Below are positions 1 to 64,000 of a stretch of DNA of 64,000 nucleotides, piece by piece. The DNA comes from Paramecium tetraurelia (taxonomy: Eukaryota): NCBI GenBank assembly GCA_000165425.1, contig CT868041.1, positions 1-64,000 on the forward strand, in the 5' to 3' direction. A program made the position numbers and the translations under genes. The notes beneath the pieces were generated by a model. The model was not told the origin of the DNA. It worked only from the letters and a program-made list of their open reading frames with translations, and searched no databases. Within the stretch, counting starts at the first letter, position 1. Each line of letters begins with the position of its first letter.

Positions 1-2
1 CC

Positions 3-170
3 GAGAAACTCATGATATTAAATGGGATAATAGGCCGTTTTGCTAGGATATAGTTTGATGACTTAATGATCTGCCCGTTATGTGACATACTTATGGACAA
101 CACAGAGATATTTAAACACTCCTACGCAGCGAGTGTGGACCTTGCTATACACCGGGGACATTCACAATGA
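3..170 (+). CDS. 3' end of a gene entering the window; CxxC (ICPLCD..FKH) zinc-finger-like motif
   Basis: Code-6 frame from 3 reads EKLMILNGIIGRFARIQFDDLMICPLCDILMDNTEIFKHSYAASVDLAIHRGHSQ then TGA at 168-170; more GC-rich than the downstream flank. Confidence 0.4.
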
Positions 171-1553
171 CATGTTATTCAACATCCAAATTATTTATAT
201 TAGATTTTGCTAGATGATTAATTTTTTCAATTTTTTCGTACAAAATATTGTGGCTTAGGATTGTTAATTAACATTTGTTGAGTGCTCAATTTTTTATGGT
301 TTTAAGTTTTACGATTATAAAATTTTCATGCTCCTATTTTTGAAAAATTATAAGATTTATCAGATAACTTTAGCCGCTATGAATTTTTAAGCTATATTTT
401 CATTCATTAAGCAGTTTTTATATACAATTTACCTCTCATCTAAATATTTCAGAATCAATGTACAAGATAAGATAAGAACTTGCTACTACCACCTCTTTAG
501 TCTACCTATTATAGGTATTATTCTAAGGAAAATATTTGACTAAACTACTTCATTGATTATGAAAGCTGTATACTAATAATGAATTTTACTTCATAATATA
601 CCTGTGCATAAATCAAAGGAAGGTGTGCTTCTAATTTGAACTTGTAGAAGAAGTTAAAAAAATTCCTTAATATAATATGTTTTTTATTTAGAAAACAAAC
701 GAACTTCTGAAAAAGACTGATAATTTATGGAAAGGAGTTTAATGTTTATAGATTCTTTAGAATTGTAGAAGATAAACAATAAGAGACATTAAATCTTAAA
801 GAGAACTTTAAATAAAAATTAGAAATTGATGAATTGCAAAAGATTAGGAATGGGAACAAGGTTCAAATGATGGAAAACATAAGTGAAAATATTGAAAAAA
901 TCTTTATAGGTAGAATATTTATAAGAGCATTATAATTCAGCGAAACTATGTATTGTTGATAAACATACAAATTCATTATGGATGATTATTGATTGTATTT
1001 TAGTTAATATATTTTATTAATATCCAATTAATCTTGTTAATTTATAATTTTGAGTTAAACTTAATATTATTAATTTATATACATAATATTATTTTGAAAT
1101 TGAGTAAATCTAATAATATAAAATAAAACTGCATGGTCTTCTTTTAGTAAAATTGTGATTTATATTCTAATATAAATTGTCTTTTGAGATATATAATAAT
1201 TATTTAAGAAGTGAAGTTGTTTACTTTTTATTTGAATGTCTTTGCATCTTGAACAGAAAATATACTTGAGGTGTTCTACTTAAAAGTCATATAAATGTGA
1301 TTCTATAGATTCTGATTGTGATATTGTTATGTATTTTAAGTTTATGAGATGAAAATATGATTGATAAATTTTCCTATAATAAATTTTATATTCTGCTTTT
1401 AAATTCATATATAATAGGATTTATATGTTTAGACTTCTGTAATTTAGTTTAACTTTAATATTTCATCCTCTATTAAGCTACATAAATTAATAGTTTCCTT
1501 ATAAGTAATTCTATTGAAATAGTTAAATTAATATAATTAATTTTTTGCTTGTT

Positions 1554-1931
1554 NNNNNNNNNNNNNNNNNNNNNNNNNNNNNNNNNNNNNNNNNNNNNNN
1601 NNNNNNNNNNNNNNNNNNNNNNNNNNNNNNNNNNNNNNNNNNNNNNNNNNNNNNNNNNNNNNNNNNNNNNNNNNNNNNNNNNNNNNNNNNNNNNNNNNNN
1701 NNNNNNNNNNNNNNNNNNNNNNNNNNNNNNNNNNNNNNNNNNNNNNNNNNNNNNNNNNNNNNNNNNNNNNNNNNNNNNNNNNNNNNNNNNNNNNNNNNNN
1801 NNNNNNNNNNNNNNNNNNNNNNNNNNNNNNNNNNNNNNNNNNNNNNNNNNNNNNNNNNNNNNNNNNNNNNNNNNNNNNNNNNNNNNNNNNNNNNNNNNNN
1901 NNNNNNNNNNNNNNNNNNNNNNNNNNNNNNN
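1554..1931. other. Assembly gap (run of N)
   Basis: Continuous N from 1554 to 1931. Confidence 0.99.
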
Positions 1932-2199
1932 NGATAATTTAGATAATTTATCGATTATTATGTTGAAAATAATTAGAAATAACAAGTTTCACCTCAAAGA
2001 TAAGTATAGCATAAATTAATAGGATTATATTTTGGAAATATTTTTAGAGATCAGGAATTAATTGACAAACAAAGATGTTTTAAATATCGAGAGAAAGAGA
2101 TATTACCTTAATTAATCGATAATTTGTGTAAAATAATATCTAAGATTCTAAAAGTATCCTGTTTCGAATGATTTTAATATTATATATTTTATTAAATCT

Positions 2200-5100
2200 A
2201 TGGAGATCAATGTTGTAATTTTAAATGGAAAATAAATAAAGATTGAAGTTCAAATAGAGAAGACAACAGTGAATGATATAAAAAAAAAAGTGATGGAAAA
2301 ATCAGGAATTAGATTTGAGGACCTCGTATTAATCTACAATAACCAAATTTTGAAAAATGACTAAACATTAAAGAATAGTGGAATAGATAAGGGTGTGACA
2401 ATAGATGCTGAAACTGCAGATACTCTAACAAAGAAGTATAAGTAGAAAATAGGTATTTGATATAGTCTTAAATCAAGAATTTTTAGAGGAAGAGGTAAAT
2501 AAATGGAGATAAAAATTTAGTGAATAATAGAATTAAAAGGAAGAATTTTAAGAGCAATTAACAAAAGTTACGAACTAGATGGATCAGTATTACTCTTATT
2601 TATAAAATAGAATTAAGAATCAATATTAATAATAAGTAGCAAAGGGTAATGAAATTGAAATTACTAAGTTAAAAGCAACTATTAGTGGATTGGAAATGGA
2701 TAAAACTGAATTATTTCAATAGATATAATATTTTAAATAAGAAAAACTAGATCTTCAATAAAAAGTAGAAGATTTTTTAAAATTGAAAGAGGATTTGATA
2801 GGAAAGACTTATGAAATAAAAGGATTATAGAAAGAATTGGAATATGCTTAAAACCGTGGTAATCAAACCAAAGATGATATAATTAGAGAATTAGATATCT
2901 CAAGATAATAAATTAGGTAATAATAGTCTTGATAAAATCAGGAGATTGGAGCAACAAATAGATGAAGTAAAAACAAAGAATAAAGAGTTGGAAGTGGAGA
3001 AGGTGTAATAATAGATGAAAAGTTTCATTAGTTCTAATTAAAATGAAAAATTGAGTGATTTATAATAATAAAATGCTCACTTAGAGAAGAAACTTGCAGA
3101 ATGTAAGAGTTAGTTACATGGTTTATTTGAATAAGTGAGAACTTTATAAAGTAGAAGGGATGATGAATTGAGAGCTTCCACAAATAGATTAGATCTTGCA
3201 TCTGCAGAAAGGATTTAGGTAAATAGAAATTTAATGGAAATAGAATTTTGAGATGCAAATAAGTAAATTGACTGCAGAAGCGAATTCTTCCAAAAAATCT
3301 TTTGAAGAGAGCTAGATACAGTTAGGAAATGCTAGAAAGCAGTGTTTTGAAAATGATAAAAGGATAATAGAACTGGAGAAGAGTGTGGAAAGTCTTGCTA
3401 ATTAATTAAAAGAGAATAGTCAAGGAATGAAGGAAAAGGAGAAGTTGATAACAGAATTATAAATTTAAAAGGATGAATTACAGAAAGATCTGGACTTATA
3501 TAAAAAGCTTCTGCAGTAGTATAAAAACAATGCTGAAAAGGGAGATCCAAAAAAAATGTCAGAAATGGACATTGAGAATAAAAAATTGGTGGATGCTTTG
3601 AATGCTAGGGAAGAGCAAAGAAACAAAGAATATCAAAGGGAGGAATAATAAAGAAAGAAAGAATTATTGGAAAGATAAGAAAAATTGAAGTAGGAGTAAT
3701 CTAAATAGTAGGATTTAATGTAAAAAAATAAAGAGTAACGATAAAAAACAGCATAATGTAAATGCATTAATAACTTTAGTTTTAAAGAGGTAGATGTTTG
3801 AAAGTCATGGAAAGATTGAGGTTTGTTTTCTGATTGATGTAACAGGATCAATGGATCCATATAAAGAATAGGCAATGATGTGCATAAAAGAGAGTATGAA
3901 GAACATAAAGATAAAGACAAATAGAGATGCTTTATGGGCAACAGTGGCATATCAAGATTTTGAAGAAAGGAAATAATTAGGAGGAAAATACAAGTAACTA
4001 AATTTCACTCCAAATCCTAAAGAAATAGAGGACTATTTATCAGATATTCCTTGCGCTGGAGGCGGGGATGCTGCTGAAGATATAAGAGGAGGCATAACAC
4101 AAATGGTTCAGAATTTGGATTGGAGTAAAAATTTCAAGATTGCTGTTTTGATTTGCGATGCTCCGACCCACGGTAAGAGATATAATGGCGGAGTAGCCGA
4201 TCGATACCCAAATGAAGATATTGAAGATGCTATTAATTTACTTATTGAAAAAAACATTTTATTTGTTGCTATCCTTTTTAATAAGTTTACATTACCAATG
4301 TTTGAAGAAATAAAGAAGATTTATTAAAAGGCAGAAAAAGAGGAATTATTACTATTTGCAGATTTAGAAAATACAGAATAAGGTAAAATTTGGTAGGAAC
4401 TTGTGGATTTGGTTTCTCAAGCATCTTAAAGAGCAACTCAAACAAATAATAAAGGAACAAGATCTAAGTAGGCTGCTGCAAATAAAAGATCATAAACCGG
4501 TGCGATGGAAGCACTTTGCAAATCGATTAAGGATCCATCAAAATTTGACGAATTGCCAGGTGTTAAAACTGTTCTAGTTAAGTTTGGTGTTTATCGTGTT
4601 GAATTAAAATAGGATGCGTTTGAAGGAAATTTGGAAAATATAAGGAGACTCGATATTAATAGGGATTACAGTGTTTATGAAGAAGGAAAATGGGATTGTA
4701 TAAGAACTGAGACGTTCTTTGCAGTAGGTTAAATGAAATAAGTATTTTTAATGAAGAGAATAAGCAACAAAGATGAATTATATGTGATCAAAATGCCACT
4801 TGGAGATACAACTTATAAGAGTTAGGATGAAGCTGTTGTAGAATGCAGATCCCACCTCATTTCAAAATGTTTAATGAAAAAGTATATTAATGAATTGCAA
4901 GAGGCAAGGGACAGAACTGACAGAACAATCAAGATTCCAGATGTTAAATATTCAGACTTTTTAATTTTGAAGGATTTGGCATAGGGAAGTAAGAATTTCC
5001 TTTTATTTTTAGATTCATATTGGATTGCAGAAAGATTCTTTTCTGGCGATTTTGTTAAGTATAATAATAACTATGGTTTTATTTCAGATGAAAATATAGA

Positions 5101-5366
5101 CCTCAATCATTTGGCTTAGGGATACTCCTATTATACATATTTCATTTCAAATTTCAATTATATGGTTAGTGATGTTCAAGGAGTTGGAAATTACTTTACA
5201 GATCCTGCTTTAAATACAAAAGATGGTAATTTATATAAATATTCTAGGTAATTTTGATTTAACTGATATGGGACTTGATGGATAATCTATGTTTATGGTT
5301 GCTTATGGAGGAAAGAAGCATATGGGAAGAAAATACTTGGATTTATTGGGTATACCATAACCATGA
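2200..5366 (+). CDS. Ubiquitin-like domain - long coiled coil - vWA domain - alpha-kinase (eEF2K/MHCK/VwkA family)
   Basis: UBL N-terminus MEINVVILNGKQIKIEVQIEKTTVNDIKKKVMEKSGIRFEDLVLIYNNQILKNDQTLKNSGIDKGVTI; E/K/Q-rich coiled coil ~2450-3760; vWA IEVCFLIDVTGSM, GGGDAAED, ICDAPTHG; kinase FAVGQMK, YVIKMP, AERFFSGDFVKYNNNYG, VSDVQGVGNYFTDP; several ~22-25 nt GTA..AG introns; TGA at 5364-5366. Confidence 0.9.
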
Positions 5367-5393
5367 ATAATTGACATTAATAAAATAAAATAT

Positions 5394-5703
5394 TCATTAT
5401 TCTGGCAATTTATAAGGCTTTTTAAATGCTATTTTTATGGAGGGATCCTAGGTTACAAGTTGAGTTAAAGCATTAGTCATCTTTTATGATAAGAATATTT
5501 AAGCTTGCAAATATTTGGATAAGCAATTTTCTAAATTACTTTATTCAATTACTTGAACAGGATTCTTCATCAATGTTCAAATAAGAGATGGACATATCTT
5601 TTACACATTATTTGAAACAACGCTTTTATTCTGAATATCCAGTTGTTGATGGGTATAAAGTAAGATCTGGCAAATCCAAATCACTAATATCGGGACCGTG
5701 CAT
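5394..5703 (-). CDS. Small Tim (Tim8/9/10/13, twin CX3C) mitochondrial intermembrane-space chaperone-like protein
   Basis: MHGPDISDLDLP...KRCFKQCVKDMSISYLNIDEESCSKNCLSKYLQA shows twin CX3C spacing; two tiny introns inferred. Confidence 0.75.
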
Positions 5704-5739
5704 TAATTAATTAAAATATATAAAATATATACTAAATTT

Positions 5740-7480
5740 TCACATACAATCTACTAAAGCTTTAGATAAATATATTAATTGGACTTCTATTTTGGCTGCA
5801 ATCGATAATAATGTAATATGACACAATTCATCTGGACTCAATTTCAAAGGAATAGCTTCTAAGTGTTTCTTCTATAATAAATTTGGTGTCAAACTGACAA
5901 TCTTTATGAAAGCCTTAAGTTCCTTAGGTAGTAATTTATTCATCTTCATAATAGTATAATTAATATATACCTGTGTTGAATAATCAATATCATCATGTTA
6001 ATATCTATATATATTTTGAGCATATACTCGTATAGCTTTTCGAAATGCGGCTGTTGTGATCTATTACTCCTTGCCAAAAGTATTTCTAGTCATTTATTTT
6101 ACTTCCAATAAAAAATCGTGTAATGTCTATGCTCCTTCAGGATATATAGACTTTAAGACGGGATAGCTGTTCATTTGGAAGTTGTACTCCTACGGTATAT
6201 CATTTATCAATACCGAAAATCGTAATATTTGATACCCAGTTGAATCCTTTATTTCCCCTTGAGTGAAATATTTTTAGAATTTCTCCTTAAATTTTAATAT
6301 CAACTGTTCTTCATCCAAATCAATTATACCTTAAGGTTCATCAACTGATTATTATTTTGATTTGAATTATAAATTCTTATCAGATGAATAACTTGGATTT
6401 TCCAATTTAGCATCTAGTAGAACTTAATTTTTTAATTCTTAAATTATATATTCATTTTATGTAAGATCAATCTATTATTATTATTATTATTATTCTTAAG
6501 GAAATGTAAAACTAATACTAGTATTACCTGATTATAGTTTAAGAGTATAATCGATCTCTTTAAGGATACCATTACCTTAAGAAAAACAGCCAATATTATT
6601 ATAAAAAATGAATATCATTAATGCTTAGATTAATTCTCTTTTGTTCCACTTATTATTCTTTATTATTTATTGTAATGTATTTTTAAGAGATTGTTCCCAA
6701 GGTTTTTAAACAAGTATTTTGCAAATAGTATCTACAGACTTGATTTTCTCATCAATGCTCTCATATCCTAGCTCAACCCAATTTTTTTCACCCTCATTTA
6801 GATAGAAATGTTAGATTAATAAATCGTATAACTAGTCACTTCCCGATGCTGCAGCTCCCTTTTTAAAATATCATTAAATAATTACCATAATTGCAAAATA
6901 ATATTTTTCATCCTAAGATAATTTAGTTTGAGTATTTAATAAGTTACCAATAACATTACAATATGGTTTTATTAATGAAGGAAACCATAATAATAATAAT
7001 TCATGTAATGCTATTCTCCCATAGTTAAAATTATATAGTTTAATCATTTATTCTTATAATTGATTAGGATTTACATCACCGATAATAGGCCAAGGCAAAC
7101 TTTTAATTTTGCTATCCAAATATTAAATTAATATTGGAACTTATGGCATACATTTTTAATCATGAAATTTTGATACCCTAAACATTTTTGTCTATTTTCA
7201 AATTCATATTTTTACTTATAAATTATAATCTTTAGCAATGTTTTCATAACAATCAATTATTGATTACATTGGAGTTTAATTAACAACCATAGTAATCTTA
7301 GATTCTATTGCTGATAAGATATTTAGTTCATCTTTGTAATTATTGAATAATGTCTCAAATTATTACAAACATTAGTCGAGCTTACAATTATGTATTAATT
7401 GCTACATGTTCGCCATCTTCTTATGTATTTGTGAGATATTCTGGGAATGCAGATCTAATTTCTTCGCTCTCTTATTCCAT
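5740..7480 (-). CDS. Sestrin (PA26) family protein
   Basis: N-domain YYFAIMGAAASGSDQLYDLLIQHFYLNEGEKNWVELG...ICKILVQKPW; C-domain MTRNTFG...TTAAFRKAIRVYAQNIYRYQHDDIDYS...NKLLPKELKAFIKIVSLTP...PDELCHITLLSIAAKIEVQLIYLSKAL, collinear with sestrin motifs; start at 7480 is inferred. Confidence 0.85.
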
Positions 7481-7549
7481 CAATAATGATATATTTAATT
7501 TATATAATTATTTTATAATAAATTGCACGTGTACCAAATTACTTCTGTA

Positions 7550-9169
7550 TCAATCTATTCTTGATTATTATTTTTACCTACTCTTAAATTGCTTTCATCC
7601 TTTGTATTTCCCATATTTTTAGTATGGTCTTTAGAGAATGGCAATTAATTTAAAAAAAATTATTATAAATTTGATTGCCAATTACTAAAATATTATTATA
7701 AAAATTTGGTATTTATGCATAGTAATATTCAACTTTGAATAAAATTCGGAGACTCTAATAAATATCCTTGTTCCCTTTAGGCAGCTATGGTTGCCTTATA
7801 TTATTGTATTGTCAATAATCTTATATCGAAACTATCTCAGAGTTATTGTACATTATTATTTCTAAAACATTTCTTTATTTTCGAAAGAAATATATACATT
7901 ACTATTCTTCATCTTTCTTCTAGAACTTAATTATTAGGATTGGAATAATTAATCTTATTTTTTTAATTATTGAAATAATTATTTAAAGACGTCTTAATTT
8001 GGCTCAATTATTTTAACCTCTCGTCTATTAGCTATTTCAACTGATTTACCTCATTACTTTTAATATTTTTTAAATATCCAGATAATTTATCTTTGTGTTT
8101 TTCATGATGTATCTTGATTATATTTATTATTAAATACTTAAAAGGTTTAATCTGCGTAATTGTAAGAATATTTATTTAATTTTATGTATATCCATTTAGA
8201 TTGAATTTAGTTCTTCTTAAACATCTTTAAGTTATTAAAAACTCTCATTTGATTATAGCTAATTGATTAATTTTAATGATTGTTTATGAATTGATGTCAT
8301 CTATTCCAATTAATATTGCAAGTTATTACATTTAATTTCATAATCATTCTTCTAAGATATCTCAGCCAACCCATTGCATTCATTTAATAAGGATTTATAG
8401 CAAATTAAAATTGAGTTAATTAGTCCTGTTTATATTGATTTTCGTTAATTTCATGAAAATTTAATGAACGAGCATCATCACCAAATGATTTTGTAATTAG
8501 TTTAATTCATAGATACATTTTCTGTAAATGAATTTTTATGATTAAAGTTATTGATCTTTCCAATATTCTTGCTATTAAGGGTTGAAAATTCTTAACATTG
8601 CTATGCATTTTTATTTCTTGAATTATTATCAAAAATTAAGCCTTTATTAAAGTCAATGGTTACTTTTTTAGATTAATGAAATTAACATTATAAAGACTAT
8701 TGTGGCAATGATTTCTATATAATAGAAATAGAAGATTAGGTTATTTTCTTTTGTCCAAAGTTTTATGATAGACTAATATTACTTTAATTGTTTGTGTTTG
8801 CTCTTATTTGAAGTGAATTGATTAATTTTTAAGAGGCTAAATGTTTCTGTTTATCAACTCTAAATACGAATTAATTAGCAGATTACATTTTAACTCATTA
8901 TGACTTTATAGAATTTGATCATCTTATTAACTTCATTAAATATATATTCTTTATTTAATTAATTGAATGATTCTATTCTGTATCAATTATTATGTTACCA
9001 TATTTTAAGAGAGAAATGCTGATTTATGGTACTATTATGTTAACTCATTTATTCGTTAGTTTAATATAATAATAAATTATATAATCATTTATTGGTTTTC
9101 AATTACATCGTATTTTTATTGCAGATACATGATCTCGTTGAGTAACCCATAGCTAATAACTTTAAGCAT
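7550..9169 (-). CDS. Hypothetical Q/N-rich, partly coiled-coil protein
   Basis: Long code-6 open stretches with tiny introns; no recognisable domain; ends approximate. Confidence 0.4.
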
Positions 9170-9892
9170 GTCAAGCACATATCAAATAAATTTTATTATA
9201 TTAAATAAATTATATTCTTTATAAGGGCAAAAATTTGATTAAAAGTTCAATATTCCTATAATAATACTATTGTAATGAATATTTCAATTATGTTTATTTG
9301 AAGAATATTAAACTTTCTTTCCACTATAAAATATAATCAATTACTCAAAAATTATCATTGAGCGGAGACAAAAATTTTTATACTAATAACACATATTAAA
9401 TCTAGTAAACTATAAAATTTAAGGGAAAGTTTTATACTTGATCATTAGATAGGTTAAACTAAAAAGTAAAGGACTTAGAAATATAAATATCAAAATATAA
9501 TTTAATTAATTTAGATTATTATTTGCTACCTTTAACCAACATTACTCTTTAGTAAATACTTCATTAAGATGAGAATGTAGATTTTTTTTAATATTTCATT
9601 TGAACTATAAGAGTTTCCTTTTTGTAAACAAATCCCAAAATGGATGTTTTCTCCGAATACTATTTAAATTATGAAGCTGCATATATTGTTCTAAGCATTG
9701 AATGTTGTTTCATTATAAGAAATCACAAAATTAAGCATCCTAAGAAAATTTATGCCGTTGCTAAGAATAATTAAAAGTTTGGTTCCTTCAGTAGGATTTT
9801 GATGAGGGAATTAGAATTACAATAAATTAAGTTCATCATTTTATTCTTGATGATGGATAATTTAAAAATTAATATAATAATAAAGCAATTAT

Positions 9893-10405
9893 TCAGATGT
9901 ATAGATTCTTTTTAAAATTGATAGGATTCTTATCTAACTCTATTATTTTATCTACTAATTTTTGATAATTTCTCCCATATTCCAGTTATTATAATTTCAT
10001 TTTTAAAGGAGTCTTTTGTCTTCTATCTTGCATAGGTCTAAATAAAGAATCTACTTCCTTGTTTTACACGTTCAACTCCACTTGATTGATATGCTATACA
10101 AAATCGTAACTGCTGTTATTTCTTTTTTTATTATCATATTGAGTCTATTCTTTAGATTAGACCTTTGAATTATTAATAAATGAATGCGAATTGTAACTGG
10201 TTCGTTTAACAAATGTTCTAAGTTTCTTTACTCTAAACTAATAGCAAACAAATGGTGTTTATAATCTCTCTTTTTCCAATTTTCTCATAATCAGCTCCGT
10301 CTTGCTATCCTTTATTTACTATTTATTTTATTAATTTGAAATAAATCTTTATAATAATTAAGTCTTTTGTTCCTCAAACTCTGTCAATAATTTATAATCT
10401 ATCAT
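9893..10405 (-). CDS. Hypothetical protein
   Basis: MIDYKLLTEFEEQKTQLLQRF... to ...KKNLYI*; one small intron inferred. Confidence 0.45.
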
Positions 10406-10439
10406 GTTTTTTATATAAATTAATAATATATTATATAAT

Positions 10440-11633
10440 TCAATATTGACTAGTAACACATTTTCTTAATAACAAATAATGATCAAACATCTGCTAACTC
10501 ATTTATCTAGTAATTTTTATGAATTTTTCATAATCCAAATTCTAATATCTAAATTTCTTCTATAAAAAGTACAAACCTTCCTTCTCTGCTTGAATTTCAC
10601 TTGTCAAATCAATAATCTAATTGCTTAGAGGATCACTTTTTGTGATTCTACATATCTAAAATCTATTACTCTTCAATATTGCTCTATTCCAATTGAGCTT
10701 ATTGTAGTTACACAAGTCTCGATTTTCTGTTCAATCTGCATCAATTATTAATCCAATTAATGAATACTTGCATTAATTTCTTAATCTTTCAATTGAACCT
10801 CTTGTATTACTCTTGTTTAATGTAAACACAGTAATTGTTAATAAATGATAACTATAAGTATCATTTAAAGTATCAGTTAATTATTTTTACTATTTAATTG
10901 TTTCAATTAGTATTTTAGAATAAATTAGCAATCCAAAATCAACTTTAGATTTTACTTCAATTTTTATTTTCTCCTCTTTTGCTTCTTATGAAATTAATAG
11001 TTCCTTCCAAACTCAAAAACTGAGGAGATTATTTAAATTAATTTGTTAGCCATTCCCTATTCTTCTTGTTATTTTTTTTAAGTCTAGTTGTACTTTAATT
11101 TATATTCTGATTATTTTAATGATTCTTGTTTTTAATTTATATCGGAATAAGGGTTATTAGAAGGTTATTGTTATTGTAGATGAAATTGTGATTATTAAAA
11201 TTAAACATAATTATTAGGTTATGGCTAAATTACTTAACTCATAATTGAATTATATTATTATTAAGATTGATTAAAATTGTTTGCATAGTTTTTCAAGAAA
11301 AAAGGAAAATTTCTAGTTAAGGCTGATTGTATTTCCACCATAAAGTCATCTAATTAGCACTAAGTTGATACTATATTATAATTTTAATTCCAATTTTTGC
11401 CAGATGGTATAAAAGTGTTAAAACTAATAAACAATCCATTTTAGATTTAAGCTTGATTTATATAATGGATTTGAATCAAATTTAGTAATTTAAATAGTTT
11501 TAAAAATTTCCTAAAACGACTTAATTCTCTCGAATAATTTTATAACAATATTAAAATTTTTTTAATTTGATTCCTTTGAAGGTTACTCATAGCATATGAA
11601 CCGCTTAGATTATGTAAAATGATATTTGTCCAT
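10440..11633 (-). CDS. Hypothetical low-complexity (Q/N-rich) protein
   Basis: MDKYHFTQSKRFICYEQPSK...; code-6 frame restored by tiny introns; ends ...LRKCVTSQY*. Confidence 0.5.
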
Positions 11634-12119
11634 CAAAAGATTTAAATATATATGTTTAAGCTATAATTCAAGAAAGAAGCTTGAAAACACAAATGTATAA
11701 TAAATTTTGTTGCTCAATAAATTAAGATTTTTATAGTTTGGCTGTAATTAAATTAATATTATAAAATCGAAAGGAATCCAAATTAAAGTCAAAAAAACCA
11801 ATATTCATCATCCGTAAAGTAAGAGGTTTTGTTGAGATTAATGAATTCATTGATTTCGAAAGTTAATGAGAATTTTTTTTGTTAGATTTGATACATAAGT
11901 TGAGTTAGTATTGTTCTGAATTTTCTCATTTTTATCATAAGCATTATGTATTAAATCAGCTCATACTTATATTTCCTTCTTAGAATTTATATTTAATTAT
12001 TTAAGGGAAATGAATTGAAATTGAGACTGGTATTATACAAAAGGATCTGTAAGTGAGAATTCTTCATTTGGGCGTATTTTCTTATTTTAAGTAATAATTT
12101 GAAATTAATATTATTATAA

Positions 12120-14711
12120 TCATTAAGGTTCTTCTTCTTCTTCAGATTCTTCTTCAATAAGGCCAATATCATCTTTTAATATTATAAATAATATTACAAT
12201 TTTGTTAACTTTGATTTAAGAGAGGTGCATCGGTTACTTCATCAAAAACCAATTCAAACTTATTCTCAAGATAATTATCACACACTATCTTCTTAGGATT
12301 GTAAAAATTGGGTGGTGGAAATATTGGATCTAAGGATATCCTTTCAATTATATCATCTAATACTTGAATGCATTATCCAACATTTGAGGAATCAATTTGG
12401 ACAGTAGTGGACAGCAGATCTCAATAGATGGATTAGTATTGGCTTCGATCATTAATACTTTAAATGTATCATCAATCATAAAATCTAACCCAAATATTTC
12501 GAAAGTGTTCTCTTTCTTATTCTAATCCATTTTACCATAAACTGCTCTAAATTAATCAGTTGCCATTTACTATAATTTAATCAGCAATAAAGTAATACTT
12601 TCATTTTTTAATAAATTTTTGTAAAATCTCCTCCTAAATTCTCAATATATACAGCGAACTCTTCAAAACTGACTTTATTCCCTTTTTCATATTTTCCATA
12701 ATCCTCTCCTTTCTTTTATACAGCATCGTTAGTGAGATGAATCATTTTGTTTGTCAAATTTTTCATAGAGAATTCCTTACTTGATGTTCTAACATAACCT
12801 TCAGTATACCAATAACCTTTTTGGTTTCCATTAACAGAGACATATAAACTGTAACATCTAATATCAAATTTTCTTTTATTATAAAGTAATGGTCGATCAA
12901 TATACAATTAAACAATAAATGTCTTGTAACTCCCATTCTTGTGCATTTCTCTTGAATTTAATATAGACTATATTTCATTCAAATCTTCAGAAATCTTTAT
13001 TCCATTCCCTCTATTTGTAATTTCTCCAGGTTTGATTATCCAAATGTTTCTTCGTTTTTCCTGTTCAGTATTTATTAATTATTATCTCTCTCTGTAGGCA
13101 TCCAAAAATTATTTATATTCTGGACCATCTAAGCTCTTGATGTGATAAGTGACTGGTAAATTGTCAAAGACATTAATGTTTTATGATTCATAATAAGCCT
13201 TCATATTGTAAAAAAGAGCTTTCTTATTACCCAAATGAAAATTATTTTCCAAATGATTATGAACTTTTATTGGCTCATTGTAAATAGATAATTTTATCTT
13301 TATATTCTGTGCTTATTCTAAAGTTAATAGTTTCGAGGCTCTTCCCTAACCATTCAATATCTGACTATATTATCTAATCTCATTATTTGATAAAAACTTG
13401 CTCCATTGTGAATTCACTATTTTATTATTTTTAATTTGTTATTCGTTATCACTTTAATCATCTTATTTATTTAGTCCCATTGAACCTATTGTTGTAATTG
13501 AAGAGGAAGCACTCTAACATGTATTTTATTCATTGGGATTTCTATTCAATGATTTCATATTCTCATGAATCGAATTCACCTTTAATTGAGTCCATACAAA
13601 ATGACATTATTCCATTTCATCTTGTATACTCCACCACCATCGAGATTTTAAAATTTATCTAACCAACACTCCGTTATTCCCTTTCCCAACATATGCCTTA
13701 TAAATATTTACTGTTGGTTAAACAAATATACAATTTGAAAGATTCAAAATATTAAAATAGTGTCTCATCGAAGCATATTTTTCTTAGAATACAACATCTT
13801 AAGGATATTTTGGATCTATAAAATATATTCCATCAAATTTTTTTTATTTTTTTTTTTTTTATTTAGTCCCTTATTATTATTATTATTGTTATTGTTACTA
13901 TTATAATGGTTACAGTATAACAGGACCAGTTAATTAAGGTATTAATTATGACTAAGTCATTCCAGATACATTCGACATATTTTCAAATTTAGAATTTCGA
14001 GATGTTTTAAGCATTTAAGAATTTTTACGAGGTTCTATCAATTTCAAAGCCTTTACTGTTTCAATTTCATTTAATCTGTTTTGTTTGTCCGATTCCATCT
14101 TTTATTTTAACTTTTCAATTATATCTCTCTCTGCTCTAGCATCCATAGAATTATTTAGAAATGCCTCCTATAGCTTAATTCTTTCTAATGTTATTGCGAA
14201 TAATACTTATCACATGGATGGGCTTCGATTGTATATTTAGGGTATTCTAACCATCAACTTATGGAAACATCTATAAGAATCGACCCTACTTAAACTTTTG
14301 ATGAAGATTGTAAGATTTTTTATATGATTTTGGAGAATTGGCATCTATAATCGATAATATTGTGTACTCTTCTTTTATTTAAGATGATGAATCTGCTTCA
14401 ACACATTCGTATTGTTGTATCTCTCAAGTTTTGGTAATTAAGATGAAGGCATTGGACTTTCAGATCTCTCATGGTTTTCATATCGATATTATGTTATATG
14501 GTTTGGATTATTTAAAACTGATTTAATAGAATCTTTGACTAATTCTTGAATCCCGGGGGATTTTAATAATTATTCCATGGATCTATGTTTTTAAGGAGTC
14601 AAATGTTCGCTATATTTAATATTCTACATATTCTGAAATGCTTAATATATTAATTGGCTATTTTATACTAAAATTTAAATAAGGCATTGCAATTTGTTCT
14701 TTATCAGCCAT
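12120..14711 (-). CDS. Tubulin-tyrosine ligase-like (TTLL) protein, tubulin glycylase/glutamylase family
   Basis: HNHLENNFHLGNKKALF, WIIKPGEITNRGNGI, IVQLYIDRPLLYNKRKFDIRCY, IHLTNDAVQK, FEIFGLDFMIDD, IEANTNPS motifs; acidic tail; TGA at 12120-12122. Confidence 0.93.
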
Positions 14712-14750
14712 TTTATATAATTATAATATTAATGAAATTTATATATACAT

Positions 14751-16366
14751 TCATGACCAAAGATTATTAAAAGAAGCATTCGTAAAGCTTTTGGAGGCCC
14801 AATCCATACTTAATAACTAGGGATAATTATTACAAAAAATTACTGATTTCTAAGTTAAATTGGGCTTAAATGTTGGTAAGTACTTGTTTTCTAATTTCAT
14901 TAAATTTTCTTGTTTCTTTTATTAATAATCCAATAATCTCAACTCTACTTTATCATTTTTATCATAATTGTTAGTTCCCCTTCTCTTAATCTATGGCCTA
15001 AATGTCAATTATTGGACAACTTCTTTATCTTTCTTTATTTGTTCAGTCAAGATATGATCATTTCTTTTCTCCAACCAACTTATTTGTTAATTAACAAATT
15101 CCTCTACATTCACTTCAGCAAAACTATTTTTCTTGAATTTTTCCTTCTCTTTTTCCCATTATTCTTAAAACTATTTCTCTTATTCTTCCTCATGGTGTCT
15201 CTTCATTTCTTATTATTACTTAACCCATTCTTGCTTTTTCTATATTATTTATTGTTATCTAATATGAATAGGCACATAGTATTCACATTCAGTCTTAATT
15301 CGCTATTCTTAAGTTTCCATAATTTCTTGTCTCTTCTATCTTTAATTATTCACTTTCTATTTTTTTGGTGTTTCCTTCTCTTAAAATTACTTAGTTTCTG
15401 CTGGCTATTATCCCTATTCCTATTTCTTGATAGTGTCACCCACTTTATATTTTATCTCTTTAGTTTAAACAACCTTATGACTTTGATCCTCCTTATATTA
15501 AATATCTTCAGCCACTTCTGCTTCTTCCTTGAATTCTAAATCCATGACAATCACAATCTATTATTATGATTTAGTAAGATTAATATTCTTTTGGCTTTCA
15601 TAAATGTAATGCAATACTTAATAATTTGAAAATCCTTTATTTTTGGGAGATTAGGCAATAAATCAGCTTAAACAGCCATATCTTTAAATTGACAAATCTA
15701 TTTGTATGATTCATCTTCTTCAATCATCTATTTTAATTTTCTATCCAAAAGAATACAACTTTTTTAATTGATAAATGGTCTTGCTATAGTTTTTTATTTT
15801 TCTTTATTTTTCTCTTCATCCACCATCTTCTACAATTACTTTGTTCTTCTTTTCTCAAAATCATACAATCTATTTACAGTCTCTAAAAATGCTGAGATTT
15901 ATATATTTGAAGTATTACCTTCATCAGATTCTAAGACTGCTTCATTCTTTTACTTCTCCTGTTCTTTTTGTTTTTATTCCTCTTTTTTCTTTTTGACTTC
16001 TTCTGACTTTAATTGTGACTACTTTATATTTTATTGCACTTTATCAAATTCTATATTATTAGTATTGTTGATACTTTTGACTTGCTTTTCTGGTTATGGA
16101 ATTGGTTTCTTAGGCATTTCAATGACTGATTTTTATGGCTTCTTAATCAGCTCGCATTTCTTCTTATTTAGTGCATCCTAGAAGACTGATTAGGAATTAG
16201 AAAATTTTCCATTTTATAGTTTTAGTATTGATGACTCATAAGCGGGTCTTGTAGTTTGTACTTATCTGGCTGGGGACAAAGAATTCTTAGTTGACTCAAC
16301 TTGTAGATATCTCTCTAATGATTACGATTTGACACTTTCTTTTGAGTCATCTAATTGTTGATTCAT
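14751..16366 (-). CDS. Hypothetical coiled-coil protein (K/E/Q-rich)
   Basis: MNQQLDDSKESVKSQSLERYL...; long code-6 ORF ending ...PTFKPNLTQKS[intron]LLSMDWASKSFTNASFNNLWS*. Confidence 0.7.
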
Positions 16367-16403
16367 TATCAAATAAAATTTAATTATATTATTTTTATAA
16401 TAC
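16367..16403. promoter_or_regulatory. Putative bidirectional promoter / 5' region (37 nt) between divergent ATGs
   Basis: Almost pure A/T spacer between ATG(-) at 16366 and ATG(+) at 16404. Confidence 0.45.
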
Positions 16404-19400
16404 ATGAATGAGAATATATGCAAGGATTGCAAGATGACTTTTGAATCAAGTGAATAATTGGCTAATCATGTTAAAAGAGTATTTAAGCATAAATTGATGA
16501 TAGTTTTGTGTTAATTCTGATTATGGCAATTTAAATAAACTGGAACAGAAACATGAATATGTCACAAAACCTGCCTATCCTGAATTGAAACCTAGTCTAA
16601 AACAATAGGATCCGACATCACTTAAGAATTACGGTGGATATACATTAGTATGTAGATTTAATAAATCAGGACTAAATCAAATCTAATCTAAAAACTAATG
16701 ATGATGATTTTAAAAGATTGGAAAATGCTGTTCTGAGAAAGAGAGAGGATGAATTAATTGATTAAATAGATAAGCTAAAGCAGGACAGATAATAAATGAG
16801 AGTAGTTAGCGATTAAGATGAACACATATATTCAATACTGTTACAAGAAGTGGAATTGAAAAAGGAGAGAGAGTTTTAATGTAGAATAGAAAAAGAACAG
16901 ATTCGTAAATTGATCAATGAAATTGACTCATGGAAAATGTCAGTCTTGGAAGAGTAAAAGAAATAGATGCTTGAAAAACTTCTAGTAGAAAGAGAGGATT
17001 TGAAAAATAAATAATTATAATTGATAGAGGATATTAGATTATTTACAAGAGGACACAAGACATTCTTTTCAATGGAATAAGCATAAAGAATTACTGATAA
17101 TAGAATAATAGCATCTGCTTAATATTCAGAGGCAAAATAATAATTGGTTAAATTACATACGAGGTTAGAATATATGGATGCTGAGAGAAATAGGATTTTA
17201 GATAATGTGGAGAGAATCAAACTAGGAGATTTTGGAGAAGTCAGGAGAGGAGAGTCTTCTAAGAATAGTATACGTAACAGTTAATAAATATTGAATGATT
17301 AAAGTTAGATTAGAACTACATAAAATTATGATGAGATTGCTAGAATGAAAGACAGGATAGCTTAGGATTCTTAGAGAATAGACCAATTGAAAAGATAATA
17401 AATGGAAAGAGTAGATAGATTAAAAACATCAAGACCTTAATCTCATTTGTCAAATTAAGTTATAGATGAACTACAATAATTGAAGACTGATTATTAGTAG
17501 GCAGGTGGGTAGGATCCAAAATTTTTAAATAATGTAAATAATTTGGAATCATTTTATAAAGGAGCAGTTTAATAACCGTAGCAATTAAATTAATAATAGT
17601 TTTAATAGTAATAATCATAATTATAATAACCGGTTTAATTTTAATAATAATAACAACCAGTGTAAATATTTTAATAATAACCTATGTTTATCAATCCCTA
17701 ATAATAGGATATTCAATCAAATAAACCAAAAAAGAAAGATTTCAATGATCCATTTTAATAATTTTCAAGAAAGAAGGAGTTTTTCTTATAAAACAATGTA
17801 AGAGGAGTTGATTTAACAAGAGAAGAATAAATATTGATGAATTTATAGGCATAAGAAGTAGACTCGTTAAGAATGATTTCTAGAATTCCCATAGGAACTG
17901 AAATTTATAGATTTAAGATGGAATAATATAAAGAATTGTCAACTATGAGAGCAGAAATGGAAAAGATTATTTAAGAGCAACGATTATAAAGAGTAAGAAG
18001 GAATTTTGAGAAGAAAAGAAGAGAAAAGGATAAAGAATTTGAGAACAATAAATGGGTTGATGATTAAAGAAAATTTATTATAGAAAATAGATTAAGGAAT
18101 GATTTTGGAGAAGTGAGAAAGGAAGGTCACTTATATGATCCAGCTGAAGGGTTAGTAATCCATTGGGATTATGTATTGGGATTACCAAGGAAAACAAAGC
18201 TTGCATAATTTGTCTTTGCAATTTTTAATAATATGCAATAATTAAACTAACCAAAGTTAATAGAACCATATGATTGTGAGATAGAAGGAGAGAGTTCAAA
18301 TCGAGTGTTGATTGGAGAGACTAATCAATTATACGAAATACCGGCTCATCCAGAAGTATTATTAATAGTGGAAGTGCAATTACCTGTCAGTAAGAAATTG
18401 GAAGAGAATATTGGTAAGACTCAATCATATGGATGGACATAAATTGATTTATTTGATTAATAAAGACAACTGAAAAGAGGCAAATTCAAGTGTCCATTAT
18501 ACAAAGGACCTACAGATGCTACTATTACAATAGAAAATATTGCAAAATTAGAACCTATTCCAAATGCTTGGTTCCATATGAGAATTACTTATCCAAATGA
18601 TGAAGATTTAGGATAAGTCAGATCAATTTATCCTGAATAAACTGCCATGGAATACAATATTCCATATATTCATTTGAGAAGCTTATTTGATAGAAATTAT
18701 GAAGCTGCCATTGAAGGCAAGGAATAAAACAATAAAGATAATGGGGAATTCAGTTTAAATGGCTAGAATTACAAAGTGACTGAAGAAGTAGCAGTGTTTG
18801 GAAACAAAAGAAATCCCACTCCATAAACTAAATAATATGTCTTAAGAGGAGACACAAAGAAAGGGTATCGAATATAGATACATCACATTCAGAATAAAAT
18901 AGCCAATAATTTTATGAGAGTCATGTGTGCAGCATTAACTGATTAACATTTGATGTTGGATCCAAGTGGATAACCACTAGCATTTAATACTACCATTCAT
19001 GATCCTAGTAGTCCTAATCCAGGTTAAAATGTAGAATCTAATCCATTTCCACTTATAGAGGCTGATCCTTAAATGAAAGGAATCAGTAACAAAGCCGCAA
19101 GATCAATTTTGATAGAATTCAACGAAGAATATAGATTTTTTTACAATTTTCAAGAGCAAGCCATGAGTGCTGGAAAAGTATACTCTTTATTGATATTAAT
19201 TTTAGACTATTTATCTTGGATTTTAAGTGGTCGAAAAGAATGCATCCTAAGGAGGAGCCAATACTACAATGACTATGGGAGATTATGAAGTTATTGGTTG
19301 GTCATATATCGTGTTTGTCAAACCAGATGGAAGTGTGAGAACTGGGAGAAATACGTTAAATTTATATAATCCACCTTTGAAGAGACCTCCATTAGATGAG

Positions 19401-19525
19401 TCAAATGTAATGGTATTAATCTATCTTAGTTATCACAATCTGGAATTAAATTGGACTATTCTTTATATGACTTTGAATATAATGATGAAGATATGATCAA
19501 ATGGAAAAATCAAAGAGTGTTTTGA
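16404..19525 (+). CDS. CCDC17-like protein: N-terminal C2HC zinc finger, coiled coil, polyQ, C2-like domains
   Basis: MNENICKDCKMTFESSEQLANHVKRFC; YDPAEGLVIHWDYVLGL...LLIVEVQ...YGWTQIDLFDQQRQLKRGKFKCPLY resemble CCDC17; second C2-like unit YEVIGWSY...NLYNPP. Confidence 0.75.
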
Positions 19526-19899
19526 TTATGACTTATATATTTAATTAATATATAACAAAAAGATGATCTAATGATTAATGGATATCAAAATTCTTGTCTT
19601 AGGTAGATTTAACTATAAAATAACTCTAATGCTCTAAATATAATTAATAATATAAACTAAATACATAATTATTTTATCATATAGATTAAAATAGAATTGT
19701 CTTGTTGTAGTCATTAATTCATATCATAAATATTCCATATATAACTTCTATCTAAATAAAACACATATTTTAAGAATAATCAAATATAATTTATTGAATC
19801 ACAATAGAAGCAATTGATAGCTCGAGAAATTAATATATAACAATAAAATAGATAACGCCTTTTTGGATTAAACCATCATATTCATTTTGACTGATTATA

Positions 19900-21893
19900 A
19901 AATGGTATCACTGTTTAATAAATGTCAATATTTATAAGTAAATATATCGAATTGATTTATTTAAATAAAAACACAGAATAAGATCTTGAATTTTATCCAT
20001 AAAGATTAGAAATTTTTATCCATATAATTTATAAAAATATGATGATGGCAAAGAATTCACTATAATGAACCACTAAAAGAAATAGAAAATGTTGTAAGTA
20101 ACTAAAAGAATAAAATCAGGAGTGCATATATAAAACTTTAGTCTTATTAAAAGGTGAATAGATTGATATAAGAATTGGATGCTTTGTTAAGATTTTCAAT
20201 TAAATTGCATTTCCCAAACAGAATACTTAATTTACTTGTTTCTAATGTTATTAATCAACTTTATAAATAGAAAAAAAGTTTAATGCAAAACCCTAAAATT
20301 TCTATAGGATAATTCAAAAATCATTTAAAATGGAACTTGATATAAATTTAGAATAATATAAAACAGTAGTGAGATATTTTAGTTTCTCTAGGTTCGTTTA
20401 TTATTTTGTCATAGGCTACAGAAAATTAAAGGGCGAATAATCTAAAGGAATGCATTACTTATAAATTTATCTAGGATAAATCGGTTGATTATTTTAGTGA
20501 TTATTTATGTAGAACCCATTTGGTATGTCAAATTTGCAAGTCTTTTGTAATAAAAGTCAACAATTAAGAGTATATAGACAATAAGTGAAACAAGATTGGG
20601 CTGATTTTTATTGTGTATCAAAGGGATTCTGTAGGGTATTAAATAAAAATAACTATTTATGATTTAAATTATTTAATATTATTGTTATTTCAATTATGAG
20701 TTAAATCATTCAAGAAAATAATTCCTAAGGTAGTAATCAAGCATAAGAGTCAGATCCAGAGATGAAAAAATAATAATATTCATTCATCAAGAGTGATACT
20801 TAGGTTGAAAGAAAAGGTAAAAAACTAACGATTCATTCATTCTATAAGAATTAAACTGATAGGTATTTGGATGGCCTGAAATCCAAAAAATCGAATGACA
20901 CTTCAGATATTATGAATAATAGTTTTTAAGCACCGAATAATCTAGAACAAGAATACGAATAAAATAAGGATCAAGAAATCTTTATTAGAAAGAATGATAG
21001 GAAACAATCAACTAAGTAGTTTTATTAAAAGAATGTGATGAAAATGTTAGAGAAATTTGCTACAAAAAAAGAAAATGGATAAACTGTGATTGATAATAAC
21101 AATTCGAATTAAACTAATTAAAACGATATAAATTATTCTGAAAAAAGAGACGAAGAATCATAAATTTATATGAATAATTCATTATATCAAGAATCAATCA
21201 AATTAATTGAACTAAAAAAGAATTTAGAAATGATGGAATCTAAACAATCACATTTAATCCAATTAACAAATGATGATATTTTATAACTCTAAAATTAATC
21301 AATTAAACAAGAAACTTAACAATAAAGCATAAGTGTTTTTTTCGATTCGAATACTAACTCAAAGGTTAGTGCAATGAAAGGAAATAGAAGAAACTAATCC
21401 ATTCAAAAATAATAACCAAAAGTTTAATTTCCCTTTATAGAATAAAACAATCAAAATTAAGAGAATACTCAAAATCTAATCATAGGATAAAATGATGAAA
21501 TTAAATTAGATCTAAGTAAATTAAATGCCATCAATAGAATGGAGAAAAAGAGAAGACAAAGTATAATCTATTAATTCATTATTAGATGAAACCTAATCTG
21601 CTAACAGTAAGAGATCAATTAGATCAAATTGGACAAGCAAAACATTTAAAGAAAAAGCAGAAGAAGTCGCCGTCCCAGCTGTTGGAACTGCCATTGTTGG
21701 TTCTTTAGGTGTAATGCTAGCCAAAAACGTTCTCAAAGGCAAATAATAACTATTGGGAATAATACCCGCATTAGCCTGCAGTGCTTATTATTATTATAAA
21801 GTAAAGAAGCAAAATGAAGTCGAGATGGACTTTGAGGATGAGGAAGATGTCAACTCCGAAGAAGAACAAGATAGTACAAGATTAGAATAATGA
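19900..21893 (+). CDS. Hypothetical protein with N/Q-rich middle, C-terminal hydrophobic (membrane-anchor) segments and acidic tail
   Basis: C-terminus VAVPAVGTAIVGSLGVMLAKNVLKGKQQLLGIIPALACSAYYYYKVKKQNEVEMDFEDEEDVNSEEEQDSTRLEQ* (TGA 21891-21893); 5' exons uncertain. Confidence 0.5.
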
Positions 21894-21916
21894 GAATATA
21901 TACTATTATAAAATCA

Positions 21917-23240
21917 TCAGTTCATCGGAGTAACAAATTTGTGATTCCTAAATTCTCCGTACATATATGTTCTATCTTTGGATGTGTACTTTCCCTTACC
22001 ATGCCACTTATCTTGACTCCATTCTCCTTCATAAACATCTCCATTTCTACAATAACAATAATCATCATACCCAAAAGTGTATATCCCTTTCCCATGCTTC
22101 TTATCTCTAATCCAATCTCCATCGAATGTATCATTTGTCATACTATAATAATATTTGCCTTTGCCTTGTTTCTGATCTTCGAACCACTCTCCTTAATATA
22201 TGTCCCCATTTGCATAATGCATTACTCCATATCCAGTCCTAAAGTCCTTCTTAAATTATCCCTTGTAGTGGTCCTCTTTATATTCATTTATTCATTTACT
22301 TGATGCTTAATAATAGAATTCACCCTCTCCATCCTTTTTACCATCCTTAAAGTATCCTTGATAAATATCTCCTGATTCATATTATAAATAGCCCAATCCA
22401 TTCATCATATCATTTTCAAACTACCCCTTATATATCTGTTTTCCTTCACACATTGTATAAACTCCTTTGCCACTCTTTTGATTATTCAGCCATGTTCCAT
22501 CAAATGTGTCTCCATTCGAGTAAAATATCTTACCAATGCCATTTAATTAATCGTCAACCCATTACCCTTCAACTCTTGCTCCATCATTGAATCTCATAAT
22601 ACCAAACCCATTTCTTTTATCATTCTAGAAATCTCCTTTGTAAATCTCTCCATATGCATATTTTGCCTCTCCCTGCCCATGCTTCAATCCCTTATTCCAT
22701 TAACCATCATAATATTCTTCTGTACTATAATAATAATATTTTCCTATTCCTTATTTTTAATTATTCACCCAACTCCCATCATAAGTATTTCCATTCAAAT
22801 AGTAATATTTACCTTATCCTTCCTTGCAACCATTCTTGAAATTTCCACTATAACGTTCTCCATTCACAAAAAAATAGTGTCCATAACCATTAAACATATC
22901 CCCATCCCAATCTCCCACATAAATATCTCCATTGTTATAATAATTTATTCCTCTCCCTTATCTAATATTATATATTAACAAACCTATCCTCTTCTCTCCC
23001 ACTAATTATCCCTCGTATCGACTTCCGTCCACGTATTTCTTTATTCTACAATCACTTCTCAATAACCCTTTATCATCATAGACATTCAACCCTTTGAAAT
23101 CTTCTAAGATCTTTCTTTTTTGCTAAGACTTCAAGACAATTCCTTACTTACGTTAATTCTTAACTATAGCCTGTGATATTTTTTGCTTGTTTTCCTTCCA
23201 ATATTTAAACTATATTTGTTTATTCATTGTCTTCAGACAT
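21917..23240 (-). CDS. MORN repeat protein
   Basis: Many YxGxWxxxxxxGxG repeats (DGSRYEGQLVGEKRIG, NGDVYEGEWSQDKWHGKGKY); ATG at 23240. Confidence 0.93.
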
Positions 23241-24188
23241 TATTTAAATAAATTATAATTTATAATGTATTACTTTCATTTACTTACAGATACACATAAA
23301 TTACCCAAACCGTGATTTGTATCAAATTAAGATCAATACAATAATGAGATACTTTAATTTATTCAAACTCATATAATTTATGAATTAAGTTATTTCTGCT
23401 CTAAAATTTTCGTTAGAAATACATAAATTAGATTGTATTTATTAGATCTATTATATCAATAACCTATAAAATAAATGAATTAACTGTATTCTAATGTCTA
23501 ATAGCAGAAGTATGAAGAAATATATTTCAACTTATTAAGTGAATCTAAATGACAACAAATTATTTTGAATTCAAAGTGATATCAGAAAGATAAGTGTACT
23601 AATTCCTTTTATAAAGCAAAATGATACTTTTTTAAATATTTTAATATTTGTTTCCCTTGATTTTTAATATTTATTTTTTTTGTTTTTGTAAATTAATTAA
23701 TAAACCTAAATATCGCTCTGCTAAATATACTATACAATTAACTTAATATAAAGTCACATCACTTTGCTTTCTATATTATCTTTAATTTTCAATAACTGTG
23801 ATTAGTAATTTAGACAAATTTTAAATTTTGATGTGGTAGTTATTTTTTATTTTAACAATATAGAATATATTTAAGAAATAAATTCTATTCACCATTTGAT
23901 TTGTTTTTTTGTCATCTTCTGGAATGTATGGGTTGATCTACTTGTAAAATTGTATAATATATGCGTTATAATTCATCTACATGGATAACCCTTTGAGTTT
24001 GACATTTGTATAATATTTGTTCACTCTTCATTAAAAATAATGCATCATTTCCAAGAATTATTGACTCGCAATAAACCATTTCTATTAAGCTTTAGGTACC
24101 TAAATTTTGAAATGACCTTAATTTAGGTCATAATCCAAATAAGAAAATACTGTATTTAAATTATATATTTTACTAAACTTCTTGATCA

Positions 24189-27100
24189 ATGGTAGTAAAC
24201 AAAAGCTCTTAATATTATACCTTATTTGTGATTGCATTTTTCTCTATAGGAGTGCTTTCACAAAAAAAATGCAATATATATCCACATTCTGCATAGGGTT
24301 GCATTTAGAAGACCGAAGGCATTAGATGTAAATGAGCAATAATTACATTTAGGCTAATATGATAATTTTGGCAACAAATGTGTCAATAACATAATGACCA
24401 ATTTAGGTTGTTCTGAATATTTGAATAGCGAGGCATGTTTGAGCTAATTAACTGATGGTTAAAATTAAAGAGTTTAATGTAATTGTATTTGTTATACCAA
24501 GGCATTTTTCATAAGAGGTGTAAGGAAGTAAAGAAGGTCGAATTGATCTAATATGGTTGTTCTGCAATGTTCAACATATTTGCTTGTTTGGATGTAGAGA
24601 AATAGTCCTGTAGTTGGTAGAATAATATATGTTAACCATTAAATCAATCTAAATAAGATAATTCAAATTTTTGTAACATATTCAAAATGCCAGTAAACCC
24701 TTTCACTTGTTCCTAGTTACCATATGGCCTATGTAATAAATTTGTATATGATGTTAGGTATGAGTAGTGGATATGAGGGAAATTTTGAATGTGTGGAAAT
24801 ACCATTATACTAATTATCCTAACTATCGTGTTATGAATTAGGATTAAATGAGGAAGGCTGTTTGGCAATCAATAAATTAAATTAATATTGTATAAACTAA
24901 ATACTAAAATTTAGGCATTTTTTAAGATAATAAATGTACTGAGATCTAATTATCAGAAATCAAATCATGTGAAGACAAGTTTTACCAATCTTTATGTTTG
25001 TCGATTAAAAATCCAGATACAAAGTGCGAGTGGGTTGATAAAAAGTGCAGACAATTTGAGTACAATGCTGAAGTAGAGTGCACTACTAAAAATATGGTGA
25101 ATGCTTCTGTATGTTAAATGTTAGCAGGATCATGTTATTATGATGAGAGCAAACATATATGCATGAATGTAACAAATAAAATTATGAATTCACTAAAATG
25201 TGACACTCCAGGATTATCAAAACAAGCATGTTTATCAATTACCAATTTTAATTGTTCATTTAAAGCAGGTAGATGCTAAGAGTTATCGAAAATTGATCTC
25301 TACTCCTATTAATGTCATATGTAATTGAATAAATAGGCTTGTGTTAATTTATAAACTCCATTCTAGTATTGTTTTTGGACTGGGAGCTATTGTGAAAGAA
25401 GAGTTGTAAATTAAGATTATGATTGTCCTTTAAATTTCAATGATCAACGCATTAGAGTAAATGGAAATGTGTGCTAGGCAATTTCTAAATATAAGACTAA
25501 ATGCAAATATAGTTAATAAACGAATTTATGTATTGAGAGTTCGACAACTGATACTTGTGATACTTTGTTTATTAACAAATTTGGTTGTCTCAGTATTATT
25601 AAAGAGGATGTAGCATGTTAATGGAAAGATTAAGGTTGCAAAGAGGTTAAGGTGATTTAACATTAAACAACATGTGATAGTTTGAGGAGTGCTAATCCAA
25701 TTGCATGTTCTTAAGTTCTTGATTAAAATGAGAATTTAGGTTGTTATTTCGATGAAGTAAAATAATTATGTGCTACCTTATCTGTTTAATTAGATCCTCG
25801 TGCAACTAAATAGGAAGTTCAATAGTATCTCAAGGATTAGGAATTATTGAGAACTATTGTTTGTTAAAATGCATCACTAGGATTAAATAGAATTTCATGT
25901 TCTTCCATAACAACTAAGGATGTAGGGTGTAGATGGTTCAGAAATTAATGTGTTCAAGTTAAAAACCAGAAGGAAATTTAAAAAGTTCCATGTTTGAATC
26001 TATAATATGCAAATTAAAAAGCCTGTTCTTATATAATATATGGAGGGGAAGTGTGTAGATATAATCAAACGATAAAGGGATGTACAAATTCAATTATTCC
26101 TCATATGCAATGTAATGAATTAGGATTAAATTCATTCGGATGCTCAAAAGCAGAAGGCAAGTGTTAATATATTAATGATCAATGTCAATCTTCAAATTTT
26201 TAGACACCAGGAGATGAAGAACAATCCTCCATTGTACAAGATACTCCAATAAAATGCGGAACAACATCTCCTACTAGAAATGCTTGTTTATCTTTTATGT
26301 CTAATTCATTATTATGTTAATGGAAAAAAGGAAGTGATATCTGTGCTGATGTTGAAATCAAAGAGAATTAATATTGTCTAGACTATGCTGGAACTGACAT
26401 ACTTGTTAATTCAAATGTGTGTGCATCTATCATATGTGACTTTCCTGATTATAACTTTTATAAAGGAGTTTAAGTTGATAAAAATAGAGGATATTGTTAA
26501 TATAATAAATAAACAGCCTAATGCACAATTAAAAAGGTATTTTGTAAGACCAATTGTTGTACTGAAACTGAAAATATCGGAATAAATGCCCATTCTTGTA
26601 GCAAATTTTCAACCACTGAACCTGGAGTCTACTGTTACTTTATGGATTTAATATGTTAAGAATTAAGCAATGATATTGTGGATATATCAAATTCAGATTA
26701 GGTTAAATTGTATTATAATGAAAACCACTTACCATGTACTTCTATGAATATTAATTCCTGTCATATGATTGAATGGTCTGTAGGTTAACGTTGCTATCAT
26801 AATGGTATAATCTGCTTAAATATCAATTATATCTACATCAAGGATAATCGTGAACTAACTAAGGAACCCTCCATATTAAATAAGAATGCTTGTTTTGCAA
26901 TTGATGGCCAAATAACTGAATTGAATACACTCAAATATGTTGGATATGATGAAGAAAACAAGAGATGCTTAGAGATTTTAGAGGATCCTCAATATGCTAG
27001 TTGTGAATAAACCTAAGGAAATAGAAATGTCTGTTAAAGATATAATGGTAATAATTATTGTAGATGGAATTCAAACGAGATAAAATGTGTTACAATACCA

Positions 27101-30100
27101 TTAGATGAATATAATGATATATAGGATTGCGATGAAAACCTAAATGTTAAAGCATGTACTGATATTAAGAATAATATTTGTATATTTTCATATAAGACAG
27201 ATAAATGTATTAGGGCTACTGAATTTAATGTGGATTGCAATCACTATGAATAATTGGGTAGTGTTAGTAAGTAAGTATGTGAATAAATCAATAAAATTGG
27301 ATAATCGTGCTAATTTGACAATTATACATGCGTAGATTCAACTTTGATTTCTGAATCTTGTGATGGTTCATCAGCCAACAATAGATCCTGCTTCAAAAAC
27401 ACTAAGGGTTAATGTAGATGGGATCCAAATACTTTTCAATGCTATGTGAATTACACAAAAATAGAGGAGTTGTCATGTTTAGATTTAATAAACATCGAGT
27501 TATGTAAACTAGTAACCAAAGAAACCTGTTTTTGGAATGATGTTACAAATCAATGCGAAATCTTTAACACTATTAGTGCAGCCGATTTTGAAATTCTCAA
27601 TAATACTGGAAATCATAAGTTTACTGAAAAAGGCTGTCTATTAATAACAGGAGATGCATACTATTATGATCAATTATCACAGAAATGTAGTAAATTACTT
27701 ACTAAAACAGCGGATTGCAATGCTTATTAAATGAATAAATATGCTTGTTTATATTATACTCAAAGTCATAATTGTTTTTATGATGAAGAAGAGGTTTTAC
27801 CTAATAATAAATGTAAACCATTTGTGTAAGACTAATCAAAATGTTCAACTTAATGGCAGATTAATATCGAAGTGTGTATGAATATATAACAGACATGCAT
27901 GTTTGATGTGAGTACATTATAATGTTAGCCATTTAAATATGAAGATAGTATGACTTGCTCGAAGTTATCAAATTATTCTTTCAATCTATAGCATCCAAAT
28001 AGAAGAGTTTGTGCCTCTGTTGCTTAAACTTTAGATTAAACTTCAGGAGGATAATTATGTTCTGAAGATAGAGAGAACATTATGAAATGCAAATTCGAAA
28101 AGTATTGTTTTTGGATGAACTATTCTTGTTAAATCTTCAATATTGTATATGATTATATTGAATCAGCTTATGGACAGTAACAACTTCTTAAAGAATGTCC
28201 TGATTTCGAAAAATATGATAATTGCTTTGATGACATCATGAAGAACACAACTTCATATCGTCTAACAAAATAATCAAAAATTGAAAGTACTTGGTCATAA
28301 TTAAATGATACTTGTCATCAAAAAATTATTAAATATACAAGAGAACACCTATATTCTTAAAAATCTAATAATAATATTACTGTATGCAAAATAATTGAAT
28401 GTTCATTTATTGAATAGATCTTTTGTAATATTAATGCAATTTTTGAAACTATCTTTACAATTAATGAAAATACCCCTGATAATTACGATACTTCCAAGAT
28501 AGATACTATGGTCAGTAGTGATCCATTAGATACATGCTAGAATTTTGATTGCTCATCCCAATCTGAAAATACATGTTAAACATAAATTACATAACCTTAT
28601 AATCAAATACGCTAGAATAATTGTATTGTATAAGACACTCATATTTTTAATAATTGGTGTTCATTAATGGAAAATAAAGTTAATATTTGTGATAAAGATT
28701 TTGATAAAGCATTATGCTTAGAATTGAGTCCACACTGTTATTTTGACCTATAATAAGGAGGTTGCAAGTAATTAAAAGGCAATGAACATAACATTGGGGA
28801 TTGTAGTTAAATTGCAAATAATTGCTATGTTAGTTCAAGTCCTAAAGCGATTTGCTAAAATGGAGAATCAAGTATCAAACCAGGTGATAAATGCAAAACA
28901 GTCCAAAAACCCTATTTGACTTGTGTACCACTTACAACATACAATTAACCATTTTCTTGTGCAGCAATAAAAAACTAAGATGTTTAACCTATTTTATGTG
29001 CTAAAGCTAATGATGATTGTAGATATGATGGGAACTAATGTATACATGAAATGCCAACACAAATGGAAAATGGGTTATATCCTTGTGATAGAAGTTTTAG
29101 TTAATCTTTATGTGAAAAATGTGGATGCAACTATACTTTTTAAGGATAATGTTAATAATTTAAGCAAGTACCATTGGTAGATCCAGATAAATCAAATAAA
29201 GACTTTCTGTGTTATCAAGTAAATCTATTAGAAACAACTAATAAATAAGAAATATGCGTAAGTGTTGATTAAGCCTGTGCATTTTCTGAATCTATATGTG
29301 AAGATGCTACCCACTATGAGTGCAATCAACTATTTGAGAATCCTGTTTCATCAAAAGCATGCTTGAAATGTTATGAACATGCAACTAAATATGATGCTAG
29401 TTAATAAAAATGTTTAAACATAGATGATATTCCTAATCAAAACTCTTGTAGCTATCTAAATTAGCTGGCTTGTCTTAAAAAAACTAAAGGAATTAAATGC
29501 AAATGGGATAACTTCGAATGTAAAACAGTATCAATAGATCCAGAAGATAAGATTGAATGCTCTATTTTAAATTACAATGCTTGTTACAGCAAATAAATCA
29601 ATATCTGTTGGATTGATTAAATAACCTCTTTGTGCGTTTATTATAATGAAAATATGGGCAAATGTGAGTTATTACAGACAGAATCTCTTTGTTTAAGGTC
29701 TATGTATGGAAGTTGTTAATGGACTAATGAGAAATGCATTTAGATTAGTAAAATACCTGCAAATACATGTGATAATTTGAATCAATATTCATGTCTGAAT
29801 ACTATAAATATTGCATGTGGATGGTCTACTAAATATGAAAAGTGCTTTAAATTGGAATTCAAACTTAATCCATTACTTTAATGTAATGATATTTTATAGA
29901 GTGATATCGATCGTTTTAATACTTACACTTGTACTGAATTTAAAACACAATCAGGTTGTCTTCACGATTAATATTATAATTGTAGAGAAATCATACCCAC
30001 TGATGTCCTTTCTTGTGAAGTATCATCAATTTATAATGTTAATGAATATGCATGTACTAAATTAACGAAAGGATAGTGTATATTTGTCAATAGAGTATGT

Positions 30101-33100
30101 TAATAAACAACAAATACTAAATTAGGTTGCTTGACTAATTTGAATGAGAAAGCTTGTCTAAAATAAGAAGATGCTTGCAAATTCGATAATTATTGCTAAC
30201 CCCATGTTATAAAATCTCAGAATGATATAAATACTCCATTTTTCTATACAAAAAAATCTTGCGATGAGGCTGATTTCTCGGTCATGTCACCAGATGGAGA
30301 CAGATATATTGGTGTATCTATAATATTTAATGAGGAGTAATAAAAATGTATAGACATCACTAATAAAAATATATAGATTAAGGATTGTACTTATAAAGGA
30401 ATCAATAAGTACGCATGTTTAACAAAGACAAGCTAATATTGTGAATTTGCTGAAAATTAATGCAGACCTATTCAATTCAAAGCAATTTATGCATAAAATA
30501 AATGCGTAACTACTTTAAATTAATATACATGCACAAGATTGAATACACAATGCAAATTTGTTAATTATTAATGCCTCCCTATTTCTGTTAAAGACAATTG
30601 CATAACCTTATCATCAGAAAAATCAGTTGTACAGAATAACATTTGTGAAAATGATCGTGAAGCTCCTTGCATGTTTAATTATAGCACTTAGAATTGTGAA
30701 ATAATTACAACACCTCAAAAATGTGAAGGCCTAAATCGTTGGGGATGCTTATTCCATACACAAGGATCTTATTGTGAAATCAAGAACTAAAAGTGCATTA
30801 AGTCATTTGGTAATAGAAATTGTCTTGATGAAATCAATTATGATAAATGTCTCTCAATAATTACCAAAGGTTAAATGTGTTATTTTGATCCGAAACTTGG
30901 ATGTCGAAACATTGATACTACTAAAGTTGATCTCAATATATGTGATAAAAATGGGTTATCAACAAGCCCAACTACTTGCTCTAAAAGCACTGATGTCCCC
31001 TGTGCTTTTAATAAGTTAAATAAATAATGTGCTCAGTATCCTTTTGTATCCGAATATTAAATAAATGATAGTATTTCTAACATATCTTCATTCAATAAAA
31101 TGACATGTTAAATTTTTAATAAGTCAAAACCTCTTATGTGGTAAGAATCATGCTAAATAGTTTCCAGTTCTTAATTTCTTTATTTAAAATGTAACGCACC
31201 TTTAAATTAAATAGCGTGTTTAAGTATCAAGACTCCTTATTAATTTTGCTAATATAAAAATAATTAATGTATCAATGCTAATCTAGATGATTTTAAAAAT
31301 GTCAAATGTAATACTATAGAAAATATTAATTCTGGTGCTTTTTGTGCTATTAATACTTTAGGCACTGCCTGTAAATTCGATAAGTATTTATTTAAGTGTC
31401 AGGAAATTGAAGATAAATCTATAGTTTGTGTTGAAAAGGATCCAGAAGAGAAAGGAATAAATAAAAAAGGTTGTGAGCTTGACACTGATCGTTGCATTTA
31501 TGATGAGAATTGTTATAAAAAAAATAATAGTGGATATTAATTTTGTAGAGATATTAAAAAAAATGGACAATTTTAATGTAAGGAGGTTACTGGTGAGGGA
31601 TGCATGATTTAATCAGGGAACTGTGTCAAGATTTACTATAATGATTATTCCAAAATTAAATGCGAATAAGCTCTTAATCGATTTGGATGTGTTAACATTC
31701 AAACAGAAGGTCAATATTGCTAATTTGTTGGAGATTAATGCAAATCATAAGATATATCATAATTCAAGGATAATACTTGTTTAAGCATAATAAATATTAA
31801 TAACTATAAATTCTGTGAATAAGCCCAGGACATAGCATGTACATTTGATTTAAAGAATAATCTTTGTAGAAATGTATATCCACAAGAGGAATTCTCTTGT
31901 GAGAGAGGATTGAATAAGATTGCTTGCTTAAATCAAACAAATAAGAGTTTAATGTGTAAGTTCCTTCAATATTGCTATGGTCCAAATAATGGCATTATGA
32001 ATTGTGCTTATAAAGACAAGTAGAGGTGCTGTAAAGAAGCTGGTTCAATTGATACATGTTTGAATTAAAAGATTTACGAGTGTGAATGGACAGCTAATAA
32101 CTGTTAGGCTTTGTAAAATAAAGTGGAAGAGTGTGATTAGATAGTAAATGCTAGTTTTTTAGTTTGTGCTTCTATAAAATAAATACTCTGTGTATTTGTT
32201 CCTACTGAATATAGATGTAAAGCATAGAGTCCAACAACATGTGGTTTCTCATAATCAAGTTAATAATGTAAAAGAATGAAATACCTTTCTTGTATGTGGA
32301 ATTCAGAGGATGAAAGTTGCTCATACTCGGAGGAGTCAACTTATTTAGGTTGTTAATAAGTGTCTGAAAGATCTGGAAACTAAAGAGCCTGCATGAATGT
32401 TGAAGTACAAGGACAGCTGTGTATATACAAGGATGAACAATGTCTACTATTTGTATAAGATGAAGATGTGAATAACTGTTTGGATACAATCAATAAAAAT
32501 GCATGTATTTAACAAACTGTTAGTGATTGTTAATGGGTTGAATAAGTATTTTCAGTCACCAAATCGTAAAACTAGAATTTGGAGGATATTATCTAAGGGG
32601 AATGTAAACCAATCACTAACTTAGATTAAACATCATGCTCTGCTAATATTAGTTATACAGCTTGCTTGAAAATAATTAAGAATGGAGAGCATTGTATTTG
32701 GAAAGATTTGAGATGCTAAACGATAAGTTAATAAGAATTATACACTCCCGAAGAACTTATTTTTGTTAATATAAATGCATGTGGTTTAGTGAATAATGGA
32801 GATACAGTAGGGTATGACCAAGAGTTTAAATATTGTAGGAAAATTATAAATCCTAATGAACTGAGTTGCAAACCTTAAGTATTGGGAATCAACAAAGATG
32901 CATGTTTAGCCATAAAGACTTAATCGTGTATTTGGAATAGCATAGCCAGTAGATGCTAATATTAAGATATCTAGATTGATACTTAATAATTAAATATACA
33001 AAATTTGAATATCATCTCTTGCTCAAAACTAGATATTAATTAACCATATGGATATTCTCTAAAGGGTTGCCAAGATGTTGACATAAATTCAATCACTTGT

Positions 33101-34465
33101 ACTCATGATGGTTTAAATAAATTTGCATGCTTAAATATTAAAAATCACCCTTGTATTTGGAAGTAAAATGTCTAGGATGGTAACTATTATTGTTATGATT
33201 ACACTCCCTACACTTTATGTGAATTGATACCTATCAATGTGAATTCAAAGGTTTGTTAATTGGTTGATCTAGATGCTTGCTATTATGATATCAATAATAA
33301 TAAATGTGAAAATGTCAAGTTACAAACAACGAATTGTGATACTGTAGGTTTAAATCCCCTAGGTTGTATTAAGATTGATGATTGTGTATTCTAAGAATAT
33401 TGTCAACGAGTAACAAAACAATTTTATGATTGCAATGAATATCCTATTGCAAATTATAAAGTGTGTATGAATGCCATTGATAGTTGTAAATTCAATGAAT
33501 TAACCTCTGGATGTTCTCAAGCAAAAGAAGAATTATGTGAAACTAAAGGGTTAAGTATGTAAGGTTGTCAATCAAGTCAATGTACATGGATCAATAATTA
33601 ATGTTAATGCAATAGTATTAAAGAATATGACTGCAATTAAATTAAAACACAGAAATAATGTGATTCACTTAGTCATTGTAAATATGATAAGGTTTAGAAT
33701 TAGTGTAGATGGAAATAATGCGAGGATTAACCTGCTAGCTCTTGTGATGGTTTAGAATTTCATTAATTCTACTGTTATACAGACACTTCCTAATTATGCA
33801 AATCTGCTGAATAATGTGAAGATATTAAGAGTCCAAACTCTTAAAATTGTCCATAATTACATGATAAATTATGCATTTTTAATTCAGAATTAAACTAATG
33901 TTAAACGCTTAATTGTGAAATACTTGAAGAATAACAATGCTTAAGTTATCCAAATTATTGCATATTTAGTTAGACTTGCAAATTTTTAGGATGTAATTAT
34001 ACTACATAATTCAATTGTGCTTGTAGATATTTGCCAAATACACCTTAATGTAATGGAGTTTAAGTGAATGATCAATTCTGCGTCGAATTAACTGATAGTA
34101 CTTGCGTATCATGCGAGGAAATATCAAGTCCTTGCATCTGTCATTAAAACCATCAATTTTGTTAGTATAGTTTTACAGAAATGAAGTGTTAATCCAAGAT
34201 TTGCAAGAACTTTATCGAACAACAAAATTGTCCAGAATAATATTGTGATTTTCTTAATTAAAATGTAATATTTAGTATATTTAAATAGTGTGTTTAAAAA
34301 TGTTAGTATATTCAACAACAAAGTTAATGTGAAAGTAATGATTGCATATGGTCAGATAATTAGTGCAAATTAAATGAGAAAACTGGTAACTCCACTGATA
34401 TAGTAGTTAGCTCATGGGGGTTGATAGAATTAGTGGAATTAAGTATGTTGATTCTGAATTTATGA
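24189..34465 (+). CDS. Giant (~3,400 aa) cysteine-rich secreted/surface protein with signal peptide and C-terminal hydrophobic, GPI-like signal
   Basis: Signal MVVNKSSQYYTLFVIAFFSIGVLSQ; dozens of LNxxxC..CxW/F...C repeats; introns 24328-24352, 24890-24914 and ~34265-34289; tail SSWGLIELVELSMLILNL*. Confidence 0.88.
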
Positions 34466-34554
34466 AATTCTATTTTATTCAATTAAACTATTAAAAGAAT
34501 TTAATATTTTAAAGCAAATTATTCAATTTATATTTAGTATTAAATTAAGTACAA

Positions 34555-36025
34555 ATGTTAACCTAAGGAGCAATTGACTTTATATTCAGAGATTCTCCAG
34601 TTCCTTTGTATGTGCAGGTCTAAACTTCAGCGAAATATTCATTTTTACAAGATGAAGAACGAGTAATAAACTAATGCTATATCTATGATGGAATACAAAG
34701 AAGATAAATTAAAATCAAAAGCCAATACACATTTTTTTTATAATAAGAATAACCATAAATCTAAATAAGGAGATTAGGGTATCTTAATGGAGAGAGGTGT
34801 ATTGAAGAATATTGCGTACTATATTAAGTACGAATTCATTAATTATTTCTTTAGTAATTGATTCCATACAACATTAATTAGTATTATTATCTGAAACCAG
34901 TTATATTCTTCACCCCAAATATGGTAAACAAGTTTGGTTTCATAAATAATTGTAGAATCAATATAAAAGGAAAATTAAATAAAACATTTAAATAATACAA
35001 GGCTTCTAATCTGAGCTCATTTAAGATCGCTACAATTTTAGATTGCTTAAGTGAATAGAGAGCTACAATTATGTCATTCCAGAGTGATTGGAATGGAGGA
35101 GTTGACCTCAGACTTGATGATATTGGGGAAAATCAAGAATGTGTCTATCTAAATATTCTTACCTACGAATACTCTGATCCTGATGGAAAGAATGAAATTA
35201 GATATAGAATTGATAAAGAAACCTAAATCTTCCCTCTCACTATTAGTTGGACTGAGTATAATCAAATAAATGTTTAGAATTTAGGAAGGATATTCAATGT
35301 TTTTGGTCTTATCTTTAAGATTAGAAATATTCAGGGAAATGGTTATCAAGAAATTACTATTGTTAATTTCTAAAAGTAAAAAGTAAAAGTGATCATCTAA
35401 TTACCTTTTGCTTAAGAGTTTTAACTGGAGAAAAATAAATGGGCAGGTTTCAGGATGGTAAAAGTTATTCAGAAACACAATTCTTGTTTTGCTCTCTCAT
35501 TCAACGATGAATCGAAATTGTGCAAAGATACTTAAGTAGAACCACCGATAGATTTTCAAAATTAATCTCCCCCTCTTCCTCATGTTGGAGTAATTGAATT
35601 ACCAATTACAAATACTGCTTAAGTTTTAGAAAATACAAAAAATAATAAATATTTTAGAATTTAAACCAAAGTTCAATAAATTAAATTAATTAATCTTGAT
35701 AATGAGTATGCCATTAAAGTTCTATTTGAGAATGATTTATCTGCTATTGTTAAAAAAAGGAAGTATATCATACGAATCTTAGGTGTATTTTAATTATTAT
35801 TATTCATTAGACATCGATACAGAAAATTTAAGCGAATATTTAAACAGTCTTTAAAGTGATCAATTGAATTAGATATTATTAAGAGCAAAAAGTTTACTTT
35901 GTGATTTTGTAATCAAAGTTATTAGTCAAATAAATGATATTAGATATGAAATGGTTAAATTACATTCATGCACTATCACTAGAAATATTTAGGAGTAAAT
36001 ACAAAAAAAAGTCAAATAAGAATGA
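34555..36025 (+). CDS. Divergent RPA1 (RPA70)-like multi-OB-fold protein
   Basis: N-terminus MLTQGAIDFIF..PLYVQVQ..CYIYDG resembles RPA70N (LSEGAI..PILQV..LMSDG); IFNVFGLIFKI...QEITIVNFQKQKVKVIIQLPFAQEF resembles an OB-B strand pattern; TGA 36023-36025. Confidence 0.55.
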
Positions 36026-36429
36026 CAAGATTAATATATAATCAATAAAAAATATTATCTTATAATCCTAAATAACAATTAGGATGATGAATTAATTAGA
36101 TACATAATCTATTTTTCGAACTTTTGAATATTACCTTTCTTCTTATCCCATAAGAATTTGAGATTTAATATATATGTGTTCTTATTGTTATTATCAAGAA
36201 AGGAAGTAAGGATTATTAATATTGAAATATATATTTTTGATTTACTTTTTCATATTGATTTTAACTTCACATTTTATTTATTATTATCCAAGATATTATA
36301 TGTAGCAGCTATAGATTTTAATATTAATTTGAGTTACTTCTAAGCTGAATTTAAAATTGAATATTGATGAATTTTCAATTTAAATAAAAAATTTATTGAT
36401 ATTTCACAATAATATTTTTTATAAATTAA

Positions 36430-36920
36430 ATGGATAGAAAATACTAGGAATTAGTTGATAAAAAGGCATTTTTAGACAACGAATTGAAAAATCTAGAGAA
36501 AAGCATATTTGATAATGAGACTAAATATTTAGAGGACACAGCATTCACTGGAAATGTAATAAAAGGATGGGATGGATATTTAAGCATGAAAAATACAAAA
36601 GCCAATGCTGCTTTACAAAGAAAAAGTAAATCAAGCCAAAATGATCGGATATTTTCATTAAGTAGTAAAACATCACCTTTTGTGCAGGAAGTGACCACTT
36701 AAAATTAGATTACTAATCCAACTAAATAAGTGAATGCTGAAGTAAGTGGAGAAGATAACAAATATCATTTCAGAAGAACAAAAAAGAAAAAGTATGCTGG
36801 GTTTCAAAAAAAGTAATTGTTGAATAAAATATATTTAGTGATCAAGGAGCTCATACACCTCAAAGCTCAAGTGATGAATATTAGGCAGAGAAAAAAATTA
36901 AGATTTCCAAAAAAATATGA
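36430..36920 (+). CDS. EAF6: NuA4 histone acetyltransferase subunit Eaf6/MEAF6
   Basis: ELVDKKAFLDNELKNLEKSIFDNETKYLEDTAFTGNVIKGWDGYL...DRIFSLSSKTS matches the Eaf6 signature. Confidence 0.9.
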
Positions 36921-37128
36921 ATTTAAAGATAAATGTCTTGCTATATATACTAAATATTATTAATAATTTTTGTTTAATAATTGATTGACTCATATTTTTA
37001 GGATATTATTTAATTATCATTTAAGTAATATTTATTCAAAGTTTAGAATATTGGTATTTTATTACTAAAATATAAATAATATTAAAAGTGTAGGTCTACT
37101 AAAGCATTATTATTATATACAAAATAGA

Positions 37129-39840
37129 TCATTAATTGTTGCAACAAATAAAAATTCCTTCCTTATACTCCTATTCTGATAGAATTTATTTGAATTAGTA
37201 TTAGGATTTACAAACTTAACAATGTAAAACTTGTAAGTATTAATATCCGCTTTTACAAACGTATTAACTGAATTCCCCAATCTATTTTAAATTTAACCAA
37301 CAATGACTCAAGCAGTATAAACATCTATTTTGCCTAAGACAACAATTGATTTTACAAAATTTACAATAACCATAAACAGTCAATGACAGTAGATCCTCAT
37401 TTGGATCATGATGATACATTTATGAACAGCATCTACATATTGCATCTATTGGTTGTTTTTCTAAATCTCTGCAAATATCACATTTAATCTCTTTCATTTG
37501 TTTATATTAATCCAATGAATATAACCTTTATTATGAACATGTTTCACATAATATTGATATCATCTGATGATCTTGAATGTTCCAAAAAAGATGATCAATT
37601 TATGGATTTGCTATTGAAAAGTTCTTCCTACTTAAATTAAGTTTTTAGCATACAATACTACATTTTTCATGCTATTTTTATAGGAAAGTCATTATTCCAA
37701 TTTATTTTTAATTGGTTGGATCTTTTTCTAAGAGTGGAATCATACCATCTGCAGATTAAATAGAAGCATCAGTCAATATGTTATTAGATCCTTACAAATC
37801 CAAAACTACAAGGGTTCCTTCTGTTTCTGTATAAGTGAAATGACTGAAAGCAGAGTAGAAATAAAATTGTGGCGATGTAAAAGCACCGTTTGTTGAATAT
37901 TTCTTCCATTAAAACTTGGCTGAATCTATGAAAGTCTCTGCATATAATAGGTTTAATCCATAAAAGGGAATATCCAAAGTGTAAAGAATAGGAGATACGT
38001 AAAAGATTGGAGGTATTTCATCAAAACCCTTTGTCAATTCTCTAAATAGAAATGCTAACTAGCTTGCGTGAGCAGCAACATAATACCTAGATTTTGCTAG
38101 CTCTTCTGCAATTTTGATATCTTCCTCAGTTAGTTGATTGTCTAAATACTTTTTAACGTGCTCTTTTGATAGTTTTACAGCCATAAATCTATTATTTAAA
38201 GCATCAAAAATTTTAAAAACACAAGTATTGGTATGATCTAAGTAATTTTTATTGTAATTTGAATAGTTTTGTACATTTATCTTAGTGATTTCTGGTTCTT
38301 AATTGATTTCTAAGGCAGTCACTCCTTATCTTTGAAATTAATCAACAATATCAATAAATTATGTCCAAAACAATGACTTTTTTATTTGTGCTTCAGAGAA
38401 TTGATAATTAATTATTTTTGGTTTAATAAATTTAGCTCCAGAGTAAAATTTCTAAGTTGTTTTTGGAAACATTGATCTATTGATACTCTTAGTAATTGAT
38501 GATTCAATTGCGAATTTAACAAGAGTAGGAAAATCATCAGGCTAGCTCTTTCTAGTTATCATAATGTCAGGAAATACATCTTGCATTTTATTAAACATGA
38601 TGTCAGTTGAATTTCTGATTTTAAAGCAGGTGAAAAAGCTAAGATTCTTGGCCTCTTTATATTTTAATATGATATTTTCTAAATGACCTTATTCTACTGC
38701 ATCACTCTGATCATCTGATATTTCGTCGGAGTGATATTGATTTCCATGACAAGGAGCATCAGTGATTAAGAATGTACATAAAATACTGTCTGGGTGTCTT
38801 GATATATTTAAATTCAATCCTTATTCCAATGCTGTAACAATATCTTCTGCCTAATCCCCACCTCCTTGAGCTACCTATTTTGAAATTACTTTAATTATCT
38901 CTTCAAAGTTTTCTGTTAAACATCTATACACCAACTATTCCTCTTCATCACAAGTATCTCTATATCCTACAAACCCTATTCTCACTCCATACCCATTGAT
39001 CTTTTCTTTAAATTGATATATTAGTTTGGCAATTTACTTTTTAATAGCTTCCAACCAACGATTCATCGACTTTGTCAAATCTAAAATGAAGATCACATCT
39101 ATGATATTTGATTGATGGATTTCCCTTTAAAAGTTTATCAACTTTTCCTTTTCACATACTTATTGAATTTCAAAGCGCTTTGCATTTTCGAGAAAATCTA
39201 TAAAACTATTTCCTTGTATTTTACTGGTACATGGCAAAAGTTATTATTTTTAACAAGAAATTTAGTTAATGTGTTCCCAATCACAATGTTGTTTTAAGCA
39301 TATCTTATTTGGGCAATTTCCTTGGAGATATTTTAAACATAAGTTTTAAAATCCTTCTAAATGATAAGGGCAATTACATTATTCATTTTCACAAATATTC
39401 TCTGGGTTAATTTAGGCAACATTATATTAAGTGTACACTTCTCTTCTAAGTTTGTCCCATTACACATGTCTATTTTCACAATTCTTATTTTTGCATATTT
39501 TTATTAAATTACTCAAGCATATGCCTTAAGCCCATTTTCTATGAATGAATTTACACAAACCCTATTAACAAATATTGTGTGGGCATAAATTAAAACCCCA
39601 CACTCCATTTATTGGAGATATTTATAACAATAAGTGGACTTTTTCTAGATTGAAATGATAAAGTGTGCATTAGTCATCGGAGCATTTTTTGTTTGCTTAA
39701 CAAGATTCTTCGTCCTCAAGATCCTTTTTCAGATATTCCAAACACAGGCCTACGTATTTTCTTTAGTGACTTGACTAACAATCCTCATCAGGACAAAATA
39801 TTGTGTTGTTACATAGATCGATTATATTTTCAAAATTCAT
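37129..39840 (-). CDS. Tandem CCCH zinc fingers - vWA - alpha-kinase - C-terminal Cys-rich zinc region (~903 aa, apparently intronless)
   Basis: CCCH units CNNTIFCPDEDCQSSH, CQANKKCSDDQCTLYH, CPHNICQQGLCKFIH, CLSNLIKICKNKNCENRH, CLKYLQGNCPNKICLKQH; vWA DVIFILDLTKSM, GGGDQAED, TDAPCHG; kinase MAVKL, YAETF, KKYSTNG, AFSHFTY, VVLDLQG, LTDASI, QHEKCSIVC; 2712 nt = 904 codons. Confidence 0.9.
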
Positions 39841-40249
39841 TTGTTAATTTAAATTATATCAAAAAAGCATTCTAATCTTATATTAAATAGATTTAAATTA
39901 TATTAATGAATTCATTATTAGTAGCTTTAATTATTTTAGGATATGTCTAATATTTAATTCTATTTAATTAATATATAAATAGATATTTTAACAGATTTGA
40001 GAGATGGCTTCAACTTAATCATACATCCATCTCTGTTAGTTTTGATATAAATTGCTAATTTACTTTTTTTTTAATTGTTTAATTTGCTTCTAGATAATTC
40101 TTAAATATCTATTAAGATTTCTCTTTTTGCTTTCAATCGTTTGATCGTAAATTATAAGCTCCGACTATTTCAATTCTATGCTAAGTTAGTCTGTGTATTA
40201 TAATCACATTTATTTTATTATAATTAAAGAATAAAATATAAATTATAAT

Positions 40250-41703
40250 ATGATTTATAGACCTTTACTCATTGAAACTTGTTAATATAAATATCGAATG
40301 GGGAGTGAGGAAAAATCCTTCTCCATAAAAAAAAAAGTTGATTACTATCCTTTCTTTAGATAAAAGGTTAGTCAATCATTTCACATTGAACCTCTTACAG
40401 CAGATAAAAAGAGATCAAAAAGATAACTGACATTGAATCCAAAATTAGGAAATTCGGATATTAATATACAATAATATATTGAGTTTAATGTATAAATTTG
40501 AAGAAATTAGATTAAAGAACAGCCTTTGAATACTCAAACCAACAAAAGAGTCAGAAAACTTATTATATAGGATAATAAACTATTAAGAAAATAAAATAAG
40601 ATTAATGTTTTTGCTGAAATTGCGACATAAAAGCACAAATCATATCATTAGCAACAAATAAAAAAGCAGGTTACAACAATGTTGGATTAGGGGTAGCTTT
40701 TTAGAAAGGTTGAAAGTCCTTAAATGAGTGCAAAAGCCTAATAAAAAGAATAATAAAAATAATTAGAATTTCAATCAAAAACATAATAAAATAATGCAGA
40801 ACAATAAATACAGGATAAGGTTCAAAATTATTTATCCAGAAAGAGTGTACATCTCTAACGACTCTCTCAAAGGATGGACGATATTAATGTATCCAAAGGA
40901 TCCATTATATAGACAAGTTCAGCTGAAAGAGATTTGAAAATTTCCTCCACTTTTTTCAAAGACTTTATAGGAGTATCTCAATAATTAAAAAATAAAGAGA
41001 AATAAGATCCAGAATTGTTAAAGGAATCCTATAAATATTGGGCATAAGCCATAAGAACAAAAAAGGACCCGTTAAAGAAGAGGAAGGTTGGAGCAGTATT
41101 TAGTACATCAATAAGAGTGAAACTTGAAAAAATGAGAGCTTTAATTTTAGATTGTGTCAAAAAATTGAGATTTATGAAACTGGATCCTGAATAGTTAATG
41201 TAAAGTAGAACAATATTAAAACAACCTTATTAAAGAGAGGGATCCTATGTATTTTTTAAAGGGGTGACTAAAAACGATTTAGATTTGGTAAAATTGATGC
41301 TTGATAAGTGCAGATTTTATGCTTTTGATGTAAACGAGAATTTTCAAACAGCCTTACATGTTTGTGCTAGGAAAGGGTACTTATAAATAGCAAAGCTATT
41401 GTTTCAACTTGGAACTTATCCTGATGTAAGGGATGTCAGCAACAGAACTCCACTCTATTATGCACTTATAAACAATTAAAAAGAATTAGTATAACTATTG
41501 TTATCACATAAATGTAATCCTTGGTCATTTCCTGGTTGTACCTATGAAACTGATGATCCAGTGCTTACAAAAATGCTAAAAATAGCTAGGAGAGTATATA
41601 TTCAATTATATAAGTGTAGCTTGATATGTTGTTACTGATGACCCCCTATAATACGAGATAGTCAACTTGGATCAATTATTGTAGAGTTTTCTATGAATTT
41701 TGA
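40250..41703 (+). CDS. Ankyrin-repeat protein with low-complexity N-terminus (tandem paralog A)
   Basis: QTALHVCARKGYLQIAKLLFQLG, NRTPLYYALINNQKELVQLLL; N-terminus MIYRPLLIETCQYKY. Confidence 0.85.
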
Positions 41704-41717
41704 TTATATATATTTAA

Positions 41718-43359
41718 ATGAGTAAATTCAACTATGTTTTCAAGCCTTTGTTCATTGATACTTTTGAATATAGCTATATGGATGGAAAGACTGAGAAGTC
41801 GTTTACAATAAAAACAAAAACCTCTGGTAGAGAAGAGAAGAGTGTAATATAGAAGAGCGAACCTATTGCCCAATTTAACGTATTTGATTATTTTATGATG
41901 GGAAGAATGAAACCATTAAAAAGAGTCATAAGAAAGCTCGAACAAGCAGATAAATGAAATAATCCTCTAAGAGTAGAAACTATACAATAAATTCTAATAC
42001 TCCTAAAAATGGAATTAGGTAGATTGAAAGTAGGATAGAGGATGAATTTGAAATTTCAGGTAGGAGAAACTCATTTGATAAGAGATGTACTAACAAACCT
42101 CAATTAAATTATCTAAATTTTAATGTACTCATTACTTATCATAGTAGTTAAATAGATAGCAATTATGAATGGGTAAACAAGCAATTTATTTCCAAGAACA
42201 TAAGAATTAATAAATAGGGACAATAAAATTATGAGGAGAAAGACTGTTGAAACTTCTAAAGTCCCCACCATTACAGAAAATGAGATTTAATAATTTGAAC
42301 GTTTAGAAAATTAACATCCTTAAGATATCAAAGAAAAGGTTGGTAGGATGTTTGCAATTAGTAAAAGGTGCACAACTACATATAATCCAATAAGAAAGAA
42401 AAGCAAGGAGAGGGAGGCATTTACAAGAAACCTACAATTTCTCGAAGAATCTTTTCAACAATCAGTGGCTCCAGAGAAAAAACTATAAGCAGTCATATAA
42501 TAATATTTTGATAAGAAAAAATCATTTTTAGAAGAGAAGGCAAAGGAAGAAGAAATTTAATTAAGAGAATTATCAGAAGAAACCTCTAGGATTCGCTCGG
42601 GTTAAAGCAAAATGAGGATATCAACAACTTTTTTAAAAAGATTCATCCATTAAGTTGAGAAGGATAAATAGAAAAATAATGAATAATAAATAGAAACTCA
42701 AAAGAGTTTTATTTAATCAATTAAATCATCGTAGATAAATAAAAGAAGATAGAATGCTATATATAGCGGACAAGTACAATCGTTATTCAAAAAGATGTTT
42801 CATTTAATTGTTGATTGCGTTAAAAAGATGAAATAAATGAAACTTACAATAAAAGAATTATTCCAACATGGAGTGATTTAAAAGAAACCTTATGAAAGAG
42901 AAGGATCTTTTTAGTTTTTTGAAGCTGTTGAACTCAACAACTATGGTCTCATTACTTTTATGCTCCAAAAATGCAGATATTATGCCTTTGACATTAATGA
43001 ATAAGGACAAAATCCTTTACATGTGAGTTCAACACTAGGACATTATGCAATAACCTAAAAATTGCTATAATGTGGGTCCTATCCTGATTCATAAGATCTC
43101 AATGGCTATTCTCCACTCTATTATGCTGTTTAATCCCAAAATATCTAAATAGTCTAAGTGTTACTATACTATAATGCTAATCCTTGGTCAAATAGTAAAT
43201 ATAAACTGGAGAGTCAAAATGCTGAAATAGGGAGGTTGTTGAAATAATCGAGAAAAGTATGAGTATGTGTTATTGTAGATTCATTTATTACTTTTATTAA
43301 CCAGACATCCAGATAGAGAACAGATATGGATCGATTCAAGAGAATCTTTGTTATCTTGA
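41718..43359 (+). CDS. Ankyrin-repeat protein with low-complexity N-terminus (tandem paralog B)
   Basis: GQNPLHVSSTLGHYAITQKLL, GYSPLYYAV; shares LIVDCVKKM, PYEREGS, KCRYYAFD, NPWS and the N-terminal KPLFIDTFEY block with paralog A. Confidence 0.85.
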
Positions 43360-43572
43360 TCATTATGTTATTTATTGGAATTCATAAACAACAGTTTAGA
43401 ATATTATAAAATTATCATAAGTTCGTTATTCCAAATTTTATTTAATTGATTGTTTTTCTTCACAGTTGTCAGCACAAGAAATGCTATTTCACTTGTATAA
43501 GTGAATACCTAATAGTATATTTCATATCAGAATAATAAAAACACAAAATAATAAACAAATAAACACAATTTA

Positions 43573-44081
43573 TCAGGGCATTTCAATCTCTCCATATTCA
43601 AGCAATTTCTTTTCGTACAGAAAATAATATTGTTCATCGATAAACAATTAATGGTCCATTAACTCCAAGAATTCTTATTCAAGAATAAATATCTCTTTAA
43701 CACTTACTCCCCCCACTTTTGCATAATATTCATTCTTATAATAATCGTCATCCTGGTATTTTATGGCCATCACAATAGCTAACAAAAGGAATCTTCATTA
43801 TTTAAATTTATTTACCTATGAATACATTTAGAATTGAGCACTAAATAAGGGTGTTTTTCTTACAGTCTATCCAAGTAAATTAAAGCAATAACAAAGCATT
43901 ATTCACTACAATGAGTATACTTTGCAATTCTTTATAAGTAATTGTGGATTGATATTGAAGGGGCTTTGTTAGCATGGAAATACGATTGTGAGTCTTACTC
44001 AATTTCTAAAGTATCTGTCTCTTTTATGATTTCATCCAAGATATTTGCTACTGTAACAAGTAACTAATTCGATTGTTGCAT
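43573..44081 (-). CDS. P/U-type (PHO80-like) cyclin
   Basis: [39 protein letters not shown]...IHRFLLLAIVMAIKYQDDDYYKNEYYAKVGGVSVKEIFILEQEFL; one 23-nt intron. Confidence 0.93.
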
Positions 44082-44388
44082 AAATAGATATAATTTTCAA
44101 TATATTTTTTTTTACTTAAAAACCATATTATACAAATGATTATACAAAAATCAGTTCCATATATAAGTATAATAGTATCTCACTTAGACACTCCAATTTC
44201 TATGTTGCCAATGTTATTGTCACTAAAAAACTAAATTTAAAATTTTCCCTCTCTTTTTCCACCAATCTCATTTAGAACTAACATTTGCGAAGCCTCAGAT
44301 GTAATCCCTTAGTCTCACTTAAGAAATGGTGTCAAATTATTCATGTGAACAATTACACAATAAGTTAATTAAAAATAATTAAAATAAA

Positions 44389-46944
44389 ATGGATTATTAA
44401 TTATTGATAAGAGATTATGAAAAAGTCAAAGAACTAATCAAAGCAGAAAAGGACAGCTATTCTCAGTTGATAAACTTTAAATGTGAATAACTATCAGAAT
44501 TGTCTGATACTTAACCCTTTCTACCAGACAATACATTGAACAATCAATATTTTGTAAATCAGTATTAAGTTGAAAACCTATACGTAATGGACATTGAATC
44601 GACCAAATATCAATTATTGAATTTTATGAGAGATGACAACCAAATTACAAAATAAGTGTTCGAAAATGAACTGACCTATCCAACCTTTTAACCCTATTTG
44701 ATTCAATTACAAAAATTACCCAAACAGGATTTGTAAAGAAAGGTGAGTTGGTTAGAAGTCATCTATAAATTGATTTAGAGTCCTAAACAAAAAAAGTCAA
44801 TGAAATTTTAGACTTATAATGAATTAATTATGTGGTAAACAGCCTTTATACAAGTTGCCAAAGAAATAACAAACAACCAAGAATACTTGTTAATTCTTAG
44901 AAAACCCTTAAAAGAACTTTTTAGATTGTGTTTAATTCAAATTTTATCCATTTTAGATAGAAATATCTATAGATATTTTGAACAATTGCATAGTCTTATT
45001 AACAATGATTTAATGTAAATCTTTTAGGACTCTTAATTAAGAATCACAATAATCTATTCATTAGCAAAGATTGTCTTTCCGAAGTTAGACTCTAAGTATT
45101 TAATAAATTAATTATTAGTGATAAGCTGCCAGATGAACACATTAAAATATTGAATATTTTGATAAGTCATGATAAGATCAATAAAATACCTAATTTTGAG
45201 ACATGGTTATAGCTTTTTGAATTTCTGTTATTTTTAATGCTTTCAGAAATAAATTTAAAAAAGGAACACATTTTTTAAAAGAATCTGGAAGATAAAATTA
45301 AGAAGGAACATCCAGACATTCCATTCATTGATCAATTGTGGTATTATGTAGCTGTCAATTTCACATAATAAAACATCAAATTGAATTAATCCTTAAAGAA
45401 ATTGATATCTCATAATGTATATTCATTAATAAATATTTATTGTGTGCGATACAATAAATATCAATTAATGAATTAGATATTGGAGGATCTGTTGATAACT
45501 CCATTTGAAGATGATGTTCTAAGAATGAACATGTGTATTATTCTATTCAACACCGACGATTACAATAAGTTGCATTAGATGATCTAATCCTTATTAGCCA
45601 GCGAATAGATTAAAGATCACGAATTCAGACCTGTGATAATCAGTATGTGTGTGATGTTTACAGGGATTTATTTAGGCAAAGGAGAAGTATTAATTATCTC
45701 AATTTTAATTAGGAAGCCTTATGCTTTGCGAGAATGAATTACAACGACTATGACAAGGGTATAATTACACTCGACACTCTATTGGCTTAAATTGGCTATT
45801 GCTTCTATAATCTAGGGAAAGCAGCTAAGTATGTCTTTGAGAAGGAGCACTTCTATATAAAGGCATTGGAGTATTATCAAAAGAGCATTGAATAAAACTC
45901 CGATAATCAACTTGTTTAATACAACTATGGCAAATTGCTGGCGATAACTGGAGACATCAAGAAGGCTTTTTATCATGTGGATTAGGCATGTCGATTATGC
46001 GGAGCGGAGATTAACTTTAAGATTTTAAGAGCTCTTCTGTATTAAACCTAACATGAAAATCACACTGCCTTACAGATAATATCCTCATTAATTATAATAA
46101 AGCAAAGCCCATTATTGTATTTCATTAAGGCTTCAATATTGACTGAAATGTATCTACTAAATTTATTTAATGAGAAGGAATTGTAATATGCTCAAAGCAT
46201 AAGTGAGGAATTGAAATAGTTCGTCATCAAAAAGTTTTAGAAATCAAAAGAGGTTCAGTCTATTTTATAAAACCTCAAGAAATTTCTTCTAGGAGTTTCA
46301 AAAAAAACGTATGAATTCGATCAAAATGATTAATTCATATTTCAATTGCTTCCTCTCAAAAGTATGTAGAACTTTGATATCGATCCTCTCACGTATATCA
46401 ATTATAGAAATGTATTAAAATTTATAATATTAAATAGTGTATATTCAACACTATTGACATTCTAATAAAGTTACAAATTTTTGATTTAGCTAATCAAGTA
46501 CTAGAATTGGTGGATGATGGCAATGAATCAAATGATAATGAAAAGTTGTTTTATGTACTAAATGCTTTTATATTTTAAGCAAGGTTTATTGGAGGAAAAC
46601 AAAGATAAGATCGATGTAGCCTGTCATTATTATGAGGAAGTGCTACGAACAGATTTCTACCATGTTAGAGCCATGTCGAGATTGGGGTTGCTATATCTGA
46701 AACATTATAAGGAGAGTAAGATTTAGAGAGCCAGTGAATTATTGATTGCTGCGTCGAAATTTGAAAAGACTTATGAAATTTGGTAAATGGAGAGTGATTA
46801 TTTTCTAGTTTAGGATTAGGGATTTTGAATCAATTATAAAATAACAACAGTGAGGCCCAGAAATTCCTTAATGATGCTCTAAGATTATTGAAAACATCTC
46901 CAATTGTCAGTTTTCAAATGATTCCAGACATATTATTTGGTTGA
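44389..46944 (+). CDS. TPR protein, TTC7/Ypp1-like (PI4KIII-alpha scaffold)
   Basis: TPR units (ALEYYQKSIEQNSDNQLVQYNYGKLLAITGDIKKAF); C-terminus ALRLLKTSPIVSFQMIPDILFG resembles the TTC7 end (ALELEASSPVLPFSIIP). Confidence 0.65.
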
Positions 46945-47055
46945 TTATATGTGTATAATAGTCAAGGCTTGTCTATTATTAAAGAAATTAAGAATTTATT
47001 CATTGAATATAAATTCCTTGCCATTTATTTTAAATTAAAATCTTTAATTTTTAAA

Positions 47056-47673
47056 ATGATCATAAAAGTTGGTCACCTGAATGGTGAAGTAAAACTATAT
47101 GATTTGGCTGATTCGACCTCAGCCGGTCATTTGATGTAACTGATTCAATCTGAATTGGGTTGTGAGGTTTCATTGGTCAACTCTGGCGAAGCTGTAGCAG
47201 CATCTGCATTTTTAGGTAATTCCAACCACTCATTAATTATAGGTACCGAAGGTATTTACTATGTAACTGTTGATGCAGAAGGAGGAAAGAAGAAAAAGAA
47301 GAAGAAGAAGAATTTTGCTAAACCCAAGAAGAAGAAGCACCGACACCGAAAAGTCAAATTGGCTACACTTAAGCTATACACCATCGACAATAAAGGTGTT
47401 GTTCAAAGATCTCACAAACAATGCCCATAATGTCCATAAGGTGTATATATGGCTAAGCATTTTGATAGACACTATTGTGGTACATGCCATTAAACATTTA
47501 GAATGGACGAAGCAACTGTAAGAATCTCAATTATTAATATCTAGATCAAAGCCAATTTGGAAGCCATCAAAAAATAACAAGCAGCTAAAGCAGCAGCTGC
47601 AGCAGCCGCAGCACCAGCAGGAGGAGCAGCAGCTGGAGGTGCCGCAGGTGGTAAGAAAGGAAAGAAAAAGTGA
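47056..47673 (+). CDS. RPS27A: 40S ribosomal protein eS31 (S27a) fused to a divergent ubiquitin-like leader, with Ala/Gly/Lys C-terminal extension
   Basis: DAEGG|KKKKKKKNFAKPKKKKHRHRKVKLATLKLYTID...[23 protein letters not shown]; introns 47216-47242 and 47518-47544. Confidence 0.95.
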
Positions 47674-47860
47674 TCATCAGTATAATAACATTAAATATAT
47701 TATTGAACAATTTATCATATAGCATTGACTTTAGTTTTTGGGTTGAATGTATTTGATTTTACTTAAAAAGAGAATTAAATTAAATTTTAATTCTAATTTT
47801 ATGTAATATTGAATAATAAGAAGAATTATCAATATTATTATAATGTTTAAATTTATATAA

Positions 47861-49141
47861 TCAATTATTTAAAGATTTCCCTCTCTGACTTTTGTTCACG
47901 GAAAGTAATGTGGATTGTTATTGAATTTCAAACTTGGAGATAATCTACCTTAGCATGTCATTCTATTTCTACAATTTGTCATCAGAACAACATGTTTTTT
48001 TTAATTTTTATTCTGATAAGCAATTTACTTTAGGTTTTGGAATCTTTGGGGTTTCTTGGGTGTATTATTTGATTTAAAACTAATTTCTGATTTATTACTC
48101 TTATGCTGCGATTATATTTTTTAGTTTGAGTATTTCTTATTCACAGTGGGTATGATTTGGAGTATTATAATTGATTAGATTTACATTTTCCTTTTGCACT
48201 TTTGAATAGGTATCGTATACTTTCACTTGGTCCTTGAGTATCTGATTCTTTTCCTACAACTCATCGATAATGATTTTTTTATTTTATTGATTTTACAATT
48301 CTTATTCCAAATCTTTAGACTTTTATTCAAACTAAATTAATATTTAGATTTATTATTATTGTCTAGATATATATGAATGTATCATACAGTTCATTCCTTT
48401 TTTCTAGGTTACTGATAAGTAATTAATAATTTAAACATTCTTATTTTAAAAAATCAATTGTAAAATTCGAATTTTGTCCTATTTCTTTCATTTCTAATTG
48501 CTCTATTTCTAATGGGAATAACAATCAAATACTTACTATCCTTCATAGAAGCGTTTTCTTCCTTCATGGTTGATAATTGACTTTATAGTTTTTGGATGTC
48601 AGCCTCTAGAAGTGATATTTGGGATTGGAGTGAATTGATTTGTTACTCTTATTTGTTATTGATAGTTTCGTACTCAATCAATTACTTATATAATATTTGT
48701 TATTGATAACCGAATTCTTCCTTGTTGAAGAAATCTAGAATATATTAAATCTGATCATTCCTCAAGTAAGTTAGAGCTTCTTTAGCCTTATCCCACTCAT
48801 AGATTACCTAACCTTTATATATGTGATTGAGGTACCTTGATTATGTTAAACACAAATTTATTTAACTCGTTTTCATCATTCCCTTCTACTATTTTCAAGG
48901 GAGTGATGATTTGAAGAGTCGAATTAAACTTTGACATATTCTCAATGAGGGATTTGATTCTGGCGTAATTGAATACAAATTGTGAATCTGAATATTATTC
49001 AGCCTTGAGAGGGAAACTGTGTTGGTTGAATTGATTTAAGAGTTTTTCAACGATGATGCCATCTATTAGGTCGATGTAGAGAGTTCCGCAGTCGACATTT
49101 AAAATCTTTTTAAACCATGTTAAAATGGCTTCCTAACACAT
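47861..49141 (-). CDS. Hook/CCDC88-like N-terminal CH-type domain plus coiled coil
   Basis: MCQEAILTWFKKIL..DLIDGIIVEKLLNQFNQHSF..NYARIKSLIENM..LKIVEGNDENELNKFVFNII resembles HOOK_N; coiled coil follows; TGA 47861-47863. Confidence 0.6.
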
Positions 49142-49218
49142 TATGATTAATTTAAAAATAATCTAACACTTCAATTAAGTTGTAAATAACAATAATTGTA
49201 AATTTTATTATTATTTTT

Positions 49219-51174
49219 ATGAAATAGATTCTGTCTCAGAGTTTCACACCCGAATCTGCACCGACATTCTTTAGATAGCAATCAGAGAGACCGAACTTAG
49301 TGACAAAGCAACTAAATTAGAAGGAATGTGATGCAAATGAATTATATGCTTTAATTGTCAATAACCACATGATCAAGGAGATCAGGATCGTTAAAATCTT
49401 CAAGGAAGAAGATCGAGAATCCATATTCAAAAATCATATTGTGAATTACGTAATCTAAATAAGAACAGATTATATTGATTATACAATTCCTAAAAGATAT
49501 TCTGAATTTGAGAAATTATACGAATCAGTAAATAAATTCATTCAAACTTAGTTACCAATTTCCTAGAAGAAAATGCCTAAGTTCCCTTCAAAAAAAGTTA
49601 TTTAAACTAATTCTAGAAAAACAATTGCCAAAAGATAAGAAATGCTCGAAAGTACAATTGTGATTCTAATTAGAATTTTTATAATATTTGTTGCAATATC
49701 TAGACCACACATTGTATGTGTTTTTGGACTTTCTTAAAATTAAAGGTATTTATTAAAAATCAAAAAAATATAGAGTAATTTTAAAAAGGGGGATTTGATT
49801 AAAATGTTAAAATGCATCAATTTAGTAAAGATGAAAACGCTTTGTGTGATCTTTTGGATACAAGTCCAAAAAAAATATAACCGAATAATTAGGCTGAATA
49901 AATGATATTCCATTATTTATGGAAATTAAATGAAACCATTAATGAAAGAGGCAAAATATTTTAGTACATTATTCAATTCATTATTTTTAGGAAGATGGAG
50001 AAGTATTATTTTGGTAAAATTTAGTAGATCTCTCCTCTACTTTTAAAAGTCTTATTGATTGGAGATGACGAGAGGGAACTCCAAGGAATCATGTAAATGC
50101 TATCCATCTAAACCAATGACATGTTGAGCCACATTAGCTGTATCCATGGATTCTAGTTCTTGAGAAAAATATTAGAATATGATTATAATCCAAGTATGAT
50201 CTTTAGAGAGTATTCCATAGACGCTGAACAAGCAATTAAATTGCTAAGTGAAATCAGTATTAAATAGTTTAGAACTATGAAAATATAATCTCATATTTGT
50301 GGACAACAGAAGTTATGCAAATAGGATTCCCTAATGATTCTTCATAAATACATTTAATAGAATTAATTGAAAAATTAAATGATTAGCTATTTATTAGTTG
50401 ATGATGAGGCTATTCGTGAATATGATTGTTATGTACAGACTTACTTGAATAAAATGAATGAAGAAGTTAAATAACTGAAGGACAGTAATGAGAACTTATA
50501 AGAGTTATTACCCACTAAATCCAATTCAATCGAACACGCTATCTTAGAATAGGATCCTACTCTTGAATAATTAGTAGAAATAAGTTAGATGAATCTGAAT
50601 TGGAAATATGTTTAGGGTAATTTCATTCATAATTATTTTAAGAATGTGATGGACATACTATGTATCATCTCTAAGGTTAATTCGTCAAAACCATTCATCC
50701 TATCAAATGTTCAATGGATAGAGCCATCAAAATATTCAGTGATCTTAAATAATAATGGTTTCATGGAATGATACAGAAAGATGTTTTGGAATAAGTTAAT
50801 GAAAATAAAAGTGTGATTGTTGAATACTATGTTTGGGAAGACAAGTCTACATTTAAGAAAATGGCCTTTGTCAGTGATTAAGAGATTGTTAAGGTTGATG
50901 ATTTCACTTATCAAATCACCATTGTACCCAATTCAAAGCAATTACCAAATCATTATAAGTTGAAATGTGATCAAAAAGGTACTCTATTTCTCTAAAGTAA
51001 TTAGGCCAAAAAATGAGTCTTATTTTAATGAAATCAACCACACTCAATCATACAGAAGTTGTCATTTATCAAAATATTATGGATCCCACTTTCAGAACAG
51101 CTTTGACCCCAGTGATACTGAAGGAGATCCCTTGGTTCAATAATACAATAACTAAACTTAAAGCCTTGCTATGA
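49219..51174 (+). CDS. PX-domain protein with C-terminal START/SRPBCC-like region
   Basis: IVNYVIQIRTDYIDYTIPKRYSEFEKLY...MPKFPSKK...IAKRQEMLE is a PX motif; WFHGMIQKDVLEQVNENKSVIVEYY... looks START-like (weaker). Confidence 0.7.
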
Positions 51175-51231
51175 GAATTATCATTATTTACTAATTAATT
51201 GATAAAATTTATTTACTTTTATTCTTAAATA

Positions 51232-51657
51232 ATGGGCACCTGCCAATCGGATAATCAATATTAAAACGAAAGTTAACCACAATCAGAAGAAGAGCATGTT
51301 GAAACTGAGCAAATGCAATATGTAGTCTTAGCTAGTTGGAAACATGATTAACAAAATGGATCCAATAAGCCTAATCATATAGTCTTTGGAAAATAGAATG
51401 CTGACTATTTGCAAAGCCATAATCAATTTCAAATTAATTAAGGATCAGTTCAAAATTCTAGGATTGCTGCTTCATCAAATCAAACCAATGTTTCCAACAT
51501 ATAAAATATTATATCTAAACCTTTATTTTAAACTGAATAGAAATAGAGATTTTCAGCATTCAGTGGATATTCATAAACTGATAGAACTGCAGGTTTATCC
51601 AAAGATCAAGACATCTAGAGAAGACCAATCAACATAGCAAAAAGAAACATATTTTGA
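51232..51657 (+). CDS. Small (141 aa) protein with predicted N-terminal myristoylation/palmitoylation (MGTCQS)
   Basis: Uninterrupted code-6 ORF of 426 nt with an MGxCxS motif; otherwise low complexity. Confidence 0.7.
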
Positions 51658-51679
51658 TTAATATATTATATTGATATTC

Positions 51680-52165
51680 TAAATTACCTCATCTTTGTAG
51701 TCTTAAATTATTCTCAATTATGGTATCTCAAGTTTATGCTATAACAAAGAATTATTTTATTTTAACTTTTTATTTGCTTATTTTTACATTGAATTTCGTA
51801 TTTTTTTAAGCTCTAACACATAATACTGCAATGTATTGAACTAGAATTATGGTAGTATTCTTGTCAACCAATACCCTTATCTCAAATAATCATTTAAATT
51901 TTTTCACTGTTCTTCTAGTTTATATATATATTTCATCCAGCAAACTATAAATGTCTGTTCATCCTTCTAAGGTACACTGGTTATTTTTACTGGATTTAAT
52001 AAAGTTGAATTAATTTGTTAAAAATAAGACTAAGATAGGATCAAATTTGATTTAATATTTTATTATGCTGAAGCTTCTATTTTAACAATCCAAACTTCAT
52101 TTAAATTTAGGTATCTTTGAGGTGATTCTAAGGTTTTGAGCACTTTCTGCATTGATAAATTCATT
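51680..52165 (-). CDS. Possible hypothetical protein
   Basis: MNLSMQKVLKTLESPQRYLNLNEVWIVKIEAS... open frame with one likely intron; ends unresolved. Confidence 0.3.
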
Positions 52166-52816
52166 TTTCATTAGTTTTCCAAGTTATTTTTTATTTTTTG
52201 CAATAAATAAGCGTATATTAATTAGGAATATTAAGAGGAGATAAGACAATAAATAAGAATGGTTTATTAAATTTATTGAAATACATCTATTTCTCAATTG
52301 AATCTAATTTTGTATATTATGATGCATATTTCATATAAGTTGAGAGTTTCTATTTTAGTTCATCCTGAGTTATGATTTGCTTACTAGATTGATTGTGATT
52401 GTGTTATTAGGATTATTAATAATGTAATTGATAATATTTTATTATTTAATCAATAACAATTAATGCTTTTTAATTATGAAATTAAAATTGTTTAATGAAA
52501 AAAAATTTGATAACAATTTTAATTGTGTGCAATTTTGAATTTAATGGTTCTGTTCGTGGGATAATTAAATTAGATTAATGACAAAGGGATTTGCTATTTA
52601 ATTTTATTTATGATAGAAAGGGGAGGGTCATTTTGAGGCACAAATAAATTTTAATTAGTGATTTTATAAAATTAATTGTATATTTGATTACAAATATGAA
52701 AATAATCTTTAAAATTTTTCACATTTTGAATTAAAATTATTCGTAATACGTATTAATGTGTGTTGATATAGTTAGATAAGTTTAAAAATTTTACAATAAA
52801 TAAAAACAAAAATTGG

Positions 52817-54378
52817 ATGAAACCATTCTTACCTCTCAATGGTAATCAAAGCATTCCCACTGATAAAATAGATTCCTATATCTCATATATGGTATATAAT
52901 GTTAAAACAATATAGTCCCAAGTGTACAGTGTTTAATAATTTATGCTCATTCAGGCGCAAAATTAGATCATGTAGGCTCAACTATTAAAATTGCAAAGCG
53001 GCACTTAAAACTAGAATGTCATTTTGCAATAAAAAATAAGATAATTGTTAGAACAGATTTTATAAAAAGGAACATAGATTTCCATCAAAGACTCTATTCC
53101 ATCTTCTAAAATGCCAATTTTGGCTAAATATATAGCTAACATTTTTATATATCTAATGAAATAATGTTCTTCAGATTAAGATGAAATCACATTGAATTAT
53201 ATAAAGGACCCAAATTCAATTGTTGTTGATTAGAAACAATGGGATTTAATATGTGAGATAATCAGTAAGAAGTTAGTTTGTCTTGGAGCAAATGATATAT
53301 GTTGCACTAATGGTATTGATTATAATTTTTATATAGATTCTTAAATTGGAATTATTAGTCAATCCTTATTATTTAGTAGTATCATTAGGAAAGTGATATT
53401 CAAGAAATTACATACTTAAAATGAGGGTGGAAGTGCTCAATAGATAAGCTTTTAAACTCTGAACGATTTATTGGGATAGGAGAGCAGATCAGATGAATTC
53501 CTATATAAATTTTTATGTGAAGAGGACAAGAACACGATGACTAGACAGTCATGTTAGATATCTTTAGAAAAGATGTTCCAAAAAAGCAATTAGTACTTTC
53601 ATTAATCAAACCTAATAGAGTAAATTATTGAGAATTAAAAATAATTTACAGTTAATGGAAATTTTGAGCATCATGCTGAAAAGGTACAATGATGAAACTA
53701 TTAACCCTAGTACTTGAACATAATTAAAATATACTAGAATTGTGATCAAAAACAAGTGACTGAACAATTAGTCAATGGATTATTCTTGAATTCTTAGCAA
53801 ATAGATTGTAAAGAGTTCATCTTCAATTCCAATCAACTTGAGGAGAAACTCTAAAAAATCTTATTTATGTTTGTGGAATTAGTAAGAATAGAGAATTCCA
53901 TAATCTAGATAGTGTTGGAAAATAAAATGTAAAATAGTTGTTTATAAACTTTAGATCTGAAGAACCTTAGAAAAACCCTCTGGAATACTATGCTAGGTTG
54001 ATAGAGAAGATAAAGAACAAATGTAGGAGTAAGGAGGATGAGTTTTGCAATTGTAAAAGATGTCAGTGCATAAAGAGAAATCGAGATAGTGCTCGAGAAG
54101 CACAGAAGAGAAAGAGGGAGGCTCTGGAGAAGATAGGCCCACTGTAGTAGGAGTATGAGAAGATAAACAAGAAGGTATCATAGTAGTGAGTATTTTAGGT
54201 TAAATTGTTAGAGTTCGACAATTCAAAACTGAAAGCAGCTTTATTCGAAGCTTTAAGAAACCCAGTAATAGAAAATATTATCAAAACACAATATTAAAGT
54301 GCTTTTTCCAATATAACAAATATGATGTAGCAGGAATCATAAGAAGTATACAAAGAGGAGGATTAATCGCAATCATGA
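52817..54378 (+). CDS. bZIP transcription factor with a Cys cluster directly before the basic region
   Basis: KCRSKEDEFCNCKRCQCIKRNRDSAREAQKRKREALEKIGPLQQEYEKINKKVKLLEFDNSKLKAAL: N-x7-K/R basic motif plus heptad hydrophobics; several tiny introns. Confidence 0.75.
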
Positions 54379-54439
54379 GAGTAGATTGATTTTTTATTTG
54401 TATGTAATGTTTATGCTTCACAATAGAAATATATAATTA

Positions 54440-57400
54440 TCATATAATAGCTGATAAGCTTATTATTAATAGAATTATGGCTAAGTAATTTTCAGCCTTT
54501 AGACAGCCAGGACATATTTCCACATTTATGGGTTTTTCTTCATAAACAAGACATTATCTTAATTATTAATCCCATACGCAATCATTCAAATATCCACACT
54601 CTTTAATATTGAATCTGAATTGACATTATGGTATGCAAATCTAGAAATAATTAATATATCACTTACATTAATTTCTTTATTAAAAGTGCATCTTGAAGCT
54701 GGACAAGTCTCCGAATTATAAGTTTAGCATCCTTTGGATTAACATTTATTTCTATAGATATCGTAATGACAGAAATCCTCTTCTTATAAACAATGACATG
54801 AATCTGTAATTTCTTCACATTGGATACAAACATCTTTGAAATTTACACAGACATAATCAGTAATTTGAGTTCCCCTGCAACTAACGAAAGCTTAAGGTAG
54901 ATATCTGCATCCAGCTTGACAGAAAGATGGCTAGTCATCTAATTTGAACCAACCGCATTTCTGATTTGCATATCCGTTATCACTACATTCTTTTTCCGAT
55001 GAATTTAATTCGCAACTCACTTGTTCTAGACATCTTTTCTTACTATTTTTCCAATAGCAATTTTCTTTAGGACAACTGGTTTCATCCATGTAATTGTTAC
55101 ATTATTTATTCGTACATTAGTCATTGCCATAGATACAATATTCTAGATTCTTTTGACAAGCAATAAGATCCAATTATTAACAATTCAGGAGTGTTTCACA
55201 TTGAATATTATCATTAGAATATCCCTTCTCCACACAAGGTCTATCTTTTATTACATAGCTCGAACATGATTTAACTGCATTTTTGATATCCTAACAATCA
55301 CGGGCTGGCTAACATATTCCTTGTTTATCCTTATAGCAAATGTAGCCATATACTATTTCACCTTCACACTCTTCTCGATCACTGCATGACTTTTCTTTAC
55401 AAGTACCTTAGTTCTAAGATTTTATCAGTTCATTACTAATCCTTGTTGGAAAAGAATCATTATAATAACATTCATCCCTTGTTTAACATTGATCAAAATC
55501 TTGGATTTATGAGCATGGCCTCTTCAATTCAAACAATCTTGTACACTCACATTTCTTATCAATCCACTGACATATTGGTTATTTGGCATTGCATCCCAAT
55601 TAATTGATACCCATCACTTGGCAACTGTCAAATAAATCAGTAGATACACAACCATTTTTCAATTCACTGTACTTACATTGATCTCTGGTTATTTAAGCAC
55701 AAACAGTGTAATGAGCTTTATCTGCATCTTAACAATTTAGGTCTAGATCGTCGCTGTATTTTAAGCATCTGCCTTCATAAAATACACAGTTCTTTATCTG
55801 AGCACAACCAAATTTATTTAATCCAGCCGTATCGCAACCTTATTATTGCTCAGATGACCATTTACATGAATTTGAACTTTTGTCATAAGCGCATGGATCC
55901 TTGTGACCAACCAAAGAACATAACATTGCATTCACCAATTTAGGTTATTCTGAACATAAACCAAAAGGAGTATGTTCTTAGCATTAATAAATATTGAGTT
56001 CCTTATTTAAAACCCATTTACATGATTAGCTAGTTAAGTTTAGACATGCATATTTGTTCAAGCCTATGTGATTGCATTAAACAGTTTTTAATTAAACATA
56101 ATCACAACCTAATTCTGCTCCTCCACAAGGCAATTAAACATCCAACAGAGAGCAGGATGTTGGAGTACGGCCTATTTTCTAACAAGTACTCTCAGCAATT
56201 TCTTCTTAATTAGCTATTTTCTTTTTTTAATTTACTATTGCTTTGCAAGCTTTGATTTTATTATCCCAAACACAGAGTTCATTCTTAACTTTGATGCAGG
56301 CATACATATTTATAGACATTAATCCTTAACTGCAAGTTAATTGATTAAAATCAGTTACAACTTAACACATCTTATTGATTGAATCATACATCATCGGTTA
56401 TGGATCAGTAATTAATCTACAAACGTTGGCATTGACATTTGAGTAAGATTCTAATACTAATTTATTACTGATATCGATCTTCAAAGGCTCGCATTTTTCA
56501 TTTATCCATTGGCAATACGTGTTAGTTGTAACTATATTTAAGCAAGATAAATAGCTCAGGTTTTGTTCGCACTTTGATGAATTGAATTTTTCAAAAGATT
56601 TGCAATATTTATGTGGAGAATTTTAATCATTCGCTACATCTAGATCCCAATAACATTGTGAATTAGTTTATTATAGACAAGCATTTTGATTAATATTATC
56701 AAGACAATTATCAGTATTTTAGATTTCTTGAAATAATAAACATTGATAATCATTAAAAATACACATTTATCCTGGTCTTTTGATTTAAATACAAGCTTAA
56801 TGATTACCTGAGTTTTGAGATATAAATTAACAAGTATCTGATAAATCTTATTATTTTAATTAACATTAATCTTAATTCCAATAACAAGGTATATTAGGTA
56901 TTCTTTTACACTATTATGCACTTTAAACTGAATCACAAGTCAATGGTATAATTTATATACATTTAAAATTGAAATGATCAAAAATACAAAATTTATCTAA
57001 TAATGAATAACAAACATTTCTTGATGCATTTTAAATTGTATTACATTCTAATTTTTAATTTATTTATTAATCATAATAATTACATTTATTATTATTCCAT
57101 TAACATTTGAATTTAGTTTAAAATAAACAAGATTATATAGTTAATGCTTTTTAACAACATTATTAATGATCATCATTAATACAATTTAATATATCTGAAT
57201 TAAAACCATAACAATAATTAAAGAATTAACATTAATTAGTATTTGAATTTAATGGAATACATGCTAATTTATTTAATCCTCTTGGACATGTTAAATCTTA
57301 TTATTCTTATTTTGATTCTATACAAGAGTTATTTAATGGATCATATATACATCCTATATCTTATGTTTATTCACAAAATTCATAATTATTAATCATTTTT

Positions 57401-60400
57401 ATATCTTTACAATTCTTTACTTTATAATCTTAAATATTCTCATTCTAACATTTATTATCATAATATCTACAATATTATCCTTTTGTTTATAATTATTTAC
57501 AACCTACTTAATTTTCAATATCTGAACAATTTAATGTTTTTTATAATTCACTTGTTATTAATTGACATCTTTATTAACTATTTCTATAACATCCCTCCAA
57601 TAATACATTCCTACAATTCTCTATTTATTATGCCTATTAACAATAATATAAATTATTTTCATCAAATGTTTAACATTTGTTATCAATAAATATGCAATTA
57701 TTACTTTTTGCACATGCCTTTTCATTATATCCAAAATAAACCAAATTACTACTTTAACATTAAATAATCTCCCCATTACCCAATTTTATACAATTTTTAT
57801 TATCTAAATCATACCTGCATTCAACATCAGTAGTGGCTTAACAAAAGTTTCCATGATTGACATTTTTAATCTGTTCACACTATTGGTCTTTGTAAGTAAA
57901 CCAATCTTTTTCATAGCATATGTTATTGGTATATTAACAATATTGTAATGGTGTTTTTAAGTTTACGCAAGCGTAATAATTTAAATAGTCCTTACATTCT
58001 AAAGTAGTAAGTTGAGTGTTAGTGGTTTCTTTACATCCATCATCCCAGAATGTTTTTCTTTAATCTATGTCATAAATTTGACAAGTGAGAATATTGAAGG
58101 ACACTCTGCTTTACCAATCTTGACTTCTAGAGGGTGTTTCAAATTTAGATGGATTAGTGAATACTTGACACATTTTTGTATCAAAATTGTAATAACAAGG
58201 GAAATCTGTGGCTTAAGAACAAGTAGATGGATTAGTTTAGAAGTTTTTAATACAAGATTTTAGATCCGATTCAGATATTATTTAGATACACCCTAGAGTT
58301 TAATCAAATTTACAATTCTGTTACCTATCTCTTAGATTAAGACATTTATCTCTATTGATTTTATCTGTGCATTTGGCCTACTAATAATAAGGAGTGCATT
58401 AGTTCATTTCATATTTGCAGTCCTATCCGCTAGTGTAGAAAATGCAACTCTTTTCATTCAATCCTGAAATTGAGCAGTTCTAATTAGTAGTAACCTTAGA
58501 ACAACCTCGAATGTTAATGTCATATTTGCAGGGGATATCAGTTGTTTTGACACAAATACTTTCATTTACTATTGCTTTTAATTGTTCTAATTATTCACAA
58601 TTATCAGTGGGCTAAAAGGCTTGACAACGAGCATTAACAAATTTGCATTAAGCATCACTTTGGGTACAAGCAAGCCAATTTAATGTTTGAGAACATGTAG
58701 ATTAAGATGCTACACTGATTGATTGGCATTGATTATCTAAATATTCACATTGTGATTTTGTTTTTTATAAACAAGCATTGATATTCATACCTCTCAATTG
58801 ACAATCCGATATAGTAGGTTCTTGGTCTGAAATATCGATGCATTTGCCTTTGGATTCTAAAAATACTAAACTAGTTGTTGGTTTGGTTTGGAGATCAACT
58901 GTTAGACAAATGTAATCAGAATAACTGTAATCTATTTCATACAAAATCTCGTTCAAATTTGGATTTAAGAATTATTCACATTTATCAGTGAATTTGCATT
59001 CTGCTTTTTAACTTAAACAAGCTTCTTTGTTTAAGTAGTTTTGACAACCTAGATTGACCTCATTAGATGTTTAACAAATGTTATTCTAATATTTACATCT
59101 TCCAATGCTTAATTATACACAACTCTTTAGGTTGATGCCAGGAGTATTGCAATAGATCAAATCAATTACAGTTACTTCTCTGCATTTAAATTATTGATCG
59201 ATTAAATAGTTTTTATATTCACTTATCAATGAACATGTTTGAGCATTATTTTGGATAATAGACTTTGATTCAGCACTTTATAAAAAGTTGGCGTAATTTA
59301 TAATGTTGATAAGTTCAATACATTCTTAATTTACAGACCAACCGCAGGGCACAAGTTATTAATTTAAGCATGCATATTTATTTAATCCTTTGCATGTATT
59401 GGGAAGTATTTTATCTTTTTTTGTGCATTTGTTATTTTCCCATACACAATTTTAAGCCATGGATAAATTACAAAGATTTTATTGATCTTGCACAAATTCA
59501 CATTAAGCTTTGAAAGGATTGAATTCAGTGCATTATTTCAATTAAGGATCAAACCAACATAAATTTTATTAACTTTGATAACAAGCATCATAATTTAATG
59601 TTGAACAATCTACTATATCATCACTTGCTATTTAAATTTCCTTACACTAGGATTAATCCCATTTGCATTTAACATTCCTTGCATTCCTCAAACAAGATAT
59701 TTTATTCAAATATTCACATTTATTTATGAGAGTATCATCATTTAATGCCAAACATTACAGCCTTTTTAGATCATATTGAGCTGGTTAGTCTTTACACTTT
59801 TGACATGCCTTTAGAGAAACAACCATCGATCCTAACATATCATCGCATGTAATATGAGTGGCATCCTAACATGAATCTATGTATTTGCATGCTTAAGCAA
59901 CACTTGCACAAGCTTGCTATTTTGATTTAGCATCTCGAAGATCTAATAGGTTGACCCTATAACACAAAGAAAATGGATTATTTGCATCTTATTGAAGTGG
60001 CTGTTTAGTTTATTAGCAAATTCCCAAGGAAGAGAAGTCACAATTACACTTCTCACATAAAGTTTGACTATAACTTGAATCGCATTTACATGCAAGTGTG
60101 TCATCAAGATTAGGTTCACTAACACACTCACTTCCAGAAAATCTGCATTCATCAGTTGCTCTTGCACATAATGAATGTTATGCATCCTCTTTTTTGACCT
60201 TTGCGCAGTTGAAATAGGAATTATAAAATAAGTTATCTTTGCAATCATTGAACTCCTTAATGATAGTATAACATGAATCACCAGGTTTTGCAGATTTTTC
60301 CCCTTTTGAACATGCTACCTTCTTTGTTTTGCTTCCTAAACAACTGTCCATTGACATACTATTGCATTAAGGTAATTTATCCTAATTGTCTTCTAATTTA

Positions 60401-63400
60401 ATACATCCACCTTGATTTATATCAAAATAACAGCGCTATTTCACATATTCAAGACAAAGAGCCTCAGAATAAATGTTCTCACACTTTTCAATTTCCCTTA
60501 TTTTAGATATGCAATAAGGTTCTACTAAATAATAATCTTAATAATCGCACTTTTTTTTATAAGCATAAATGTCCTTTACCTGTTTAGGACAGTCATTATG
60601 ATATTTACAATCTTCTTTGGTATATTAACAATAACACTTTTTGTCATCAAAATCACAATCCTCTTCTTTTATGGGTTCGTACTCTAATTCTTTTGTTACC
60701 TCAGTTACTTTATAATATGTTATTGTTGTTACATCATCTATTTTATTTTCACTGTAAAAAGTATAATTAGAATATAAAGGTGGATTTGTTGTGAAATAAT
60801 AACTATATACATTTATATAATGCGATCTTCTTTTCAATACTCTACAATATTACATATCAGTATATTTGAGATTATCTTTGGTTATGTACTCCTAACCACA
60901 ATCTGAATCTTGGTTACAAAAATTAGTTTATTAGCCTTAAAATCCACAACGATTTCCACAAGTCTATGTGTTGTTTGTTGGAAATGTCACTTTCATTTTT
61001 CCATTAATATAATCCAATTAAATATTAGTTGTTTGATATGGAATACAATCATCATCAGACCTACATGTATTATGAGTCTTAGCACATTCCGAAGGTAGTT
61101 TAATTTATTAATTACCTACAAATTTAAAGCCACCTGCATATCTAATCTAATAAGAACAGCCATCTCCAAATTATTCAGGTTATGAATTCTAATTTAAACA
61201 TACTTTTAATGGTTTTTTTACCCAATTATTCTTATCAAAAAATGTCAATACTGGAACAAAGATGCTACATGAATAATACAACTAATCCCAAAAACAATAT
61301 TTCTCGTATAAGCAGTTCTATGCGTTCTCTGAATTTTGATAACACTATTAGATACCAAAATTTTCAATACTTTTTGGATCAATTGATGAACAAGCCAATT
61401 TATTATAGTATTTCTTTTCTTTTATACTATCAGCTAACTTTGAACACTTTTCTTGAGGTCCTATTTCAACATTAACACATCTCAGACTGCTTTGCTCAAA
61501 AATGCATGTCATAGGTATATTCATACAGACCTCAATGTTTATCAATATTTACGAGTTCTAGTCTGAACATTAATTATATTCTCCTTAAAATGGCTTGCAT
61601 TTTTTTCTCTAATACTCCTCTGTCACATCATAATAACATTTATGTCCTTTAGTTAGATACAAACAAGCATACTCGTTCATCCAATATTCAGAACAATCCT
61701 TAGTGTTTGAGGTATCTGGTAATACTTCACATTTATCAGATCCATATACGTATCCAGATCCACTTATTAGTGAACAGGCATCTTTTGTATATAAATTACT
61801 AGAATTTAACTTTTTAAATTCAACATCTGATATCGCATTGAATCTTTGGCATTACAAATCATCAGCATTCCAATAGCATGGTTCTTTCACTACTTATAAA
61901 CATAGGATTTTATTTAGATTGCTTGAACAATTCAAAGTACTTATATCAGTAAGATTCTCATAACATTGAAGGGTATTGATATCCCATCTACAATTTCCAT
62001 TGACATTATTATAACATGCAATTTAATTGGCATCTTTGACATGACATACATTTTCATAAGTTTCAAATGTAGCACATAGATTATCTTTAAATAAGCATTT
62101 CTATCCTTTTTAAGAAATTAACTTGCATACTTTTTCGCTGACCTTACCTTTATCATTGAAATAGTTGCATTCCACTTCTTTTGGGGCTTATTAACATTTA
62201 TCAGAGGCAAATGAAAAATAACATGGGCTCACTTTATTTTGAATACATGCTTTTATATTTAAATTTGCATCACAGGCTTCAATTTTATCAACCGAATAAT
62301 TCATTATGGTTTCACATTTCAATTAATCAGAATTCCATTTGCAATAATTATTTCCTGTAAACCTCAAACAGAGATTTCTGTTTCCTAAAGCATCTTCACA
62401 TTTGGCATAGGGAGTCTCTGACTCAGGAATTAAGATTTTACACCTTCGATTAACTTCATCAAATGTAAAGTATTTATCAACTAATGATTCTGCTTCAATG
62501 GCAAAGCATGTGTATTTATTTGTTATTGTTGGTTCTTAAATAAGATCTTTGAGGGAAGATTACTCTTTAAGGTTGATATTGAAGCATGAATTTCCTAAGT
62601 GCACACACCTTTAAGTAGTGCTCCATTCAATCATTGAACAAGAATTGATGTTCATTTAAGAACACTTGAATTATTTGAAATTGTAATAACTCTTTACTGC
62701 TTCTGGATCTAGAACATTTGCTATGTCTGATGTTAATTCTTTGCATCTTCCTTCATCAAAATAGCAAAAAACTCCAGGGTCTTGAAATGAATATCTACTA
62801 CAAGAATGCGCGTTTATCCCAATATCCTCAGCATCTGTGCAACATTTTGTTTTACAATTATCATTTTTTATCTAACAGGTGTTGAGATTGTAATTATATT
62901 TGCAATATCCATAATTTAAAGTTAATGATTTGTCTTTAGATGCATCAATATTATAGTCTGGAAAGCTCATTTCAATCAGAGTGCATGTGTTCGCATTCAT
63001 TTAGTAACCTAAAGTAAGACAATTGCTGTTAAAAGGAATGCTAGCCTTAGCACATTTGCCACTACTAGTTTGCCAGATACAGTACTCTCCTTTCTTTGTT
63101 ATACTTAAACACATAGGCTTTGATGGTGAATTCTTATCGCATGATAGTTGTTCTGAAATGTTGGATGAAGGATCATTCAAGCACAAAGACAAATCCTCAT
63201 TAAAGTAGCAAAATCCTTCTGCTATCATGCAAGCATAACGATTTAAACCTATTTCTTCACATTTCATATGATCTTTGGCAGTAGTCACACATGAGAGTTC
63301 ATCCACATCATATCTACAAATTTCCTTTTAAAATTCAACATAGTTACAGGCTCTAGCATTTGCCCATTGAAGACTAAAGCAAGGTACAGCTGAAATCATA

Positions 63401-64000
63401 GCTTTCTTGTCAATAAATACACATTTATCTTATTTCCACATACATGCAACTCCATTTGTTGTTATTGATCCACAAGCTACTCTATTCAAACCTAAACTAG
63501 TGTTCTCACAGGAGATACTATTTAATAACTGAAGATCTAGCTTTTATTGTTCTTTTTAAGAATCATTTTGTAATTTTATTTGTAAAGTAACACATTTTTG
63601 TTAGATTTGATTATAATAGCACCCTCTAGAATTATTTTCAAAAACTTAAGAACAAGCCTAAGGATTTGCATATTATAATGATTCGCATGTAGTAAAATAT
63701 GGAATTACTTGAACAGAAATACATTGATAATTGATCCATTTACATGTTTTCTTATTTTTTACATTATTTATACTAATACAACCTTTTTGATTAATAAATG
63801 GTGTATCACAATCATCATCAGGTGTGCTATTGACACATAAATTTGTTTTTTAATCATATTTACATAGAACATTGGGTTTAGATATAGCTTAACATACATT
63901 CCCATTTACTTTTATTGATTGATCTTCAAACTATAATGGACAATCAAAATCTTGATTCATGAATAATCTTGCACATTAAAATCCATTCCATTTACAAAAT
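54440..64000 (-). CDS. Giant cysteine-rich surface protein, paralog of 24189-34465 (5' end outside the window)
   Basis: Collinear with the first copy, e.g. DFDCPLQFEDQSIKVNGNVCQAIS vs DYDCPLNFNDQRIRVNGNVCQAIS and MNINSCSMIEWS vs MNINSCHMIEWS; hydrophobic tail ENYLAIILLIISLSAII* (TGA 54440-54442). Confidence 0.88.

Follow-up and report, generated by a model that had tools for sequence, protein, structure and literature searches.

A Paramecium vWA–alpha-kinase with CCCH-type finger modules and a rewired cleft as a candidate RNA- or RNP-tethered enzyme

Why would an alpha-kinase carry an array of zinc fingers, and could that array couple the enzyme to RNA? The question is raised by a gene on the minus strand (37129..39840) of a 64,000-nucleotide stretch of Paramecium tetraurelia DNA, which we call the window. 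An earlier note, made from the letters alone, had read this gene as a single intronless fusion of CCCH fingers, a vWA domain, an alpha-kinase and a CxxC-rich tail, and had proposed that it encodes an RNA-sensing kinase, possibly a PKR-like one. Throughout, the query protein is the product of 37129..39840 (-), residue numbers are those of this protein, and the rows of the Paramecium group or clade are those of a 16-row alignment of its relatives.

Gene model and expression

The coding sequence runs for 903 codons and closes with a TGA stop (37129-37131) in the ciliate code. Translation of the minus strand with table 6 gave one open reading frame of 903 amino acids, in which TAA or TAG is read as glutamine at 54 codons, and no intron was detected. 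An annotated P. primaurelia protein, P0002 (903 amino acids), aligns with the query protein over 688/888 identities (77%) and 0 gaps, and is its closest orthologue. The gap-free alignment supports both the intronless model and the same start for the query frame. In-frame GTA...TAG intron candidates were rejected on the basis of this ungapped alignment and of the lack of joints in the RNA. Poly-A reads from three oligo-dT runs are sparse over the gene (depth below 1x in three libraries whose condition is not stated) and are oriented as transcripts of the minus strand should be. No splice joints were seen in them, at a coverage too thin to exclude small introns, and a small-RNA run yielded four reads at the gene, which fit in part and are uninformative.

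Might this be an artefact or a dead gene, with a frame that is long simply because no codon other than TGA ends it? Antisense and overlapping frames of 100-219 amino acids are also open in this region under code 6, and expression is very low. Against these points stand the 903-codon frame itself, orthologues and paralogues in five or more named Paramecium species, two significant Pfam domains and dozens of Cys, His and catalytic positions without variation: the 16 relatives share an overall identity of 29-78%, yet their ligand and catalytic residues are invariant. We regard the artefact as effectively refuted and conclude that this is a functional, intronless gene of the aurelia complex that is weakly transcribed. 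The single, apparently intronless frame of the earlier note thus stands, in code 6 and collinear with P0002.

Zinc modules around a vWA domain

We found that the N-terminus is best described as three two-finger modules. Module 1 (aa 10-62; 39655..39813, minus strand, as for all features below) contains finger F1 (C10/C16/C21/H25) and finger F2 (C33...C53/C58/H62), which has an acidic insert of about 12 residues; its ligands are kept in 15-16/16 relatives. Module 2 (aa 86-128; 39457..39585) contains F3 (C86/C91/C96/H100) and F4 (C108/C116/C121/H125), with invariant W103 and W128. Module 3 (aa 150-188; 39277..39393) pairs a degenerate F5 (C150/C155/C157/H160), whose ligand set is kept in 11/16 relatives, with F6 (C168/C176/C181/H185), which is followed by W188. 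The motif spacings in order are C10-x5-C-x4-C-x3-H25, C47-x5-C53-x4-C58-x3-H62, C86-x4-C-x4-C-x3-H100, C108-x7-C-x4-C-x3-H125, the degenerate C150-x4-C-x-C-x2-H160 and C168-x7-C-x4-C-x3-H185. Fingers are paired through short 7-residue links, and an invariant Trp lies three residues past the His in F3, F4 and F6. A CCCH regular expression matched five times in residues 1-205; of 20,000 composition-preserving shuffles, none had two or more matches and 735 had one. The five complete C-x4-8-C-x4-C-x3-H sets have ligands kept in 14-16/16 rows. Although the regular expression takes C47 as the first Cys of F2, we rejected this residue as a ligand: it is present in 1/16 relatives, whereas C33 is present in 16/16 and falls in register with C108 and C168 in the profile alignment. 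About six fingers with one degenerate, as first noted, is therefore borne out, with the first Cys of the second finger moved to C33. Comparisons between the modules with hhalign gave 96.3% (1 versus 2, E 1.7e-9), 97.5% (2 versus 3, E 7.2e-12) and 81.5%. Together, these data show that the N-terminus consists of three mutually homologous two-finger modules, with five fingers complete and one degenerate.

The finger next to the vWA domain, F6, is found family-wide in this position and aligns with the CCCH fingers of relatives that are recognized by Pfam (hhalign 93.7%, E 1.9e-7). In P0011, P0012, P0038, P0040, P0047 and P0168 this pre-vWA finger passes Pfam CCCH models (PF00642, PF18044 or PF18345). 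The family profile weakly matches MBNL fingers in the PDB (E 0.0013 and 0.0019), and ESM Atlas searches with the N-terminus returned mostly zf-CCCH clusters at scores of 0.75-0.82, which we treat as leads only. A single-sequence PDB search with the N-terminus found a match at chance level (E 0.16), and a word-index search recovered the query protein itself and P0002 only.

Three observations on the fingers speak against an RNA reading. Pfam CCCH families gave no match at E≤1 over the whole query protein or at E≤10 over residues 1-215. A search of the Paramecium proteins with an HMM of the relatives' finger gave no significant full-sequence E-value, with a best domain i-E of 6.2e-05 and an i-E of 0.33 on F6 of the query protein. 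Two residues past the third Cys, an RNA-stacking position, F6 has a Lys where AT-rich outgroup fingers have a Tyr.

The vWA domain (aa 246-430; 38551..39105) is supported by Pfam VWA_4 and by conservation. VWA_4 (PF25106) matches residues 250-368 with E 5e-08 and 33.1 bits, above its cut-off of 27. The MIDAS-like residues are D254-x-T256-x-S258 and D361, so that DxTxS stands in place of DxSxS; D254 is missing from one of the 16 rows and D361 from none. A MIDAS has been described as having two Asp at the ends of strands 1 and 4 (PMC7159879), and D254 and D361 would occupy these two places. The match above the Pfam cut-off and the retention of both Asp agree with the MIDAS-type vWA first proposed. 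Family signatures include GGGD329xxE332D333 and D361-A-P363-C-H365-G, and profile searches gave weak matches to integrin beta-8. The segment that follows (aa 431-535; 38236..38550) is poorly conserved, with 16-26% identity to deep paralogues compared with 36-46% for the kinase, and has no significant Pfam match.

Beyond the kinase, the long tail contains six CxxC motifs in residues 765-877, as had been noticed at the outset. Tail units 1-2 (aa 765-829; 37354..37548), formed by C765xxC768...C787xxC790 and C802xxC805...C826xxC829, occur family-wide: their Cys are invariant or at least 90% conserved over 39 sequences, and are kept in 16/16 rows of the Paramecium group. Units 3-4 (aa 833-900; 37141..37344), with C840xxC843, C847, C862, C874xxC877, C899 and C900, are likewise found in 16/16 Paramecium rows and are absent from most outgroup rows; we assign them to the Paramecium group only. 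The unit from C874 to C900 aligns with a unit of P0042 that matches PF13451 zf_Tbcl (1.5e-6). Searches with the tails of the query protein and eight relatives found no significant Pfam family (DZR_2 only at E 0.24-1.1), and ESM Atlas gave no usable match for the tail. The CxxC units of the tail are zinc-ribbon-like.

A rewired alpha-kinase cleft

The alpha-kinase domain (aa 536-735; 37636..38235) matches Pfam Alpha_kinase (PF02816) over residues 561-731 with E 1.2e-25 and 91.1 bits (cut-off 21.3); over the whole query protein, Pfam at E≤1 gave nothing beyond Alpha_kinase and three vWA families, and NCBIfam gave 0 matches. Against the PDB, the family profile found MHCK A (5.2e-46), eEF2K (1.2e-44), ALPK1 (1.6e-35) and TRPM7 (5.4e-32). 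In alpha-kinases, roles have been assigned to the catalytic Lys (Lys645 of MHCK-A), to the Asp and Gln of DxQG and to Asp766 (PMC4876393 and PMC2827801). All residues of the catalytic K/E/D/Q/D set listed in the earlier note could be placed by alignment with solved alpha-kinases: K556, E635, D681 and Q683 (in D681-L-Q683-G684) and D691. Across the Paramecium clade, K556, D681 and Q683 do not vary in any of the 16 rows, D691 is retained in 14/16, the hinge Glu is invariant in 16/16, and so is the zinc site of the C-lobe that the earlier note had also listed (H667, H724, C727 and C731), which has the spacing H-x2-C-x3-C instead of the usual H-x-C-x3-C.

The cleft departs from the alpha-kinase pattern in a coupled way. 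The column of the P-loop Arg (MHCK-A Arg592) is T539 in the query protein and non-basic in 16/16 Paramecium rows, whereas it is Arg in 20/22 non-Paramecium rows. Conversely, the acidic column of alpha-C (the Asp663 equivalent) is R585 in the query protein and Arg or Lys in 15/16 Paramecium rows, compared with Asp or Glu in 21/23 elsewhere; the two non-Paramecium exceptions, P0039 and P0035, also show the charge swap. It is possible that R585 on alpha-C compensates for the absent P-loop Arg, and the coupling of the two changes suggests compensation more than decay. The Gly-rich N/D-loop has been reduced to N710 and G715 with an insert of 4-5 residues, and a Gly-rich GXGXXG-like motif was not found there. 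The degeneracy reported earlier for a Gly-rich P-loop (YLDHTNTCVF) is real, but the name was misplaced: the Gly-rich motif of alpha-kinases lies in a C-terminal loop and not in the P-loop (PMC2827801).

These changes allow another reading, in which the protein is a pseudokinase scaffold whose rewired cleft transfers no phosphate, leaving a zinc-finger and vWA adaptor. Consistent with it, a P-loop Arg described as the 'invariant basic residue' of alpha-kinases (PMC4876393) is lost in 16/16 rows, little of the N/D-loop is left, two of the 16 rows, P0002 among them, have Asn at the Asp766 position, and Pfam kinase scores in the Paramecium clade are 73-107 bits compared with 150-188 for most other family members scanned. 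However, the Lys, the Asp and Gln of DxQG, the hinge Glu and the zinc ligands are complete in all rows despite a domain identity of 36-46% to deep paralogues, and the charge swap has the look of compensation, so we consider a pseudokinase quite unlikely. From the conserved catalytic residues and the swap, we infer that the kinase is active rather than decayed. The absent P-loop Arg and the Asn of P0002 at the D691 position remain observations against an active enzyme.

A family of vWA–alpha-kinases and a possible link to RNA

The order CCCH, vWA, alpha-kinase and CxxC tail also occurs in non-Paramecium relatives, which we label as other protists because of how far their sequences diverge and because one transcript carries an MMETSP label. 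The layout is not ciliate-specific, because non-Paramecium proteins share it. In a quick IQ-TREE run, the Paramecium group fell inside the vWA–alpha-kinase set, and we place the query protein in a clade of VwkA-type vWA–alpha-kinases that has expanded in Paramecium. Comparison of these sequences shows that the ancestral layout, found in other protists too, had one or two CCCH fingers before a VWA_4-type vWA, then an alpha-kinase and, last, a double zinc tail of the form CxxC...CxxC. It also shows what changed in Paramecium: the finger multiplied until there were three modules of two, the tail acquired two further zinc units, and in the cleft the basic residue left the P-loop for the alpha-C helix and the Gly-rich N/D-loop disappeared, with the Lys, Asp and Gln remaining invariant. 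The vWA–alpha-kinase core in ciliates is already in print (PMC2827801 and PMC3019232). No description of its fusion to CCCH fingers was found in the literature that could be searched, in line with the earlier statement that this architecture was not known to have been characterized.

RNA-binding-type domains recur on this core. P0058 has a vWA, a kinase and a C-terminal Nab2-type zf-CCCH_2 array (3.8e-14); P0109 has a vWA, a kinase and RRM_1 (1.6e-16); P0184 has a vWA, a kinase and a C-terminal CCCH/Torus; and P0197 combines TROVE with a vWA of the same type and vWA_Ro60. Such domains were found in 7/106 scanned non-Paramecium representatives, with the regular-expression pattern alone in nine more. 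Most family representatives are plain two-domain proteins, and fusions of this vWA type to a UBC E2 domain and to HSP70 also occur. The Nab2-type array and the RRM were acquired independently by other vWA–alpha-kinases.

The reading that we favour, with a probability of roughly 45%, is that of an RNA- or RNP-tethered VwkA-type alpha-kinase. The CCCH array would hold the enzyme on single-stranded RNA or on an RNP, an acidic peptide of a protein partner would dock on the MIDAS face of the vWA domain, and the alpha-kinase, still active, would phosphorylate itself and/or proteins of the tethering RNP; we therefore propose that RNA may localize or gate the kinase. The link to RNA is favoured indirectly, by the homology of F6 to Pfam-positive CCCH fingers and by the RNA domains on related kinases. 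Of the RNA-sensing kinase first suggested, this link is what is supported, and indirectly, through finger homology and the relatives with a Nab2-type array or RRM, whereas activation by RNA is unsupported.

Alternatively, the protein may be a VwkA-like regulator without an RNA role, whose zinc modules are protein-protein or membrane-cortex adaptors and whose kinase helps to control contractile vacuoles, the Golgi or the cytoskeleton, as has been proposed for Dictyostelium VwkA, perhaps in response to Ca2+/calmodulin. The order of vWA and kinase is that of VwkA, which is found on contractile vacuoles and the Golgi, phosphorylates itself and affects the level of myosin II (PMC2827801), and is activated by Ca2+/CaM (PMC1420674). 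The prevalence of two-domain representatives and the Paramecium fingers that Pfam passes over also fit this alternative. However, unrelated RNA modules (CCCH at either end, the Nab2-type array, RRM and TROVE) recur on the vWA or vWA-kinase core, the finger spacings are those of Nab2 and MBNL types, and the family profile has its weak MBNL match; on balance we think this alternative somewhat unlikely. Only a minority of the family carries an RNA-binding-type domain, and the one relative that has been studied, Dictyostelium VwkA, has been tied to contractile vacuoles and to the amount of myosin II rather than to RNA (PMC2827801); both observations speak against an RNA reading.

A more far-reaching proposal is a PKR-like innate sensor, in which viral, symbiont or small RNA switches the kinase on and leads to translation shutdown or genome surveillance. 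It can draw on the general evidence for an RNA link and on a lead from giant viruses, and we found nothing else in support of the antiviral or small-RNA surveillance role that had been suggested. Giant-virus contigs encode a vWA of the same type without a kinase at seven loci, four of them stand-alone (256-372 aa), and this vWA matches the family vWA at 99.9% (hhalign, E 1.9e-36); such kinase-less proteins may serve as decoys for a host pathway. Against the proposal, Pfam found neither a dsRNA-binding motif nor a eukaryotic protein kinase domain in the query protein, and CCCH fingers bind single-stranded RNA. A PADLOC search gave 0 matches, poly-A depth is below 1x in the three libraries, and the similarity to eEF2K covers the catalytic domain only, with no other eEF2K-type domain found. 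We judge such a sensor improbable, and just as improbable the broader idea that vWA–alpha-kinases are a eukaryote-wide class of RNA- or RNP-coupled kinases, with the Paramecium CCCH clade as a rewired surveillance or antiviral arm and the viral vWA copies as docking decoys.

To our knowledge, only a handful of alpha-kinases have a known function (eEF2K, TRPM6/7, ALPK1 and the MHCKs), and we know of no direct substrate of VwkA. The recurrent RNA-binding modules on the vWA–alpha-kinase core offer a testable lead to the role of a widespread protist kinase family. The change of P-loop Arg to Thr and of alpha-C Asp to Arg, with catalytic residues intact, is a natural experiment on a supposedly invariant residue, and may reveal how an alpha-kinase can rebuild its nucleotide pocket and autoinhibition network. 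Because genes can be silenced in Paramecium by feeding RNAi, this one is open to experiment.

Among known systems, PKR (dsRBD and eIF2-alpha kinase) has in common with the query protein only nucleic-acid modules N-terminal to a kinase; both the kinase superfamily and the RNA-binding fold differ, so this is analogy and not membership. Ro60/TROVE is connected through P0197, which lacks a kinase and has TROVE next to a family-type vWA (hhalign 99.9%, E 2.3e-37); the query protein has no TROVE domain. The finger arrays of Nab2/ZC3H14 and MBNL have the same spacings as F1 (C-x5-C-x4-C-x3-H) and as F4 and F6 (C-x7-C-x4-C-x3-H), and MBNL1 and an MBNL-like chain are the weak profile matches; the query fingers differ in going unmatched by Pfam CCCH and in the invariant Trp after F3, F4 and F6, and their RNA binding is putative. 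The accessory parts of eEF2K are a calmodulin-binding N-terminus and C-terminal helical repeats; Pfam at E≤1 found no such accessory domain in the query protein, and the PDB match covers the catalytic domain only. With MHCK A, TRPM7 ChaK, eEF2K and ALPK1, the query protein aligns at the catalytic Lys, the DxQG Asp and Gln, the second Asp, the hinge Glu and the His/His/Cys/Cys site. It differs from these solved enzymes in its Thr and Arg at the Arg592 and Asp663 equivalents, in an insert of about 11 residues before alpha-C, in an N/D-loop that reads ILExDxTNxKxxG and not FGxGNLGxxG, and in its H-x2-C zinc motif, and Pfam found no CaM-binding, SEL1, WD40 or channel domain in it. Closest in plan are Dictyostelium VwkA and the vWA–alpha-kinases of Tetrahymena, Paramecium, fungi and oomycetes, in which, as in the query protein, the vWA is N-terminal to the alpha-kinase. 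VwkA, compared here by its published description, has its kinase at the extreme C-terminus, and zinc fingers are not mentioned in that description (PMC2827801); the query protein is without the P-loop Arg and adds six CCCH-type fingers and a zinc tail of about 140 residues.

Gene model and neighbouring genes

The region at 37129..39840 on the minus strand of the window is a real gene. Translated in the ciliate code (table 6), it forms one open reading frame of 903 codons that ends at a TGA stop and in which 54 in-frame TAA/TAG codons are read as Gln; its GC content is 0.25-0.33, against about 0.19-0.22 in both flanks. The raw translation aligned without a gap to an annotated 903-residue protein of P. 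primaurelia (P0002, CAD8051061.1; 688/888 identities), and the start, the end and the absence of introns therefore match an independent gene model. A scan for in-frame introns of the form GTA...TAG yielded unconvincing candidates only. On both counts, the apparently intronless frame described in the earlier note holds up. In three oligo-dT RNA-seq runs with the same species label, for which the growth condition is not given, depth over the gene was at most 0.96 in any 147-base bin, and reads fell in roughly 8-10 of its 18 bins per run. The first mate was on the plus strand in all of these reads, which is the polarity expected from a stranded library for a minus-strand mRNA; the well-expressed plus-strand neighbour at 36430..36984 had first mates on the minus strand only. 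No read joints were found in the kinase gene in the three runs, but reads this sparse would not by themselves rule out a small intron.

That convergent neighbour (36430..36984, +; RNA depth 5-25) encodes a NuA4/EAF6 subunit (PF09340, 9.1e-26), and loose ends of reads at 36839 point to a small intron, so that the C-terminal part of its raw reading frame is probably not true protein. The 3,230-codon reading frame at 24773..34465 (+) specifies a repetitive protein very rich in Cys, whose C terminus is hydrophobic and for which Pfam had no match at E ≤ 1e-3; it may resemble the large ciliate surface proteins with periodically spaced Cys. The ankyrin-repeat genes at 40679..41638 and 42009..43262 (both +) are neighbours and paralogues with a C-terminal sequence pattern in common, which suggests a tandem duplication. 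Within another apparent reading frame lies an assembly gap of 379 N (1554..1932). The window also holds a second, simpler vWA-alpha-kinase gene at 3794..5257 (+). Its 487-residue frame matched VWA_4 at 2.4e-05, under the Pfam cut-off, and Alpha_kinase at 1.6e-36 over profile positions 2-162 of 185, and its P-loop reads G-Q-M-K. The frame ends short of the zinc-site part of the kinase, and the next frame runs on but lacks the usual His/Cys motif; a short intron or a divergent end may be the reason.

Finger array and vWA domain

By pattern search, residues 1-205 contain five complete C-x4-8-C-x4-C-x3-H sets and one degenerate set at 150-160, which we refer to as fingers F1 to F6. Of 20,000 shuffles of these residues, 735 gave a single match and none gave more. 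In an alignment of 16 Paramecium-group proteins, 29-78% identical to the studied protein, the ligands of F1 (C10, C16, C21, H25), F3 (C86, C91, C96, H100) and F6 (C168, C176, C181, H185) are kept in 16/16, those of F4 (C108, C116, C121, H125) in 14-16 and those of the degenerate F5 (C150, C155, C157, H160) in 11. C47, which the earlier note had taken as the first ligand of F2, occurs in one of the 16 proteins, whereas C33 occurs in all of them; in profile-profile alignment, C33 is in register with C108 and C168, and F2 has an acidic insert of about 12 residues.

Profile-profile alignment of segments 6-68, 82-132 and 146-192 (modules 1, 2 and 3) gave 96.3% (E 1.7e-9) for modules 1 and 2, 97.5% (E 7.2e-12) for 2 and 3, and 81.5% (E 1.1e-5) for 1 and 3, which shows the segments to be homologous, putative two-finger modules. 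Each has a short finger (x5 or x4 / x4 / x3), seven residues and a longer finger (x7 or more / x4 / x3), and a Trp three residues past the His of F3, F4 and F6 is invariant among the 16 proteins. None of the Pfam CCCH models matched the fingers, not even when the N terminus was searched alone at E ≤ 10; we assign them to the CCCH class because of their homology to a finger of their relatives. In an alignment of 39 family members, F6 aligns with the single finger directly preceding the vWA domain in non-Paramecium relatives (93.7%, E 1.9e-7, profile against profile), and in P0011, P0012, P0038, P0040, P0047 and P0168 the latter finger passes zf-CCCH, zf-CCCH_4 or zf_CCCH_4. Two further comparisons are leads only: a plain HMM of the relatives' finger reached F6 much more weakly (i-E 0.33), and language-model look-alikes of residues 1-215 were mostly zf-CCCH clusters, with scores of only 0.75-0.82. 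The profile of the 39 members also gave weak matches to an MBNL-like chain and to MBNL1 zinc fingers (0.0013 and 0.0019). Judged by these alignments, the protein carries a triplicated array of predicted two-finger CCCH-type modules, homologous to the bona fide CCCH finger of its relatives.

A VWA_4 domain spans residues 250-368 (E 5e-08, 33.1 bits, cut-off 27). It has the MIDAS-type residues D254-x-T256-x-S258 and D361 and the family-wide signatures GGGD329-x-x-E332-D333 and D361-A-P363-C-H365-G. D329, E332, D333, P363 and H365 are invariant in all 39 sequences, D254, T256 and D361 reach at least 90% conservation, and the family profile weakly matched integrin beta-8 (0.0067-0.0099). In the account of the vWA fold in PMC7159879, an extended peptide is bound through a Mg2+ held by two Asp, one at the end of strand 1 and the other at the end of strand 4; here the domain may dock a protein partner through its MIDAS face.

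Relatives and possible function

Identity is highest, at 77-78%, to proteins of P. primaurelia and P. pentaurelia, followed by P. sonneborni at about 60%, with deeper paralogues (29-40%) in P. primaurelia, P. sonneborni, P. tetraurelia and P. octaurelia; all Paramecium relatives are of like length and layout. In a quick IQ-TREE analysis of the 39 sequences, the 16 Paramecium rows comprise eight or more deep lineages and all fall to the same side of a branch with an SH-aLRT of 89, and the branch joining them to P0039 and P0035 had a support of 100. Exhaustive phmmer searching at E ≤ 1e-3 returned 3,563 representatives, of which 844 reached E ≤ 1e-10 and 15 reached E ≤ 1e-30; for most, the match lay in the vWA domain (residues about 230-425).

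We ran Pfam on 106 non-Paramecium proteins among 150 listed representatives (77 of the 106 only to E ≤ 1e-5), leaving out 33 rows shorter than 450 aa, eight Paramecium-group rows and P0018. An RNA-binding-type domain was found in seven. Five of these have an N-terminal CCCH finger (P0011, P0038, P0040, P0047 and P0168), and the finger-vWA-kinase-tail layout occurs outside Paramecium too. The other two are vWA-alpha-kinases with a module after the kinase, namely a Nab2-type zf-CCCH_2 array in P0058 (863 aa; 3.8e-14, six fingers by pattern) and RRM_1 in P0109 (1093 aa; 1.6e-16). Nine further representatives have CCCH by pattern only, and the rest are mostly plain vWA and kinase, of 500-700 aa. 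Word-index searches added P0012 and P0181, with N-terminal CCCH, and P0184, with C-terminal CCCH/Torus. The same vWA type occurs with a UBC E2 domain (P0190) and with HSP70 (P0061). It also occurs in a Ro60-like EukProt record (P0197, 811 aa) that has TROVE at 42-378, a vWA of the type found in the family of Dictyostelium VwkA at 493-704 (hhalign to the family vWA 99.9%, E 2.3e-37) and vWA_Ro60 at 703-806, and thus two vWA domains of different type behind the RNA-binding ring of TROVE. In the literature outside subscription journals, we found no description of an alpha-kinase fused to a CCCH or other zinc-finger or RNA-binding module plus a vWA, nothing relevant on a fusion with an RNA recognition motif, and no alpha-kinase with TROVE among the matches listed.

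The class and spacing of the fingers suggest that they may bind RNA, as does the repeated acquisition by the core of unrelated RNA-binding modules in independent fusions. We give a probability of about 0.45 to a kinase tethered to RNA or RNP. Seven giant-virus-type IMG/VR contigs encode a VWA_4-type vWA like that of the kinase family without a kinase: four proteins stand alone (256-372 aa) and three, of 749-762 aa, have two MIDAS-like motifs. Two of the genes lie at L001:2977-3855 (+; hhalign to the family vWA 99.9%, E 1.9e-36) and L003:2878-3825 (+). These viral homologues are the sole additional hint of the PKR-like antiviral kinase proposed in the earlier note, a special case of the RNA-tethered kinase that we consider very unlikely. 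A VwkA-like role without RNA is somewhat unlikely. VwkA, with its vWA at 121-233 and its kinase at 398-592 at the extreme C terminus, is described in PMC2827801 as autophosphorylating, sitting at the contractile vacuole and Golgi and affecting myosin II indirectly, and in PMC1420674 as activated by Ca2+/CaM. Eight similar vWA-alpha-kinases in Tetrahymena are mentioned in PMC2827801, and alpha kinases of P. tetraurelia, some with vWA, in PMC3019232.

Zinc tail and kinase cleft

Alpha_kinase matched residues 561-731 (E 1.2e-25, 91.1 bits, cut-off 21.3); no other, unrelated Pfam family matched the whole protein at E ≤ 1, and the protein is a member of both the alpha-kinase and the VWA_4 family. 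The single sequence matched the TRPM7 kinase domain (1ia9) in the C-lobe only (E 1.9e-06), and the 39-member profile matched MHCK A (5.2e-46), eEF2K (1.2e-44), ALPK1 (1.6e-35) and TRPM7 (5.4e-32). In the tail, C765/C768, C787/C790, C802/C805 and C826/C829 are each either invariant or conserved in at least 90% of the 39 sequences; these first four CxxC pairs form two putative CxxC...CxxC units common to the whole family. A further eight Cys (C840, C843, C847, C862, C874, C877, C899 and C900) are present in every one of the 16 Paramecium rows but missing from most others. Pfam gave no significant family for the tails of the studied protein and eight relatives; a third tail unit in one relative, P0042, which aligns with the C874-C900 unit, matched the treble clef zf_Tbcl (PF13451, 1.5e-6). 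The protein has a conserved, predicted zinc tail.

All 16 Paramecium rows have K556, E635, H667, D681, Q683, G684, H724, C727 and C731, and D691 is kept in 14, with Asn in P0002 and P0026. By alignment to MHCK A and TRPM7, the conserved residues comprise the catalytic Lys, the Asp and Gln of DxQG, the second catalytic Asp and the zinc ligands, whose roles are treated in PMC2827801 and PMC4876393. The predicted cleft has been specifically remodelled in the Paramecium clade. MHCK A has the P-loop EGALR, whose Arg592 is called an 'invariant basic residue' in PMC4876393, and other family members have G-x-M-R, whereas the Paramecium group differs at the Arg column: Arg is present in 20 of the 22 non-Paramecium rows with a residue there, and T, S, I, C or A in all 16 Paramecium rows (T539 here). 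The alpha-C column corresponding to Asp663 of MHCK A is D or E in 21 of 23 non-Paramecium rows, and R or K in 15 of 16 Paramecium rows (R585 here), with Trp in one. The two exceptions outside Paramecium, P0039 and P0035, form the sister branch in the tree and carry both changes. Because the catalytic residues are preserved and the charge swap is coupled, the cleft is probably rewired but working, not decayed. The kinase may be active, and a pseudokinase scaffold seems quite unlikely. The degenerate Gly-rich P-loop of the earlier note was correctly placed but merged two distinct motifs; in PMC2827801, the alpha-kinase Gly-rich motif lies outside the P-loop. Compared with other alpha-kinases, the Paramecium group has ILExDxTNxKxxG in place of the Gly-rich N/D-loop FGxGNLGxxG, a zinc motif one residue longer and an insert of about 11 residues ahead of alpha-C.
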